From: Candidatus Bathyarchaeota archaeon
GTDB lineage: Archaea; Thermoproteota; Bathyarchaeia; Bathyarchaeales; Bathycorpusculaceae
Assembly (NCBI GenBank): GCA_963828195.1
Contig: CAWHDT010000005.1
Coordinates: forward strand, 544,001 to 608,000
DNA length: 64,000 bases
Direction: 5' to 3'
Both the position numbers and the translations under genes were made by a program. Position 1 is the stretch's first letter. The number at the start of each line of letters is the position of its first letter. The notes under the pieces are model-generated. The model saw only the letters and a program-made list of their open reading frames with translations, searched no databases and was not told the DNA's origin. Positions 1-64,000 of this stretch are shown here, one piece after another.

Positions 1-1117
1 GCTCTGTTTCGCCCATCCAAGTAAACCCCAACTCCAACTTCGAAAAAAGGGGCAAAGTTGCCGACAAAACTATACACGGATATCGGAATAAAAAACCATA
101 AAGTTCCAATAAGCTGTGAACCCGAAAAAATCAGGTATAAACCAGTAATCATAGAAAGTAACGCAATAATAGGCATGAAATAAACATTTAACAATAATAA
201 AGCGTCGATTTTCTCTTTAGCATTCAAGTTTTTGCTTATAATTACGTTCCATGTGTGTTTAAAGAAGCATTGCATATGCCCTTTTGCCCATCGGTACCGT
301 TGTTGGCGATAAGCTTTCCAGTTATCAACGGCTTCCTCATAGCATTCCGCATCAATAGTATATTGAATTCGGTATCCTGCGAGGTAAATACGAAAAGTTA
401 AATCGGTGTCTTCCGCCAAAACTGCCTCATCCCAACCGCCCAGGCTTTTTAGCAAACTACTTCTGAACCCACCTACTGTCCCGCCAAACTGGGTAATTAA
501 GCCTAAATTGTTTCTTGCTTCTTGATCAACGCGATATCCGCCTATTCGCTCCAGCGACACTAACCGTGTAATTAAGTTTTCAGGTTCATTTAAGACAACA
601 ACTCTTCCCTGTCAGCGCCAACGGTTGGATCAATGAAGGGTCCAGCAAGTTTCTCGATTATATCTTTTTGAGGATAATAGTCCGCATCGAAGCAAAGCAC
701 TATTTCGCCAGTTGATTTGCTGAAGCCATCGTTCATAGCTGAAGATTTTCCTTTGCCGCCGTTGACTTTGTCTCGATTCAGAACTTCGATGAACGGGTAC
801 TTATTTTTGTAATCTTCTGCTATCGCTCCGGTTTGATCCGACGAAGCATCATTGATGGTTATCACTTGTAGTTTGGATTTTGGGTAAGTTAACTCAGTGA
901 TTCGTTGGAGTAATCGTCCAATAACCTTCTCCTCGTTATGTGCTGGAATAAGAATTGTAACTGTAGGTTCAAAGAGGGAAGCCTCAGTAGCTACGGATTT
1001 TTTGCTTCTGTTGGCCCCCCGTAACGCGGTAATGGTAAAGATGTAGTGTCTAACAAGGTAAGCAATCATTATTGCGGTTAAAAACAAGAAAAAGATTTCT
1101 AAGACTTCAGAAATCAA
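1..1117 (-). pseudogene. Family 2 glycosyltransferase (CesA/IcaA-like), frameshifted, runs off the window edge
   Basis: ORF 590-1117 has IPAHNEE, DASSD, GKSSAMN and FDADY. An apparent 1-nt deletion near 612-613 (GCT GA CAG instead of GCT GTA CAG) shifts the frame. The other frame continues QGRVVVLNEP...GGWDEAVLAEDTDL...QQRYRWAKG (QxxRW) to position 1. Could be a sequencing error. Confidence 0.85.
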
Positions 1118-1120
1118 AAT

Positions 1121-1498
1121 CTAAGCTCCTGTTTTCGCGCTCTCGTGGTGGAGAATCGTTAGGCTTAGAGACCAAAAAGCCACAATCCAAAGTGAACTTA
1201 GAAAAGGGAAAAAAACCGTAAAAAGGAGATTGAAGATTTTACCGAAAAAAAAGGTACCTGTTGTGGCAAATGAGTAAAAAATAAAGTTCCAGCAGACACC
1301 TATCATGTTGCCTGACGCTAGAAGGAATAGTTTTCGGCTTAAACCACCGTTCAACTGGAAGGCTAGTGAAATAAAAAGGACATTGAAAATTAATAACATG
1401 ACTGTGGATTGGATGTTAATTAGTCGCAATGAAGCGATGAAACACACGATTATTACAGCTGCAAATGGAAAAATAACAAGGCAATTTAACATTTTCAC
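1121..1498 (-). CDS. Hypothetical multi-pass membrane protein upstream of the glycosyltransferase
   Basis: 125 aa, 3-4 hydrophobic segments, stop 3 nt before the GT start. Confidence 0.65.
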   Translation of the reverse strand: MKMLNCLVIFPFAAVIIVCFIASLRLINIQSTVMLLIFNVLFISLAFQLNGGLSRKLFLLASGNMIGVCWNFIFYSFATTGTFFFGKIFNLLFTVFFPFLSSLWIVAFWSLSLTILHHESAKTGA

Positions 1499-1548
1499 TT
1501 ATTTCCCGCCCCTCTTGCTCGAACCGTTTTTCCCCAAGGGGACTATTC

Positions 1549-1556
1549 TGTTTTTT
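1549..1556. repeat. Left 8-bp target-site duplication TGTTTTTT
   Basis: Identical 8-mer lies immediately outside both element ends (1549-1556 and 7608-7615); 8 bp is the TSD length typical of IS6. Confidence 0.8.
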
Positions 1557-1607
1557 GGTTCTGTTACTTCTTCGTCTGTTGCTTCTCCATGTTACTTTTC
1601 GTCTGTT
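1557..1607 (+). repeat. Left terminal inverted repeat
   Basis: ggttctgttacttcttcgtctgttgcttctccatgttacttttcgtctgtt; aligns with gaps to the reverse complement of 7547-7607. Confidence 0.85.
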
Positions 1608-2227
1608 TTTTTGTCAATACTAAAAGCTGTTAGATTCTCGTAAAAACTGTCATCTCTGAGGTAAGCATTCAGCAAACGTAAGTGTCTTGCATACATAAAG
1701 AAAGAAATTACAGTAATCCTTGTTAGAGCCTTGTACTTCCTTGCTGTTGTTGGATAAGTGGTTTCCGAGAACGGAAGGCACCTATCAAATACGCATTCAA
1801 ATTTGTTAATTAGCTCAGGTTTGAGGTCGTGAAAAGTTGTTATATTTAAATTATGGGCAAATTCGTTCCTTATCTTTCTTATAATATGGGCTGCCTCAAA
1901 GTATCTTTTAGGAGAGAACCGCAACGCCATGGCAATGTCTATTTTAAGCGAAAATGTGAACGCCTTATTGTCAGAAAGCTCCTTGTTGTAATTAGGCATG
2001 ATTTCTGAAAGGTAGTTGTCCACGGTACTTTCAACTAGCAAGTCCGCAACTAAAGCAAGAAGTCTATCATCTCCATAGTCTCCAACTTTGTTAATGTATT
2101 CTTGTACTTTCGATAGATAACTTTCAAAGTCAATCGAGTCTTTGAAAAGAGTGCCTATCTGTTTGTAAAAAACAGCTTCTTTTTTGTCGCAAGCAAGCGC
2201 TAATGCTTCCATTTTTTCTTTTTCCAT
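1592..2227 (-). CDS. HEPN-superfamily (MtlR/DUF4145-like) protein
   Basis: Helical protein with FTFSLKIDIA followed by the Rx4H motif IRNEFAH. Confidence 0.55.
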   Translation of the reverse strand: MEKEKMEALALACDKKEAVFYKQIGTLFKDSIDFESYLSKVQEYINKVGDYGDDRLLALVADLLVESTVDNYLSEIMPNYNKELSDNKAFTFSLKIDIAMALRFSPKRYFEAAHIIRKIRNEFAHNLNITTFHDLKPELINKFECVFDRCLPFSETTYPTTARKYKALTRITVISFFMYARHLRLLNAYLRDDSFYENLTAFSIDKKTDEK

Positions 2228-2276
2228 CGAATTTCACCTTTTTCTGACTTAATGTATTATTAATCAACCGTTATCT

Positions 2277-2330
2277 GGTTCTGTTACTTCTTAGGTTGAT
2301 GGGTTAAACGTTTTTCCCTGTTACTTTTCG
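2277..2330 (+). repeat. Internal third copy of the element end
   Basis: ggttctgttacttctt...ctgttacttttcg, same orientation and bipartite layout as the left TIR. Confidence 0.75.
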
Positions 2331-2339
2331 GTTGATGGA

Positions 2340-2432
2340 GTCGGAAGAGCAGTCTGGCTTCGGGGATGGGTGAATTTCGGAAGACTGTTCGGGCATCGGG
2401 GAGATTTCGGAAGAGGAATCGGGCTCTGGGAA
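2340..2432. repeat. Three imperfect GC-rich tandem units (~30-36 bp)
   Basis: Recurring core tcggaaga...(t/c)gggc at about 2341, 2377 and 2407. Confidence 0.45.
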
Positions 2433-2446
2433 CTTCTGATGATACC

Positions 2447-3190
2447 CTAAAATTGTACTGCGCCTACGTCATGAAGTTTTTGAGTAATTTGGTAAACTGG
2501 ATAGATTTCCTGCATTATATTGTCAGTAGCCTGTCTGGTGAAAAGTCTCCCATCGGAGAAGAGATAATACGTTTTGTTTAGATATGTAATAGCCATGTAC
2601 TCCACAGTTCCGCCAATTGCGGGGTCTCTTATCATTTTGTCATATTCTACAGATTGGTCAACTGAAGAGCCTTTTAGCCAAATGTCAGCTATATGTGGGT
2701 CTCTTATGTCGGTTATTCTGACTTCGACGGTTTCACCAAATTCCTCAATTTTGTTAATTTCGTTTTCTTTTTCTTTAAGTGCAAAACGCAAATTTTTTAA
2801 AGGTTGGATAAATGGTTGGTTTGGAATACGTGTTACTTCACCCATTATCCGTGAAATCTTGTTTGCATCCCCACTACTTGCGAATATCCCTAAAATGTTA
2901 TTGATGGGTTCCCTGTAGAAAATGTATAGGAACTTTGGTCCTTCGGTGTATTTTATGGGTTCAAGTTTTATTTCTAAGGTTTCTTCATTCATTTTCCTTA
3001 AGTATGTGGTATCATCATAATAGATTTCTACTAACTTTCCAAATGAAGTACCAAATTCTTCAATACTTTTTTGTTCTGCTGTTTTGACGTAAAGCTTAAA
3101 GTCATCATGAACGGGGTATGTTCCCCTTTTTGAGAGAACTACGTAAACATCGGGTTTTTGTGGCTTAAATAACGAACATGAAAGAAACAT
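2447..3190 (-). CDS. Hypothetical protein (transposon cargo)
   Basis: 247-aa ORF, 4 nt downstream of 3195-3851. Confidence 0.7.
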   Translation of the reverse strand: MFLSCSLFKPQKPDVYVVLSKRGTYPVHDDFKLYVKTAEQKSIEEFGTSFGKLVEIYYDDTTYLRKMNEETLEIKLEPIKYTEGPKFLYIFYREPINNILGIFASSGDANKISRIMGEVTRIPNQPFIQPLKNLRFALKEKENEINKIEEFGETVEVRITDIRDPHIADIWLKGSSVDQSVEYDKMIRDPAIGGTVEYMAITYLNKTYYLFSDGRLFTRQATDNIMQEIYPVYQITQKLHDVGAVQF

Positions 3191-3194
3191 TTGC

Positions 3195-3851
3195 TCACCA
3201 TAATGTTCTAATGAAGTTTAACAGTTTTTCTATTTTTGTGTAGGTTATCGTGACTTTATTTCTAGACGCATATATTCTCAGACTATCATCCATAATTGAT
3301 TTTGACATGCCTTTGAGAAAATCGCTGTCCTCAGTTCCAAGGATTAAATGTTTAACAACCATGTTTAATGGTATTTTCTTTTCCCCTCTCAAATCTGATT
3401 CAAGTTTTGTTACGAAATCATCATAACACTTGACAAAGTTTTCTAAGTCTTGAGGCGTCATTTCTTCTTGCAAAGGGTAAATAAAGAGTCGTATTTGGTC
3501 AATTAAGGTGTACTCTGACATTATTTCTTCGTTCAAAGTCTCATTACTACTTTCAACCCCAGAATAAAACGGAACAATCGGTTTCATGTTCGGACTAACA
3601 AAATAGTTAACGGTTAATCCATTAATATTGAGCTTGTTCTTAGCTATTTTTGACTCTGCGATTTTCTTAACAAAAAAACCATTATAGTCCTCAAGAGATA
3701 TCGAACCATAAAGCGTGAAAACTGTGCTTAATGAAAGTTGTATTTTCACCGTTTTCTTTAATAAACGTCCTTTGACCAAACTTATCGTTGGTGGAACTAC
3801 TTCTTTAACTACTTCCTTAACTACTAGAACACCTAATTCTTTTTCTACCAA
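3195..3851 (-). CDS. Hypothetical protein (transposon cargo)
   Basis: 218-aa ORF, operon-like with 2447-3190. Confidence 0.7.
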   Translation of the reverse strand: MVEKELGVLVVKEVVKEVVPPTISLVKGRLLKKTVKIQLSLSTVFTLYGSISLEDYNGFFVKKIAESKIAKNKLNINGLTVNYFVSPNMKPIVPFYSGVESSNETLNEEIMSEYTLIDQIRLFIYPLQEEMTPQDLENFVKCYDDFVTKLESDLRGEKKIPLNMVVKHLILGTEDSDFLKGMSKSIMDDSLRIYASRNKVTITYTKIEKLLNFIRTLW

Positions 3852-4102
3852 TTTAACTTCATGATTATATTCGAGAAAGATACATAAATATTTATTTGAC
3901 TTGGATTTGTCAGTTTTACATTAAGTTTTCTAGCCATAGTGCTATAGTACATAGCTTGAATTTTGTTTTTCTATTAGGAAAACTTTTATAAGCAAACTCA
4001 TCTTCTATAGCATTTGAATCCTATGATGAACTAATAAAAAACTAAACTCATTGGTAAGATTACTCAGAACTTATATACTTCCATCGCTCACAATACAGTT
4101 CA

Positions 4103-4396
4103 TTGAGGGGTTCAAAGTTGCCTTCTCTATCAGGAAAAAACACACCTTGGTGGTTTACGCCGACAAGATGGGATATCATTGCTATCGATAAGGTTTATAG
4201 AAAAATGCCATATCTTGAGGTTCAACGGGTCATGTATACGCTGACGCAAGCACAGTATCCAACAAGACCTAAAAACGCAAAAGACACGTGGCTTGAACCA
4301 GTTAACTTTGCAGGGATTTCTTATTTTCTGAGTTGTCGTATTGATGAGGATAACAAGAAAATTATAGTAACCAATATTAGAAAGCGTAAAAAATAA
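4103..4396 (+). CDS. Small basic protein, putative RelE/MqsR-like toxin
   Basis: 97 aa, basic, C-terminal beta-strands (YFLSCRIDEDNKKIIVTNIRKR), directly upstream of a Panacea-like gene. Confidence 0.4.
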   Translation: MRGSKLPSLSGKNTPWWFTPTRWDIIAIDKVYRKMPYLEVQRVMYTLTQAQYPTRPKNAKDTWLEPVNFAGISYFLSCRIDEDNKKIIVTNIRKRKK

Positions 4397-4401
4397 AAAA
4401 G

Positions 4402-5049
4402 GTGGAAAAATTGGAAAAGTGGATTGAAACTGAAACTAACATTGAAACAGTAAATTGGAAAGGCGAACCTCTACAAATCACAAAGGTTAAGGCTTTCAAA
4501 AACCCAAAAACTGGCGAAGTGATGGTTTATCCTGAAGAAGTTGCTAAGGCTGAAATTAGGCAGATAGCAGAAGACTTAGATATTTGTCCTAGAGATGTTG
4601 GAACGCTACTAATGCTACTAGCTCAACCTAGAAACTTCAATAAAGGGGATGTATTTTACAAATATCATTTGCAGAAAATGATGTTCTATCTGTGGAAATC
4701 ACTTGAGCAAATATACGATGACTCGCTACTATTGGACAAGTTTATTGGTGCAGAAAACGGGCCAGTTCCAGAGAAACTTAATGATGATTTAGAGCGTTTT
4801 CAGAAATCAAGCTTTGTTAAGGTCAAAAACGAAAAATGTGAACAAGGGGTTTCAAAAAGAATCCTGTTAACTGAAGAGGGAACAAAAGTTGCTGAGGAAG
4901 TTTGGCGTAGGTTACCCGACCCGTACAAAGAAATAGCTCTGCAAGTCAAAGAAATGATTTATGCCAAGAGTCCAGAAGAAGTTCGCCATAAAGTCCATAA
5001 CGAGTTTCCAGAATACAAGGATACCTATATCAAAAATGATATAGAGTAA
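4402..5049 (+). CDS. SocA/Panacea (DUF4065)-like antitoxin with degenerate YgiT/MqsA-like N-terminus
   Basis: KYHLQKMMFYL and FIGAENGPVP resemble the SocA/Panacea LQKxxY and A-x-x-GPV motifs. Confidence 0.55.
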   Translation: MEKLEKWIETETNIETVNWKGEPLQITKVKAFKNPKTGEVMVYPEEVAKAEIRQIAEDLDICPRDVGTLLMLLAQPRNFNKGDVFYKYHLQKMMFYLWKSLEQIYDDSLLLDKFIGAENGPVPEKLNDDLERFQKSSFVKVKNEKCEQGVSKRILLTEEGTKVAEEVWRRLPDPYKEIALQVKEMIYAKSPEEVRHKVHNEFPEYKDTYIKNDIE

Positions 5050-5102
5050 GCCTCAATTTCTTTCAATCTTTTTATTTTGCAAATTGGAAATAAGACGAGA
5101 GG

Positions 5103-6488
5103 CTAAATTATGCCAAAGTGCCTTAAAGCTTCTTCAACTAAAGCAACTTTGTTTCTTGGACACGGATTAGCTCTTTTCGCACCTTTCCGCTCAGATTGAC
5201 CTCTAACGAGGTTAATGTTGTGTGCTTCTTTTACTTGTGCAATCCAGCTTGGATGAGGCACAAACCCATAAGTCTCTTCGATGTGGTGTTGGATTTCTCT
5301 GTAAGTTGCCTTAATTCCTTGCGATGGATAACTTGGCTTTTTATCTATTTTGCATGAATCAAGTTTACGCTTAAAGTTTTCCTGTTCCTGTTTTTCTTCG
5401 CTTGCATTCTGAATTAGAGTAAGCCATTTGTTTTCTCCCTCAATCGTGATTCCGCAAGCCTCGGCAGGTGTCTTACCTTTCAACGCTTCATGTGGTCGGA
5501 TGTAATTGTGGAAAAGCTGATAACCCTGAAGAATTGGGGTTTCGTTAATCTTTAATCCTCTCATCGTCTTTTCTCTATCTCGAATTTCTCCATTCATGCG
5601 CTCCATTTTGTTATTGTGGATTGAGCCTTTGAGTGTGATATCTTTTACATGTATGGCTTCTGGAAAAACGTCTTTAGCGATAACTGCATAGGTCGGTAAT
5701 CCATCAGTTATGAAGATTTTTGGCTGTTTCTCCATTAACTCTTTTGCTTGATAGAAAAGTTTGCGTGCGTCATGCTTGTCTTTTGACTCTGCCACTTCTT
5801 GAGCAATCCAAAATCTTGTTTGGTCGTCCATCATGGCAAACAAATATTTCATGTTGCCGTTAATTTTGACATATACCTCGTCTGCTCTCCAAGTGTCACT
5901 TACATTCGGAACTATCTTTTCGGCATATTCTTTCATTAAGCCTATGTACTTTTTTATCCACATGAAAACCGTTTTGTGAGAAACCTTAACACCTAAAAGC
6001 TGTAAGGATTCTTGAGTGTTTCTTAGGCTTTCACCGCTAAAGTAAAGTTGCATCGCTGTCGTGACCGCTTGGGGATTGTGTTTCATTTTTTCAAAGCCGA
6101 TGTTTATGGTGAAGTATTTGTGGCAGTTTCGGCAGTGGAATTTCTGGATTGTTCCGCTTTTGTTTTTTCTCACACCGTCTTTTTTGAGGTTGCTTGAACC
6201 GCAAAATTGGCAGTTGCTAACGTTCACTTCTTCTATAACTCGGTTAGTTTGCACTTCTTTTCTTAATTGGCTGGCGAAATCAACCGCAAAAATATGTTTA
6301 CAAATTAAGTGTCTGTATGTGTTATCGGGGCATGAGCAAACCCATTCATTTCCACGTTTGCTTACGGTGTATTCGCCATTGTGAGACTGAGATTTCACGG
6401 TGTAAGTGCAATCATCTAATCTTTTGATTTGACCGTTTGATTGTGCGATTGCTTGACCCCGTTCTTCCCGAGTTGTTATGGTTGCCAT
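5103..6488 (-). CDS. IS6-family DDE transposase with N-terminal SWIM finger and Zn ribbon
   Basis: SWIM CSCPD...CKH; CQFC...CRNC ribbon; HTH SLRNTQE...VSHKTVFMWI; DDE core WRADEVY, ITDG, NNKMERMN, HNYIRPH. Confidence 0.92.
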   Translation of the reverse strand: MATITTREERGQAIAQSNGQIKRLDDCTYTVKSQSHNGEYTVSKRGNEWVCSCPDNTYRHLICKHIFAVDFASQLRKEVQTNRVIEEVNVSNCQFCGSSNLKKDGVRKNKSGTIQKFHCRNCHKYFTINIGFEKMKHNPQAVTTAMQLYFSGESLRNTQESLQLLGVKVSHKTVFMWIKKYIGLMKEYAEKIVPNVSDTWRADEVYVKINGNMKYLFAMMDDQTRFWIAQEVAESKDKHDARKLFYQAKELMEKQPKIFITDGLPTYAVIAKDVFPEAIHVKDITLKGSIHNNKMERMNGEIRDREKTMRGLKINETPILQGYQLFHNYIRPHEALKGKTPAEACGITIEGENKWLTLIQNASEEKQEQENFKRKLDSCKIDKKPSYPSQGIKATYREIQHHIEETYGFVPHPSWIAQVKEAHNINLVRGQSERKGAKRANPCPRNKVALVEEALRHFGII

Positions 6489-6596
6489 TTTAATCTACCT
6501 ATGAGGAGATAGGCGTGAAGGAATATAAATGTATTGGTAATCATAACGATAATTATAAATACACCTTATAGGTAGATATGTATTCGGTGTATGTAA

Positions 6597-6764
6597 ATGA
6601 GCTTAAAAAGCACAGTTGGAATAGCGAAAACAGGTTCGCCTTCGCTAAGAGCAACAGTACCCGAAGGGATTGTCGCTTTTCTTGACCTAAAAGAATCTGA
6701 CAAACTTGAGTGGAAAATGGAAATAATAAATGGGGAACGAGTCGCCATAGTCAAAAAGTTGTAG
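6597..6764 (+). CDS. AbrB/MazE/SpoVT-family DNA-binding protein (55 aa, not in ORF track)
   Basis: MSLKSTVGIAKTGSPSLRATVPEGIVAFLDLKESDKLEW; divergent from the transposase. Confidence 0.8.
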   Translation: MSLKSTVGIAKTGSPSLRATVPEGIVAFLDLKESDKLEWKMEIINGERVAIVKKL

Positions 6765-6775
6765 GTGAGTGATTT

Positions 6776-7327
6776 ATGGAGAACAAAGGCAGCGTGATAG
6801 CTAAAGCTGAGGAATTTGTAAAACGACTTCATGATAAGGACATTGAGATAAATCTAGAAGCGCAAAACTTCTTTCTGAGCAAGACAGAGAAAAAGACTTT
6901 TGGCGAATCACAGACAAGGTCAATGTCACTAGCTGCGTTAATCGCCGAATCTATGTTCCTCTTTCAAGAAGCTAAAGACTTAGAGTTAGCAATTAACGAA
7001 CTTTATAAAGAAGTGAATAAAAATTCGCTGTTAGAGAATCAGGTTAATACTGCGGAGAAAATACATAGCGGCTCCAATCGACGTGTCAACGAATCGGCAA
7101 ATACTCTGTTTAGATACGTGGAAATTGCTTATTGTCATAATCTTATCGATGAAAAAGGTTTAACATGCAAGTTAAAGGTGCTTGAAGAAGAAAACGCTAA
7201 ATTGAGAGAGAAAAATGCAAATTTGCAAAAGCTCAACGATACATTAGCCAAACAAAATGATGATTTACAGAAATATTTCCCTGATAGCCATAAAAGAAAT
7301 GGTGAAATTGGAGATGTGACCACTTGA
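6776..7327 (+). CDS. Hypothetical coiled-coil protein
   Basis: 183 aa, heptad-rich C-terminus, SD-like GGTGA upstream. Confidence 0.65.
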   Translation: MENKGSVIAKAEEFVKRLHDKDIEINLEAQNFFLSKTEKKTFGESQTRSMSLAALIAESMFLFQEAKDLELAINELYKEVNKNSLLENQVNTAEKIHSGSNRRVNESANTLFRYVEIAYCHNLIDEKGLTCKLKVLEEENAKLREKNANLQKLNDTLAKQNDDLQKYFPDSHKRNGEIGDVTT

Positions 7328-7617
7328 TAGTTAAATGCTCTTTCTGTGGACAAATGTTTTCGGATAAAGACTTTGAGTTGCATAAATGCGACATATCACT
7401 TAAAAAATGCGAAATCATCGAAGTATCAGAGTTTTACGATGGTTCTTACAAGGATAAGAAGTTAATGAATGGCATGGGAATAAACGGTGTTCTTTACACG
7501 TTTGAGGTTGTGCCACGAAAACCAATTCCAATAATGATTCCACTGCAACAGACGAAAAGTAACAGATTTCACGGAGACGAAGAAACAGACGGAGAGGTAA
7601 CAGAACCTGTTTTTTAA
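7324..7617 (+). CDS. Small C2H-type zinc-finger protein reading out through the right TIR
   Basis: CSFCGQMF...FELHKC; C-terminus is encoded by the TIR. Confidence 0.6.
   Translation: MIVKCSFCGQMFSDKDFELHKCDISLKKCEIIEVSEFYDGSYKDKKLMNGMGINGVLYTFEVVPRKPIPIMIPLQQTKSNRFHGDEETDGEVTEPVF
7547..7607 (-). repeat. Right terminal inverted repeat
   Basis: Reverse complement ggttctgttacctctccgtctgtttcttcgtctccgtgaaatctgttacttttcgtctgtt. Confidence 0.85.
7608..7615. repeat. Right 8-bp target-site duplication TGTTTTTT
   Basis: Identical to 1549-1556. Confidence 0.8.
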
Positions 7618-7675
7618 AGCTTTAAGCAATCGGTAACATTCTTCTATAAGAAAGCTCTATTTAGCCTATTTAGTT

Positions 7676-8293
7676 CTATTTAGACAGTTCAGAAGCGGAG
7701 ATAACCACGTTCTCTATCACTCTACAGAGAACTTCAAAAACCTCTTCAGCATTCAAATTATCAGTATCTAAAACCAAATCAAACGGCGCAAAATCTTCAC
7801 CTAAATCAAAACCGTAAAGACTCTTGTAAATTGCTTTTGTTCTAGCTTCCTTTTCTTCCAGAACCCTGAAAGCTTCCTCAACAGTTATTTTATCGCGTAC
7901 AGCAACTCTCGCCGCTCTCTTCTCAAGCGAAGCCATCAACCAAATCTTAAAACCTTCCTGAAGCAGCCAAGGCATGGTCCAACTGTCCAAAAGAACATTC
8001 CCCTGCCGCGCATAGTCAAACAGCTTAGCATCCACAGCCTTGTCAAATTTTGAATCACTAACTCTTTCCTTAAGAAAAGTTAAGCCTTCAGGACTCTCCC
8101 ACCAGCCTTGGCGCGAAACGTTATAGCCTTCCGCCTCCGCCAATTCTTTAAGCGCATCGCCGCCCGAATAACATTTCAGATTATATTTTTGGGCAAGCTT
8201 TTTTGACAGCGTGCTCTTTCCGGTTCCAGCCATTCCTGAAATGCATATCACTATTTTTTTGCCAGCAAAACACAATTTTGCGTCTTTAGCCAT
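7676..8293 (-). CDS. cmk: Cytidylate kinase (archaeal type)
   Basis: P-loop ISGMAGTGKST, RAARVAVRD, YKSLYG, DLVLDTDNL; usual position after DUF106; start uncertain (ORF open to 8341). Confidence 0.9.
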   Translation of the reverse strand: MAKDAKLCFAGKKIVICISGMAGTGKSTLSKKLAQKYNLKCYSGGDALKELAEAEGYNVSRQGWWESPEGLTFLKERVSDSKFDKAVDAKLFDYARQGNVLLDSWTMPWLLQEGFKIWLMASLEKRAARVAVRDKITVEEAFRVLEEKEARTKAIYKSLYGFDLGEDFAPFDLVLDTDNLNAEEVFEVLCRVIENVVISASELSK

Positions 8294-8315
8294 TTTTGTA
8301 GCCCCAGTTTTCGCG

Positions 8316-9248
8316 TCAAGTTTCAATCGGCATAATTCCAATTAACCGTGATGCAAGCAGACCTAAGAAGAACGAGCCGATGGGGTACCAATAGAGAACG
8401 GGAATAGCACCGATGCCTGGCACGTAAACCATAGAGGTAGTTCCAAAAGTGGGTGTTAAAACAAAAAACCAAATAATAATGTAGACAAAAGAGAATGCGA
8501 ACTGAACCATCTGTGGCTTCAGCATTTTTGTCTGCATATTTTTTATCTGCGATTCTCTCTTTTTGAGTTTTTCAACCTGTTTTTTGTCGTTTGCTCGCAT
8601 GGCAGCCATGGTTTCTGATCGGTATTCATTCATTTCTTTCTGCATGACACGGTACTGTTCCCACCCTATGAAATAGTTGATCAGAACCCTGTTTAATCCG
8701 GTGTTTAGAAACGCGATAACAATCGCGATGATAAAGATGAAAACTGCTGAAAAAACTGAAATGATTAAAATTGAATAATTAGCGTCTAATGTAAATGCTG
8801 GAGTAGTAAGTCCACTTGAAGTCGTGTTTTCATTGGCCCCGATTATCCATTTGTAATTGCCGGAGGGTTTAGGATTTGTTGCGTCAAAAGTTAACGTGAT
8901 GCTTTGCCCTGGGCTTAGTCCATCAGCAGAGCCATATAGAAGAATATCATTATTTTCTTTGGTTACTGTCCAATTTTGTGATGCGGGTTCTTGGCTTATA
9001 ACAATATTTCCAACATTACTGTACGCTGAAGGTATTGTAATGATTGCACTTCCAAGATTAGCTGCACCCGAGTTAGTTATGACCAAATTGTATGATGTTG
9101 CTTCGTCAACGCCCGAAGTCTTGGCTGTAATGGTTGCTTGACAACTGAGAGTCCCAGCGGCTTTTACTGTTCCAGTAAATGTACTTAAAGCTGAAAAAGC
9201 CACCAACGTGACAAGAAGGATAATAACTATTTTACTGAGCACTTTCAT
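8316..9248 (-). CDS. DUF106 / EMC3-TMCO1 (Oxa1-superfamily insertase) with extra N-terminal exported domain
   Basis: C-terminal half has a TM helix, coiled coil (MQKEMNEY...KKRESQIKNMQTKMLKPQ) and LYWY TM; N-terminal signal peptide plus beta-rich domain; synteny with secY and cmk. Confidence 0.85.
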   Translation of the reverse strand: MKVLSKIVIILLVTLVAFSALSTFTGTVKAAGTLSCQATITAKTSGVDEATSYNLVITNSGAANLGSAIITIPSAYSNVGNIVISQEPASQNWTVTKENNDILLYGSADGLSPGQSITLTFDATNPKPSGNYKWIIGANENTTSSGLTTPAFTLDANYSILIISVFSAVFIFIIAIVIAFLNTGLNRVLINYFIGWEQYRVMQKEMNEYRSETMAAMRANDKKQVEKLKKRESQIKNMQTKMLKPQMVQFAFSFVYIIIWFFVLTPTFGTTSMVYVPGIGAIPVLYWYPIGSFFLGLLASRLIGIMPIET

Positions 9249-9396
9249 TTGTCATCCTCCTTCTATTGCTCCTTAACAATCACCGCAATTTTCCTCTTGA
9301 AACTGTAATGCGTATCTTGTTTCCTTATTAATAACCGTTTTTGCTATAAGCGGCAGTGTTTTAAGAAAAACTTCTTTTCCCTTGTTAAGCTCAGTT

Positions 9397-10923
9397 CTAC
9401 TTTGTCATTGGTTCACTCCAAAAAAGGTAAACTTTCGTTTGTGAAAGTATCCCTACGAGCTTGATTAGTTTGGCAATTTTCGGCATCTCCGCATTTCTAA
9501 TGCTTTGAATATACTCGGATGTTGTTCCGTAGGCTCGATGCCCAGTAACCGCAAACTCCTTTTTGAACCGCGGATGCTTATTCTTAATTAATGATCCTTT
9601 AAGCATATCCATTTGTGCAGGGGTTAGACTTTGAAGTTTTTCTTTGACATACCGTTCGCTGCCCAAAAGCTGCAAGTCAAAACCCAACTCTGACAGTGCC
9701 TTTGAAACTCCCAAAACGCTTTCCACCGATTTTTGCTCAACTATTTTCTGCATACCTGCCTTCTCTGCAAACGGGTTATACTTCGCCATAACCGCAATCA
9801 TCTCAACATAGCATGTACCTACCAGGGGGAGGCTTTCACGGATAAGTTTGGCGCCTAAACCTATGGTTCGATATTTCGGGTGAACAACCACGCGGCTGAC
9901 AATGCTTAGCTGCTTATTCATTTCCTGCATTGACATCTTCGGCAGCACCAGACGCCTTCCATAGCAGCTTGGCGGAGGATAACTGTACACTACCACGCCG
10001 CAGAGCTCGTCACCCCGGATTAATCGAAAAATCTTGCGGGGAACAGCAACGTTGTGCCCTCGATAATGAAAACCGCTGAGCATGTGCCAATCATCAATGC
10101 TTCCCTGTTCAAACTTCATTTCTTGAATCAAACTGCACTCTTCAGCGGCATCTTTAGCGCCATAATTGATTTGAATTTCTTGCCCAAACCTCTTGTGAAC
10201 ATGAACGCTGGGATTAAGGTCAGCCAACAGGTCTCCGTGAGTTGTAGCTGCAATCACGGCTTTGCCCTGTTGCCGACCGATTTTCTGCAGGTTAAACGCA
10301 ATAATCTTCGCAGTATCCCTGTCCAAGCATGCGGCGAACTCGTCCATAAGCCACCACTGCCGCCCGCTTTCGATGAGCTTGGCAATTCTGTAACGGTACT
10401 TCTGGCCGTCGCTCAGTTGATTGTAGGTTCGGAGAAAAAGGAAGGCATCGTTCAACCCTACTTTGCTCAGCAAAGCTAAGCCTTCTTCCACTGTTGCACC
10501 GACTGTTTCAATCAGGGGTTTTTCAGGATCCACTGCGACTTCAGATAAATCCGCTGCCTCATCGCCGAGATCTGCCCTTATTGCCCGCAGCAAAACGCTT
10601 TTGCCTGACCCAGAATCCCCCGTAATATACACGACATCTCGCGGCCCAATCGCTAGTTCGGCATCAAGAACCTTGAACTTCTGCGCCTCATCAATGCCCA
10701 AACCGAAAGCTTCAGCAACAACAAGGCTCCGAGCAGTAAGTCGGGCGTGCGTTTCGTAGCTTATGTTAAAAGTGAACTTGCCCTCTGCCCTATCGTAGAC
10801 CCGGCGAAACTGCTTTATACGGAAAAACTCGGTCCGCCTCCGCGATATACGGCATTCACCATTCACACTATGCTCCGCCAGTTTCTTTCGGACACGAGTT
10901 AAGTCAGATTTTCCCTTTCTCAT
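9397..10923 (-). CDS. ABC-type ATPase fused to a GNAT acetyltransferase (Mom-like)
   Basis: Walker A GDSGSGKS, signature LSDGQKYR, Walker B WLMDEF, H-loop ATTH; then FHYR and GNAT motif A SRVVVHPKYRTIGLG. Confidence 0.8.
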   Translation of the reverse strand: MRKGKSDLTRVRKKLAEHSVNGECRISRRRTEFFRIKQFRRVYDRAEGKFTFNISYETHARLTARSLVVAEAFGLGIDEAQKFKVLDAELAIGPRDVVYITGDSGSGKSVLLRAIRADLGDEAADLSEVAVDPEKPLIETVGATVEEGLALLSKVGLNDAFLFLRTYNQLSDGQKYRYRIAKLIESGRQWWLMDEFAACLDRDTAKIIAFNLQKIGRQQGKAVIAATTHGDLLADLNPSVHVHKRFGQEIQINYGAKDAAEECSLIQEMKFEQGSIDDWHMLSGFHYRGHNVAVPRKIFRLIRGDELCGVVVYSYPPPSCYGRRLVLPKMSMQEMNKQLSIVSRVVVHPKYRTIGLGAKLIRESLPLVGTCYVEMIAVMAKYNPFAEKAGMQKIVEQKSVESVLGVSKALSELGFDLQLLGSERYVKEKLQSLTPAQMDMLKGSLIKNKHPRFKKEFAVTGHRAYGTTSEYIQSIRNAEMPKIAKLIKLVGILSQTKVYLFWSEPMTK

Positions 10924-11020
10924 TCTACATAGCCTCCGCTGACCATAAATTTACAATGCCGAAAAATAGCTAGTTAAATTCTCAGATATTAAAGAAAAAA
11001 CAGCAAATTATTGGTTTACA

Positions 11021-11266
11021 CTATGTTTTGCGACCAGCAAAAACTCCGACGACTATCCCGACCAACCCTGTAATGGCGCTAAAAACTTCGCTGTTCCAAT
11101 TATGCAAGAACGCCATGTTGGCTATCTCAACCGCTGAAAAGCAAACGGTCATTGCTATGCCGAACTTTACCACGTACACGAGTGTCTCGTCAGGCTCCTC
11201 GTCAACAAGGCGCCCACGCTGAAAACGTCGACGTGTCAACGCGCGTTTAATCGGGTCGACCATCAA
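11021..11266 (-). CDS. Small two-TM viral membrane protein (holin-like candidate)
   Basis: 81 aa, basic N-terminus, two hydrophobic helices, located at the end of the tail module. Confidence 0.55.
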   Translation of the reverse strand: MMVDPIKRALTRRRFQRGRLVDEEPDETLVYVVKFGIAMTVCFSAVEIANMAFLHNWNSEVFSAITGLVGIVVGVFAGRKT

Positions 11267-11702
11267 CGCTCAACCTCAACTGCAAAATCCTTCGCTGAAA
11301 CGTTCGGGAACGATGAAGCGTCCGGTGCCCGCCAAGCAGGAAACTGTTGACCAGCGTGCCAGCAACCTCTTCGGGAACGTGCTCCTTAACTATTACAGAC
11401 ATGTCGGCTGTCCAGCTTATCGGGATGGCGGTGTAATCCATGTCGAAGAGTCCGTCGGCGTAGCGGAAACTGTTCTGTGCAAGAACTATATGCTTTGTCT
11501 TGGTGCCTAAGACGCCTATGAAGATTCCCCAGCTTTTAACCGGGACATCAATAGCTGCTCCGCTGCCGCTGCTTTTTCCGACGCTGGCGTCGCACCATTC
11601 GACACAGATCAAGTCGCCCACACTGAGCGATTTAAGCTGCTCCTTCAAATCTTTCTCCTTAGCCTTGTTTTCTTTATCACATTCTTTAGTTTCTTTTTTC
11701 AA
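11247..11702 (-). CDS. Viral hypothetical protein
   Basis: 151 aa with VEWCDAS motif; overlaps the next gene. Confidence 0.65.
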   Translation of the reverse strand: MKKETKECDKENKAKEKDLKEQLKSLSVGDLICVEWCDASVGKSSGSGAAIDVPVKSWGIFIGVLGTKTKHIVLAQNSFRYADGLFDMDYTAIPISWTADMSVIVKEHVPEEVAGTLVNSFLLGGHRTLHRSRTFQRRILQLRLSVDGRPD

Positions 11703-11758
11703 AACTTGTCACTTTCCCTCTCTCAATTACCATGAAATTTCGCGCTTGACAACGGCGC

Positions 11759-14593
11759 TTAAACGCCTGCTCCTGCAAGCAACGCTAGCGCGATTGGCAG
11801 AATTAGGAATCCGCCTTCTGTGGTTCCTATTTGGCTTCGCCACACCCTACCCTTTACATCGACCATGTCACATACTTGTCCGCCGCTTAGCGACAACCAT
11901 TTGATAAAACTGATTAATCCCGCAATCAACGAAGCATAGGTAACGCTATCTACGGTTTGGCATGCTACAGCCATCAACGCTGCATACCCAGAGTATTCGT
12001 TTTGTGTTTGGCCAGAGGCGCCGGTGTAGGGGCAGTAGTATTCGCCGCCCCAAGAGCCGCGGGTTAACGTATTGATGTAGCTTAGACAGATTTCGCATTG
12101 ACTGCTAAAATCGCCTGCCGTTTGGTAAGCGCTCTTTGCGAACGCGTAGACTGCCCAGCTGCAAAGCGCCTGCGTGTAACTGATTTTTTCTTCATATGTG
12201 AAGGGAACATTGGTGTTTTGCCCATAAGGATACGATGTATCATAATACTGGGCAGCTGTTCCCCGCCATCCAGTAACCGCTATGCTGTAGTAGAGGTTGT
12301 TAGCGAAAGTTTGTACACTGTAACCTGAAGCCGTCACAAGACTGACGCCGTAGGCGTCCATGGCAAACTTCGCTGAAAGCAAACATTCGCCGCAGTCAGC
12401 AAGCAAAGCCGTCGTGTCTGTGGCTCCATCGAGGATTTCGTTTGCGATAAGATTCGATGAGTAAGCCACCGTATGCGCGTACTGAAGCTTACGCAGAAAA
12501 TCAAGTGCATGCTGCACGTTTGCTTTATACCGGGTTCCGCTTGTTAATCGATCATAGTTGCTCATAGCCCAAGCAAGCAGAGCTGCGCCGGAATCAACCT
12601 TCAAGTTGCCGTCTGTGCCTTCTGAAGTTTCAGTAACAACGGCATAGGGCGAATAGGGGTTGTACTGTTGGTACCAGCTGCCGTCTGAATTCTGCAGCGA
12701 AGCCCACAGGTCAAGAATACTCTGCACTTGACCGTAATATGTGGAGCCGCCGTACTGCAGTAAAGCCAGTATTGCGTAGCCAGCTTCATAACAGTTCATC
12801 GTTCCCGTGGGCGACGAAACAACAATGTCGCCGCCTAAAATGCACGAAGTCACCAGGTAACTGAGGCTTACCGTGTATCTTGCTTTAACATTTGTCGCGT
12901 AAGTTAAGAATAATTCACCACTGCTAACGGTAACTGTGGTGGGCACGTTTACGTAGCTAATAAGGGGAAAAAAGTAAAGCGAATACACCTCCGCTGCACC
13001 GAGGACACGCGCAAAAAACATAACTTCAGACTCTACCCCAGTGAAGCCTCCCGCTGAAGCACTTTGCGCACCTATGTACGTGTCACTCGTACTGCTACCG
13101 ATTGCACCAGTTTGAGACAGCTGCACCAACACGGGCCCATTAAGGTAAATGTACATGTTTGTTCCATCATAAACAAAAGCGCCGAAGAGCCGCCCATTTA
13201 GAGTCGCCGATCCTGCCGGTGCCGTTAAGGTTACCCAGGCGCCGCCGATGTACAAGCCGAAAACGATGCTGCCGTTCGCTTGTAATTGAACGTAAAATTG
13301 GTTAGCTTTATACACGAGATATTGCGCGGCTGCCGCGGTTGGCGAGAACCAAGCTGTGAACGAAAATTTAGATAAGCCGCCAAAATCTACGACGTTGGCA
13401 GGGATGTCAACGTAAGAGCCGTTTCCGTTAAACATTAAAACTTCTGTGTTTGGCCCTTGAACCCAAACGTTTCCTGAGCCTATCGTGCCGTTGTTTGCGT
13501 TTGGACTTTGATCGGTCGCTACTGTGCCGCTTCCTTCGCCAAGATGATAGAAGCCGATAAGGCTTTGCAGACTTACACTGGCGCCCTGAACTTGATCACT
13601 GCTAACGGGCATGGTGTTTAGTGCAGTTGTTGTCCCGGCAACGGTGTTTAAAATGTCATCGAGACTTGGATCAGTCAAATTAGCGAAAACAGCTGCAGAA
13701 CGGACAACGTCCAAGATAGCCTTAGTCAAGTTCTTTGTTATTTGATAAATCTCGTAGGTTCCGCTTAAACCCAATTCTGCACCATTGCTTATCGTAACTA
13801 AATCGCCGCTGTTTAGAAGCGCAGCCTGACCTATGTCACATTCAAGCGGACAACCGCTGTTGGTCTCCTGCAAAGCCTGAAGGTAATAGCCAGCTAAATT
13901 ATTCAGCGATGCCTGGCTTATCGCCGTTTTATTTGTAATAACTTGAACATTGTAGCCTGCACCCGTATTCCCGGCGGACCCTGTGATTGCGTTTCCGACT
14001 GGATCAACCCCGCGGACTATAACGCCGTCGTAACCGCTTTTGCTGCGGTCAACACTTACGCTGCTTTGGCTATCAACCGTTATCGCCGTTGGAGTTTGGT
14101 TGCCTTTAAGTGCAATGTTAACGGTTGTGCCTTCGTTGAACATGTTTAAACCTAAAATATTAGCCAGGTTTAAGGCTGCTGTGTAGCAGTCGGTCGAATT
14201 AAACTGCGTGCTAACAACTGTTGATGGGCAAGAACCAGCAGTCATGCCTGATGCGGCGCAGATTGCAGCTAGAACCGCGAATGCGGCAACATTACTGTAT
14301 GAACCCGTGATCTGCCTTTTCTTAAGCAACTCACATGTGTTATTGTATACGATACATTCAATCTGTGTAAACGTTGCCTTATACGCCATAAGCAAACCGC
14401 TAAAAGCAACCGTGCCTCCCCACAGAAGCTGAACTTGCTGGTTACTTTGAACAAAAGTCAAATTCGACGCATTGTTAGGAATGATGAAATCTAATTCCAA
14501 CTGCCCATTTAATTTGTCGGTTATCTGATCAATCACGGCGTTTGATATGTTAACCCACGAAGACCCGTTAAAATACTGAAAAACCCACGGCAT
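11759..14593 (-). CDS. Tail tip/hub protein with LamG domain and C-terminal alpha/alpha-barrel-like domain
   Basis: N-terminal tail-hub-like region; LamG YHLGEGSGTVATD...FNGNGSYV...YDGTNMYIYLNG; C-terminal helical region with LQNSDGSW. Confidence 0.75.
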   Translation of the reverse strand: MPWVFQYFNGSSWVNISNAVIDQITDKLNGQLELDFIIPNNASNLTFVQSNQQVQLLWGGTVAFSGLLMAYKATFTQIECIVYNNTCELLKKRQITGSYSNVAAFAVLAAICAASGMTAGSCPSTVVSTQFNSTDCYTAALNLANILGLNMFNEGTTVNIALKGNQTPTAITVDSQSSVSVDRSKSGYDGVIVRGVDPVGNAITGSAGNTGAGYNVQVITNKTAISQASLNNLAGYYLQALQETNSGCPLECDIGQAALLNSGDLVTISNGAELGLSGTYEIYQITKNLTKAILDVVRSAAVFANLTDPSLDDILNTVAGTTTALNTMPVSSDQVQGASVSLQSLIGFYHLGEGSGTVATDQSPNANNGTIGSGNVWVQGPNTEVLMFNGNGSYVDIPANVVDFGGLSKFSFTAWFSPTAAAAQYLVYKANQFYVQLQANGSIVFGLYIGGAWVTLTAPAGSATLNGRLFGAFVYDGTNMYIYLNGPVLVQLSQTGAIGSSTSDTYIGAQSASAGGFTGVESEVMFFARVLGAAEVYSLYFFPLISYVNVPTTVTVSSGELFLTYATNVKARYTVSLSYLVTSCILGGDIVVSSPTGTMNCYEAGYAILALLQYGGSTYYGQVQSILDLWASLQNSDGSWYQQYNPYSPYAVVTETSEGTDGNLKVDSGAALLAWAMSNYDRLTSGTRYKANVQHALDFLRKLQYAHTVAYSSNLIANEILDGATDTTALLADCGECLLSAKFAMDAYGVSLVTASGYSVQTFANNLYYSIAVTGWRGTAAQYYDTSYPYGQNTNVPFTYEEKISYTQALCSWAVYAFAKSAYQTAGDFSSQCEICLSYINTLTRGSWGGEYYCPYTGASGQTQNEYSGYAALMAVACQTVDSVTYASLIAGLISFIKWLSLSGGQVCDMVDVKGRVWRSQIGTTEGGFLILPIALALLAGAGV

Positions 14594-14595
14594 AA

Positions 14596-14991
14596 CTAGA
14601 GCACCACGTAACTTGCTGCATGCTTAAAAACCAAATTGAATTTGAGAACAGGGTTATTCGCGTAATCTTTAGTTTGAATGAAAGTTGCTTTATCCAGCTT
14701 CCAAGTGCTGTTAAGGCTTGACCGGGGAGTCAACAGCGTACAGATTAAGCCTCTCATAGCAAGCAAAGGCATAACATAATTCGAGTCCAAATAAGCAATG
14801 TTTTGCCCTGAAGCGTAAAGGATGCCCTCTAACGTCAGCTGCCGTATGTCGCTGCCGATCGAAACCAACACTGGCTCCTGCTCAGGCACCGTAATTGTTG
14901 CGTCGTCAACTGTTGGCGCTTCATCCGTAACTGTCTGCGGGGGCAACGGAAGCGTAACCGCCGTGGATCCCTGTGTTATTTGCCAACTCAT
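14596..14991 (-). CDS. Distal tail protein (Dit-like)
   Basis: 131 aa between tape measure and tail tip; RQLTLEG. Confidence 0.55.
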   Translation of the reverse strand: MSWQITQGSTAVTLPLPPQTVTDEAPTVDDATITVPEQEPVLVSIGSDIRQLTLEGILYASGQNIAYLDSNYVMPLLAMRGLICTLLTPRSSLNSTWKLDKATFIQTKDYANNPVLKFNLVFKHAASYVVL

Positions 14992-16377
14992 CTACATCAC
15001 CTTATTCATTATGCCTTTCTTGTACATTGCATCACAGATTCCCTTGGATACGGCGTCACGTGTCTGCTTAAGCGAAGCTGACCCAGATATGCTGCCGATT
15101 GTAATGTTTGGCGAAGCAATGTTCACGTTTGACGCCGCCGAGCCGCCTTGAACTTTAACGTTGCCTGATAAACCCTGCAACGACGAGCCCAAAGTGTTGG
15201 TTTTATGCGCCAACTGATCGCTAAGTGAAAGACTCTGCGTAATCTGTTTGTTAAATTCCTCAGCAGCGGGAGCCGCATGTGCAAAGCATAAGTGGCTAAG
15301 CGCTGACCCTAAGTCGCCAATTACGCTGCTCAGCGGCTTCACAGCGTTCGCAACGGCGTTAATCGCCACTTCAAAAGCCTTCACCGGAACAAGCGCAACA
15401 TCCAAGTCGGCAACTAAAACCTCTTTGAAAAAGTTAGCCACTGGAAGCAGCACGTTGCTGTAAGCCGCGTTTAAAGCATTCCATAAAGCGTCACCTGCAG
15501 TTTTCAAAGCGTCAAAAGCAGTTAATACGGCTCCGCCGACTATGTGGCCGATGTCGTTGATGACGTCGCGGAAAGGCGCACAGTTCTCGTAAGCCCAAAT
15601 TATCCCAGCGGTTAAACCCGCAACTGCCAATGCAACCAGAATTATCGGGTTAGCATCCATAACAACGTTGAGAGTTGTTTGAAGGCCAGTCCATATCTGC
15701 GTTGCATTTGACGCTAAACCGATAACGTTTACGAACGCGGGAATAACGGTGAGGGCTGACATTATAAGCGTGCTGTTGTAACTTCGCTGCGCCTCGGAGA
15801 CCCGTTCCGCGTCGATTGACTGGGTTTGCTCAGCGAGGCTTAACGCGTTCGCCGCATCTTGGGCTTGAAGACTATTTTCGCCGTATTCCGCAACCGCTTT
15901 GTTGTATGCCTGCTGCGCCAGCGTAACGCTGTTTGCAGCTTTTTCCTCCATAAGATTAGCGCGGCTAAGGCTAACCTGCGCGTTTTCAATATTGTTTACA
16001 GCCATATACAGCATGGCACCGCTCATCGCAGCGCTATTCATCTGCATCGCGTTTTGACTGAAACTTTGGCTGGACGCATCCGTCGCAGTGCTTGCCGCGC
16101 CTGTGCTTGTCGTTATCTGGTTCATGCTTACCTGCGCGGTGCTGCCGGCTTGAGTGAAAGCGTCCTGCATCTGGCTGGTGTCAGCTTGCACCGTGGTAGT
16201 CATGGTTGAAACGCTGCTTGCGGTTTGCTGCATGCTGTCTGAAACGTCGCTGCTCATCGTGTCAGAAGCTTCGCTGACATTGCTGCTCATATCAGTAAAG
16301 TTGCTGCTGACCTCTTGAAAAACGTCTGATGCGTCATCAGTTGCAACTATGTCTATTTCTACAGGAGCTCCGCTCAT
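14992..16377 (-). CDS. Tail tape measure protein
   Basis: N-terminal IDIVATDDAS, Ala/Ser/Gln-rich helical body, ANPIILVALAVAGL motif; downstream of the tail chaperone. Confidence 0.85.
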   Translation of the reverse strand: MSGAPVEIDIVATDDASDVFQEVSSNFTDMSSNVSEASDTMSSDVSDSMQQTASSVSTMTTTVQADTSQMQDAFTQAGSTAQVSMNQITTSTGAASTATDASSQSFSQNAMQMNSAAMSGAMLYMAVNNIENAQVSLSRANLMEEKAANSVTLAQQAYNKAVAEYGENSLQAQDAANALSLAEQTQSIDAERVSEAQRSYNSTLIMSALTVIPAFVNVIGLASNATQIWTGLQTTLNVVMDANPIILVALAVAGLTAGIIWAYENCAPFRDVINDIGHIVGGAVLTAFDALKTAGDALWNALNAAYSNVLLPVANFFKEVLVADLDVALVPVKAFEVAINAVANAVKPLSSVIGDLGSALSHLCFAHAAPAAEEFNKQITQSLSLSDQLAHKTNTLGSSLQGLSGNVKVQGGSAASNVNIASPNITIGSISGSASLKQTRDAVSKGICDAMYKKGIMNKVM

Positions 16378-16483
16378 TTGTTTTTAGCCTTCTGAAACAT
16401 TTTTTAGGCGCTCCAGCCATACCTTAGTGCATTCAGGGTTGGCTGAGGCTCTGGAAACTTGGGAATGAAGTTCTGTCTTAACT

Positions 16484-17290
16484 TTATTTTTCAGCTTGAT
16501 TCCATAAATCGTCAAAGTAGTTTTGAAATATTTCTATGCATCCGGGATGGCTAAGAAAAAGAATAAATCCCTCGCCAATTCCCGCGTTTTCCAGAAGAGG
16601 AACCCAGACCACCCTATTGTCGCATATTGACACTTCCACCTTTGGCGTGAAGGGGACATATCTTATCTGGAAGTTGGGTTCTTTAACCAAACTTTGGAAT
16701 TCATCTTTATCAATTAGATTATTCTTGGACTTTTCAACAATGACGCGGTATTTGACACCTCGGTTCACTGCAGAGAGGTAATCTTCAGATTTTCCTAATA
16801 CCCCCACGAAAAATGCTTTGCGGTTAACTAAAATGTCGTGACTCTCTTTTGTCTCTGCGCATACTCGGCTAACTTCATTAAGGGTCTTTTCTTTGTTGAA
16901 ATTTAATATCTTGAAATTTGAGGTTTCTACTCTGTTCACATTTTCAGAATGAATTTCGTTCAGCAAAGATACCAATTCAGACTGGATTTTAAGATATTGC
17001 TCTTCCTTGCGCCTTAAAAGGGCGGATATCCCTTCTTTGAGCGGAACAGCTTCCCACAAATTTATTGTGCCTAGAGTCTCTTCAAGCAAGCCCAATTTTT
17101 GTAATTGCGAGATTGCTTGATAGACGTTCGATCGGTCTGTATCTATTCTTTTCGAAAGATTGCTTACAGTTTCTTTTCCAGTTTGAATCAAAGTCAAATA
17201 TACCATAGCTTGAAGAGAAGTTAGCCCTGCCTTTCTGAGGGTTTGGACATCTTTTTCCGAAACCATAATGTTTAGCCTCCACAATCGCAT
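16484..17290 (-). CDS. TrmB-family transcriptional regulator (cargo)
   Basis: GLTSLQAMVYLTL...DRSNVYQAISQLQKLGLLE wHTH; C-terminal FQNYFDDLW; likely start 17266. Confidence 0.85.
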   Translation of the reverse strand: MRLWRLNIMVSEKDVQTLRKAGLTSLQAMVYLTLIQTGKETVSNLSKRIDTDRSNVYQAISQLQKLGLLEETLGTINLWEAVPLKEGISALLRRKEEQYLKIQSELVSLLNEIHSENVNRVETSNFKILNFNKEKTLNEVSRVCAETKESHDILVNRKAFFVGVLGKSEDYLSAVNRGVKYRVIVEKSKNNLIDKDEFQSLVKEPNFQIRYVPFTPKVEVSICDNRVVWVPLLENAGIGEGFILFLSHPGCIEIFQNYFDDLWNQAEK

Positions 17291-17445
17291 GAAAGAGCTA
17301 ACGAACAGATTTAGGGTTTTTCAGATTTAAGGTTTTTCAGAATCGCGGCGGATGACCAAGTGATGCGGTGTGCACTAAACACCACATAATAATAAATGAC
17401 AAATTGCAACAAACAGTTACTTACTAAAAAAGAAGGTAAGAAAAC

Positions 17446-18225
17446 ATGCTATTGAAGGGAAAGAGAATAATTGTAACAGGCGGAGTTACAGGAATTGGAA
17501 AAGCAACAGTATTGGCATGCGCCCGAGAAGGCGCAAAAGTAGTTTCTATCTCACGAGCCAAACCCACTGAAGAGCGAGTACAAAAGGTGATAAACGCAGC
17601 AAACGAACTTGGAGCTGGACAAGCCACCCACATGCAGGCCGACGTCAGCAACCAATCCATAGTAAACAGTGCTTTTGAAAGAGCAGTTGCTTGGATGGGT
17701 GGATTGGACGTACTCATAAACTGTGCTGGTCTCGAACAACAGAAACCGGCAGAGGATCTTACGGAAGATGATTTACATGAGCAATTTGCAGTTCATGTGC
17801 TAGGTACAGCTTTCACGAATGCAGCCGCGTTTCGTTATATGAAAAAAACAGGTGGTTCAATAGTCAATTATGCCTCTTATGCTGGAGTTTGCGGGATGCC
17901 GGGAATGCCGTCATATAGTGCTGCTAAGGGAGCGGTAATTGGTTACTCAAGAACCATTGCAAAAGATTGGGCGCAATACTGGATTAGAGTCAACATAGTA
18001 TGCCCTGGTGTCTTGACCGAGCTCGCAGAGTCATGGTATAAAGAGATGTCACCTGAGAGAATGGCGCAGATTAACGCTTGGATGGCAGCTACGATACCTT
18101 TAGGTGGCAAGCTTGGCAAAATGGAAGATGCCGCAAACCTAAATGTGTTCTTGGCAAGTGACATGTCGCGTTTTGTGCATGGACAGACCATCGGCGTAGA
18201 TGGCGGCATGATGATGAGCCGATAA
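17446..18225 (+). CDS. Short-chain dehydrogenase/reductase (cargo)
   Basis: TGGVTGIG, NCAG, YSAAKG, IRVNIVCPG, VDGG. Confidence 0.95.
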   Translation: MLLKGKRIIVTGGVTGIGKATVLACAREGAKVVSISRAKPTEERVQKVINAANELGAGQATHMQADVSNQSIVNSAFERAVAWMGGLDVLINCAGLEQQKPAEDLTEDDLHEQFAVHVLGTAFTNAAAFRYMKKTGGSIVNYASYAGVCGMPGMPSYSAAKGAVIGYSRTIAKDWAQYWIRVNIVCPGVLTELAESWYKEMSPERMAQINAWMAATIPLGGKLGKMEDAANLNVFLASDMSRFVHGQTIGVDGGMMMSR

Positions 18226-18405
18226 ACCTTGGGAATCCTAATGCTCGAGGATTCACCCCATTTTTCCTTTTTTATGAAAGACACTTATGCAAGGAAACTT
18301 TGACTTTCGACTATACATAAAACTCTAACTACTATTTTTGGTGCTATCTAACTAGGGCTCAGTCCAGTTTTGCTTAGCGCGTCTTACGCTCCACTTATCT
18401 TGTTT

Positions 18406-18591
18406 CTAGCCTTCTGACAATTTTTTGAACCATACTGCGGATTGTATCAAAAATTCCAGCTGAAAATTGGTTAGGCTTGCCGCGTATTCTAGGGTGTAGT
18501 GGTAGAGGTTGACGACGGCTGCGAGGCGCTGGGCTTCGCCGCTCCAGCTAATCCAGTCATTGACCGCCTCACCGTTCGCGGTAAAAAACCC
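18406..18591 (-). other. Programmed -1 frameshift site and gpT-like extension of the tail chaperone
   Basis: Slippery G GGT TTT TTA at 18591-18582; the -1 frame stays open for 58 codons (TANGEAVNDWISWSGEAQRLAAVVNLYHYTLEYAASLTNFQLEFLIQSAVWFKKLSEG) to TAG at 18406-18408. Confidence 0.8.
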
Positions 18592-18944
18592 TCATTCAAC
18601 AGCGCCTTCTCCAAAGCACGCACAAGATCCCACGGTGCATCGCGAAAATCCTTCTCAGTCAAAGCGGGGTAACAAGGCTGCATCATCTTGAATAAGGCTT
18701 GCAACTCAAATTCGCGTTGATCATCCTTGTATTTTCTGCCAAGCTCGCTTAGTTCCTCATGACTAAGCAAAACGAATTTAACCCAGCCCGCGCCAGTCAC
18801 ATTAGCCTCCTGCGGAACCTTGCTGCTTTTGAGCAGGCCTACGCTGAAGTTTTTGAAACGCTCCCTCTGCTCAGCCTCATACTCGTTAAATGCTGCTTTA
18901 AGTTTCTCGAAACCTTCACTATCAAATTTTTCTTCACTCATCAA
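18489..18944 (-). CDS. Tail assembly chaperone (gpG-like)
   Basis: Between tail tube and tape measure; slippery site at NEGFL. Confidence 0.75.
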   Translation of the reverse strand: MMSEEKFDSEGFEKLKAAFNEYEAEQRERFKNFSVGLLKSSKVPQEANVTGAGWVKFVLLSHEELSELGRKYKDDQREFELQALFKMMQPCYPALTEKDFRDAPWDLVRALEKALLNEGFLPRTVRRSMTGLAGAAKPSASQPSSTSTTTP

Positions 18945-19033
18945 ATCATCTCATTAAATTGTTAATACAATTATCTGTGGTTGTTTCGCTGTGACTACAA
19001 TCGTTTATAGAGAGCATGCTATTCTGAACTCTA

Positions 19034-19255
19034 ATGATAAGTTTTGGAGGTGAATTTTTGGAAAACAAATCGCAGACGGGTGAGACTAAGAAGATGCGGT
19101 CTTTTACTTGTCCTACCTGCGGATGGACGGTGACATCGCCCTTTGGCGATGATGACATTATGCAAGACGTTATCCTTCATTCGAAAAATCATCACGGCGG
19201 TGGAGTAACTCAAAGCAACAGCGAAGCCGTAAAGAAAAGGATTAAAGATGTTTAG
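19034..19255 (+). CDS. Small metal-binding protein (DUF1059-like, cargo)
   Basis: FTCPTCGWTV...HSKNHH; on the strand opposite the viral genes. Confidence 0.65.
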   Translation: MISFGGEFLENKSQTGETKKMRSFTCPTCGWTVTSPFGDDDIMQDVILHSKNHHGGGVTQSNSEAVKKRIKDV

Positions 19256-19315
19256 ATTTCTTGAAACCTTCAACGTCAAATTTTTCTTCGTTATGTTCAC
19301 TCATATTTTCACCAA

Positions 19316-19387
19316 TTATTTCTCTTTCTTTTTGGGATAATGTTCAGGATGACGGCGCCTGTCGCTAACCCACGTTACTTCAACCAT
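19316..19387 (-). CDS. 23-aa viral micro-ORF
   Basis: MVEVTWVSDRRRHPEHYPKKKEK, preceded by SD-like AGGTGA. Confidence 0.35.
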   Translation of the reverse strand: MVEVTWVSDRRRHPEHYPKKKEK

Positions 19388-19457
19388 TCATTTTCACCTT
19401 TCAAATTTAACTCTAAAATTAAGAAACTGGGAAAAAACAAAGGAGCAGAGAAGTCAC

Positions 19458-19880
19458 TTAGAATGTACTTGAAGCCACAGTCTGTGCTTCACCGCTAACA
19501 TCGTTTGCAATGGTGCCTTTCTGGCCGTTTTTGACGCTGTAAGCTGTTAAGACAACGTTGCTCAAAGTGATTTTAGGCGTCCCCGACCCTGTAGTTGTGC
19601 CCTGTGGACCCCAAATAACTGTTACTAATGAGCCGTTTAGAACATCTGTAAGTAATGCTGCGTAGTTTGCTGGAACATATAGCGCTGAAGCTTTGAACGT
19701 GTAGGATTGGTTGCCGCTTGCCGTGAAAGCTGGCGACGGAGACCCGCCTGAAGCACAAACGTATTCCTTAATCATTTCTGCTTTGACATCCATAGTGAAG
19801 TCAGTGAGAAAGCCGATTGCTGAGCCGCCGACTTGGACAACTGCATTTCGACTTAGAACTGGCGTAGTTGCTAAACTCAT
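19458..19880 (-). CDS. Major tail tube protein
   Basis: 140 aa, beta-rich, Gly/Ser/Thr-rich; SD GAGGTGA; upstream of the chaperone. Confidence 0.75.
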   Translation of the reverse strand: MSLATTPVLSRNAVVQVGGSAIGFLTDFTMDVKAEMIKEYVCASGGSPSPAFTASGNQSYTFKASALYVPANYAALLTDVLNGSLVTVIWGPQGTTTGSGTPKITLSNVVLTAYSVKNGQKGTIANDVSGEAQTVASSTF

Positions 19881-20272
19881 ACTTTTTCACCTCGATTACA
19901 ATAATTACTCTAAAGTTCTTTCAACGATTATTTTTTAAGCAAGGTCAAAACAAAATAGAATTGTTGAATGCGCCTATGTCCAGACAACTTAAGTTAATGC
20001 TTTTGATTAATCTCTTGCTGAGTTTACTTTATGTTGCTCTAAGCTTTGGGGTTTGGAGCACTATCAATCAATGGAGCAACAATAACGTAGCAAGTTATTG
20101 GTCTCCTACTATAATAACGACCCATCTTATTCCCAACGTGCCTATTGTGCCCGCTGTTTATATCAACACATTGAATACACCCTTTCTGTTCTTTTGGGTT
20201 GTTCTTGCAGTAAATCTCTACTTTATCTTTAGGCTTCAAAGAAGCAACGAAACAAAACAGATTCCTTCTTAG
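19868..20272 (+). CDS. Two-TM membrane protein (cargo); true start probably near 19976
   Basis: Two hydrophobic helices; on the strand opposite the viral genes. Confidence 0.55.
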   Translation: MLNSYFFTSITIITLKFFQRLFFKQGQNKIELLNAPMSRQLKLMLLINLLLSLLYVALSFGVWSTINQWSNNNVASYWSPTIITTHLIPNVPIVPAVYINTLNTPFLFFWVVLAVNLYFIFRLQRSNETKQIPS

Positions 20273-20306
20273 ATTTCCCCATTAAATTTTCAGCTATTTT
20301 CTTTTT

Positions 20307-20669
20307 TTAACCCAGTAACAAATCTTTGATTTGCTGCTCAATCTCCAGTGCGAACTCAGGCAGATGCTGATTAACCGAGTTAGTCAGGAAAAGTCTTGCA
20401 GACATTTTCCTTGTGCCAAATTCCACGTAAAATGCATATGGCGCCGTCGCTTTCACTTTAAGTTGAAAATTGCTGGGCTGCTCAATCGCTAAGGTACTTT
20501 TTAAATAGCCTGTTCTGACTGGAACTAACGTGTTTGCAGTCGCCAAAATATTCTGCGCAACATTCATCATTGCCTGCTTCACAGCCTCCGGGTACTGCTC
20601 ACAAAGACACTCAAAGCAATGGCTCAGCAACTCAAAATTTGACAAGTTAACTGAAATTTGAACGCTCAA
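20307..20669 (-). CDS. HK97 gp10-family tail completion protein
   Basis: PVRTGYLKS...APYAFYVEFGTRKM.ARLFL. Confidence 0.9.
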   Translation of the reverse strand: MSVQISVNLSNFELLSHCFECLCEQYPEAVKQAMMNVAQNILATANTLVPVRTGYLKSTLAIEQPSNFQLKVKATAPYAFYVEFGTRKMSARLFLTNSVNQHLPEFALEIEQQIKDLLLG

Positions 20670-20776
20670 TTAAACACCCTCAAAACGAATAATGTAAACT
20701 AAATGAACATGACACTTTTTTTGTACATCACAAACAGTGTGCTCTTTTTTGCTTGGCTCAGGACAGAAAGTTGAAC

Positions 20777-21625
20777 TTAAGAGTTGAAAAGGTAGGGAAG
20801 ATTTTCTCCTGTTGAAGCATCAATCAAACTGGACCCAAAATTCGCGAGGAAAAACCCTGTCGTGTTTTCTATGGTTGTTATTTCCCAAGCGTACCTGTAA
20901 ATTACACCGGTGCCGTAAACGTCGGAGTAATTGGCAGGCGGGTTTGTTAGGGGACTCAGCGAAAGTTGTATTGGGCCATTGATGCCCTCTTGTTCCATGT
21001 AGTACACAAGATAGACATTCACAACCGTTCCTTGGAGTGATGTTTTGGTCCAGCCTGCGGCTTTTAACGCGATTATTAAAGCCTGGTACATCGAGATCGG
21101 AGGCGAAAACGAAGAGTTAACGTTTGAGGTAGGGATTACTCCGAATTCATTATAGTATGCGGCTGCGTCTTTTCCGTTTAATTGATTAAATTCTTTCTGA
21201 AGAGCAGTTGTTTGATTGTACTGGTATAATGCAATTGCCGAGCTTGCGATTAAGAGAGCCACAAGCAGCAAGGAAACTGATTTCAAAACCATTTTGCTGT
21301 TGAAACGGCGGGTATGAATTTTTTCAGGATGTTTTGTTCTGAACTCAGATGCGTTCTCTACTGTTTGTACTGTTAATAGGGCGTCTTTTCCTTGATCAGA
21401 GAGGCAATATTTTCCGTACTCGTCAGTTTTTATCAAGCCATTTAATTTGGTTAAGTGATGTTGAAGATGTCCGCTGCTGTCAATTGCAGTCTTCTTCTTT
21501 AAGTCTGCAAAGCCGAGAGGGCCTTCACTTAGAGCCTTTAAGATAACAATGCGCGTAGGGTGACCTAAGGCATCAAAAACTTCTGCGCGTTGCCTATCAT
21601 TCTCCACTTGCCCTTCGTCTTCCAC
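20777..21625 (-). CDS. ArsR-type winged-helix regulator with TM anchor and extracellular domain (cargo)
   Basis: FDALGHPTRIVILKAL...SSGHLQHHL; TM LLLVALLIASSAIAL; C-terminal IDASTGE. Confidence 0.8.
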   Translation of the reverse strand: MEDEGQVENDRQRAEVFDALGHPTRIVILKALSEGPLGFADLKKKTAIDSSGHLQHHLTKLNGLIKTDEYGKYCLSDQGKDALLTVQTVENASEFRTKHPEKIHTRRFNSKMVLKSVSLLLVALLIASSAIALYQYNQTTALQKEFNQLNGKDAAAYYNEFGVIPTSNVNSSFSPPISMYQALIIALKAAGWTKTSLQGTVVNVYLVYYMEQEGINGPIQLSLSPLTNPPANYSDVYGTGVIYRYAWEITTIENTTGFFLANFGSSLIDASTGENLPYLFNS

Positions 21626-21754
21626 TTTCCTTCAACCTGAAGGTGTCATATCCATTAAACTATTTAATGCCTCGTTTGTAGACACACCGGATAAGACAAT
21701 TAAATTTAAGTCCAGTTTTCTGGACTAACAGACTCTGGCAATGCTTCCAGAATT

Positions 21755-21874
21755 CTATGCTATTTTTGTTACCCTGTGCTCTACCAGAACCTGAGCGCCG
21801 TTCTTGTAAGTTATAACCCATGAGCTAAATTTTGTCTTAAATTTCTGGTTTGCCGCCCTTTTTTGTTCTGCCAT
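21755..21874 (-). CDS. 39-aa small ORF (probably viral)
   Basis: MAEQKRAANQKFKTKFSSWVITYKNGAQVLVEHRVTKIA with SD-like GGTGGAG. Confidence 0.45.
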   Translation of the reverse strand: MAEQKRAANQKFKTKFSSWVITYKNGAQVLVEHRVTKIA

Positions 21875-21980
21875 TTGCTCCACCTGCCTGTTTCATCAAA
21901 ATTGCCTCTTTTGAAAGGCCAATCCGCCATCCAAACCCATAAATGAAAGAAGATTCTGAATAGACCTCAGTGATGAGCCT

Positions 21981-22280
21981 TTGGTTAATTGCCCAAAGTG
22001 TGGTACACACCTAAACGCTAGAAGTCAACTGTTATACCCCCAAGAAATAACTTGTCCAAACTACTCGTCAAGACTTCAAATTACGCTCAGCACAAGAATT
22101 ATTGGTGCCATTCCCGGTCCTCTCCTTATCGCTCTGATCATCTTGCTTTCTCAAGCTTATTGGACAAGCTTTAGCATCGTTGACTTTCTGGCTACGTTAT
22201 GGGTGTTTATCGGAGTCTGGATCATTATTTATCTAACAGTTTTCTACTCTAAATTATTCAAATTCAAGATTGCAAAGTGA
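21981..22280 (+). CDS. Zn-ribbon membrane protein (cargo)
   Basis: CPKC...CPNY followed by two TM helices. Confidence 0.55.
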   Translation: MVNCPKCGTHLNARSQLLYPQEITCPNYSSRLQITLSTRIIGAIPGPLLIALIILLSQAYWTSFSIVDFLATLWVFIGVWIIIYLTVFYSKLFKFKIAK

Positions 22281-22358
22281 AGGGCAAAAAAATCTTCCAA
22301 TTTTAACTAATTGTTCCGTGTCCTTTTCGCATAAAGGTTTTATCAAAGTGTAATTCAC

Positions 22359-22796
22359 TCAAGTTGAAATATGGAAGTAAACGGCGTCAATGTTGATCAT
22401 AACGCGGGTTGCTTCAGTTGCGTTACTGTGAATCGGCTCTCCGGTTACGGCATAGTTTGGGTCTTGCAAGTGTATGATGCGGGTAACTTCAGCCTGCAAT
22501 GCCTCCAAAGTGGATTCTGCAGTCGCTAAATCAGTTGTGCTTTGGCTAGCGTTAACAACAATTATGTCAAGAACAAGTTTTTCAGTGACCAGGTAACATT
22601 CATGGCTAAGCGCATCCACCTGCTTCGCGGAACTTGCATTATACACAGCTACTTGCAAAGTGCCTTTTCCCATCGTAACCCCAAGTGCATCCATGCGAGT
22701 GGTAGGCCACAAAATATTGGCAACCGCCTGTGGACTTGTAAGACTCCAATTATCCTGCAGCAACTCTGAAACCGCCATGGCTTGATTAATCGACAT
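22359..22796 (-). CDS. Putative tail terminator / neck protein
   Basis: 145 aa, located in the head-tail joining module. Confidence 0.55.
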   Translation of the reverse strand: MSINQAMAVSELLQDNWSLTSPQAVANILWPTTRMDALGVTMGKGTLQVAVYNASSAKQVDALSHECYLVTEKLVLDIIVVNASQSTTDLATAESTLEALQAEVTRIIHLQDPNYAVTGEPIHSNATEATRVMINIDAVYFHIST

Positions 22797-22799
22797 TCT

Positions 22800-22994
22800 C
22801 TATGCACCCGTTTCACATTCGCTACCGATCACTTCAAGATCGTAACCTTCACGCTTAAGCCGCTCAAACTCAGCACTTGACAATACGGTGTTGACACCGT
22901 TGACCTTGGCAACTATGTGGGTTTTTCGGATTTTGAAGGCGCCAACTATGGCGTTTTCAGTGATCACTACGCCGGGCTGATTTGACTCGCTCAT
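22800..22994 (-). CDS. Small viral hypothetical protein
   Basis: 64 aa, start overlaps the upstream stop. Confidence 0.55.
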   Translation of the reverse strand: MSESNQPGVVITENAIVGAFKIRKTHIVAKVNGVNTVLSSAEFERLKREGYDLEVIGSECETGA

Positions 22995-23785
22995 GGATTT
23001 ATGAGGCCTCCACGGTACCTAGGCACTTCTTGGCCTAATCGCGCCTCCGCAGCAACAGCAACAGTTGAAAGATTCATCACGTTTCGGGTGAAACTAGCCT
23101 GGAAACTCTGCACTGCACTCTGCAGGGCGAATTTTCCAACCGTGCCTTTAGTTACGAATAAGTCGCCGAGTTTGTAATCTGTTGCGCCCAAAAGCATGCC
23201 GCCGCTTGCAGCCACCAAAACGCCCATGCATGCAAGGTCAAGGGCAGCTAGCTGCGCAAACGGGTACCGAGGATCCATCGACGTTAGGGATGGGACAAGG
23301 CTACTGAGGTACAGGTTTGCGTGGTTAACCTGAGCTTGAATGCCTTGCTGGGAGACGGGTAACCAATAAACGGTATAGTTTCCGGAGCTGTCAGGTCCCT
23401 GAACGTTTAGATGCGACATAACCTCGCTGAAGCTCGTGTAAGCTGGAGCCGCCGAGGATGTTGATGGCTGCAGAGGGAAAATCACGTAGAAAACGCCGAC
23501 AGTTGGAAAAGTCTGCGTCGCGCCGCCGAGCAAAGTAACTATGAAGACTCCCGTGCAGACGCCAAACTGGTTAGTGTCGCCTGACTGCCAAGCATACTGG
23601 ACGGTGCCAGCCGACGCATTAACCACATTCGCGGATTTGGCGAATAAGACATGCCCATTTTGGCTAAGCTGAAAACTGACTGTACAGCCTGTTAAGTTAA
23701 ATGCTGAGCCGTCGCTATTTTGCAACGTTGCATTAACGCAAGGCAAAAGGTCGCCTGTGTTTATTTCTAAGCTTGGAATACTCAT
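22991..23785 (-). CDS. BppU-like N-terminal domain fused to a putative head-tail adaptor
   Basis: GDLLP...DGSAFNLTGCTVSF...GTVQYAWQSGDT...TFPT; helical C-terminal half (YTSFSEVMSHL). Confidence 0.65.
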   Translation of the reverse strand: MSIPSLEINTGDLLPCVNATLQNSDGSAFNLTGCTVSFQLSQNGHVLFAKSANVVNASAGTVQYAWQSGDTNQFGVCTGVFIVTLLGGATQTFPTVGVFYVIFPLQPSTSSAAPAYTSFSEVMSHLNVQGPDSSGNYTVYWLPVSQQGIQAQVNHANLYLSSLVPSLTSMDPRYPFAQLAALDLACMGVLVAASGGMLLGATDYKLGDLFVTKGTVGKFALQSAVQSFQASFTRNVMNLSTVAVAAEARLGQEVPRYRGGLINP

Positions 23786-23796
23786 TTTAAATCACC

Positions 23797-26091
23797 TTAA
23801 TCTGAATCAGACTCAAGCATTACCGTGCCCTTACTGCCTTGAAGCGTAACGGTGCCGCTTCCAGCCTGAATCACAACAGAATGGGTTGCAACCCGCGCAG
23901 AAAACACAACTGCGACGTCAATGCCCGAACTCTCGTCAGAGACGGAGATAGGAATAGAAACCACAAGTTCATTTACGCCCGAGCCCACGTCACTTATCAA
24001 AGTGCTAATGCTAACGAAAAGCAAGTCTAAACCAGATCCCGCATCAGCCAAGAAAACCTGAGCTAAAACGCTTAAACCATCAGAACTGCGCCCTAAATCA
24101 CCAAGATTCACGGGAGCCCCGATCAATACAGAGTCAACGCCAAGCCCCACATCGCCCAGCGGAACCTGCGAGTTTAAACCTGCCACGGCGTCAGAGCCTT
24201 GTCCTGAATCAGTAAGAGGTATTTGAGCCTGCAAATTCGCTGCTGAATCTACTCCAGAGCCTACATCAGAGACGGGTATCGAAGTTTGAATCTCAAGATT
24301 ATCCGTTCCTGAACTCGCATCTGAAAGCTGTGGATTTGCTCCGGCATTAATCGATGCGGAATCTACACCTTGCGCTATATCTGAAATTGGAACCGTTGCC
24401 TGTAATGAAGCTAAAGCATCTCCGCCTGATCCTGCATCAAACAGAGGCAAAGAAGCTGCTACGCTGACTCCTACAGGCCCGATGTAGCCATTTGAAACTA
24501 TGCAGTCGCCGTAGTCAAGTGTAAATGCTGCAGGTATGTTGGTGTACGGTATGCCGAATTCGCATTGACCAATAATTCCATATTGGGTTGTGTTGACGCC
24601 CCAATCGCTAAGGATTAGAGAGCCGTTAAGCCACACTTCTGCGCCGCCCGTCGTCGATATGAGGGTGTACAGTTCGATGCAGTACCACTGGCCTATAGTG
24701 GGCGTGAACGCGTAGTCGATGTAGTCCCATGAAGAACCGTTTGCGCATTGAAGAAAAATACACGGTGCGCCGAGGTTCCAGCCTAGCGCAACCGATGTTA
24801 TAGTCACAAAAGTTGATCCGTTGATATGCTCGAGAAAATCCAAGCTTTGACCTGCCCCAGCTGGAATGCAATTGAGGCTGTTAAAGCGGATATAGATGCG
24901 CGAATGAGCAGCGGTATAAGCGACACCGCTTAACCTTGTCTCGGCGACCGTGTCAGAGCCGCCGACAGTTCCAACTTCACATCCGTAAGCGCCTGAATGC
25001 GCCGCTGAAGCCAAAACCTGCAATGTACCGCCGTCAAGCTGCTGGGTTCCGCTCCATTTACTCGTATCTCCACTCGCAAAGTTATCAGCAAAAAGCGTAA
25101 ACGGACACGCAGGATCACCGTCAGAACCGTATCCGTTATCTAAAACCGTTTCTGCAATCCCAGTTAACGATTGAACAACATCCGACCCCAGTCCAGAATC
25201 ATTCACAGTCATTGCGCTACCGCTTGCAACCGATACCGAGTCTGAACCTGACCCAGCATCTGACGCAGAGAAAGTTATGACGCGAACACCGTTTGGAGCA
25301 TCAGCCGCTATGGCATCATCAAAATACGCCGTGTAGCCAGCGCCTACTTGAAGCCCAATAATTTGTGCATTAGCAGTCAAAGTTAATCCTGTAGTAGTGA
25401 TTACCTGAGTGCCGTTAAACCAAAAAGCCGCCGTTCCGCCTGTTCCTGACGCTTCGTTGTAGCTGATTTCGCAGCAATACCAAATGCCAGTGCTTAAGGA
25501 TACATTGTAAGTGTTACCGTTTAAACTAAAATACAGACCTGCAGCTGTTGAGTAATTGACTTGCAGGTAGACTTCGTAGCTCCAAGAATCATCGTAAATA
25601 AACATTATAGTCTCAAAAGCACCGTTTGTGCTGGGCAAATTTGCAAAGTTCACGTATGCTCGCCAGTAAAGCGTGGCGTGTGAGGCCGCCAAGGTTTTGT
25701 AGATGTAGGCGTTGCCGCTTGACGGGTTGATTTTGGCTGAGTAAGAATCCTGCGTGTTTACAGGTGAACTTACGACTGAGCAGGTTCCACTTGTTGACCA
25801 ACCGCCGCCAGTAAAGTTTCCTGATGCGAAAGTGTCGCTGAAAAGCACCGTGAAAAACTGCGTAAGGTAATTGCGTTCAAAGGCGCTTATGCGCGGGAAA
25901 ATATGTTCATGAACATACAATTCAAGTCTCGCTTTATCTTGCAAACCCGAAAACGGAACTTTAAGCGTCAGCGGATATTTTTCTCCACAATGTGGACATT
26001 CATGGCTATTCTGCTTGACTTCTCGCCGGCATTTTGGGCAGATATGCGTCCACATTGGCAAGTAACGCCTAAGCCAAACTGGAATATGCAT
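23797..26091 (-). CDS. Virion fibre/adhesin with Zn ribbon, two LamG/lectin-like domains and about 10 D-x-G-x-G-x-D repeats
   Basis: CPKC...CPHC; GIWYCCEI...FWFNG and GQWYCIEL...VWLNG; repeats such as VSDVGSGVD and LTDSGQGSD. Confidence 0.7.
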   Translation of the reverse strand: MHIPVWLRRYLPMWTHICPKCRREVKQNSHECPHCGEKYPLTLKVPFSGLQDKARLELYVHEHIFPRISAFERNYLTQFFTVLFSDTFASGNFTGGGWSTSGTCSVVSSPVNTQDSYSAKINPSSGNAYIYKTLAASHATLYWRAYVNFANLPSTNGAFETIMFIYDDSWSYEVYLQVNYSTAAGLYFSLNGNTYNVSLSTGIWYCCEISYNEASGTGGTAAFWFNGTQVITTTGLTLTANAQIIGLQVGAGYTAYFDDAIAADAPNGVRVITFSASDAGSGSDSVSVASGSAMTVNDSGLGSDVVQSLTGIAETVLDNGYGSDGDPACPFTLFADNFASGDTSKWSGTQQLDGGTLQVLASAAHSGAYGCEVGTVGGSDTVAETRLSGVAYTAAHSRIYIRFNSLNCIPAGAGQSLDFLEHINGSTFVTITSVALGWNLGAPCIFLQCANGSSWDYIDYAFTPTIGQWYCIELYTLISTTGGAEVWLNGSLILSDWGVNTTQYGIIGQCEFGIPYTNIPAAFTLDYGDCIVSNGYIGPVGVSVAASLPLFDAGSGGDALASLQATVPISDIAQGVDSASINAGANPQLSDASSGTDNLEIQTSIPVSDVGSGVDSAANLQAQIPLTDSGQGSDAVAGLNSQVPLGDVGLGVDSVLIGAPVNLGDLGRSSDGLSVLAQVFLADAGSGLDLLFVSISTLISDVGSGVNELVVSIPISVSDESSGIDVAVVFSARVATHSVVIQAGSGTVTLQGSKGTVMLESDSD

Positions 26092-26162
26092 AGCGGGTAC
26101 CTCAAAGCATAATTTATTTTTACTTTAAAAAAGGGAAAATGAGGGAAGTTAACATTCAGTCT

Positions 26163-26786
26163 TTACGACCAAGTAATGCTTAAAGTTAATGCCCACGTCT
26201 GGCCGCTTGTTTTTGTTCCCTGGAACGACACCAGTCTGTTTAAGCATACTCCGCTGCCTTTCGTGCTTGCATTTGAAACAACGAATTCGTTCCACGCATA
26301 ATTTGCACTTGATGATCCGAAACTCGCTTGCCAAGAAAGTGTTTGCCCTGATAGCGATGGGTAGCTTGATTGCATGCCAACGTAGGTGTAGTTTGTTGAT
26401 GCCTGAAGGTCTGTCTGTGTTGCTGCTGCCGCTGTTGAGGAATCCCCAACCCCGAGGTATGCATTTGCGTTGTTCCAGGCGGCAGGCGGCGACGATAAGC
26501 CAGCAATCAATTTCTCGAAGCCCTGTATTCCGGTATTGAGGCATATGTTGCCCTTAGCATTTGGGTGCCCAGTGAACCGGGCGATGCCTAAAAGCCTGTG
26601 CGGAAACAAGTTTGCTATATGCTCCTGCTTGAATCCCCCTTTAAGCATTCTTTCGACCAAGCCGTCTTCATCCCAAAACTTGAAAATTGTCCATCGGGTC
26701 CTATGCGTGCATCTGTCACGTACCTGCGCCACGTTTTTGGCAGTCACGTAGTCGTTGCTTCGCGCTTTATCGTTTGCTTTAAGCAT
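26163..26786 (-). CDS. Viral structural protein (fibre-associated)
   Basis: AYLGVGDSSTAAAATQTDLQ...ANYAWNEF...GTKTSGQTW. Confidence 0.7.
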   Translation of the reverse strand: MLKANDKARSNDYVTAKNVAQVRDRCTHRTRWTIFKFWDEDGLVERMLKGGFKQEHIANLFPHRLLGIARFTGHPNAKGNICLNTGIQGFEKLIAGLSSPPAAWNNANAYLGVGDSSTAAAATQTDLQASTNYTYVGMQSSYPSLSGQTLSWQASFGSSSANYAWNEFVVSNASTKGSGVCLNRLVSFQGTKTSGQTWALTLSITWS

Positions 26787-26940
26787 GAATAACCGCTCCG
26801 TCTAATATCGCCTGGAGGCTCAACAATTGTTGCTTAGACAAAACCATGTCTATGTCTGCACTTGTATGTTTAAGCCGCAGTTTGCCATCAGATTCCTTTG
26901 ACAGTTGCCAATCTTTGTTTTCCACTATTATTTGACTCAT
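26779..26940 (-). CDS. 53-aa viral hypothetical protein (not in ORF track)
   Basis: MSQIIVENKDWQLSKESDGKLRLKHTSADIDMVLSKQQLLSLQAILDGAVIHA; SD AGGAG; overlaps the next start. Confidence 0.55.
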   Translation of the reverse strand: MSQIIVENKDWQLSKESDGKLRLKHTSADIDMVLSKQQLLSLQAILDGAVIHA

Positions 26941-27001
26941 TTTCTTTTTCTCCTAAATTCTAAATTAATTTAAAGCCTCAACTCAAAAAACGAGGAAAGA
27001 T

Positions 27002-27247
27002 TTAGTTTTTAGCGGCTGAATTTGAGCTTGCCGCTCCAGCTTTCACTTCTTGGGCGCCAGCAACAATATCCTGTGTACCCTACGTTGTATCGCCATTATA
27101 GTATTCTTCAGTGCCCTTAGCCATCATGCCTACGCCGCCAGCGATCATGCCCAGGCTAGTCGCTGTGCCGCCGTAAATAGCCGAAACCATGCCAGCAAGA
27201 GTAGTAACTGCGCCAAGAAAAGTCAAGATTTTATCACCATTCTGCAT
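27002..27247 (-). pseudogene. Small two-TM viral protein interrupted by an in-frame TAG at 27080-27082
   Basis: MQNGDKILTFLGAV...YYNGDTT*GTQDIVAGAQEVKAGAASSNSAAKN; SD GAGGTGA before ATG at 27247. Confidence 0.45.
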
Positions 27248-27376
27248 ACTTTCACCTCTCAAAACTTTTGTTTGCCCGTTTCTCCCAGCCAAGAAGCCAA
27301 AACAAGATAGCTTCTTCAACTGGACAAAAAAATAAAAATGGAAACTAAACGTAGAGACCCAAACGAAACAGCAAGT

Positions 27377-28309
27377 TTAGCTTGTAGCTAACCCCGTTAC
27401 TTTCACTATTGCTTCTCCATACGTCACACAAGGCGAATACCTTGTACTCAACGTTACATCAACGGAATCGAATTCTTTTTTGATCTCCAAATCAGACGTC
27501 AAAGGGCGTTTTAATTCGCGGCTGCCTCAACCAGCAACCTTAACGAAAAAGCCCAATGGCGAATAGGCGGCGCTTAGGTTTTGTCCTGTGCTGATTATGT
27601 ATGCGTTTCCAGCTGGAACAACCGTGCTTGCGTGAACCCCCATTCCGAAGATTTCGCCGAGCTTTCCGTTCTGGGTTGGCGTGTCTCCGCCTGCGCCGCC
27701 GTACTGTGCCCACAGACTGAACTGTGGCAGGTACATTACGTCGCGCATGTTCACTGGATTAAGCAGAATTGTGTCAGCGATTAAGCTGTAGCCTTCAATG
27801 GTGGCTTTAGCAGCCAAAATATCTTTGCTGCCGAGCGCGTTTGCAATTGTGAACTCGGTTCCTGTTGCGCCCATGCTTTTACCCGTTGATCCGAAGCTGT
27901 TTCCTGCTGCTGAATCAATAACTGTCATGCAGTCGCTGTCAATTGTGTAAGCCATTCGCCTTGCAAGTCGTCGCAGTTGGTCTTCAATCACTGGAATGTA
28001 TAGGTCTTCGATGTTTTCTCGGCTGATGCGTTCACGCAAACCCTTCTTGTACGGCGTCACAGTGATGGTGTTGTAGGGCGTGAAATCCATCATGATTTCG
28101 CTGCCCTCCGAAACCTCACTTATCGCTGCTGAGCGACTGCCATTTTGCTTAACGAAAGTAGCGATCTTGCCAGCAACCAGCGGGAACTCTGGAAACAGTT
28201 TTTTGACAACCAAAGCGGGCATTGTTAGCTCTACGATTTTTTTGTGCAGCGATGGGTACGCTATGGCTCCTGTGCTATCCCATGAAAGTGCATCTTTAAC
28301 GAAACTCAA
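27377..28309 (-). CDS. HK97-fold major capsid protein in two exons (28309-27541 and 27513-27377), 301 aa after removal of a 27-nt BHB intron
   Basis: EVSEGSEI, YKKGLRERISRE, RRLARRMAYTID, ILLNP, GEIFGMGV. The ORF stops at 27527 but the same frame continues KRPLTSDLEIKKEFDSVDVTLSTRYSPCVTYGEAIVKVTGLATS, which looks like the terminal capsid strands. Confidence 0.88.
27514..27540 (-). other. 27-nt bulge-helix-bulge mRNA intron with in-frame UGA
   Basis: GGGC-UUUU / UCGU / UA^A / GGUUGCU-GGUUGA-GGCAGCC / GCGA / AU^U / AAAA-C-GCCC: two 3-nt bulges around a 4-bp helix, a 7-bp intron stem and an exon stem. Confidence 0.85.
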
Positions 28310-28321
28310 CTTAAATCACCT

Positions 28322-28798
28322 TTACGGAATACAAGAAAGCAAAGCGTAAATGACTTGGCCGGGCGCTGTGGAACTGGTTAATGCTCTGCCGATCCATATT
28401 TCTGCGTTGTCAAGTTGGGGTTGCATTGCGGCTTGCGTATACGCTGCGGGAGCTGTCATGACCACTACGCCTGCAACTTGTCCGTTTGCGTCGCTCGCTA
28501 TTCTTTGCCCCGCCGTGATGGCTCCTGAAGCAGTTACCAGCCCCGTTGTATTGTTGCCTGAAGCGGTTACCCTGACGAGCCCCCTGCAAATCACAGTTAC
28601 GTTTGAGCCGGCTGCGCCGCCTGTTAAAGCAACACCTATGACGCTTTTGCTTGGTCCAGCGGTTGGCTTGACGAGCGGGATGAATCCGGGGTTGCTGATG
28701 TAAACTACTTGTCCAGCAGCCACGGTTGCTCCCGTGTCAACTTGAGCAGTTATTAGGTAGCGGTCGCTAACTAGTGCAGTTGTTCCTTCTAAAGACAT
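28322..28798 (-). CDS. Capsid cement/decoration protein (DUF2190-like)
   Basis: VAAGQVVYI...VIGVAL...AAGSNVTVICRG...ITAGQRIASDANG; between scaffold and capsid genes. Confidence 0.75.
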   Translation of the reverse strand: MSLEGTTALVSDRYLITAQVDTGATVAAGQVVYISNPGFIPLVKPTAGPSKSVIGVALTGGAAGSNVTVICRGLVRVTASGNNTTGLVTASGAITAGQRIASDANGQVAGVVVMTAPAAYTQAAMQPQLDNAEIWIGRALTSSTAPGQVIYALLSCIP

Positions 28799-28809
28799 TC
28801 AAAGTCACC

Positions 28810-29925
28810 TTATTGGAATCCTGAAAGTCTCTTATGCGCTTTAAGGAGGTCTTTAAACCAGTTGTAATTGCCAAGTGCGTCCCGTTGAGCTTCGTCGACG
28901 GCTACTATGCCTCTGCCGCTTGCACGCTTAGATTCAACGTCAGATCCTTCGTCTTCCGTGTCATCTTCGCCTTCGTCTTCTGGTTGAAGCTGTTTTGAGA
29001 GCTCGCTTATTTTCTTGCTCAAGCTCCGCTTTGTGGCTTTTTTTGCAACTTCGCCTTCAAGCTCGGCTACTTTACTCTTTAAAGCTTCAACTTCAGATTC
29101 GGAAGAATTTGTCTGCGTTATCTGCTTCTCAAGCTGCTGCAGCTGATCCATGAAATCTTCGTACGTCAACTTTTTCGGCGCTGATTCTCCTGGTGCAATG
29201 TTAACTATGCCTTGTGCCTGATATGGAGAAGCACCATACTGACCATTATGTTCAGACATGTGCCTCACCTCTCCTTTGCTTTTCAGATTATTTTTGTTTT
29301 CAGGTTCTTGCGGCCTTCGCCTAGAACCCACATCATCACCTGTGTAAACAAATGACTGCGAATCGGTAACTGACTTGAGAATAGCATCCCACTGCCCCGC
29401 GTTCATGGCAGCGAAAAAACCCACGGGGGCAAACGCTGTATCCTTGTACGCTGGACTTGCGACAATGCTTAATTCCCGAACCTTCGGCTTATGGATAATT
29501 TCCCATGCGCCAGGACACAAGTGCACAAGCATGCCTTCTTTGCGCGTTGGGCGCTTGCATTTGCTGCATTCAACATCTTCGCTGTCAAGCTGAATACTCA
29601 CATGCGTCACGTAGCTGCGAAGTATTTTCTCAATCAGCTTTTCTTCCCCGACTTCAGCGCGGAAAAGAACCTGATCGCCTTCACGCTTAGCCTCAGAAAC
29701 TTTCCCCACAACCATCAACGCACTCTCCGCATGATCCACACGCAACTGAGCACCAGCAAGGCTTGAAGCGACAAAATCCAAGTCTTCACTTGGAACCTGC
29801 CACTTATTCGCGTTAACACTCGTGTCGATGGCTACACCCTCGATGTTCACGAGTTTCTCGTGCAGCGCGTACTGAGCGCTCACGCCTTCCTGAGCCTTAA
29901 AAGGCACAAAATAACGTAGTTGCAT
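28810..29925 (-). CDS. Prohead maturation protease fused to a scaffold domain
   Basis: IEGVAID...LRVDH...VVGKV...HVSI...RELSIVASPAY (HK97-type protease), then an acidic coiled coil; internal SD GGAGAGGTGA plus ATG at 29259. Confidence 0.85.
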   Translation of the reverse strand: MQLRYFVPFKAQEGVSAQYALHEKLVNIEGVAIDTSVNANKWQVPSEDLDFVASSLAGAQLRVDHAESALMVVGKVSEAKREGDQVLFRAEVGEEKLIEKILRSYVTHVSIQLDSEDVECSKCKRPTRKEGMLVHLCPGAWEIIHKPKVRELSIVASPAYKDTAFAPVGFFAAMNAGQWDAILKSVTDSQSFVYTGDDVGSRRRPQEPENKNNLKSKGEVRHMSEHNGQYGASPYQAQGIVNIAPGESAPKKLTYEDFMDQLQQLEKQITQTNSSESEVEALKSKVAELEGEVAKKATKRSLSKKISELSKQLQPEDEGEDDTEDEGSDVESKRASGRGIVAVDEAQRDALGNYNWFKDLLKAHKRLSGFQ

Positions 29926-29960
29926 TTTTCAAAAATCACCTATTACCATAATTTATGCTG

Positions 29961-30272
29961 TTACTCGACGTTTGAGATTTTCATATAGGCATTGACAAAT
30001 CGGCGGCGCCATTCATCCCAGGCGCGGAAGTCAAGCAGCGTCCGGATTTCCGCTTTCAAATGCTGGTCAAGCCATTTCCGCACCGACTCCGCATCTTTGA
30101 AGGCTCCTTTCTCGAACATGTAATTTTGGATTTCCCAGCGGGCTGAGCCACGGATTTTTCCAAGCGTCACCTTGACGCCGCTGCCAAGTTCTTTAACGCG
30201 GAATTTTTCAAACTTCTCTGGGTCAGCCACACGGTAGCGCCAAACCGTCGTTCCCTCTTCTAGCCCCGGCAT
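29961..30272 (-). CDS. Viral hypothetical protein
   Basis: 103 aa, WRYRVADPEKF, directly after the portal gene. Confidence 0.7.
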   Translation of the reverse strand: MPGLEEGTTVWRYRVADPEKFEKFRVKELGSGVKVTLGKIRGSARWEIQNYMFEKGAFKDAESVRKWLDQHLKAEIRTLLDFRAWDEWRRRFVNAYMKISNVE

Positions 30273-30273
30273 G

Positions 30274-31671
30274 TTATTCTCCTCGCTCTTGTCCTTGGTT
30301 TATCTGTTCCATGACACCTTTCACGGTTTGCTCCACAATTTTCTGACCTTCACTTTTGGGTTTAGGCTTAAGCGTTGGCAACCCTTGGTCCTTTGGTTCT
30401 GCTGGGTACCCGAGTTGCATGCGGGCTTCGGCGATGCTTATTATGCCGTTTTGCACCAGGTCGCTGATGTACTTGGCTTTATCCTCTATGGGGGCTTCCC
30501 AAATTGGCCGCCACGTGATCTTGGGAATTTCAAAGCCCACACCAAACGCGTGTTCTATTAGCTGTTTAAACAGGACAGTTTCCAATATGTCACCGATGAT
30601 CTCCTGCATCATCCGCAACCGGGTAACGTACTCCTGCATGCATATTTCAGCCGTAGCGCGGTTGGTGCTTTCGCTTTCTCCAAGAAAAATCTTCGGCACC
30701 CCAAGGACCGCTTCCCGCTGCTTGTAGAGGTAGTCAAGCCAGAACTGGATGTTCACGTCTTTGGTTAGGCTTGGAATGACGTCAACGGCGACGTCGCCGC
30801 GCACAAACACGTCGGTGGCTGGTTTGCGGGTGCTGAAAGCCTCCATAAGCGACTGCAACTGGGCATCGCTGAATGGTCTCTCGGGCGTGCCTGCTTTCAC
30901 AACAAGCATCGGCTTAGTATAAGTGTGGCAGATAACGGAGAGGTCATCTTCAAGTTGATCCAGCAGCGCCTGAACCTTAAGCAGCGGCCTAAGCAGGCTT
31001 GTGCCGTAGCTGCTCTCATACCACCAGCTTTTCGCGCCCCAGCGAAAATGCACCATATCCTGAGCAGCAAAAACAACCGGCGGCACAGTGAGAAGCTGAA
31101 TGTACCCGAAAATGTCTCCGTACTCGTTATGGCGTACGCGCATGTGGACGGGGTCAAGAGGCTTAAGCCATGTAACCTCGCCGTTGGTTTCGTCTCGGCA
31201 GATTTCTAAGAAAGCGTTTCCGAACACAAGCATGTCCGACGCAACGATGCGCAGGGTTTGCAGGATGTTTTGTTCGTCAAGCCAATCCGTGAGCCACCCG
31301 CGAACGTTGTCGGTTCCGCCGTTTAGCTCGAAACCGTTGCTTATGGCGAGGTTAACGGTGACATCGACCGCCGCCTTGATGTACGGAGTAAACGTGTACA
31401 GATCCTTGTACTTGGGCAGGTCCTCGATTGGCGTTGCGCCCCAGATGCGATCCATGTAGGCCGTGTAGGGCGGCGTAACGAAGCCTGCGCCTGAACCTTT
31501 AAGCATGTACCGTGAAACGTAGCCGTAGAGCATGTCATCTTTCTTCCAGCTAAGAGGCACCTCCTCCTCAATCTGGCGCCTGCTAACGTCCTGCGGAACA
31601 TCCCGTTCAGCAGAAAACCTGCTCTTTACGGTTTGGAAGCTTTTGCGGATTTTTTGTGAGACAAAACTCAT
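30274..31671 (-). CDS. Portal protein
   Basis: DMLVFGNAFLEI, LKPLDP, MVHFR, YGTSLL, VLGVPKIFLG, NRATA, GIISIAEARMQLG. Confidence 0.93.
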   Translation of the reverse strand: MSFVSQKIRKSFQTVKSRFSAERDVPQDVSRRQIEEEVPLSWKKDDMLYGYVSRYMLKGSGAGFVTPPYTAYMDRIWGATPIEDLPKYKDLYTFTPYIKAAVDVTVNLAISNGFELNGGTDNVRGWLTDWLDEQNILQTLRIVASDMLVFGNAFLEICRDETNGEVTWLKPLDPVHMRVRHNEYGDIFGYIQLLTVPPVVFAAQDMVHFRWGAKSWWYESSYGTSLLRPLLKVQALLDQLEDDLSVICHTYTKPMLVVKAGTPERPFSDAQLQSLMEAFSTRKPATDVFVRGDVAVDVIPSLTKDVNIQFWLDYLYKQREAVLGVPKIFLGESESTNRATAEICMQEYVTRLRMMQEIIGDILETVLFKQLIEHAFGVGFEIPKITWRPIWEAPIEDKAKYISDLVQNGIISIAEARMQLGYPAEPKDQGLPTLKPKPKSEGQKIVEQTVKGVMEQINQGQERGE

Positions 31672-31727
31672 TTTTTACTACACCTTAAGTAATATTATTT
31701 TTTGATAAGATTTTGTTTCAACGTTAC

Positions 31728-32366
31728 TCAGCCTGTAAGATTTGGGGAAGATGGGGAGCTGCATTCAAGGTTAAGTCTTTGGGCAGACATGTTCAGAACG
31801 GGTTGCTTGCAAGCAATGCGGGTAATGTCTGCTTGCCTGCTCCACCGTACCTCAACACGTTTGCTCATGTCTCGCAGAAGAATAGCCTGGTACTCTTTGA
31901 CCTGAAATCCAAAAAATTCTTGCGCGAAAAGTACTGGATCTTCAGGCACAATTATGCTCAGGAGAGCTGTTTCAGGTGCCTTCTGACTTTCTTGGTGACC
32001 TCTATCAGCATCCGCCGAAGCCGTGACCGCTGACTTTGTTTTATTTAGCATCGCCTCAAGTTTGTCTAAGTCGTGGTCTATTTGGCGTTCGTCGATTCCT
32101 TTTACCATGCTGTTAATGATTTGTGCCGTGTAAGCGGCGATTCTTGCGTAGTGCTGACGTTCGGCTATGGTTAGAGGGCGCTGTTTTCCTGTCTCGTCAA
32201 CTACGCGCTGGATTTTTCCGCGTGCATAGTTGCTTGCAATGTCAAAGAGGTCTTCCAGCTGGATTATGAGCCGTTGGCGGGTACGCTGAGTATCAACATG
32301 CAAGATGCGACGCATTTTGTTTAGTCGAACGTTAGCTCGCCTATCAAGACTTAACCTGCAGGGCAA
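31728..32366 (-). pseudogene. Putative small terminase fused in frame to a dead N-terminal stub of the large terminase
   Basis: Helical N-terminal ~110 aa, then PEDPVLFAQEFFGFQVKEYQAILLRDMSKRVEVRWSRQA (TerL Q-motif and start of Walker A) with GKT replaced by DIT; the rest of TerL is missing before the portal gene. Confidence 0.7.
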
Positions 32367-32444
32367 ACGCTTTCACCAACCGACCTATAGAGGACCCTAC
32401 TATTTGTGCAAAAACCAGCCAAAAAAAGCAAACAACCCAAACCC

Positions 32445-32663
32445 TCACTGCAAACTGCCTGTACCCCGCGGATCAAGCAGAACTTCGCCTTTTTCTATGT
32501 CGGGGATAAGGTAGACTTCTACGGGTTCGTTTAGCTGCGCCATCACGTCTATGCGGGTCATCTTGGAGATTGTTTCGCTTAGGTTGCGGTCGTAGAAGCT
32601 GCCGCGCAAGATTATGCCGCGGATTTTGCGTTCTTGGAGTTTTCTGGAGTTTCTTTTGTGCAT
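32445..32663 (-). CDS. Viral hypothetical protein
   Basis: 72 aa, co-directional and upstream of the packaging genes. Confidence 0.5.
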   Translation of the reverse strand: MHKRNSRKLQERKIRGIILRGSFYDRNLSETISKMTRIDVMAQLNEPVEVYLIPDIEKGEVLLDPRGTGSLQ

Positions 32664-32725
32664 AGAACCATCTCAACGCCACTCAAAGGCGGCTAAAGGA
32701 AGCGACACAGATTTGACAGACCGGG

Positions 32726-32959
32726 TTAGTTCTTTTTGAGAGTTGCCAAGTAGGTTCGGACTGCTTCTTTAACGAATTCTGATCGTGAAGTGTAGCTGAG
32801 GTTTGGGTTTTTTCTGATGCGGTCGATTTCGGCTGCGAGTTCTCTTGGCAGCTTAATTGTGATCCAGTCGGAGGCTGTCATTGTTGTGTCACTGTTGACA
32901 CATACGTGTCGTGGGTAATATTTAGGCGTTGCCAACACCAACCGCTCAATCGTAAACAA
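32726..32959 (-). CDS. Ribbon-helix-helix (CopG-like) regulator; likely start MTASD near 32882
   Basis: WITIKLPRELAAEID...YTSRSEFVKEAVR. Confidence 0.75.
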   Translation of the reverse strand: MFTIERLVLATPKYYPRHVCVNSDTTMTASDWITIKLPRELAAEIDRIRKNPNLSYTSRSEFVKEAVRTYLATLKKN

Positions 32960-33030
32960 CAGGCACAGGAAAGCCTCAAGCGGTTTACACAGTTAAGTTT
33001 AAATCTACGTTACTCACAAATGATTCACAA

Positions 33031-33450
33031 GTGACATCCATGTCATCTGAAGAAACTAATTCTGACGAATACACCACCGTAAGATTGCCAAAGGAAATAA
33101 TGGATGAAATAGACCAAATCATCAGGCGCGGAACAAGAGGATACAAAAGCAGAGCCGAATTCATAAAAGAAGCCATACGAAAAAGGTTTGATGAGCTAAA
33201 CACTGCACAGCCCACCCCGAGGCTGCCCGCTTTAGAGCACTTCAACGTTAATGAAGAAGGAGTCAGGATTCTCGACAGAACCTTATCCAGCAAAACCTCA
33301 ACAGGAAGAATAATAGATGTTTACTTCAAACCCGACAACGTCTGGTGCGATTACTGTCAATCAAAAAGCTGCCGCCACATCGAATTCGCCCTGGAGCTCC
33401 CAGCGGTACAGGAAATCCTAAACAAGAAAGGCTGGACCCTAAAACCGTAA
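33031..33450 (+). CDS. RHH regulator with C-terminal SWIM-like Zn finger
   Basis: TTVRLPKEIMDEID...YKSRAEFIKEAIR; WCDYCQSKSCRH. Confidence 0.8.
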   Translation: MTSMSSEETNSDEYTTVRLPKEIMDEIDQIIRRGTRGYKSRAEFIKEAIRKRFDELNTAQPTPRLPALEHFNVNEEGVRILDRTLSSKTSTGRIIDVYFKPDNVWCDYCQSKSCRHIEFALELPAVQEILNKKGWTLKP

Positions 33451-33589
33451 AACCAGCAAAACGACAAACAAAATGTTCCAATCAAAAAACGAAACTTTTT
33501 CCGTAAGCACAGGAAGAAAAAACTCTGGAGTCAAAACAATCCAGATTAAACTAAAAATGCAAGTTAAGGCTAACTTGTTTTAAGCCAGC

Positions 33590-35002
33590 CTAATCTCCAA
33601 GTATTCTTCTGAACGCAGGATACATTTCCGCTGCTCTTTCCTGCATCAACAACTCATAATACTGGTAAATGATGCCTACTGACAGCAATATGCCTGTGCC
33701 CGTGCCGAATGCGCCTAGGAAGTCTGCGGTGGCAGCTACGAGCCCAACGATGATTCCGCCTAGAACCGTGACGATTGGAATATATCGTTTAAGGACAGCT
33801 TCGATAGGTCTTCCTGATCTGCGGTATCCTGGAATCTGCATGCCTGAATCCATAAGTTGCTTCGCTACTTTTGAGGGTCCTAAACCGCCTACTTCAAGCC
33901 AAATAAGGGAGAAAACTGCGCAGAAAGCGACTAGGGCGCCTAAGTAAAATGCTGCTCTTAACGGGTCTGCTCCGACTTGCAGAATGTTAGCTGGAGCAGT
34001 CAAGAGATATGCGAGCCCGCTGATAGGCTGGACTGTGCCGGAGCTGGTTACGTTAAATTGACCTATTATCTGGAATAGGAGACTGTGTCCAGGAGCTGGA
34101 CGCCCCTGAGTTCCCCAGAGCAGTTGTGAAAAGAAGTAAACGTTCGCAAATAGTGCTGACGCAAATATAACTGGAAGGTTAGAAACGTACAGCAGTTTAA
34201 TTGGGTATCTGCTTCTGAAGCCTTTGTATCCTGCATAACTCATCGGAAGCTCTATTCTGATGCCGTTCAAGTAAATGACCACTAAAAAGACCCCGATGGT
34301 GGCGAAAAATCCGAGTAAAGATGGGTAAACCCCGCTGACTTGACCAAACGCCCATTGCAGAAGCGTTTGCCCTTTACTTAAGTAAGCCGAAAGGGAACCT
34401 ACAAACAACCCGGTGGTGGGCGAAAAGGTATCCCAGAGAACGCTTTGGGCAACGCCGGCCATGATGAACAAGCTGATTCCGCTGCCGAGGCCCCAGCCTT
34501 TTTGGACAAGTTCATCCATTAACATGACAATTATGCCTGCGAAGATAAGTTCGAGAAAAATCACTAGTGTTGCGCTTCCGGTGATTGCGCCGAACATGCC
34601 GCTTATTAGGTATGCGGCAGCTTGGATTCCGGTGAGAAGAATCGTGAAGACTTTGCTTGCAGAAGTGAATAAGCCTCGGTCTTCAGCGTTTGACATGTCA
34701 CATTCGATAATGGAGGATCCTGCAAGCAACTGCAAGATTAAGCCGGCTGTGACGATGGGTCCGATTCCCAACTGCATTAAGGTTCCGCTGTTTGAAGCGA
34801 AAATGACTCTTAATGAACTAAACTGGCTTTCCGCCGCTGAGGAAACTCCGTAAAGCGGGATTTGAGCCATGACAAGATAAATGATTAAGACAAGCCCTGT
34901 CCAGAAGATTTTCTCGTTAAAACTTACTTTTCTTTCCGGTTTTTTGATTTCAGGTAAGACTCTTCCTAATGGTTTGAAGAGGCTTAGGAATCTTCCGGGC
35001 AT
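33590..35002 (-). CDS. secY: Protein translocase subunit SecY
   Basis: LGIGPIVTA, KGWGLGSGISLFI, YPIKLLYVSNLPVI, GMQIPGYR, GTGILLSVGI. Confidence 0.98.
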   Translation of the reverse strand: MPGRFLSLFKPLGRVLPEIKKPERKVSFNEKIFWTGLVLIIYLVMAQIPLYGVSSAAESQFSSLRVIFASNSGTLMQLGIGPIVTAGLILQLLAGSSIIECDMSNAEDRGLFTSASKVFTILLTGIQAAAYLISGMFGAITGSATLVIFLELIFAGIIVMLMDELVQKGWGLGSGISLFIMAGVAQSVLWDTFSPTTGLFVGSLSAYLSKGQTLLQWAFGQVSGVYPSLLGFFATIGVFLVVIYLNGIRIELPMSYAGYKGFRSRYPIKLLYVSNLPVIFASALFANVYFFSQLLWGTQGRPAPGHSLLFQIIGQFNVTSSGTVQPISGLAYLLTAPANILQVGADPLRAAFYLGALVAFCAVFSLIWLEVGGLGPSKVAKQLMDSGMQIPGYRRSGRPIEAVLKRYIPIVTVLGGIIVGLVAATADFLGAFGTGTGILLSVGIIYQYYELLMQERAAEMYPAFRRILGD

Positions 35003-35011
35003 TTAGCAGCT

Positions 35012-35437
35012 TTACTCTCCGTTGACTGGGGAGCCTACGATTTCTCCGCCTGCCTTCTTGATTTTCTCAGCTGCCGATTTTGAGTATGAAGCGACTTGCA
35101 CGATTAAAGGTTTTGTAACTTTGCCTGTGCCTAAAAGTTTTGTGTAGCCAAGTGAGGTCAGGTTAATTCGGGGTTTTTCTTCCTGAGTGGTCTGCATTAT
35201 TTCTTCGAGTTTTCTGAGGTTAATTGCGTTTACGTAGGTGTGAAGGCTTTGAGGTGAGGTGAAGCCGTTTTTACCGAAGTAGCCGGGTTCTTTTGTTACA
35301 ACTAAGCTCCACAGGTGCTTGTGTCGCCCAACTTTTCGGTGCCCTTTCGAGCCTGAGTCTCGGTGTTGGCCTATTCTTCCGTAACCTTGTGTTCTTGAGC
35401 CTCTAAATTTCCTTATTTTTCTAAGTTTATGCGGCAT
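35012..35437 (-). CDS. rpl15: 50S ribosomal protein uL15
   Basis: RKFRGSRTQGYG, YFGKNGF, KLLGTG, SAAEKIKKAGG. Confidence 0.97.
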   Translation of the reverse strand: MPHKLRKIRKFRGSRTQGYGRIGQHRDSGSKGHRKVGRHKHLWSLVVTKEPGYFGKNGFTSPQSLHTYVNAINLRKLEEIMQTTQEEKPRINLTSLGYTKLLGTGKVTKPLIVQVASYSKSAAEKIKKAGGEIVGSPVNGE

Positions 35438-35885
35438 TTTGATCAGCCTCTTTATTTATTGCGGTTTCAGCTTTTTTAAGCCTGATTTCCAGCACACCAT
35501 TCTTGAATTTGGTGTACATAATGTCTGGAATCACTACCTTCGGAAGATTTAAACTTTTATAGTATCGGCGGTCTTTTGATTTGGCTGAGAGGATGATTTT
35601 TTGGTTTTTCACGTGGATTTTTAATGTGTCTTTGTTGAAGCCTGCGATTTCCGCCACGATCGTTATGAAGTTGTTTTCTTGGAAAATATCTATCAGGGGT
35701 TTTGGCTCTTGGAAGTTGCGTTCTGCGAATTTTTTGGATGGTCGAAAGTTGGGGTGAACAGATTTTGATTTTAAGCGGTAAGCATGCTCCGGCTGAATTA
35801 CCCGCTGTTTTCTGCACTTTTGGCTTTCCCCTTTAAAACGCAGCCATTCACGGTTCTTCGTACTTCTTCGCCATTTTGCGCTCAG
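35427..35885 (-). CDS. Hsp20/alpha-crystallin-domain protein, probable CTG start
   Basis: EPKPLIDIF...VAEIAGF...YYKSLNLP...FKNGVLEIRL; frame open upstream to CTG at 35885, preceded by GAGGGGG. Confidence 0.75.
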   Translation of the reverse strand: MSAKWRRSTKNREWLRFKGESQKCRKQRVIQPEHAYRLKSKSVHPNFRPSKKFAERNFQEPKPLIDIFQENNFITIVAEIAGFNKDTLKIHVKNQKIILSAKSKDRRYYKSLNLPKVVIPDIMYTKFKNGVLEIRLKKAETAINKEADQNAA

Positions 35886-36397
35886 GTGTCTTTCCCCCTC
35901 AATTAACTAACGGATTTCTCCACTCCCACTATAAAACGTATCGCACACAAACAGTGAGAAAACACGCATCCACAACAAAGCAGATTGCCTATGAAAATGA
36001 TGAATTGCTGGTTTTTCTGTTTCGTTTTTCGGGGATTTTTTTATGTTGCGACTTTGGGCTGGTGTAAGTTGCGACTTTCCGCCTTGGGTCTTTGCGTTTT
36101 GGGTTGATTTTTTGGTTTGGGTTTGGTTTCTGCTTTTTCGTTGCGTCTTTGGGATGGGCGCTTTGCGACGTTGCATGTTGACGCGATGTTGAGGTTACTG
36201 TCGGTTATGGGCGGTCTCTGGAGGCGGCTGGTCTCGCCGTTGAGTTTTTCGCCGTGACTTTTTGGTTTTCTTGAGGTTGACGCAGCAGGCGGCGGGAAAG
36301 GGGTGGAAAAGCTGGTTTTGGCAAAACACGCTGCTTCCGCATTCAGAAAAAAATAATCCTTTCTCATCCAAGCCTTTTTGAAAAACAAACCTTTCAT

Positions 36398-36723
36398 TTA
36401 GAATAGGAGCGTTTTAGAGATTTTAGCATTTATTTCTTTTTTAAGTTTTGGACCGATTTCTCCGATCTCTCCAAGAATTAATTCCTTAGAGATAGTTGCT
36501 ATTTTGTCTAATTTAACGGTTGATGGTAACTTAAGCCCTGTTATTTTAAATTCAGGGTGGCTTTCATCAATCAATACATCAACAGGTTTTGTTTTTGCTA
36601 TTCTGGAGGAAATGAAAGCGACCAAAACATCTCTTTCGCCTTCATATAACACGAGTGCAGGCCTTAACTTAGTAACGTTAAATCAGTAAACGGAAAAGGA
36701 ATAAGAACTATTTTTCCCTTCAA
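36398..36723 (-). pseudogene. PemK/MazF-family toxin, frameshifted near 36675
   Basis: TTG start KGKIVLIPFPFTDLT, then a frame change to TKLRPALVL...GLKLPSTVKLDKIATI. Confidence 0.8.
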
Positions 36724-36914
36724 TTACTCTTAACCTTAGCCTTGATATCTTTAACCGAGTAAATATCAGGTTCCCCTTCAAGAAAATCCTTAAGAGATTT
36801 CTCCTCCAAAGCTACGAGCGCACAGGTGTCTTTTTCTTCCAGTAACGAATCGAGTTTGCTATTAACCTCAGAAAGCAAAGATTTTATTTCTTTTAAATCA
36901 ACTTCAATTATCAT
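36720..36914 (-). CDS. Putative antitoxin of the PemK-like toxin
   Basis: 64 aa, acidic (SLKDFLEGEPDIYS); stop overlaps the toxin start. Confidence 0.65.
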   Translation of the reverse strand: MIIEVDLKEIKSLLSEVNSKLDSLLEEKDTCALVALEEKSLKDFLEGEPDIYSVKDIKAKVKSN

Positions 36915-37051
36915 CGCTTTTCTCTAAGCTTAAATAATTTTTTAGCTTAAAACACTTTTGGGTACTCAAATATAAAAGCGTAGACTCATTCGTTTACTGG
37001 TTTGTTTTCATTCATTCAATTTACTTCAAATCCAGAAACAAAAAACGTTCC

Positions 37052-37240
37052 CACCGGCGGCAGCTTTGCCAACAACTAAACAATCAACAATGCACCTAAG
37101 CCAAAAACAGACACCTACAATTCAGCCAACCACAACACAGCCATGACTACATGACCTGGGCACTAACTTTGGCAGTAGCCCGTTGTATGTAAATGCCGCC
37201 TTCCGGCGCAGGAGCGGTAATGCTTCCGCATTCGGATAAA
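37052..37240 (+). pseudogene. Degenerate C-terminal fragment of a large terminase nuclease domain
   Basis: HRRQLCQQLNNQQCT*AKNRHLQFSQPQHSHDYMTWALTLAVARCM*MPPSGAGAVMLPH resembles the TerL HDDxxxALALA motif. Confidence 0.55.
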
Positions 37241-37462
37241 GCCAACCCTTTTCCGTCAACACCTTTTTGACTAGTTGATCATCGGATTTGGTTGTTCTGC
37301 CGTAGAAGTTAGCGAATGATTTGTTAGGATTTATCCAGTTGCAGGATTATCCGGAAATTGGATATCTCGAAAAACATCAATCATTAGCGCTTGATGAAGC
37401 CACCAAGCTCAAGGCGTCGCTGCATCATACTCAAACGTTAAATTTAGGTAGCTCTGACTTGT

Positions 37463-38038
37463 TTGACAATCATGGGGAGCTTAATGGAAAAGGCAGATTT
37501 TGAGTGCAGAAAATGCTTAAAAACTGTATCCGCCGAGCAGCGCAGAGCCAGTCCGTTTTGTCCAATCTGCGGCGCATTGCTCATCATTAAGCCGCTGCCT
37601 AAGCATTGGCTTTTCCAGTTTAACCCTTCAGTTTACAGATGGCTTGACCGAGTCAAAGACACAAGGGCGCCTGAACAGTGGCTGATAAGTCAACATGTCC
37701 AGTTGATTCGCAAAGGCGATTTAGTTGCAGTCTGGGGGTCAGGGCAAAAAGCCGGAGTCTACGCCTTAGGCAAAGTAATAACTAACCCGAAGCAAAGCCT
37801 TCTCAACCTTGGACAAGAGAAGTATTTTTTAGAAGAATATGGCGTCAGCAAGTTTCAAGAAAACTGCAGCGCTTTTGTGGAATATTTCCAAGTTTGCGTG
37901 GAGAAACCGCTTCTTCAAGAAGAGTGCAAAAAAGATAACGTGCTCTCAAACATGCAGATTTTAACAAACTCGCATGGAACAAACTTTCGACTTTCACCTG
38001 AACAGTGGAGTAGAATCCAGACCCTGATGGGGAAATAG
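37463..38038 (+). CDS. Zn ribbon plus EVE-domain protein
   Basis: CRKC...CPIC; HWLFQFNP...IRKGDLVAVWGSG...GVYALGKV...GTNFRLSPEQW. Confidence 0.8.
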   Translation: MTIMGSLMEKADFECRKCLKTVSAEQRRASPFCPICGALLIIKPLPKHWLFQFNPSVYRWLDRVKDTRAPEQWLISQHVQLIRKGDLVAVWGSGQKAGVYALGKVITNPKQSLLNLGQEKYFLEEYGVSKFQENCSAFVEYFQVCVEKPLLQEECKKDNVLSNMQILTNSHGTNFRLSPEQWSRIQTLMGK

Positions 38039-38601
38039 GCAATCCGACGAGGACACCAGCACCAACTAGACTCTGCCGAACAGCGTGCAAGCGAAACGGC
38101 TGGGCAGAAAACTAAATTGGTTTGTTGGGTTTGGGCTATGTTTGCCCCGCAGTTGATGCATTTAGATGCGTCTGGCTGGTTTTTGGTTCCGCAGTACGAG
38201 CATATTGTCATTCCGGGCGTTGTTGCTTCGGTGGGTGCAGCTGTTTGGGCTTTGTTGATGTTGTCTCTGATTATTTTGTAGACTTTGTCTGCGTCTGCTT
38301 TGGGCACGTCGTTTAGTACAAGCGGCGCGGTTTGGGTTTTGAAGGTGCATTTGATTGTTGAACGCATTAGTCCCTGCTCGATGGTTACGTTTTCGAAGTC
38401 GATGTAGTTGTAGTCGGTGTAGTCTTTTTTTAGCCCAAGCGCGTGGGGGTGGCGCAGAATGACTCTTTTGTTTGTGATGACAACCGAGTCTATGTCGATT
38501 TTGTAGTGGTAAAACTTTTGTTTAATGTACAGTTCAATGGTTTCGTTTTGACCCAGAATGTTAGTTAAATCATCAGGCGCCGCCAACAAGAAATCAACCA
38601 A
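37915..38601 (-). CDS. Bacterial-type PH domain plus Zn-ribbon protein
   Basis: LGQNETIE...VVITNKRVIL; CSYCG...CINCG; the C-terminal overlap with the EVE gene is probably spurious. Confidence 0.7.
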   Translation of the reverse strand: MVDFLLAAPDDLTNILGQNETIELYIKQKFYHYKIDIDSVVITNKRVILRHPHALGLKKDYTDYNYIDFENVTIEQGLMRSTIKCTFKTQTAPLVLNDVPKADADKVYKIIRDNINKAQTAAPTEATTPGMTICSYCGTKNQPDASKCINCGANIAQTQQTNLVFCPAVSLARCSAESSWCWCPRRIAYFPIRVWILLHCSGESRKFVPCEFVKICMFESTLSFLHSS

Positions 38602-38682
38602 CTAATAGAATATGGGACAATTATTTATTCATTAAACAAACCGATAACCCCCAGAAGCAACGCGCTATTTCTGTCGTTCAAC

Positions 38683-38833
38683 CTAGGCGTCGGCAAGCTT
38701 TTCTAGCACAGTCCGCATTTTCTTAATTTCTTCAGAGACCCTTTAACCCAAGCTGGCTTGCAACACCTTTAACAAAATTTCGGTATCCAACGCTTTGAAT
38801 CAAACCTTCCGCGATAATTGTAGCTTTAGCCAT
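38683..38833 (-). pseudogene. Internally deleted acylphosphatase-domain gene
   Basis: MAKATIIAEGLIQSVGYRNFVKGVASQLGLKG, then stop; short helical tail in another frame. Confidence 0.5.
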
Positions 38834-38959
38834 CAAATGAGCCTCAATTGACCCCTTTTTCTCACCGGGTTAGTTATTCTTTTTCATGGTCGGCTCTTTG
38901 CATTTAAGATTTACCCAAAATTTTAAGAATAAAAAAATAAAAACTATGGGAAGGGAGGA

Positions 38960-39448
38960 TTAGATCATGCGTTGTACTAGTTCGTTTATTGCTTCTCCGC
39001 GGTAGCCTGCTTCGCCGCCTGCGTTGTAGCCTCTTTTGGTTTTGCCTTTGTAGCCTTTGCTTGGCGGATGCAGCTTGAACTGTGGCTGTACGTCGGGTAG
39101 TTTTTGAAATTGGGCTTTGCAGTTTACTATGGCTTCGGCGAGGTCATCTATGGATTTGTAGCCTGTTTTTTGGATGTATTCGTCTGTGAGTTTTTTGTCG
39201 CCTGCTAACCGTGCGCGTTTTTGCAGCATCATGGCAACGGTTTCTTTTGTGGGTTCCCCGTAGGTGATGTAGCTGTTTACCCGCTGTAGCATTCCTTTGT
39301 ACGCTGGGCGGCTGTCTACAAGGACGGCGTGGTTGGTGTGCAGTAAATGCAGGAACTGGAGGGTTTCCCGTGTTTCCTTCTGGGCGCTTACTAAACCGCG
39401 GATCCTTACGACTACGAGGCTTTTGCATTCTTCAGTTTTCTGCGCCAT
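38960..39448 (-). CDS. rpl30: 50S ribosomal protein uL30 (archaeal long form)
   Basis: VVVRIRG, YITYGE, FKLHPPSKG, GYRGEAINELV. Confidence 0.97.
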   Translation of the reverse strand: MAQKTEECKSLVVVRIRGLVSAQKETRETLQFLHLLHTNHAVLVDSRPAYKGMLQRVNSYITYGEPTKETVAMMLQKRARLAGDKKLTDEYIQKTGYKSIDDLAEAIVNCKAQFQKLPDVQPQFKLHPPSKGYKGKTKRGYNAGGEAGYRGEAINELVQRMI

Positions 39449-40102
39449 CTACTTCACCCAGTCCACTTGAGTAATCAAATTATAGGTTTTGCGTAAACCG
39501 TCAAAGATTGCGCATGCGTAGGAGGGCACTGTCCGAGTTGAACCGAAACTTCTCATCCACAGGTCTTTCACGCCGGCTAAGCCGAAGATGACTTTGGCGA
39601 CCTCACTTGAAACCAGGCCTAAGCCTCGGGGTCCCGAAACAATGACGACTCGTACACCGCCGCATTTGCCTTCAACTTGAAAGGGAACTGAATGAGGTTT
39701 GCCGCAGCCGCACTCCCAACTTCCGCATCCCCGCTTTACTGGAATAATGTTTAACCGAGCGTTCACAGCAGCCTTCTCAATTGCGTTCCGCACCTGACTG
39801 GCCTTTCCTGAGCCCAAACCGATATAGCCGTCTCTATTTCCAACGGCAACTATGGCTTTAAATCGGGATTTTTCGCCCGCATCAGTTTGCTTCTGAACTA
39901 AGTTAACGTTTATGACTTCTTCTTGAAGGTCAGGAATCAACGAATCAACAATTTGGGCTTCAGAAATTTTTATGCCACTGAGGAAGACATCTTCTATGGT
40001 GGTTATTTTGCCTTCCTGAATCATCTTGCCTAAACGGGTTTTCGGAACCCATGTTTCTAAGTTAGTTTGTCTTTCTCTTTGCATTTGACCTGTACGACTC
40101 AT
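39449..40102 (-). CDS. rps5: 30S ribosomal protein uS5
   Basis: WVPKTRLG, QKQTDAGEKSRF, RGCGSWEC, GPRGLGL. Confidence 0.98.
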   Translation of the reverse strand: MSRTGQMQRERQTNLETWVPKTRLGKMIQEGKITTIEDVFLSGIKISEAQIVDSLIPDLQEEVINVNLVQKQTDAGEKSRFKAIVAVGNRDGYIGLGSGKASQVRNAIEKAAVNARLNIIPVKRGCGSWECGCGKPHSVPFQVEGKCGGVRVVIVSGPRGLGLVSSEVAKVIFGLAGVKDLWMRSFGSTRTVPSYACAIFDGLRKTYNLITQVDWVK

Positions 40103-40860
40103 GCTTTCTTCTCACCCTTCTTACTTGCCTTTTCCTTCGGCGCCGGTTCCTTTGCCGAAGCCTTTGGCTTAGACGCTACTTTCTTCGCAGGTGCCTTTTT
40201 CTTTTCAACGGGAACTTCTTTTTCAGCGGTTTCTTCGGCAGGCGCTGCTTTTTCTTCTGGCGCCACTTTTGCACCTTTAAATGAACCTATGATTTCAGCT
40301 TTCGCTTTATTGAATTGCTCAGAGATTTTTTCTGGAGCAACACCCTGCGCCGTGTACTTTGAGAATTTCTGGGCATACTCTTCTGAGCCTGCGCCTAAAC
40401 TTTTAGCGTACTTAGCAATATGTTCGCCTTTCATGCGTTCTTTAACAATTTTTTCTTCACTGTGGGGAACATTGACGCCAGCATCTAAAACTCCGCTTAG
40501 AACGGCGAAGATTTTTGAGCCTTTGGTTGGAGAAATTAAGCCAATGTCCAGTATTGCTTGTTCAACGCCTTTAGCTTTCGCCTTTAAACCGCAAAGCAGT
40601 CCAGTAAGATAAGCTGCGGGAATATTTCCTGTTGGAGCCTTCCAACCGTAGTTCTTTATAAGTTCCCGGCTGTTGGCTGAAGCTAAAACTTCGTCGCCGT
40701 GCGGTTTAGCCATCGTTATTTGCACTGTAACATTCTTCAGTGATGCTCTAGTAACAAGCCTAGGCTTTCCAGAAGTAACCAAAGCCTTCCGCGCTTGGTA
40801 ATCAGTTTTTCCTTCCCGTCTGCGTCTTAATTGCACACGGTAATTGCCGCTTTTTGCCAT
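40099..40860 (-). CDS. rpl18: 50S ribosomal protein uL18 with charged C-terminal extension
   Basis: RRRREGKTDY, NIPAAYLTG, GEHIAKY. Confidence 0.97.
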   Translation of the reverse strand: MAKSGNYRVQLRRRREGKTDYQARKALVTSGKPRLVTRASLKNVTVQITMAKPHGDEVLASANSRELIKNYGWKAPTGNIPAAYLTGLLCGLKAKAKGVEQAILDIGLISPTKGSKIFAVLSGVLDAGVNVPHSEEKIVKERMKGEHIAKYAKSLGAGSEEYAQKFSKYTAQGVAPEKISEQFNKAKAEIIGSFKGAKVAPEEKAAPAEETAEKEVPVEKKKAPAKKVASKPKASAKEPAPKEKASKKGEKKA

Positions 40861-41316
40861 CTAACGTTTCCTCCATAAATCATTAGCTTTTAAATTACGC
40901 TCCAGCTCAGCTATCGACTGGAACCTTCCGCTGCCAGCCATCCTGTAGTATTGGCTGTATGTTTTTTCAGTTATGATTCGGCTTGCCTTCAACTCGCGAA
41001 GCTTGCGCCTCAGAGACCGAATCTTTTTCATCCATGCCTCTTTCTTGGTAACCTTAGCGAAGCCAGCGCCAGTTATGCTGCCTGGACCGCCCCGCCTACC
41101 TTTAAGCTTTTTCTCGCGGATAGTTTTAGCTCTGGATCTGCTTACGCCTTTTTCTGGTAAAGAATCGATGATTTTCTCATGAATGAGTTTTCTTACTTCT
41201 TCGCGTGTAATGGCGCCTTCAACATCGTCCATCCGTTCAGGATCAATCCACACTCGGTTTTGCCCAATCTTTAAGATTTGAGCGGCTAATCGTCGTTGGC
41301 TTTTTAGGTCGGTCAT
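40861..41316 (-). CDS. rpl19e: 50S ribosomal protein eL19
   Basis: QRRLAA, RVWIDP, AITREEVRKLI, KGRRGGPGS. Confidence 0.97.
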   Translation of the reverse strand: MTDLKSQRRLAAQILKIGQNRVWIDPERMDDVEGAITREEVRKLIHEKIIDSLPEKGVSRSRAKTIREKKLKGRRGGPGSITGAGFAKVTKKEAWMKKIRSLRRKLRELKASRIITEKTYSQYYRMAGSGRFQSIAELERNLKANDLWRKR

Positions 41317-42056
41317 TGTTCCTCTTCTTCCTCCTTGGATTCTTCTTCCATCTCCGGTTCATCTTCTTCAGCGTCGGCTTCTTCTTCCACGTCAGGTTCA
41401 TCTTCGGGCTCAGGCTTGGTTTTCTTTGGTGCCTTTTCCTTCTTTTGCGTCTTCTCTTCAGCCTCGGCCTCTTCATCTTCCGGTTCGACTGGTTCGGCTT
41501 CTTTAAATGTGTCTTCGATTTCTTTCTCTTCTTTCTCGGTTTTTTGCTCTTCTGTCAACTCTTCGCCTTCAGCTGCTTCCCCTTCTTTCGTCTCTGCCTT
41601 GAGTGAAGCTTTGAAATTTAAGATTTTAATGTTAAGTTTCTTGGCTTCCGCAACTATTAGGGCGCGCTTTCTTTTGCCGACGGTGTGTGCTATGCGTGCG
41701 GCTTGGGTGCTTGGGTCTATTGTGGATAGGTCGGGCACATTGTAAACTAGTACTTCCCTGTAACCTGACGGATGCAAGCCTCTGGCGATGTTTGGTCCCT
41801 TATAACCAACGCTTACGCCGGCTGGCCAACCCTTGATTTTTCGCCTAATCTTGTTATCTAATCCTCTGGGTCTTCGCCAACTTATCGCGAATCTATCGTA
41901 CTTCCAGCTTTCAGCTCTTATGAATGCCGGTTTCTTGTTTTTGGCGCGAGCTCTGACCTTGAGTGCTTTTTGTGATATTGATGGTTTCCTTGGGGTTTTT
42001 TCGGTTTCGGTCTTTTCGGTCGTTTCAGTCTCGTCAGTCTTTTCGGTTTCGGTCAT
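41313..42056 (-). CDS. rpl32e: 50S ribosomal protein eL32 with long acidic tail
   Basis: WRRPRGLDNKIR, RGLHPSG, IAHTVGKRKR. Confidence 0.96.
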   Translation of the reverse strand: MTETEKTDETETTEKTETEKTPRKPSISQKALKVRARAKNKKPAFIRAESWKYDRFAISWRRPRGLDNKIRRKIKGWPAGVSVGYKGPNIARGLHPSGYREVLVYNVPDLSTIDPSTQAARIAHTVGKRKRALIVAEAKKLNIKILNFKASLKAETKEGEAAEGEELTEEQKTEKEEKEIEDTFKEAEPVEPEDEEAEAEEKTQKKEKAPKKTKPEPEDEPDVEEEADAEEDEPEMEEESKEEEEEQ

Positions 42057-42601
42057 TAGGCAACTCCCTCATTTCTTTCATACACGTATATGCCGTCGAG
42101 GAAAACACGTGGGTCTTTGTTCTTTACTCTTGTGGCTTGTTCGATGTTCGCGGCGGTTTGGCTTACATCTTCCAAGTTTGCGCCTTCAATAATGATGTCG
42201 TCAGGTTCAATTTTCACTTTGACATCGCCGATTATCTTTATGCTACGTGCTCTACGTTCACCCGTAAAGTTTTCAATCAAAATCGATTTACCTTGAATCT
42301 TTACTGAAATTGGAAAGTGGGAAAACACTATTTTTAGTTTATATGAATAGCCCTTTGTGACTCCTGTAATCATGTTTTGAATGTGCGATGTTATTGTTCC
42401 TACAAGTGCGGCTTCCTTTTTGCGTGGCCATTTTGCCCAAATACGAATGTTTTTTCCTTCGCCTTCAATAGAGATTTGTGCAAAAGAAAAGTCACGTGTT
42501 AAGGACCCTTTGGCGCCTTTAACGTTGACTTTTTTGCCTTCCAGGCTGACGTCTACGTTTTCGGGAACCTGAATAGTTTTAGATACTTCTGGAAGTCGCA
42601 T
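42056..42601 (-). CDS. rpl6: 50S ribosomal protein uL6
   Basis: NMITGVTKG, HFPI, NFTGE, DPRVFLDGIY. Confidence 0.98.
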   Translation of the reverse strand: MRLPEVSKTIQVPENVDVSLEGKKVNVKGAKGSLTRDFSFAQISIEGEGKNIRIWAKWPRKKEAALVGTITSHIQNMITGVTKGYSYKLKIVFSHFPISVKIQGKSILIENFTGERRARSIKIIGDVKVKIEPDDIIIEGANLEDVSQTAANIEQATRVKNKDPRVFLDGIYVYERNEGVA

Positions 42602-42612
42602 AAATTACACCT

Positions 42613-42996
42613 CTAATACACGAAGGCTAACAGCCTTCCTCCAACGTTTTTTTCTTCAGCATCCTTGTGGGCTATCACGCCTTTCGAAGTGGAAACAACC
42701 ATTATCCCTAAGTCTCTGGAGGGCAAATACTTCTTTTCCCAGTCTTCGAATTCGCCTACTTTTGCTGGGTAGCGCGGTTTTATTGGTCCACACTTGTTTA
42801 TTCTACCTAGTAATTGTACTTTGAATTTTCCAGAGCGTCCATCGTCGATGAATTCGAATTCGCCTATGTAACCGTTTAGCTGCATTATCCTTAGGACTCG
42901 ACCCAAAAGTTTAGAGGCAGGGCTAATTACGCATTCACGTTTGTTACGCATTTCATTGTTTACGATTGTGATCAATCCATTTGTTAAAGTGTCCAT
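42613..42996 (-). CDS. rps8: 30S ribosomal protein uS8
   Basis: GYIGEFEFIDDGR, GRINKCG, STSKG, GGRLLAFVY. Confidence 0.98.
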   Translation of the reverse strand: MDTLTNGLITIVNNEMRNKRECVISPASKLLGRVLRIMQLNGYIGEFEFIDDGRSGKFKVQLLGRINKCGPIKPRYPAKVGEFEDWEKKYLPSRDLGIMVVSTSKGVIAHKDAEEKNVGGRLLAFVY

Positions 42997-43008
42997 TTCT
43001 TTTAGCTC

Positions 43009-43173
43009 CTACTCATATTTTTTGAACCCAAGTTTTGGGGCTGCTTCCCTGAAACAGTGCCTACATAAATATAAATTGTACCGTCGAATAACTGGCCCGT
43101 AAGAGCCGCATCGGACGCATGGTCTTGAGCCTTTGCCGTATTTTCGTTCTTTTTTCAATTGTTGTTTTCCCAT
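43009..43173 (-). CDS. rps14: 30S ribosomal protein uS14 (54 aa, not in ORF track)
   Basis: [12 protein letters not shown]...[26 protein letters not shown]. Confidence 0.96.
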
Positions 43174-43188
43174 ACATTCAGCCTCTGT

Positions 43189-43731
43189 TTAAACGATTTC
43201 GACTCCTAACGTCTGTTTTATGAAGATAATTGATTCTTCAGGTGTTAACATGTGCTTGCGACCGATATGTTGCTTTTCTTTGCGTCGAATCCTCACTCGT
43301 TGCCCTGCACGATTAACAGTAACACAAATATCCATTCCGAAGATGCCTATTTCAGGGTCATATTTTACACCTGGAATTTCAATGTGTTCTTTAAGGCCGA
43401 AAGCAAAGTTACCATGCTCATCAAAGGAAGACTGCGAAACCTTGTTGTCTACAACGGGCAATACTTTCTTTAGAAAGTCAATAGCCTTCTGTTTTCGCAG
43501 TGTGACAACGACGGCAATTGGTTCTCCTTCGCGTATGCCAAAGTCACGGATGGTTTTTTTGGCTTTTTTCTTGATCGGCGTCTGATCTGTTATTTCTTTG
43601 AGCACTTTGTTGGCTTTTTCAAGCGGCTCACCTGATTTTCCAACGTTAAGGTTCACCACGACTTTTTCAATGCGGGGCTTAAGCATTGGATGCTCTTCCC
43701 AACTCTTAATTAAAGCTTCTTGCTCAGACAA
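43189..43731 (-). CDS. rpl5: 50S ribosomal protein uL5
   Basis: KVVVNLNVG, FGIREGEPI, GNFAFG, YDPEIGIFGMD. Confidence 0.98.
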   Translation of the reverse strand: MSEQEALIKSWEEHPMLKPRIEKVVVNLNVGKSGEPLEKANKVLKEITDQTPIKKKAKKTIRDFGIREGEPIAVVVTLRKQKAIDFLKKVLPVVDNKVSQSSFDEHGNFAFGLKEHIEIPGVKYDPEIGIFGMDICVTVNRAGQRVRIRRKEKQHIGRKHMLTPEESIIFIKQTLGVEIV

Positions 43732-44491
43732 CTGCGGATGCCTCCGGTACTGCTGCTATTAATGATTCGGTTTCACCGATGGAAAAGATGAAGTCTAAGA
43801 TTGTTTGATAACGGGTGCCTTTTGTGTCTTCTATTACCACTAGGGCTTGCCGTCGTTTCTTAGCTTCAGTTTTTTCTATTTCTATTATTTTGCCTTGTTT
43901 GCCAATGTTTTTGCCGCCGGTGATTACGGCTAAGTTTCCTTCTTTGGTTTTCAAGCTAAGAACCACTTGTTTTTCGGGATAAGTGACTTTTAAAATGTCA
44001 AAAGTTTCGTATGTGACTTCTGCTGGCTTCTTTGGGTCTGCAACTTTTATGAGCATGTTTGAGCCGTCGTGAACCGCGATTTGCATTCCGTTTTTAACAG
44101 TGGTTTTGTCTTCAACGCGGACAAGTGTGAAGCTTGCTTCTTCTTTGCTTATTGGATTTAAAACTAGTCCCTTATTGGACGGCATTATTCGGTAATACTT
44201 GCCTGCGTCAGGTATGGAGATGACATCCATCAGGCCGACTGGAAAATCGTCTTGTTTCCTCACTTTTCCGTTAACCTGTACTTTGCCTTGGGCAAGTATA
44301 AATTTGCCTTCTTTTCGTGTTTGCGCAACGCCTAGAATGTCTCGAAGAACCAGCGTTAATGGTAAACAACTCTGTAGAGAGTGCGAGCCGGATGAGGGCT
44401 TGACTATCCACGGAAGTTCTTTTCTATGAATTGGCCAGAATCTTGGAGCTGGCTTACGTTTCAGCCTTGCAGTTTTTCCTTTTTTACCCAA
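43724..44491 (-). CDS. rps4e: 30S ribosomal protein eS4
   Basis: LKRKPAPRFWPI, FPVGLMDVI, ITGGKNIG; TTG start inferred. Confidence 0.97.
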   Translation of the reverse strand: MGKKGKTARLKRKPAPRFWPIHRKELPWIVKPSSGSHSLQSCLPLTLVLRDILGVAQTRKEGKFILAQGKVQVNGKVRKQDDFPVGLMDVISIPDAGKYYRIMPSNKGLVLNPISKEEASFTLVRVEDKTTVKNGMQIAVHDGSNMLIKVADPKKPAEVTYETFDILKVTYPEKQVVLSLKTKEGNLAVITGGKNIGKQGKIIEIEKTEAKKRRQALVVIEDTKGTRYQTILDFIFSIGETESLIAAVPEASAVV

Positions 44492-44492
44492 A

Positions 44493-45353
44493 TTATTGTC
44501 CTCCCTCAGTTTCTTTAGAGGTTTTACGTTTAACACGCGGTTTCGCAGCAGCTTTTTTGGGCGCCGCCTCTTTTACCGGTGTTTTCGACGCAGCTGCTTT
44601 TTTGGTTGCTGCCTTCGGCTTTGCAGCTTCTTTCTTAGCAGGCGCCTTTTCTTCTACTATTGGAGCTTTTTCCTCAGCGGGTTTCTTTTTCGCCGGGGCT
44701 GATTTTTTAGCAGCAGGTTTCTTAGCTGGTGCTTTCTTTGCCGCTGGAGCTTTTTCCACTGTCTCCTCTGCTATTTCTTCCTCAGGAACTTGTTCCACTG
44801 GCGCTTCCTCTATAGCAATTCCAGGTGCTGCTTTTTCTTGTATAGGCGGTGCTTCCAAAGACGGTTCTTCGGCAGGTGCTTCAACAGGTTTTTCTTCTTC
44901 AATCTCTAATTGCGGCTGCTCGGGAATCTTTTCTGCTTTCTTGGATGGTTTCGGTTTTACTTTTGCCGCTGGCTTTTCTACACCCTTCTTTCTGCTAAGG
45001 ATATCTTTTCGCCATTTGTCGTCAAGGTTAAGGTTTCTTATTTCAACTTTGGATGGGTGTATTGGAAGGAAAATGTTTGTTCCATCAACTTTTTCACGAG
45101 TGAACCCCTCAATGTAGATTCGGAACAATCTGGTGTCAACACGTGAAACTTTGCCTTCAAACCCTTTGTTGTCGCCCCTTTTAATGCGAACTGTGTCGCC
45201 CTTTCTTACTGGAAGAGTTTTTGCTCCTCTTGAAGCAGCAAGCTCACTTGAAAGTGGGGACGACATGAGCCTGTGACGCAGGTGAGCAGGAGCATTAAAA
45301 AGCTTTTTCCGTTGCTTCCCAGGATTTTTTACTCGTTTGGTATCTTGCATCAT
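44493..45353 (-). CDS. rpl24: 50S ribosomal protein uL24 with ~160-aa Glu/Lys/Ala/Pro-rich extension
   Basis: PGKQRK, LPVRKGDTV, IHPSKV, then low-complexity AKKAPAKK repeats. Confidence 0.96.
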   Translation of the reverse strand: MMQDTKRVKNPGKQRKKLFNAPAHLRHRLMSSPLSSELAASRGAKTLPVRKGDTVRIKRGDNKGFEGKVSRVDTRLFRIYIEGFTREKVDGTNIFLPIHPSKVEIRNLNLDDKWRKDILSRKKGVEKPAAKVKPKPSKKAEKIPEQPQLEIEEEKPVEAPAEEPSLEAPPIQEKAAPGIAIEEAPVEQVPEEEIAEETVEKAPAAKKAPAKKPAAKKSAPAKKKPAEEKAPIVEEKAPAKKEAAKPKAATKKAAASKTPVKEAAPKKAAAKPRVKRKTSKETEGGQ

Positions 45354-45360
45354 CTTACAC

Positions 45361-45801
45361 CTACACTATTATGCTTGAGGCACTTGCAATTCTTGGCCAT
45401 CTTTCAGCGGCCTCTCTAGCTACTGGACCCCTTATTTCTGAACCCTTCATTTCGCCGTCAGGAGTGATAATTACTGCTGCGTTGTCTTCAAACTGAACCC
45501 AAACACCGTCAACCCGTCGGAAAGTTTTTCTTTGGCGAACAATTACTGCTTGGAAAATCTTTTTCCTCATATCAGGTGATCCTTGTCTGACAGAAACTGT
45601 TACTTTATCGCCTACGGTGGCGGATGGGTAACGTCGCAGTCGCCCTTTATAACCCATGGCTTGAATCAAGCGCAGTACTCGCGCACCGGTGTTATCTGCG
45701 CATTTTAATTCTGAACCTGATAATAGTCCACGGCTAATTTTTTGTCCGTGTGAAAGCATGCCTTTTGCCACAAGCGCTCTTTGTTTTGCCTTTGCCGCCA
45801 T
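45361..45801 (-). CDS. rpl14: 50S ribosomal protein uL14
   Basis: CADNTGA, FEDNAAVI, GPVAREAAERWP. Confidence 0.98.
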   Translation of the reverse strand: MAAKAKQRALVAKGMLSHGQKISRGLLSGSELKCADNTGARVLRLIQAMGYKGRLRRYPSATVGDKVTVSVRQGSPDMRKKIFQAVIVRQRKTFRRVDGVWVQFEDNAAVIITPDGEMKGSEIRGPVAREAAERWPRIASASSIIV

Positions 45802-45802
45802 T

Positions 45803-46129
45803 CTACTTTTCCTCTCCTAATTTTTCAACCACAACAAAAGAAACCGTTTTGCTGATTGGCCTGCACTCGGCGATTCTTACTCTGTCGCCTTCTTTAACAT
45901 CTATGCATGGTGTGTTGTGGGATGCAATGTGGCCATGTCTTCGTTCGTACCTTTGAAATTTCGACGAAAACTGCAAGAATTCCCTGTCAACTATAACAGT
46001 TTTATCCATTTTAGCAGTTTGGACTTTTCCATCAAGTACGCGTCCTCTTATTGCAAGAGTTCCATGGAATGGACAGTTCCGGTCGTCACATGTTTTTTTA
46101 GGTTGCTTAAAAGCTAATGACATTACCAT
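45803..46129 (-). CDS. rps17: 30S ribosomal protein uS17
   Basis: CDDRNCPFHG, KMDKT, ECRPISKTVSF. Confidence 0.98.
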   Translation of the reverse strand: MVMSLAFKQPKKTCDDRNCPFHGTLAIRGRVLDGKVQTAKMDKTVIVDREFLQFSSKFQRYERRHGHIASHNTPCIDVKEGDRVRIAECRPISKTVSFVVVEKLGEEK

Positions 46130-46404
46130 AACCTCTTAATGCTTTTTTTAAGTCTATCCTCAGATCTTCCGACTAAAAGTTTCCCGTCGATATCTACAAC
46201 TGTTCCGTCATCAAACGTAAAGTTGAAGACGGAAAATTCTTTAATTATACTCTTCGCTTGCCCTTCCTGAAGGAATGTGAAGGTGTTTTTTGTTTCACCT
46301 ATGACTCTGCCGCCTAGGCCAATATAGTCTTTATGCGGGCTCAGAACAACTTTGCCTTCAGTGCCGATAAATTCATAACGGATAATATCGGGGGTTACTT
46401 TCAT
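46123..46404 (-). CDS. rnp1: RNase P protein component 1 (Rpp29)
   Basis: EFIG...GRVIGETKNT...IDGKLLVGRSEDRLKK; canonical position between L29 and S17. Confidence 0.93.
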   Translation of the reverse strand: MKVTPDIIRYEFIGTEGKVVLSPHKDYIGLGGRVIGETKNTFTFLQEGQAKSIIKEFSVFNFTFDDGTVVDIDGKLLVGRSEDRLKKSIKRLW

Positions 46405-46709
46405 TGGGAAGTCGCCTCAGTTACTTTTTCAGCCTTAGGCTTTTTAGCCGGCTTCTCCGCTTTTTTCTGCTGTTTCTTCTCAGGTTCAGCGGCAACTGCT
46501 TTTCTAATGCCAAGTTTATTCTCGTTGTCCACGGTTAATATTTGAGCGATAGTTTTTCGCAGTTCTCTTACTCGCGTTGGGTTTTCAACTGCTCCACCTG
46601 CGTTAATCATGGTTCGGATGCGAGCTAGCTCTGCCCGTAATTCAAGAAGTTTGTTTTTTCTATCGTCAGGAGACATATCGACGATTTCTTTGATTCGCAT
46701 TCTGGGCAT
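46401..46709 (-). CDS. rpl29: 50S ribosomal protein uL29
   Basis: LLELRAEL...ENPTRVRELRKTIAQILT. Confidence 0.96.
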   Translation of the reverse strand: MPRMRIKEIVDMSPDDRKNKLLELRAELARIRTMINAGGAVENPTRVRELRKTIAQILTVDNENKLGIRKAVAAEPEKKQQKKAEKPAKKPKAEKVTEATSQ

Positions 46710-47468
46710 TTACTTTTTTGCCTCCTTGGGGGGTTCATCTGCAACTTCTGTCGCCTGGACCATTGGTTCTTCCTTTACTTCTGCTTTTGTTGGTTCTTCA
46801 GTTGGAGGTGGTGCTTCTTCTTGTGGTTTGGCTTCAGTCTGCTCTGCGACAACGATTTTTTCTTCTTCTGGTGCTGCTTCGAGAATTTTGATTCTGTCAG
46901 GGAAATATGCGTCCGGCGGCATAATTTTTACTCTAACACCTATGATGCCGGGTTTCAGTTGTACGTGAGCCTCAGCTTTTCTCATAGCAACTAATGCTGG
47001 TTCTCCGCATCTTGGGAAGTACCCAGCGCGGAATTTTTCAAAACGTGCTCGTTCTGTGGTAAGCTTTCCGCTTATAACTATTTCAGCGCCAAGGGCACCG
47101 GCTTCCATAACTTGGTTTAATGCCCAAAAACCTGCGCGTCTAAAGTGAACACCTCTTTCAAGCGCTGAGGCAACTCGTGACGCAATCACAAAGGCGTTGA
47201 ATTCTGGAACTTCGATTTCTGAAACTGAAATTTGAGGATTAGAAACTTTGAAGCTTTGCTCGAGGGCTGAGGCAAGTTCTTTTATTGTTTCTCCGCCTCT
47301 GCCGATTACTAAGCCTGGGCGCATCGCGTAAATTACCACGTGCGTTCCGAGCGGAGTTTTGGATATGTTTACTCCGCCGTATCCAGCTCTTTCAAGCTTT
47401 TTTTGTAAAAATTCATCTATTTCTGTTCTTTTTATTGACTCAGTTATAAAACGTTTAACTATGCTCAT
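46710..47468 (-). CDS. rps3: 30S ribosomal protein uS3
   Basis: RAGYGG, RPGLVIGRGG, HFRRAG, KPGIIGVRVKIM. Confidence 0.98.
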   Translation of the reverse strand: MSIVKRFITESIKRTEIDEFLQKKLERAGYGGVNISKTPLGTHVVIYAMRPGLVIGRGGETIKELASALEQSFKVSNPQISVSEIEVPEFNAFVIASRVASALERGVHFRRAGFWALNQVMEAGALGAEIVISGKLTTERARFEKFRAGYFPRCGEPALVAMRKAEAHVQLKPGIIGVRVKIMPPDAYFPDRIKILEAAPEEEKIVVAEQTEAKPQEEAPPPTEEPTKAEVKEEPMVQATEVADEPPKEAKK

Positions 47469-47957
47469 TTATTGTTCTCCTTGAGTGGTAGGTTTCTCGT
47501 CTAGAACTATTTCGACGTGCGTTGTTGTGTCATATTTCGGTGAAGCTCTGCCGTGCGCTCTGGGCGTGAAACGCTTCAATTTCATGCCTGGATATGCAGC
47601 TGCGTGAATTATACGCAACCTATCTACGTCTAAACCTTTATTTTCAGCATTAGACTGCGCCGCTTCTAAGACGCTGAGGATTTGTTGTGAAGCTTTAATT
47701 GGGTATCTTCCGCAAAAGCTGTTTATGAGTCCATGGCGGTGAGGCAGTTTTTTGTTGTACCTTGTGTAGGGCACAGACTTCTTTTTGGCTACAACATCTC
47801 GCAAATACTGTTTTGCGTTATTGAGCATCATGCCTTTGAGGGCTTTGCAGATTTCTCTTGATGCTTTATGGGATACTTTGAGTTCTCTGCCGCTTGCTTT
47901 CGCTGTTTTTTCTGGATCGAGCAATTCGTTGATTATTGAGTATCCCCATTTTGGCAT
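47469..47957 (-). CDS. rpl22: 50S ribosomal protein uL22
   Basis: VSHKASREIC, GRYPIKA, NAENKGLD, PRAHGRA, HVEIVL; start MPKWGYS chosen. Confidence 0.97.
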   Translation of the reverse strand: MPKWGYSIINELLDPEKTAKASGRELKVSHKASREICKALKGMMLNNAKQYLRDVVAKKKSVPYTRYNKKLPHRHGLINSFCGRYPIKASQQILSVLEAAQSNAENKGLDVDRLRIIHAAAYPGMKLKRFTPRAHGRASPKYDTTTHVEIVLDEKPTTQGEQ

Positions 47958-47994
47958 TAATACATCTCCGATGCGCAATCAAACACGTAAAAGC

Positions 47995-48010
47995 AATTTA
48001 TATGGCTTTC
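47995..48010 (-). promoter_or_regulatory. Putative BRE/TATA promoter of the ribosomal operon
   Basis: Minus strand GAAAGCCATATAAAT about 40 nt upstream of the rpl22 start. Confidence 0.4.
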
Positions 48011-48475
48011 CGTATCACAACTAAGATTTTAGTCTAAGCAGACTAGTTACATTCCCGGCGAAGGGAACAATTCGAACGCGTGAGGTGTACAGTTTTGGGA
48101 TGGCGTTTAAGCATTTATAGTTTACCCAAAAAAAGGAAATAGACTATATAGTGACGGTTTTTGCGCTTTTGGTTTTTGGAGTTTTACGTTAAAATCAAGG
48201 TGGAAAAAAAGTTTAACAACTGGCTTTTAACGAAAATAATTATGTCGCGACTTTTGCGTGCGCGAAAGTTGCGACTTTTTGAGAAAGTTCGCCTTTAAAT
48301 TTCAAAGTTCGCGCGATTTTATTAGACGCTTCGCTAACAAAAAATAGTTGAAAACCGCATCCAAAGTTGAATGAACCCGGTTTAACATTAAACCTTTTTC
48401 CAGTCTCTTTCTTGCCTCAGCAATTTCCTTTTTTCCTGCAGTCACAGAGTTTAGCTGGGCATTTGGCTGCGGTGG

Positions 48476-49573
48476 CTATTTGCGCCTTCGACTTTTAGAT
48501 GCCCCTACAACTGCACAAAATGTCGCAGCCGCCATCAACAACACAACTAAAATGGTTGACGCGACACTGAACTCCGGTATCGTTGGGCTTGGCGATGTTT
48601 GTGAGGCGTCTGACAGAATAGATACTGTGTTGCTGCCGCTGTTTGTCGCAAATGTTTCTCCTTTGGCTACGTCATAGGCAACTCCAAAAGGAAATTCTCC
48701 AACGCTCGCGTGAGAGGCAGCATATGTAGAGTCGGATATTGCGGTTACGGTGCCTGATTTTAAATCATAATTTGCAACAATAACTTCCCCTAGTGCTAAG
48801 TCATAAGCGAGGTCATAGGGCAAACTCAGCGAAGGAGCGCTTACGGTTTCAACGACGGAGTTGTCCGAATCAGATATCACTGAAACGGTGCTGTCATAGC
48901 TGTTTGTTACAAAGATGTCTCCCCTTCCAGAATCATAACAAACGCCATATGGAGAACCCCCAACATTCACGGTTGCAACCACATCGTTGCTGGAGTCAGA
49001 TATGACTGAAACGGTGGAATCCACGCCGTTGGCAACGAAAACTTCGCCTTTCGCCGAGTCATATGCCATTCCTTGAGGAGTGTTCCCAACCGTGATTGTT
49101 GCAGTGACGGCGTTTGCGCTGTCCGAGATAACTGAAACGGTGTTATCTACCTGATTTGCCACAAACACTTCGTTTGTGCCAGAATCGCAAGCAACTCCAA
49201 CGGGTCCATTTCCAACGTTCACTGTATCAACAACGGTATTCGACGCATCAGATATTACTGAAACCGTGTTACTCTTTGTATTTGTGACAAAAACTTCGCC
49301 TTTGCCAGAATCATAAGCAAGCTCGACGGGGGAACTGCCGACAACCACCGTGGCTATAACGGAATTTGAAGAATCAGATATCACTGAAACTGTATTCGCA
49401 GCATTGTTAGCCACGAACAACTCGCCCTTTCCCGCGTCGTAAGCTATACCCTTAGGAGTATCCCCAACTTTTACGGTGGGAAATGCAGCGGCCGCAGAGG
49501 CGATGCTGGCTGATGAAAAAGTGAAAATGAAGATTAATATTAAACATAGAAACTTCCAAATTTTAACTTTCAT
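48476..49573 (-). CDS. Secreted YVTN/YncE beta-propeller with PEF-CTERM-like anchor
   Basis: Signal peptide; about 7 repeats of VG..P.G.AYD...GEVFV.N...NTVSVI; C-terminal IPEF + TM + basic tail. Confidence 0.88.
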   Translation of the reverse strand: MKVKIWKFLCLILIFIFTFSSASIASAAAAFPTVKVGDTPKGIAYDAGKGELFVANNAANTVSVISDSSNSVIATVVVGSSPVELAYDSGKGEVFVTNTKSNTVSVISDASNTVVDTVNVGNGPVGVACDSGTNEVFVANQVDNTVSVISDSANAVTATITVGNTPQGMAYDSAKGEVFVANGVDSTVSVISDSSNDVVATVNVGGSPYGVCYDSGRGDIFVTNSYDSTVSVISDSDNSVVETVSAPSLSLPYDLAYDLALGEVIVANYDLKSGTVTAISDSTYAASHASVGEFPFGVAYDVAKGETFATNSGSNTVSILSDASQTSPSPTIPEFSVASTILVVLLMAAATFCAVVGASKSRRRK

Positions 49574-49927
49574 AAAATCAACTCAACCCTTTCTTGCCTA
49601 AAATCCAAAAAAACCTATGTATTGCCCCATTAATAAAGATTTATTGTCACAACAATTTGGCCTGCGCTCTTTAATCTGCGACTGATTTGGAGTAAGTCCA
49701 GTTTGACCCATCCTAATTGTAATGCAGCCTAACCAAGATTCCAGCGAGGGCTCAATCTTATGCTAGCGCACATAAAGTACCCGCCTTGAGTTGAGGTCGA
49801 AGCTCAAAAAAACCCTCTCCTGGCATATCAGAGTTGACCTGTTTTTCCATTCAGATGGTTTACACACCTAAAACGTTTATGTTTACCCGACTGTATTTGC
49901 TATTGCACCTGAAAAGGCGGTTTTGGA

Positions 49928-50995
49928 ATGGCTAGTCAAAACGAGAAAATCACTATGTTGCATGGCGCCGGCGGCACAGTCATGCATAACTTGGTCAAGA
50001 ACTACATTGTGAAGTACTTCGGCGGATTAGGCAACGTAGCTGAGGTTCCGCTGGAAGCGATGGACGACGCAGCAGTCATCGGCGACATCGTTTTCAAGAG
50101 CGATTCTCACGCTGTTAAACCCATCTTTTTCCCAGGCGGCGACATCGGACGCTTATCGATTTCAGGCACAGTAAATGATATTTCAGCCATGGGCGCCACG
50201 CCTTACGCGTTGGCTTGCGGGTTTATTTTGGAGGAAGGTTTGCTGCTTTCGGATTTGGAGCGGATTTTGGTGAGCATGCGGGAGACCTGCATTGAAGCAG
50301 GCGTAGGCATCGTGACGGGGGACACGAAGGTGGTGGAGAAGGGCAGCTTAGGGGGCTTAGTCATGAATGTTTCGGGGATCGGCAGAAGAACCCCAGCTTT
50401 GGACAACGACATTAAAGTGGCAAGGCAGTACCGAAGCGTGGCTTCCCGCTGGACGCTTGACTCAAATTTGGCGGCGGGAGACAAAATCATTTTGACGGGC
50501 ACAATCGGCGACCACGGGTTAGCTGTGCTTTCAGCGCAGCAAGGCTTGACTTTCGGCAGTGAAATAAAGTCGGATGTTAGACCATTAAATCGGATGCTTC
50601 AGAAGTTATTTGCAGAAATAGGGGGGGTTATTTCTGTGAAAGATCCTACTCGCGGCGGGTTGGCAGATGCGCTAAACGAGTGGGCTGAAAAATCAAAAGT
50701 CGGCATTTTAACGTATGAAGACAAAGTTCCCATCCGAAAGGACGTGCAGACCGCCTGCGACATGCTTGGCTTGGACCCTCTTGAAGTTGGGAATGAAGGC
50801 AAATATATAATCGGCGTCGTCAAGGAGAAAGCAGAGGAAGCGCTGGAATTTTTGAGGCAGACGGATGAGGGCAAAAACGCGCAGATAATCGGTGAAGCCA
50901 CAACCCAGTTTAAGGGTGTAGCGATGCAGACGGTTGTCGGCGGCAAAAGAATCATTGCAAGACCCATAGGCGACCCAGTGCCAAGAATCTGCTAG
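49928..50995 (+). CDS. hypE: Hydrogenase maturation protein HypE
   Basis: HGAGG, DDAA, FFPGGDIG, GDTKVV, KDPTRGG, C-terminal PRIC. Confidence 0.97.
   Translation: MASQNEKITMLHGAGGTVMHNLVKNYIVKYFGGLGNVAEVPLEAMDDAAVIGDIVFKSDSHAVKPIFFPGGDIGRLSISGTVNDISAMGATPYALACGFILEEGLLLSDLERILVSMRETCIEAGVGIVTGDTKVVEKGSLGGLVMNVSGIGRRTPALDNDIKVARQYRSVASRWTLDSNLAAGDKIILTGTIGDHGLAVLSAQQGLTFGSEIKSDVRPLNRMLQKLFAEIGGVISVKDPTRGGLADALNEWAEKSKVGILTYEDKVPIRKDVQTACDMLGLDPLEVGNEGKYIIGVVKEKAEEALEFLRQTDEGKNAQIIGEATTQFKGVAMQTVVGGKRIIARPIGDPVPRIC
50974..50995 (+). repeat. 22-bp direct repeat, copy 1 (3' end of hypE)
   Basis: cccagtgccaagaatctgctag, identical at 52756-52777. Confidence 0.85.
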
Positions 50996-51082
50996 CATCC
51001 TGCAGAGAGCTATAAGCGGCAAAGATTCAGCCGTTATTCTCAAATCTTATAAGAAGAGATCGCGAACTAAACGTGACTGCCT

Positions 51083-52702
51083 TTGACTGAAAGTTACGAC
51101 GAAAAACCCCTTTTCGAAGCATCAGACGCCAAGCCTCGACGGGGATTGCCGCTTGACAAGTGGCAACTGCTCTTTCTGGTTCTCTTAGCCGTCTGCGGCT
51201 CATTGCTGCTTTATAAATTGTCATACATGAACATTATTTGGGATGAAACGCCTCATTTATACGGCGCAGTGCTCCTGTCTCAGGGGCGGCTTTCAGCCTA
51301 CTTTAAACAAACAATTTATCCACCACTCTTCGATGTGATTACGGCTGGATTCTTCAAAGTTTTTGGTGCCAGCGCTTTTGTGGGAAGAGCAGTGTCCGTC
51401 ATTTTTGCGCTCCTTACACTGGTTGTTTTGTTTAAACTGGCTGCAAAAACGTACGGGCGAAGAGTTGCTTTTCTGTCTTGCCTGTTTATGGCTACGATGC
51501 CTGGGTTTCTTTGGCTCGCCAGAGTATCGCTTTTGGAGATAGCTCTGGAATTCTTTTTTGTCGCCGCACTGTTGCTGTTTGTTTATTGGCTCCACAGCGG
51601 AAAAAACACATTGATTCTTGTTTGCGGCTTAGTGGTGGGTTTGGCGTTTTTGGTGAAGTATCAAGGGTTGGTTGCGGGTTTAGTTATCGTTGCATGCTTG
51701 CCTTTTTTGTTTTATAATAGCGGATTTAAAGCGAAGATTTCAAAGTTTCCACTTTTAATTCTCTCCATAGCCGCAATCGTTGTTCCAGTTCTCTACCTTC
51801 TTTACTATTCGGGAGGTACAGGTCAATGGTTAAGCCTGCTTCAGCAAAACAGCCCCCAAGCAATATCGTACAGCACGCGTTTTCCGCTTCCGATTTTCTA
51901 CCTCATTGAGATGACTTACCCGCTGAATCTGGTGCATCCAATCTCAATTCTTGTTTTTATCCTTGGGTTACATGGGCTTGGCTTGTTTCTCTGGCGCAGA
52001 AAACCAGAAGACAAAATGTTTCTGGTTTGGTTCCTTGTCGTTTACGTTTTTTTCACTTTAATCGCTTCGAAAGATTGGCGTTACGTTATGCCATTATTCC
52101 CGGTAGTGGCTGTTTCCGCCGCCAGTTTCGTCTCTTTCTTATACGACAAAGGTGAAGCAAAATGGAAATCTGCCCATTCAAGTTTAGATGCAAAGCATAT
52201 GGCAAAGGTTTTTGCTGTTTGCCTAATTTTCTTCACCGCCGTCGCCGTCGTTTACAGCACGACAGATGCGTACCACTGGATTGCCAGCGACTCAGTTACG
52301 CTGCCTCTGCCGCAAGCCGTCAACTACGTATCTAATGGATTGACAGGCAACGAAACAGTGATGGTTGTTTGCCCCGTAAACGTAATCTACCAAAATATTG
52401 TCAACTTTTATTTAGTTGCGGATGAAGCAAAAAACAATCAAGCATGCCAGTACCCAATAGCACCTGTAGACTCATACACTCCGACATTTAACGTGGCGGA
52501 ATTGCTTAGTATGTGCCAACAAAATAATACAAAATACTTGCTCCTGTACGAATACAACGATTGGCCCTACTTCAACACCACACTTACAGCGCCAACCGTG
52601 TACAATATGCTTCTTCAAAGCGGCGAATTCACTTACCAAGCAACCTTCGGAACCTCCCCAGGCAGAATCTACGTTTTTGAAGTGAACGCAACTTCCGATT
52701 AG
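51083..52702 (+). CDS. ArnT/PMT-family (GT-C) membrane glycosyltransferase
   Basis: IWDETPH, YPPLF, GRAVS, LAFLVKY, DWRYVMPL; multi-TM. Confidence 0.88.
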   Translation: MTESYDEKPLFEASDAKPRRGLPLDKWQLLFLVLLAVCGSLLLYKLSYMNIIWDETPHLYGAVLLSQGRLSAYFKQTIYPPLFDVITAGFFKVFGASAFVGRAVSVIFALLTLVVLFKLAAKTYGRRVAFLSCLFMATMPGFLWLARVSLLEIALEFFFVAALLLFVYWLHSGKNTLILVCGLVVGLAFLVKYQGLVAGLVIVACLPFLFYNSGFKAKISKFPLLILSIAAIVVPVLYLLYYSGGTGQWLSLLQQNSPQAISYSTRFPLPIFYLIEMTYPLNLVHPISILVFILGLHGLGLFLWRRKPEDKMFLVWFLVVYVFFTLIASKDWRYVMPLFPVVAVSAASFVSFLYDKGEAKWKSAHSSLDAKHMAKVFAVCLIFFTAVAVVYSTTDAYHWIASDSVTLPLPQAVNYVSNGLTGNETVMVVCPVNVIYQNIVNFYLVADEAKNNQACQYPIAPVDSYTPTFNVAELLSMCQQNNTKYLLLYEYNDWPYFNTTLTAPTVYNMLLQSGEFTYQATFGTSPGRIYVFEVNATSD

Positions 52703-52755
52703 CCTAAAAATCCAAAAAAACTGTCAGCTTTAAGCTTGGATGGCGGCGTGTTTTG

Positions 52756-52777
52756 CCCAGTGCCAAGAATCTGCTAG
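52756..52777 (+). repeat. 22-bp direct repeat, copy 2
   Basis: Identical to the hypE 3' end at 50974-50995. Confidence 0.85.
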
Positions 52778-52793
52778 AACTCCAAAAGCTAGC

Positions 52794-54164
52794 TTACCCG
52801 AATCTGACCCTGATTATTCTAACAGCTTCGTTTAGTGGTTTACCGTTTAGCACTTCCCAAATTAAGCCTGAAAGAACCAGCGCAAACCCCAAGTACTGAA
52901 CGTACGCCGAAACGCTCAACGTGGTAATAGGGGTAGAACTTCTAAATGAGTAGCCTGCGGTGAACCTCTGCACCCAAAACACAAAATAATCCAATTCCGA
53001 ATACAAGCTCACGTTCTGGAAGTCCTCAAAAAAAGCCAAAAGAAACAGGGCAACGCCGACCGCGGCCACCGCAAAAAACAGGAGCGAGGGAGTAAGCTTC
53101 TTTTTTATGGTGCCAAAAAGCGTTTGGAATTTGCTTATGATTGAAGCTGCAAGCAGGCAGATGAATGGCAAAAGTTGATAATTGTATTTTACCGCGCCCG
53201 CGAAAGGCGCTTGATAGTTTAATGCTACACCCATAAATGTGTCAACTCCCGCCACCGCGACTATTGTAGCTAAGCATATCAGGTCCAAGGGAAGAACGTT
53301 TTTGAAAAGCTGCTTTTGCCCCAGGGAGACGGCAAGGGAAAACGCGGTTGCAGCAAGGATGAACCCGCCTAAAGTGATCCACAGGTAGTTTGCGGCGAAG
53401 AAAGCGGAGGGCATGGCGCTGGGCGGATTAAAATGGGTAAAATCATCATGCAAGAACAGGTTAATTACGCTTCCCTGGCAAATGAATTGGTACCACGCAA
53501 AAACGAAAATGAGCAGGGGCACAAAAAACGCGAAAACCAAATAGGGACGCCTTAGGCTTTTCTGCCTGTAGCGGAAGTAAAATATGGCTAAGGGAACAAG
53601 CATGAAGACAGCGTAGAGTTTAGTTGCAAACGCCAAGCTGAAAACGATAGAGGACGCCATGAAGAGCTTAATTGAATCCTGCTTGACGGCGTAAACTCCG
53701 ATTAGCAGAAATAGCAGGCTGAAAAAAAGGCATTGGGCATCAATGAGGAAGGTCCTTGAGAAAACCAGTTGCCAAGGTGTTAAAGCAAAAATTGCTGCAG
53801 CGAACAGCCCTGTTGTTTTGCCATACCATTCTTTACCGATGAGGTAAACTAGCAGTACGCTGCCCAAGCCAAAGAGTGTTATGAATGCCGCTCCGTTGCT
53901 GAAGGATAAGCCGACAAGGCGGAAATACACGGAGTCCAAGTAGAATCCTAATGGGGGCTGGTTGATAAGGTAACCAGTCTGCATGAAAGGCATGCCGGTT
54001 TTTATGACGTTTGTAGCAGCTTGAAATTCAAGGTTTGAATCACTGTTAAAGTAGGGTCCAGCGACAAAGGTGAATAGGCTCGACCCGATAAGGATGCTTA
54101 ACAATGAGAAATTGCGACATAACAGCCTACACAAGCCAGCCACAAGAGCACTATTTTGCTTCAT
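52794..54164 (-). CDS. ArnT/PMT-family (GT-C) membrane glycosyltransferase
   Basis: NQPPLGFY, FALTPW...SRTFLID, LAFATKL; multi-TM. Confidence 0.85.
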   Translation of the reverse strand: MKQNSALVAGLCRLLCRNFSLLSILIGSSLFTFVAGPYFNSDSNLEFQAATNVIKTGMPFMQTGYLINQPPLGFYLDSVYFRLVGLSFSNGAAFITLFGLGSVLLVYLIGKEWYGKTTGLFAAAIFALTPWQLVFSRTFLIDAQCLFFSLLFLLIGVYAVKQDSIKLFMASSIVFSLAFATKLYAVFMLVPLAIFYFRYRQKSLRRPYLVFAFFVPLLIFVFAWYQFICQGSVINLFLHDDFTHFNPPSAMPSAFFAANYLWITLGGFILAATAFSLAVSLGQKQLFKNVLPLDLICLATIVAVAGVDTFMGVALNYQAPFAGAVKYNYQLLPFICLLAASIISKFQTLFGTIKKKLTPSLLFFAVAAVGVALFLLAFFEDFQNVSLYSELDYFVFWVQRFTAGYSFRSSTPITTLSVSAYVQYLGFALVLSGLIWEVLNGKPLNEAVRIIRVRFG

Positions 54165-54246
54165 CCACCACGTATATTATCTGAACACGCTTAAAAACTG
54201 CAAACACCTTGAAAACGCAGCTTAAAAATGCAGGTTACAGCACGTT

Positions 54247-55341
54247 TCATGCTTGAACAACCACGTTTTTTGCCCAGACCCTACATGTGCCTTCGCTGCT
54301 TACCATGCATGCACCAACAGGCTTCTCCGGCGTACAGGCTTTCAGGAACATGGGGCATCCGTCAGGCTTGATTTTTCCGATGATAACAAGGTGGCATTCG
54401 CAGCCAAGCAGAATATCTTTGCCCTGCTCCACATGCACATTGTATTTTAACCTTGCATCGTAATCGGCAAGGGATTCACGCAGCTGCAGCGCTGAGTCTG
54501 GAAGCCTTCCGATGCCACGCCAGTTCCCGCCTGTAACAGTGAAGGCTTTATTCATTATGTCCAGCGCTCGGACGTTGCCCTCGGGCTTGACGACGCGGGG
54601 ATACTCATTTTCAAGTTTAGCTTTGCCTTCGCTTTGCTGCTTCACAATCATGTATATAGACATCAAAACGTCGTTGGGTTCAAACCCAGCAACAACCGTC
54701 GGCATCCGATAAACCCTCGGAAACAACTCATAAGGCTTCAAACCGATGATTGCGCTTACATGCCCCGGAGCAATGAAACCATCAATCTGCAGATCGCCCA
54801 CGCCGAGCAGCAGCTCCATGGCTGGAGGAATCAAACGGTGAGAAACCAGAAAACTAAGGTTATTCGGCGGGTTCCCAAGCGCTTCCACAGCGGTTGAGGG
54901 AGCAGTAGTTTCGAAGCCCACCGCGAAAAAAACAAACTGTTTCTGGAGCTCACGTTTCGCCATTTCAACCGCGTCAGAAACCGCATATACAATTCTAACG
55001 TCAGCACCAGCCGCCTTAGCTTCTAGAAGCGACATTTTGCTTCCTGGCACCCGAAGCACATCGCCGAAACATGTGACCACCACGCCCATTTGCGCCAACT
55101 GGACTGCTTCATCAATTTCAGATGCCGGCACAATGCAAACGGGGCAGCCTGGACCGGCAATAACTTCAACATTCTCAGGCAAAAGACTACGCAAGCCATA
55201 ATGCGTTATCGTCCACTCGTGAGTTCCGCAGACATGGCAGATTTTTGTTTTTCCAGCCTTCGGCGATAGACTTTTGATTTTTGAGGCTATGTTCTGCGCC
55301 AATTCGGGGTTTCTGAACTTCAGGTTCTCAGCCATGCCCAT
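54247..55341 (-). CDS. hypD: Hydrogenase maturation protein HypD
   Basis: HVCGTH, GPGCPVC, GFETTAP, PGHVS, GACMVSSEGTC. Confidence 0.98.
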   Translation of the reverse strand: MGMAENLKFRNPELAQNIASKIKSLSPKAGKTKICHVCGTHEWTITHYGLRSLLPENVEVIAGPGCPVCIVPASEIDEAVQLAQMGVVVTCFGDVLRVPGSKMSLLEAKAAGADVRIVYAVSDAVEMAKRELQKQFVFFAVGFETTAPSTAVEALGNPPNNLSFLVSHRLIPPAMELLLGVGDLQIDGFIAPGHVSAIIGLKPYELFPRVYRMPTVVAGFEPNDVLMSIYMIVKQQSEGKAKLENEYPRVVKPEGNVRALDIMNKAFTVTGGNWRGIGRLPDSALQLRESLADYDARLKYNVHVEQGKDILLGCECHLVIIGKIKPDGCPMFLKACTPEKPVGACMVSSEGTCRVWAKNVVVQA

Positions 55342-55356
55342 CGCCCGCCTACTGCC

Positions 55357-55581
55357 CTATTCAGGGGTAGCTTCAAGGATGCTGTTCCATAAGCTCAGGG
55401 TTTCTAAGGCTTCTTTTTCTTCAATAACTTGAATAGCGTAGCCTGCGTGAACCAAAACGTATTCGCCTACTTTCGCTTCAACAAGCGAAACGTTAACTTC
55501 TCGAAGTACGCCTTGGCCAAAATCCACGTTAGCTTTGCTGCCGTCAATATTCATTATTTTGGCGGGAATTGCTAAACACAT
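55357..55581 (-). CDS. hypC: Hydrogenase maturation chaperone HypC
   Basis: MCLAIPAKI, VGEYVLVHAGYAI. Confidence 0.98.
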   Translation of the reverse strand: MCLAIPAKIMNIDGSKANVDFGQGVLREVNVSLVEAKVGEYVLVHAGYAIQVIEEKEALETLSLWNSILEATPE

Positions 55582-55630
55582 ACTTAATCAATTAATAGCA
55601 GGCATTAAACGGCGATAAAAAGAAATTGGT

Positions 55631-57913
55631 CTAAAACCGCGAAAACCCACCTACAACCGCCTGACCAAACGAAACGCCTCCGTCCCCAGCTGGAACCGCC
55701 TCATGAACCAGAAACCGCAAACCAGCATCCTCAACAGCATCACGCATGACTTTCGCAAGTACCTGGTTGCAAGCAGCACCGCCTGAAAAACCGATGGCTT
55801 TGACGCCAAGAACCAACGCCTTCTCAGCCGCCAAAGAAGCGAGGCTTTTCGCCAAGTAAGCATGGGCGGAAAACGCTAAATTGGCAAGGGGCATTTTTTG
55901 TTTGTTTTCAAAGATTTCCCTAAGCATGCACGCCGTGTCAACGGTGTCTCCGTGGATGATTGGCTTGAGGTTCAAAGCATCTTTGCCCGCCAATGCTGCT
56001 GACTCCAGCTTCATGGCGGGTTCACCCTCGTAGCTGCGTTCGTAACAGACGCCTAAAACTGCTGAGACAGCATCTAACACTCTGCCGCAACTCGTCGTAT
56101 CAACCACACCCAAACCCTTCGCAAGTTGGTTTAGAATCAGGTTGGCTTCGGTTTCGCCGAAAGACAAATGCATGCTGTTCTGCTTCAGCCACGGCTCAAC
56201 CTTAACTCCTGCTTTAGCGAGCATACCAACGGCTACACGCAGGGGGTAACGGCTAGCGACGTCTCCGCCAAGCAACGGCTGAGGCTCCAGATGCCCAAGC
56301 CGCTTAAACTTCGCCGATTCACGAGTGCAAAACAGGATTTCGCCTCCCCAAGCTCCCCCATCGGTCCCGTAGCCGTATCCGTCGCAAACAACTGTGACAG
56401 CCTCCTCCAAATTGTGTTCAGCCATTAAACCAGCGGCGTGCGCGTGGTGATGCTGCACCTGAATAAGAGGGGAGCCATCCGCTTCCGCCATCTCTTGCGC
56501 CAAAGCTGTTGTGGTGAATTTCGGGTGCAAATCGCAAACCACGATTTCAGAGCGGCAGTTAGTTAATTGATGGAGATGATTTGCTGCTTCTTCTAGAAAG
56601 GCACGTGTTTCCACGTTTTCGACGTCGCCAACGTGCTGACTGATAAACGCTTTGTCGTCAAGCAATACGCAGGCTGTGTTGTTCAGTTCGCCGCCTAACC
56701 CAACGACGCATCGTTTTGACTTCGCTTTAAGCCTGATTGGGGCAGGCGCGTAGCCTCTGCTTCTCCTAAGAAAAACCTGCCTTCGCCCATGAACCCGCAT
56801 GACTGAGTCGTCGCATCGATGGGCGATTTTGCGGTTGTGAAACAGAAAATAATCTACGGTTTCGCCTAAAATTTTGAGGGCTTCGCCGTTGTCTTTTACG
56901 ATGGGCTGATTCGGCGGGTTGGCGCTGGTCATCACAAACGCGCAGTCGTCTACTCGGTCGAAAAGCATGTAGTGCAACCCTGTGTAGGGCAGCATTACCC
57001 CGACGTTATGCAGGTTCGGCGCAACCAGCGGAGAAAGATTGTAATTGGCTTTTTTGTTCAGCAGAACTATCGGGCGTGCAGGGGAAGAAAGAAGGTTTTG
57101 CTCCTTCGAACTTACTTCGGCGAAGCTTTTGGCGGCTTCAAGGTTTCTTGCCATGACTGCGAAGGGTTTTTCGCGTCGATGCTTCGTTGCTCGAAGAGCC
57201 AAAAGAGGCTTCTCTTGCATGGTTGAGGCTGCAATGTGGAAGCCCCCATAGCCCTTTATCGCCAGCACGTTGCCTTCCGAGAGCAGTTTTCCAGCTTCAC
57301 GCACCGGGTCTTCTGCGTTGACTGGTTCGCCTGTTTTGGTTGTTAAATATGCTTTTGGACCGCAGCTTGGGCAAGCTACGGTTTGAGCGTGAAAGCGCCT
57401 GTTCGCTGGGTCATTATATTCTTTTAGGCAGAAGCCGCAGAGGGGGAACTCGCGCATGGTGGTGTTTTCGCGGTCGTACGGCAGCCGCTCGATGATTGTG
57501 AAGCGTGGTCCGCAGTTGGTGCAGGTGATGAAGAAGTATTCGTAACGTGTGTCTTTGGGGTCACGCAGCTCGCCGAGGCATTCGTTGCAGATGGCGATGT
57601 CTGGCGGGATGATTGAGCCTGAAAGCTCGGCTTCTTGGGAGCTTTTGTAAATCGTAAATTTGTCATACTCATTTTTGCCTGAAAGCTCATTTGATTTAAC
57701 CGCGTCGATTTGAGCTAAAGGAGGCTTCTTCTCAGTTAAGTCACCCTTAAAATTCTTGATGCGCTGCGCGTCGCCTTCCAAAAGGATTTCTACGCCAGCG
57801 TCGCCTCTGTTGCGAACGTACCCCGCCAAGCCATTTTGCACCGCTAAACGGTAGACGAATGGGCGGAAACCTACGCCTTGAACGATGCCTGTGACGTTGA
57901 GTTTTACCCGCAA
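55631..57913 (-). CDS. hypF: Carbamoyltransferase HypF
   Basis: GIVQGVGFRPF, CTNCGPR, RRFHAQ, RRSRGYAP, QHHHAH, DGGVSFGQ. Confidence 0.98.
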   Translation of the reverse strand: MRVKLNVTGIVQGVGFRPFVYRLAVQNGLAGYVRNRGDAGVEILLEGDAQRIKNFKGDLTEKKPPLAQIDAVKSNELSGKNEYDKFTIYKSSQEAELSGSIIPPDIAICNECLGELRDPKDTRYEYFFITCTNCGPRFTIIERLPYDRENTTMREFPLCGFCLKEYNDPANRRFHAQTVACPSCGPKAYLTTKTGEPVNAEDPVREAGKLLSEGNVLAIKGYGGFHIAASTMQEKPLLALRATKHRREKPFAVMARNLEAAKSFAEVSSKEQNLLSSPARPIVLLNKKANYNLSPLVAPNLHNVGVMLPYTGLHYMLFDRVDDCAFVMTSANPPNQPIVKDNGEALKILGETVDYFLFHNRKIAHRCDDSVMRVHGRRQVFLRRSRGYAPAPIRLKAKSKRCVVGLGGELNNTACVLLDDKAFISQHVGDVENVETRAFLEEAANHLHQLTNCRSEIVVCDLHPKFTTTALAQEMAEADGSPLIQVQHHHAHAAGLMAEHNLEEAVTVVCDGYGYGTDGGAWGGEILFCTRESAKFKRLGHLEPQPLLGGDVASRYPLRVAVGMLAKAGVKVEPWLKQNSMHLSFGETEANLILNQLAKGLGVVDTTSCGRVLDAVSAVLGVCYERSYEGEPAMKLESAALAGKDALNLKPIIHGDTVDTACMLREIFENKQKMPLANLAFSAHAYLAKSLASLAAEKALVLGVKAIGFSGGAACNQVLAKVMRDAVEDAGLRFLVHEAVPAGDGGVSFGQAVVGGFSRF

Positions 57914-58479
57914 AGGTGAGCCTTCGCTATTTGAGAAACAGAGTTTTCTCTTATACGTTTCGAAATACAGATGCGATTTGTTTCAAACTTACGCGGCTGC
58001 TGTCTTTGGGGGTTGTTTTTGGCACTAATTTTTCAATTTTAAAAGAACAACAACACCCGAAAAACAAATGTTGTTCTTCTCGGCAAAACATTTCAAAAGA
58101 AGAAGAAGCTGATGAAAACAATTTTTCTTCTTCTTCCGCCTGCCATATTTGTGGCGTTTTTTTGGCACAAATAGTAGGTAGGTCTATAGGCAGGCGGCTT
58201 GGGCAAGGTCACTCATCATCTTGAACAACCTTTTTTCCGCGCATTCCTACAATCTGCCTCATAATTCAGTAAACCATGAGCAAACGGCAAATAATGATGC
58301 GAATCATAAATTGGTCGTTCTTCCATCTTCATATCCAAGCACTCACCAACAGTTATTCTATCGCTCGTGCTAGGAGTTTACTTTCCGATAAGAAGGCTTT
58401 TGTAAAGGTTTATTGACACAAAAAAAATGTACTAAACAAAAGCAAGCGTAGACCTACTTTATTGTCTGCGTCATTACGA

Positions 58480-58869
58480 TTAAAATTGAATCAGCTCAAT
58501 TCCTTTGATGGACTTAAAGTGCTGATCCCGAGAGAGGATAGCTTCGCCCTTTGTTTTAGCAATCGCAGCTATTAGAACGTCAAACTCGCTGATCATTTTT
58601 CCCGATTTTCTTAATTCGCAAAATATCGATGAGGCCTCTTCGCATGCTTCTATAGAGAAATCAAGAACCTGCATATTGAAAATTGCTTTTTTAACATCTT
58701 CCAGATTTTCTTGCGGTTTCGACGAGAGCCGCGCGCCTTTTAGCAATTCGTATGCTGTGATTACAGTGATTAAAACGTGGTCATTATTTGACACTTCAAT
58801 TACCTTGCTCACAGCCTCAGGCGTTCCCTTCAGAAATGGGATCATCACGTTTGTATCGATTATTGTCAA
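58480..58869 (-). CDS. vapC: VapC/PIN-domain toxin
   Basis: IIDTNV, TAYELLKG, FDVLIAAIA, SRDQHF. Confidence 0.92.
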   Translation of the reverse strand: MTIIDTNVMIPFLKGTPEAVSKVIEVSNNDHVLITVITAYELLKGARLSSKPQENLEDVKKAIFNMQVLDFSIEACEEASSIFCELRKSGKMISEFDVLIAAIAKTKGEAILSRDQHFKSIKGIELIQF

Positions 58870-58870
58870 G

Positions 58871-59119
58871 CTAAAAATCGAACTCTCTTGGCTTTACGTT
58901 TTCTCTATCTTTCATTAATTGGGCTAGAACTTCATCGGCATCATCACCATGCCAAGTTCCAGCAAATTCAAGTATCGACTTTTTCTTTTCTTTAGCCGCA
59001 ACACGAATAACGACATCTGAAAATGATTCGCCGGGCTTCTTCATTCCCTTCAGTGTTTCATAAGCTTTTTCTGAGAGAGAAATAACTTTGGTCATACACA
59101 ACTCTATGTGCATATGCAT
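58871..59119 (-). CDS. vapB: VapB-type antitoxin (likely start MTKVISLS)
   Basis: TKVISLSEKAYETLKGMKKPGESFSDV...FAGTW. Confidence 0.88.
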   Translation of the reverse strand: MHMHIELCMTKVISLSEKAYETLKGMKKPGESFSDVVIRVAAKEKKKSILEFAGTWHGDDADEVLAQLMKDRENVKPREFDF

Positions 59120-59381
59120 ATATATGCATTTTGCGAAGGTAAAGCAGCCCGTGAAATAAGGTCAAGTTTTGAGCATCGGCGGGATTTGGACCCTCAACCA
59201 CCCTAAGTTTGAATCGATGCTTTCCAAAGAAGAGAGTTAGCTTTCGTTTAATCGGTAGGATGCTTGAAAGCTTAATGGGTTGAACGCAAAAGTAAATGCT
59301 TTGTTTCAAATTTTGTCTCTATAGTCTATTTGGCAAGATGTTATAACTAAAACAGGCTTATTCAAAGTAAGGCACAGTTTA

Positions 59382-59939
59382 ATGGAAGACCAGAAACTTA
59401 AAATAAATAACAAAAAGAGTCATTTTGTAAGATATCTGATTATCTCTATAATAGCGTGGATACCAATTGGATTACTCATTCAAATAATGCAGCAATACGA
59501 TCTTGTCATTAATGTCGCTTCCCAATTATATCTGCTATGGATCGCTGCGGGATTTATTTTATTTTCTTCACTTTTCCTTTTGATAGCCAAAAGAATTAAA
59601 CAGCCAAATGTTGGCACGACGTTAATTCTTATGGCAGCCTCTCTTTTATCGTTACCAACGATGTTTTTTATCGGTGTAATGGAACTATTCGGTACTGCCT
59701 ATCTCCTTTACTCTGGCCCGTTTAGTTATAGTCCCATTAGCATAGGACATGCTGATTGGTTAAATGGCGTCGGTCCTCCACAAAATTATATCCTTGTTCA
59801 AATTCCTCAATACGCAGGAAACAATATCTATGAAGTCCCGCAAGCAATCCCTATTCCGTATTTCATAATAATTACGGTACTGACCGCCATTTTCATTATA
59901 TGTATAGCAGTCCTTGCAATAAAGCTGAGAAAAAGTTGA
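59382..59939 (+). CDS. Hypothetical membrane protein
   Basis: 185 aa, four hydrophobic segments, AT-rich. Confidence 0.6.
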   Translation: MEDQKLKINNKKSHFVRYLIISIIAWIPIGLLIQIMQQYDLVINVASQLYLLWIAAGFILFSSLFLLIAKRIKQPNVGTTLILMAASLLSLPTMFFIGVMELFGTAYLLYSGPFSYSPISIGHADWLNGVGPPQNYILVQIPQYAGNNIYEVPQAIPIPYFIIITVLTAIFIICIAVLAIKLRKS

Positions 59940-60083
59940 TTAGCAATCAAGTCTACTTTTAACTCAACATTATGCGCCCAATTTATCTTAATGATCAGTA
60001 AAAAGCTCTTCTGCTCTCTTTAGGTTCCACTCAAGATTCAGGAAGCTGCAAATACCCAATTTTTTCATTTTGCCAATTTTTCA

Positions 60084-61700
60084 TTAAAGAAGGCGCTTCA
60101 ACACTTTGCCCGCTGAACTAATAGGCAGCTCATTTCTGAATTCTATTTCGCGGATTGCCTTGTAAGACGCCACTTTATTGTTGACAAAAGCCATGATTTC
60201 CTCTGCTGAAGCGGTCATCCCATCTTTGAGCACCACGAAAGCCTTGGGAATTTCGCCTGCCGATAGGTCTGGTTTACCGACGACAGCGCACAGCTTCACA
60301 GCTGGGTGCTCGTAGAGGATGTCTTCGAGTTCGCGTGGGTAGACGCTGTAGCCTTTGTATTTTATGAGGTCTTTTTTGCGGTCAGTGATGTAAAAGTAGC
60401 CGTCTTCATCCATGTGTGCGATGTCGCCTGTGAGAAGCCAGCCGCCCCGCAGAACCCTCGCGGTTTCGTCAGGGTGACCCCAGTAGCCCTTCATGACTTG
60501 TGGTCCTTTAACTGCCAGCTCTCCCGTCTCGCCCCGCCTAAGCGTTTTTTCGCCCGTTTCCAAATCAACTATTCGTGCTTCAGTGTCTGGTAGGGGTAAC
60601 CCGATTGAGCCAACCTTCACGGCTCGCATCGTGCTGTCAACGGGGTTGCAGTGGGTAACAGGCGACGCCTCGGTTAACCCGTAACCTTCGGCTAAAAATC
60701 CGCCTGTGACTTCCATGAATTGTTTTTGGATTTGCGGAGGCAAAGGGGAAGCGCCAGAAATGCATACGCGAATCGATGTTAAGTCGTATTTTCCCAGGTC
60801 TGGGTTAGCTAAGAGCGTCGAGTACATGGTTGGAACACCGCAGAAAACCGTGACCCTGTGCATCTGGATAGTTTCCAATGTTTTGGCTACCTCGAACCTT
60901 GGCATCAGAACCATTTTTGCGGCTAAACTGATGGGTACAGTCATGCTGGTTGTCAAGCCGTAAATGTGAGACAGCGGCAGCGCGGTCAGGAAGGTTTCTT
61001 GGGCTGTTGTGCCTCGTATCCACGCGGCGAAAGCGAGCGCGTTTGAAAACAGGTTGGTGTGGGTTAGCATGGCGCCTTTGGCTGTTCCTGTGGTACCGCC
61101 CGTGTACTGCAACGCCGCCAAGTCCCCGTCTGGGTCCAACTGCACGTTTGGAAGGTTAGATGGGGCTTTTTCCAGTAAAACTTGAAAAGCTAAACACTTT
61201 GGAACGTCTAGGGGACAGGTTTTTTTGTAGCAATACTCATCTAACCCCGTTACTATGACGTTTTTGAGTTTAGTTTTTTCCTTAACTTTTGATATAACTG
61301 GATACAGCAAATCCAGCGACACTATGGTTTGGGCACCAGAATCGTTGAGCTGGTACTCCACTTCGCGCTCCCGATTCAGAGGGTTTATGGGCGTTGCAGC
61401 CGCGCCTGCCTTAAGAATCCCGAAAAAGGCGATTATAAACTGGGGAAGGTTGGGCAAAAAAATTGCAACGCAGTCCCCTTTTTTCACGCCTAACTTATCA
61501 AGAGAAGCGGCAAACCTGTTTGAAAGCAATTCCAACTGGGCATAGGTGATTTCGCGTCCGCCATAGGCTATCGCGGTTTTTTTTGGAAATTCGTTGGCGC
61601 TTTTGCGAAGAATATCTTGGAGAGGAGCCTGCGGGAGCTCTAAGTGTTTGGGCACGTTGATGGGCCAAGAGTTAAACCAAGGCGCATTTTTTTGGGGCAA
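60084..61700 (-). CDS. Long-chain fatty acid--CoA ligase (FadD-like)
   Basis: QYTGGTTGTAKG, EGYGLTE, TGD, DRKKDLIK, AGKVLKR. Confidence 0.93.
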   Translation of the reverse strand: MPQKNAPWFNSWPINVPKHLELPQAPLQDILRKSANEFPKKTAIAYGGREITYAQLELLSNRFAASLDKLGVKKGDCVAIFLPNLPQFIIAFFGILKAGAAATPINPLNREREVEYQLNDSGAQTIVSLDLLYPVISKVKEKTKLKNVIVTGLDEYCYKKTCPLDVPKCLAFQVLLEKAPSNLPNVQLDPDGDLAALQYTGGTTGTAKGAMLTHTNLFSNALAFAAWIRGTTAQETFLTALPLSHIYGLTTSMTVPISLAAKMVLMPRFEVAKTLETIQMHRVTVFCGVPTMYSTLLANPDLGKYDLTSIRVCISGASPLPPQIQKQFMEVTGGFLAEGYGLTEASPVTHCNPVDSTMRAVKVGSIGLPLPDTEARIVDLETGEKTLRRGETGELAVKGPQVMKGYWGHPDETARVLRGGWLLTGDIAHMDEDGYFYITDRKKDLIKYKGYSVYPRELEDILYEHPAVKLCAVVGKPDLSAGEIPKAFVVLKDGMTASAEEIMAFVNNKVASYKAIREIEFRNELPISSAGKVLKRLL

Positions 61701-61881
61701 GGCACGTCATGTTACCATGTGGAGGAGCACGTAAAAACCTTATCGTATTGGTCAAGGCAGTTGATGGGGCTTCGTATCTTCTGCGAGCTTTGCCTTGGCG
61801 CGGTTAACTCTCGCTCTCGCATTAGCCGCTTGACAACTGAAACGCTTTCCCGCCTCTGGTGTATATTCGGAGACAGACGCG

Positions 61882-62313
61882 TTAGGGCAAGTTAATTTCT
61901 TGGTAATAGCTTGCTTGTTGTGTGTAAACTGTTATTGCCACAGTTTCATTTGGTGTGTAGTTAGCAATTGGAGTTATTAAGTTGACTTGGAGAGTGTCAG
62001 CGCTTTTAAAACCGTAGCTCATTTGATTTGGATCAATAATTTCTGTGCCATTGATGAAGGTCACAACGCTCGTTCCATGCATTTGGATTTTATCCAGTTT
62101 TTGTAAACTGGACCCCTGGTTAACTATTAATAAAGAGACATTGAAGTAACCGCTATTTTGTGAGATCCCTTGAACTTGAAGATTCAGGCTTTCTTGTATT
62201 ACAGGCCCTGGCGCAGGGGTTGCACCTGAAATAGCCATAGATATTAAAATCAATACGGCAAATACTATAAAAAATGAAATAACAACGACATTTGCCTTTG
62301 ACTTATTGTCCAC
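61882..62313 (-). CDS. Hypothetical exported protein (archaellin/pilin-like layout)
   Basis: Basic N-terminus, one TM helix, beta-rich body. Confidence 0.55.
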   Translation of the reverse strand: MDNKSKANVVVISFFIVFAVLILISMAISGATPAPGPVIQESLNLQVQGISQNSGYFNVSLLIVNQGSSLQKLDKIQMHGTSVVTFINGTEIIDPNQMSYGFKSADTLQVNLITPIANYTPNETVAITVYTQQASYYQEINLP

Positions 62314-62443
62314 ACTTCTCGCCTTTAACAGTCAGAGAGGTAAAGCCACGATTTTATGGCTCAGGTGTATTTTCGCCGACAGACATATTTTAAGATTAAA
62401 CAGTTAACAAGGACTTAACCAAAACTCGCTTGGAGAGTAGGGA

Positions 62444-62909
62444 TTAATCTTTCTTTTTTGAATGTTTCTTAAGAGAATGCCGCTCCATCACTGACCCCAC
62501 ATTAGCTCCGACATGCCCCTCGAAAGCCAAATTGCTATTTTTCCACCTGAAAGCTTTTACCTGTTTTTTGCCTGTTGCTATCTCTTTTTTAATTTGAGTT
62601 CTTTTCTTATTAGTACTCATATTAAGCCTCTCGAGTAGCGGGCGCTTTAAGTCCTTTGTTGAACTGCCCAATCCAACAAGAGCAGTCTACACTAATCAAT
62701 TCTGTCGGACTCATCGCGTAGGTTTTCTGTGTCAAGTCCAAGGATAAATCCTTCGGTCTCTTTTATGGGGGGCGCACGGGGGGGATGTACTGGATGATTC
62801 AATGTTTAGCCATTGCGACCATTTTGTCTCCAGGTTTAATTCCCAAAGTTTTTCGTGTTTTTTCTGGAATAATAACTTGAAATTTTTTTGAAACCGTTAC
62901 AGTTTCCAT
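62444..62909 (-). pseudogene. Decayed AbrB-antitoxin / VapC toxin pair
   Basis: METVTVSKKFQVIIPEKTRKTLGIKPGDK with an internal TGA and frameshift, followed by LISVDCSCWI (PIN-like start). Confidence 0.6.
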
Positions 62910-62957
62910 TGTTCATCCATTAGCCAATGCTTTTCAATCGATATAACTGTGTTGCGT

Positions 62958-63320
62958 TTAACGTTTAGAATAATCTGTTAAGCCCAACCGGTTGCCGAAT
63001 GGATCTTCAAACTCAACCGCCAACCCAGTGTGAATCGCGAAGGGTTCAGACAGAAACTTTAGTCCTTTAGCGCTGAGCCGCTTATACTCTTCCTGAACGT
63101 TAGCCACGACAAACCAGATGGTGGGTTTTGTCTCTGGGAACTTGCCTATATCTTTCAGGATGATTGCAGGTTCGTTGTCGCCGACTTTGAAAGCTATCAT
63201 ACCCATGTTTGAGAAGTCAAATTTAACGGGCAGCCCCAGAAGGTTCTGGTAGAATTCTCTGCCCTTCTTCAGGTCGCTGCTCGGCAAAAAGAAATTATCG
63301 TAGTTTATCAAGGATTTCAC
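62958..63320 (-). CDS. VOC/glyoxalase-family protein
   Basis: FYQNLLGL, WFVVANV, FEDPFGNRL. Confidence 0.9.
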   Translation of the reverse strand: MKSLINYDNFFLPSSDLKKGREFYQNLLGLPVKFDFSNMGMIAFKVGDNEPAIILKDIGKFPETKPTIWFVVANVQEEYKRLSAKGLKFLSEPFAIHTGLAVEFEDPFGNRLGLTDYSKR

Positions 63321-63376
63321 TTCGAGATTGTTCTGTAGAAAGCGCTTATTAATTTTTCACAACCCCGGCGAAAAAC

Positions 63377-64000
63377 TTAAGATGTTTTAGGGGCAGACGA
63401 ATTGGCTTCCTGTTTTTTGTAAAACAAAAGCGCTGGAAGGAACGCAACAATCGTGAAAGCTGAGTTGAATATGTACCCGCTCATTTTGACTGCAGCGCTA
63501 TTGCCCGAAACTAGCGGTAATGCAACTGGTGAGGAGGGGAACCAGCTGGGCGCAAAAAACTGGGGGTACCCAGCATAAATCCAGAGCAGATATATTCCGC
63601 CGCCAATCAGCGCCGTTAAAACGAGGTATCTGTTGAGCCTCATGTACTTGTAGGCTGCAAACGGCAGGCTTATCATAATGAGGTTCCAGTACAGCGGGTA
63701 CGTCGCTGCTGAAGTGTTAAAGTTAAAGTTCAAAGTGAAGAGAGTGCTGGCAACCGCGCTTGGCATTCGTGCTTGGGCAAAGCCGAAATGGTAGAGGCCC
63801 TGTTGCAACCAAATTCCAGCGACAACACACGCTACAGCCACAAAAAATCTTTCATATCCCACGCCTTGTCGCCTGAGAAAAAACTCTGCAAGAACAAACA
63901 CGAGCACATAAATAATGACCGAGCTTGTAAGAACCGCCGCTGAAGAAGTGCTGTCGCCTGAAAAAACAAACGAGTGCCCCCTCCAAATCAACACGACAGC
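63377..64000 (-). CDS. Hypothetical multi-pass membrane protein (5' end probably outside the window)
   Basis: ORF 63377-63994 with several TM helices. Confidence 0.6.
   Translation of the reverse strand, partial: AVVLIWRGHSFVFSGDSTSSAAVLTSSVIIYVLVFVLAEFFLRRQGVGYERFFVAVACVVAGIWLQQGLYHFGFAQARMPSAVASTLFTLNFNFNTSAATYPLYWNLIMISLPFAAYKYMRLNRYLVLTALIGGGIYLLWIYAGYPQFFAPSWFPSSPVALPLVSGNSAAVKMSGYIFNSAFTIVAFLPALLFYKKQEANSSAPKTS

Follow-up and report, generated by a model that had tools for sequence, protein, structure and literature searches.

The mRNA of an HK97-type major capsid gene, carried by a tailed provirus in a Bathyarchaeia chromosome, very likely contains an archaeal bulge-helix-bulge (BHB) intron of 27 nt (27540-27514, minus strand, in a window comprising the whole 64,000-nt stretch of DNA that was analysed), and from the comparison of gene sequences we infer that this intron would be removed from the mRNA by splicing. 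A BHB motif consists of two 3-nt bulges on opposite strands with a 4-bp helix between them (PMC6379350). The capsid gene (28309-27377, minus strand) would be split into exon 1 (27541-28309), which has a TTG start at 28309 and holds 256 codons plus the first base of an Ile codon, and exon 2 (27377-27513), which completes the Ile codon with two bases and runs on for 44 codons to a TAA stop.

The capsid gene and its insert

The preliminary description had claimed an early end of the capsid open reading frame (ORF) with a capsid-like continuation in the same frame, and the minus-strand reading indeed shows it: the frame runs to ...PLGFFVKVAG, meets a TGA (27529-27527) inside the insert, and continues unchanged for 50 further codons. 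The first five of these (GSREL) still belong wholly or partly to the insert, the next 44 encode capsid-like residues (KRPL...GLATS), and the last is TAA. The exon 1 product matches PF25209 Phage_capsid_4 in Pfam (E 6e-9) and the major head protein family phrog_1650 in PHROG (E 2e-16), and the latter match extends through exon 2 to profile position 299 of 300. There are 238 capsid homologues, mostly 297 aa long. The structure of an intronless homologue, predicted with a view to locating the C-terminal 45 residues, has a mean pLDDT of 55.3, with residues 244-287 below 50.

The BHB fold proposed earlier is identical to the minimum free energy structure that RNAfold gives for 27556-27497 of the minus strand (-21.1 kcal/mol), a canonical hBHBh' motif occupying 27504-27554. 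Its outer helix pairs GGGC/UUUU (27554-27547) with AAAA-C-GCCC (27512-27504) in 8 bp with one bulged C, its central 4-bp helix pairs UCGU (27546-27543) with GCGA (27519-27516), and the 3-nt bulges UAA (27542-27540) and AUU (27515-27513) lie on opposite strands. The inner hairpin (27539-27520) has a 7-bp stem of GGUUGCU (27539-27533) and GGCAGCC (27526-27520), and its GGUUGA loop contains the TGA. The intron boundaries given in the preliminary description are also correct, as excision of 27540-27514 joins V-I-K-R-P and yields a 301-aa product.

Archaeal EndA, the splicing endonuclease, cleaves both 3-nt bulges behind their second nucleotide. The outer helix of the transcript would consist of the Gly-Phe codons paired with the Lys-Arg-Pro codons, and the Phe-Val codons (UCGU) would pair with intron GCGA to form the central helix of 4 bp. 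The host splicing endonuclease would then cut each bulge after its second base, and RtcB would ligate the exons, which gives back an AUA Ile codon and the reading frame of the 301-aa capsid protein. Translation of unspliced mRNA would end at the TGA in the intron loop after 260 aa, with the last 45 residues missing.

Taken alone, the motif in the window is not significant: the single-sequence fold has a z-score of -2.2, and 7 of 200 shuffled sequences fold equally well. When the whole 2.83-Mb genome was scanned for BHB motifs that join reading frames, 33 were found compared to 29 and 19 for decoys with 2-nt and 4-nt bulges, respectively; there was no excess over decoys and no second convincing BHB intron was found in the genome. 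The same scan of 25 genome loci gave 30 matches vs. 16 and 21 for the two decoys, with nothing convincing outside the capsid site. Because the single fold reaches only this z-score and BHB-like motifs do not exceed decoys, the case is made wholly by comparison with relatives. Within the window, a strong motif and frame rescue are combined at the capsid site only. Another BHB match at 38035-38150 (plus strand) was taken as a chance occurrence, as the EVE-domain ORF preceding it already has a complete Pfam match, and Rfam and tRNA scans of the 64-kb window gave no matches. Two independent DNA contigs (27457-27649 and 27429-27732), which come from two sequencing runs belonging to two studies, span the insert and agree with the window throughout; one of these runs may represent the sample from which the window was assembled. 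Among the sequencing runs listed as containing the locus, none is of RNA.

The neighbouring genes, all on the minus strand, are those of a tailed provirus whose host is a Bathyarchaeon. A head decoration or cement protein gene (28322-28798; PF09956, E 1.4e-9) lies beside an ORF of 371 aa (28810-29925), for which Pfam gave sub-threshold coiled-coil-type matches only and PHROG gave no family; judged by its position between the portal and decoration genes it is possibly a scaffold or protease gene. The portal protein gene lies at 30274-31671 (PF04860, E 6e-16; phrog_9232, E 2e-28). Next to it, a remnant of the large terminase gene (31728-32366) was recognized by homology to the terminase of relative G001 (455 aa, PF03237): its residues 123-182 share 71% identity with residues 4-63 of that protein, after which homology stops, and the remnant ends at the Walker A motif. 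Apart from this comparison with G001, no terminase match was found in the 64-kb window. We also weighed a terminase split into pieces upstream of the portal gene, but rejected it in favor of truncation, as there is neither room for the rest nor any fragment of it. In an adjacent small gene a TAG (27082-27080) stands where three relatives have Gln, which is a true nonsense mutation. With its truncated terminase and this nonsense mutation, the provirus copy in the window looks defective, and its own capsid gene is possibly no longer expressed because the copy is decaying.

Recurrence of the insert among related viruses

The preliminary description predicted that intronless capsid genes would read FFV(I/L)KRP, and this proved true for all 13 full-length homologues (GFFV-I-KRPL, no extra residues) and for 162 of 186 related loci, which read V-I-KRPL with no insert. 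An insert at exactly the site of the window is found in 22 of the 186 loci, with the window counted. The distinct short forms at this site number 16 and measure 25, 26, 27, 28, 29, 30, 31, 68, or 70 nt. Locus L104 has a 649-nt insert at the same site, and three further loci were found via the ORF within that insert: L192 (663 nt), L193 (534 nt), and L191, which is cut by the contig end. Locus L105 carries an independent 47-nt intron at a second site 13 nt upstream, where the helices differ (CUCC/GGAG) and the cutting rule restores the 297-aa frame. At locus L024 the stretch around the site is masked with N.

All variants at the main site (16 short and three long) keep UCGU opposite GCGA and two 3-nt bulges, and two 3-nt bulges and a 4-bp helix are also present in the second-site intron. 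If the cut is placed behind the second nucleotide of each bulge, V[I]KRPL and the full frame return in 19 of 19 variants, and no other rule accommodates all the lengths. The central helix is invariant and hence uninformative for or against the structure. The inner stem does vary, from 3 to 9 bp among the short forms and beyond that in the long ones, and here we found the compensatory changes that had been predicted for intron-bearing copies, for example GGCUGC/GCAGCC, GACUGC/GCAGUC, CGUUACCAU/AUGGUGGCG, CGACG/CGUCG, CAGCG/CGCUG, and UAGA/UCUA. Five of seven inner-stem pairs are changed on both sides, and the covariation score was equalled by one of 500 shuffles. The structure is weaker in some copies: the outer helix beside the central helix is just 1-2 bp in L018, L021, L022, and L053, and the inner stem of L056 (28 nt) is reduced to three stacked pairs. 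The 30-nt insert of L053 could be tolerated unspliced because it is in frame and has no stop.

Exon sequences on both sides of the insert are constrained as well. Most insert lengths are not multiples of three, and exon 2 is still open in 16 of 16 short-intron copies; its median dN/dS of 0.10 (56 usable pairs of 120) indicates purifying selection. Among distinct flank pairs, Arg is encoded by CGC in 10 of 10 intron-bearing vs. 16 of 84 intronless copies, Gly by GGC in 9 of 10 vs. 24 of 84, and the mean number of outer-helix pairs is 7.4 of 8 vs. 5.3 of 8; over the motif, 94.3% of cells are paired vs. 41-57% with slid partners, and in all these counts many of the intron-bearing copies are related and thus do not represent independent events. 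The synonymous exon codons of the intron-bearing copies fit the predicted outer-helix pairing.

Plain inactivation of the gene, by a TGA nonsense mutation or by a dead DNA-level insertion (a small palindromic mobile element, for instance), would make all carriers pseudogenes, and the real damage in this provirus (the terminase and the TAG for Gln in the neighbouring gene) speaks for it. It is nevertheless very improbable. A simple nonsense mutation would leave nine sense codons in the homologues, which the preliminary description had named as the observation that would speak against an intron; the homologues show a 9-codon gap at the stop position instead. The 12 insert lengths all follow one splicing rule, exon 2 stays open under purifying selection behind frame-shifting inserts, synonymous exon sites are constrained to pair, and genes with the intron are found both on viral contigs and in several genomes. 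A change of genetic code in which TGA specifies a residue is rejected because the homologues have no residue there.

In bacteriophage T4 gene 60, ribosomes bypass a short gap of fixed length between matching take-off and landing codons, and the capsid insert resembles that element in having a stable hairpin and a stop at the gap. Translational recoding at the hairpin, whether by bypass of this type, readthrough, or frameshift, would restore the protein with no cutting of RNA; we consider it extremely improbable. The gaps are anything between 25 and 663 nt long, and the window is devoid of matched take-off and landing codons (GUU precedes the insert and none is in frame before AAA CGC). Readthrough would add residues absent from every homologue, and the invariant 3-nt bulges and 4-bp helix have no role in bypassing.

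The in-frame stop is an argument for a regulatory switch, in which host EndA/RtcB splicing would gate full-length capsid protein and thereby place virion assembly under the control of timing or host state. Such a stop is present in 15 of 16 distinct short introns, and in the clade of L002, L003, L004, and L029 the loop stop varies among TGA, TAG, and TAA and is never a sense codon. On the other hand, stops are fairly often expected in nine A/U-rich codons, and the copies are related. The intron is absent from 162 of 186 loci, relatives at 89-95% capsid identity differ in its presence, and the nuclease gene of the long forms is the signature of a selfish element, all of which make a switch unlikely. 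Because in-frame stops are kept in the short introns, unspliced mRNA would give a truncated product and not an insert-bearing capsid protein.

Long forms and the origin of the intron

The long forms (534-663 nt), present in related viruses and not in the window, encode a protein with a zinc ribbon and a probable Hjc-like nuclease domain. The ORF in L104 (1112-1708 of that locus) encodes 199 aa, with homologues at the same capsid site in L191-L193, and the family has two zinc ribbons and an invariant RPD...DxK motif. In the PDB, the family profile hits Hjc resolvases over the catalytic motif, in a short match with E 1e-4 to 6e-4. From this match and the motif, the intron ORF is a probable Hjc-like PD-(D/E)xK nuclease and a putative homing endonuclease. 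The AlphaFold model of the protein has a mean pLDDT of 76, and a Foldseek search with this model against the PDB gave no match at E <= 0.001. In VIA-align the best Z was 5.5; with Z 4.4, the PD-(D/E)xK homing endonuclease I-Ssp6803I was level with unrelated folds. No copy of the intron ORF was found in the genome of the window.

The 70-nt intron of L052 and the 663-nt intron of L192 agree in 27 of 30 bases at the 5' end and in 23 of 29 at the 3' end, and judged by these ends the shorter one is a deletion derivative. Because the long forms encode a nuclease and the 70-nt form is such a derivative, the mini-introns are probably relics of homing introns. On the capsid tree (126 distinct rows) intron presence changed at least nine times, with gains and losses undistinguished, and at least six of these changes are forced by well-supported branches. 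The distribution is patchy even at 89-95% capsid identity, where L001 and L106 are intronless and the window, L107, and L052 have introns. The 27-nt intron may then be, with less certainty, what is minimally left of a mobile BHB intron whose target is this conserved capsid site.

A joint reading that combines active selfish spread, protection of the target site, and a stop-codon safeguard is offered tentatively; we think it possible but would not wager on it. When Bathyarchaeia viruses infect the same cell, BHB introns with the Hjc-like nuclease might pass from one virus to another through cleavage of capsid alleles that lack the intron. Mini-introns of 25-70 nt, the one in the window included, might persist by destroying the nuclease target and so shield the virus from cleavage, and the conserved in-frame stops might prevent the synthesis of an assembly-poisoning capsid protein from unspliced mRNA.

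Host splicing machinery and related systems

A Pfam profile search of the genome identified two EndA-family ORFs above the cut-off (PF01974, 100 and 76 bits; regions C5:510841-511077 and C3:320336-320590) and one RtcB (PF01139, 585 bits; C1:44696-46006). One EndA paralog has His and the other Thr at the position that we take to be the catalytic His site. The host EndA is probably an alpha-beta heterotetramer, if this position is indeed the catalytic one. A 2006 paper reportedly links the cbf5 intron to hosts with hetero-oligomeric splicing endonuclease, and Watanabe et al. are said to have described this BHB intron in cbf5 pre-mRNA of Crenarchaeota in 2002.

The crenarchaeal cbf5 pre-mRNA intron, with examples of 33-39 nt, is the closest known system (Yokobori et al., 2009; PMC2738675), and according to that paper cbf5 is the only protein-coding gene established to carry a BHB intron. 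[quoted passage not shown] They differ in that cbf5 encodes a cellular RNA-modification enzyme of Sulfolobales and Desulfurococcales, whereas a structural gene of Bathyarchaeia viruses is concerned here; the passages on cbf5 introns mention no ORF, whereas the long capsid introns have one. The capsid introns, unlike cbf5, also occupy two insertion sites within 13 nt. The same paper cites Peng et al. for 12-bp 'putative introns' in variants of rudivirus SIRV1 (PMC2738675); there, too, an archaeal virus has short inserts in protein-coding genes for which an intron nature was suggested, but according to that text their splicing was never demonstrated, and they keep the frame and may be translated, whereas in the capsid gene most inserts disrupt the frame and have a complete BHB motif. 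Our literature search, made on article text, found no description of a BHB intron in a virus gene, in agreement with the preliminary description, which knew of none in an archaeal virus structural gene.

Mobile introns with endonuclease genes offer two further parallels. Some archaeal rRNA and tRNA BHB introns carry LAGLIDADG homing endonucleases, for example I-DmoI. They share with the capsid introns the BHB ends, the optional endonuclease ORF, and a life history in which invasion is followed by loss of the ORF and leaves a mini-intron behind; the capsid introns differ in that the target is an mRNA and that their protein is not LAGLIDADG but has two zinc ribbons and an Hjc-like PD-(D/E)xK domain. 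We know of no Hjc-like nuclease from archaeal introns. Bacteriophage group I introns are self-splicing ribozymes with homing endonucleases, and they too are selfish introns in conserved essential virus genes that occur with or without the endonuclease gene. Unlike these ribozymes, the 25-31-nt capsid forms are far too small to self-splice and would depend on host proteins.

If the main reading is true, the capsid gene would be the second gene family with a BHB intron after cbf5 and the first in a virus, with comparative support far richer than that for cbf5 (12 different lengths, two insertion sites, and both ORF-bearing and ORF-less forms). The 25-31-nt forms are predicted to be natural minimal EndA substrates inside coding sequence. 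Among 120 listed capsid homologues, five end a few residues into the intron, which bears out the earlier claim that gene callers truncate such genes; because of this truncation, surveys of archaeal viruses will miscall these capsid genes as broken. The set of forms may represent the full life cycle of a protein-spliced mobile mRNA intron, from invasion through loss of the nuclease gene to a minimal BHB relic. Should the joint reading also be true, archaeal viruses would have a protein-spliced counterpart of the contests of group I introns and homing endonucleases in T-even phages. Production of virus particles in intron-bearing Bathyarchaeia viruses would, if the intron is real, depend on the tRNA-splicing enzymes of the host.

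An in-frame stop in the capsid gene and its relatives

The HK97-type major capsid protein gene lies at 28309-27377 on the minus strand (PF25209, E 6e-9; phrog_1650, "major head protein", E 2e-16). Its frame reads ...PLGFFVKVAG up to a TGA at 27529-27527 and then continues in the same frame to a TAA at 27379-27377; in the PHROG search of the window capsid, the phrog_1650 match extends beyond the stop, up to profile position 299 of 300. [quoted passage not shown] The preliminary description had drawn this fold and the in-frame TGA, and both are base-exact. The structure by itself is barely above chance and insufficient to carry an intron claim. Its z value is -2.2 and 7 of 200 shuffles equal it (single sequence); the whole 2.83-Mb genome holds 33 frame-joining BHB-shaped motifs vs 29 and 19 for decoys with 2-nt and 4-nt bulges; in the window, the two strands hold 142 and 108 loose BHB motifs vs about 96 in shuffles.

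Contigs from two sequencing runs in two studies (one run may be the window's source sample) cross the intron without difference. In the soil DNA run X1, contigs that match exon 1 depart from the window sequence precisely at 27540 and 27543 and continue as other intron variants, one short-type and one of at least 255 nt, so several intron alleles coexist in one sample.

A protein search with the window capsid gave 238 homologues, mostly of 297 aa, and 18 of them were aligned with the window protein. Thirteen are full-length and read GFFV-I-KRPL, with a 9-codon gap opposite the window's KVAG-stop-GSREL and an Ile in place of the codons flanking the insert; the other five stop a few residues past GFFV, at the same point as the window ORF. 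The expectation that intronless homologues read FFV(I/L)KRP was thus borne out in 13 of 13, none of which has nine sense codons at this position. We then compared the DNA of 185 related loci (25 genomic, 24 of these titled Bathyarchaeota or Bathyarchaeia; 80 metagenomic and 80 IMG/VR, two sets that overlap), with the window as the 186th. There is no insert in 162 loci; 22 carry one exactly at the window's insertion site inside V-I-K (site 1), L105 has one 13 nt upstream, and L024 is masked by N at the insertion stretch. At site 1 there are 16 distinct short inserts, 25, 26, 27, 28, 29, 30, 31, 68, and 70 nt long, and the 649-nt insert of L104. Locus L011 (record titled Limnocylindrales bacterium) and P0205 place a Bathyarchaeia-type capsid locus and SecY in a bacterium-named bin; the L011 contig is probably mis-binned. 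Another related capsid gene has a frame shift near residue 60, away from the intron site (L023:3176-3186), possibly genuine, possibly an artefact of assembly.

Conserved fold and predicted removal of the insert

RNAfold predicts the BHB in all 16 short variants. Bulge 1 reads UAA, AAA, or AAG in them and bulge 2 AGU, AUU, AAU, or UUU, and the inner stem has 3-9 stacked pairs; the central helix UCGU/GCGA is present in 16 of 16 and, being invariant, is uninformative on pairing. The inner stem changes in a compensatory manner (GGCUGC/GCAGCC, GGUUGC/GCAGCC, GACUGC/GCAGUC, CGUUACCAU/AUGGUGGCG, CGACG/CGUCG, CAGCG/CGCUG, and UAGA/UCUA). In a MAFFT alignment of the 13 related variants of 25-31 nt, 94.3% of the cells are paired vs 41-57% with partners slid by 1-3 columns, both sides change in 5 of 7 inner-stem pairs, and the covariation score is attained by one shuffle in 500; kinship among the variants makes all three figures look more independent than they are. 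Compensatory change that keeps the BHB had been predicted for intron-bearing copies, and the inner stem agrees with it.

The archaeal splicing endonuclease EndA cuts after the second base of each bulge. Applied to 19 variants, namely the 16 short ones and the long introns at L104:1059-1707 (649 nt), L192:1400-2062 (663 nt), and L193:1458-1991 (534 nt), this cut restores GU(U/A)-AUA-AAA (V-I-K) and an uninterrupted frame in every case. In the window it reproduces the originally claimed 27-nt excision (27540-27514) and the 301-aa product. The intron of L105 (L105:1743-1789, 47 nt) lies in the Leu codon of APLGFFV. Its central helix pairs CUCC with GGAG, its bulges are ACA and AUU, and its inner stem exceeds 10 bp; the same cut restores ...AAYAPLGFFVIKRPL... 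and a 297-aa frame. This intron is unrelated to the site-1 intron and an independent insertion, and two independent insertions under one cutting rule are a strong argument for the mechanism.

Most of the intron lengths are not divisible by 3, which puts exon 2 out of frame in those copies, and an in-frame stop is present in all but one of the short introns (15 of 16). All 16 short-intron copies keep exon 2 open for 44 codons, as far as a conserved stop, with a median dN/dS of 0.10 (56 of 120 pairs with usable dS). Exon 2 is evidently translated, and an open, selected exon behind frame-breaking inserts leaves two explanations, excision of the insert from the message or exotic recoding. In the loops of L002, L003, L004, and L029, one in-frame codon is always a stop (TGA, TAG, or TAA) and never sense, which in this small sample may point to selection that keeps a stop in unspliced messages. 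The 30-nt variant at L053:1271-1345 is in frame and stop-free; without splicing, its capsid protein would carry a 10-residue insert.

The flanking exon codons were compared over distinct flank pairs only, with counts that relatedness inflates: the Arg codon is CGC in 10 of 10 intron-bearing vs 16 of 84 intronless pairs, the Gly codon is GGC in 9 of 10 vs 24 of 84, and the Val codon ends in U or A in 10 of 10 vs 42 of 80 (GTG or GTC in the remaining 38; Ile instead of Val in 4 additional pairs). The outer helix has a mean of 7.4 of 8 pairs in intron-bearing and 5.3 of 8 in intronless copies. This bias is in keeping with selection for outer-helix pairing, or with co-conversion of the flanks during homing.

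Among the ORFs of the window's genome (96% complete), two belong to the EndA family (184 and 183 aa) and one encodes an RtcB ligase. At the position we take to be that of the catalytic His, one EndA paralog has His and the other Thr; such a pair would fit an alpha-beta heterotetramer, a form reportedly linked to pre-mRNA splicing in Crenarchaeota.

State of the provirus

The structural module, with portal, decoration protein, capsid, connector (20307-20669), tape-measure-like gene (14992-16377), and large fibre-like proteins, is readily recognized and adjoins host SecY/ribosomal protein genes. SecY itself (33590-35002), next to the element, shares 81-88% identity with proteins named Candidatus Bathyarchaeia. 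A remnant of the large terminase gene (31728-32366, minus strand) lies upstream of the portal gene. Its match to the 455-aa terminase of a relative, located at the corresponding place, covers only the initial ~60 residues of that protein, at 71% identity; the homology stops at the Walker A motif, and no terminase match was found in the window. After the capsid gene, a small hydrophobic protein gene (27080-27319, minus strand) has an in-frame TAG at 27082-27080 opposite Gln in the related loci L001, L106, and L107, and the frame runs 26 codons further. This TAG is a true nonsense mutation and, beside the intron, shows by contrast the appearance of a real one. Together with the terminase remnant, it makes the window provirus copy probably defective.

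Near the far end of the structural module is a DDE transposase gene (5103-6488, minus strand; IS240-type domain, E 4.5e-20, with a SWIM zinc finger). The window's genome (G000) also has a second, distant capsid gene with 35% identity and an intact 304-aa frame (G000:C9:172186-173079) and a terminase match 5 kb from it (C9:167030-167629), which together mark another provirus; two further terminase matches are at C6:22390 and C5:665045. A related genome carries a homologous element (L001; G001:C4:241713-256878) on the same side of SecY, ~7.5 kb further off, with an intact terminase and an intronless capsid gene; the SecY proteins are 91% identical. It would be either the same old insertion or a use of the same attachment region.

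Long introns and proposed origin of the insert

The three long introns and that of L191, whose 5' part is cut off at the contig end, all have a BHB at site 1. The L104 intron ORF (199 aa) has two treble-clef zinc ribbons and a C-terminal domain. It matches PHROG families annotated as HNH endonuclease (E 2e-7, confined to the zinc-ribbon part) and, weakly, Pfam entries on the zinc ribbons. RPD...DxK is invariant in its 7 homologue clusters, and the family profile, over a stretch that includes the PD...(E/D)xK catalytic motif, hits Sulfolobus Hjc and ST1444 with E values of 1e-4 to 6e-4. Its three nearest homologues in IMG/VR (L191, L192, and L193) are all inside capsid genes, at residue 256/257, with BHB ends. 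With its two zinc ribbons and its Hjc-like PD-(D/E)xK domain, this protein of ~200 aa is probably a homing endonuclease; to our knowledge, no such type is known from archaeal introns.

The 70-nt intron of L052, a locus with a capsid close to that of the window, agrees with the 663-nt intron of L192 at 27 of the 30 bases of its 5' end and at 23 of the 29 bases of its 3' end, so it is a deletion derivative. A quick maximum-likelihood tree built from exon-1 proteins requires at least 9 changes in intron presence, at least 6 of them forced by well-supported branches. The tree has 126 distinct rows from 184 loci; two loci without a single HSP spanning the exon, taken as L023 and L024, are off it, and L022 has no visible row of its own and was possibly merged with an identical one. 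Intron state differs even among the window's closest relatives (L107, 25 nt; L052, 70 nt; L106 and L001, none). The simplest account is that a homing intron invaded the conserved capsid site and then lost its nuclease gene, which would leave a minimal BHB obliged to stay spliceable; the window's 27-nt form may descend from the same long intron.

By 2009, cbf5 was the one protein-coding gene with a BHB intron reported as confirmed, and 12-bp "putative introns" in SIRV1 are an old suggestion without demonstrated splicing (PMC2738675). The strings "intron" and "splic" are absent from the main texts of two Bathyarchaeia virus/provirus papers, and in the openly searchable literature we found no BHB intron in a virus, capsid, or Bathyarchaeia context or with a homing endonuclease. 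On the sequence comparisons, the insert is a genuine and well-supported BHB intron in a virus capsid gene, and we infer the splicing mechanism from its anatomy and the host enzymes. That it acts as a regulatory switch on virion assembly, as the preliminary description had claimed, is speculation; a selfish, formerly nuclease-bearing intron is the better-supported explanation of its presence.
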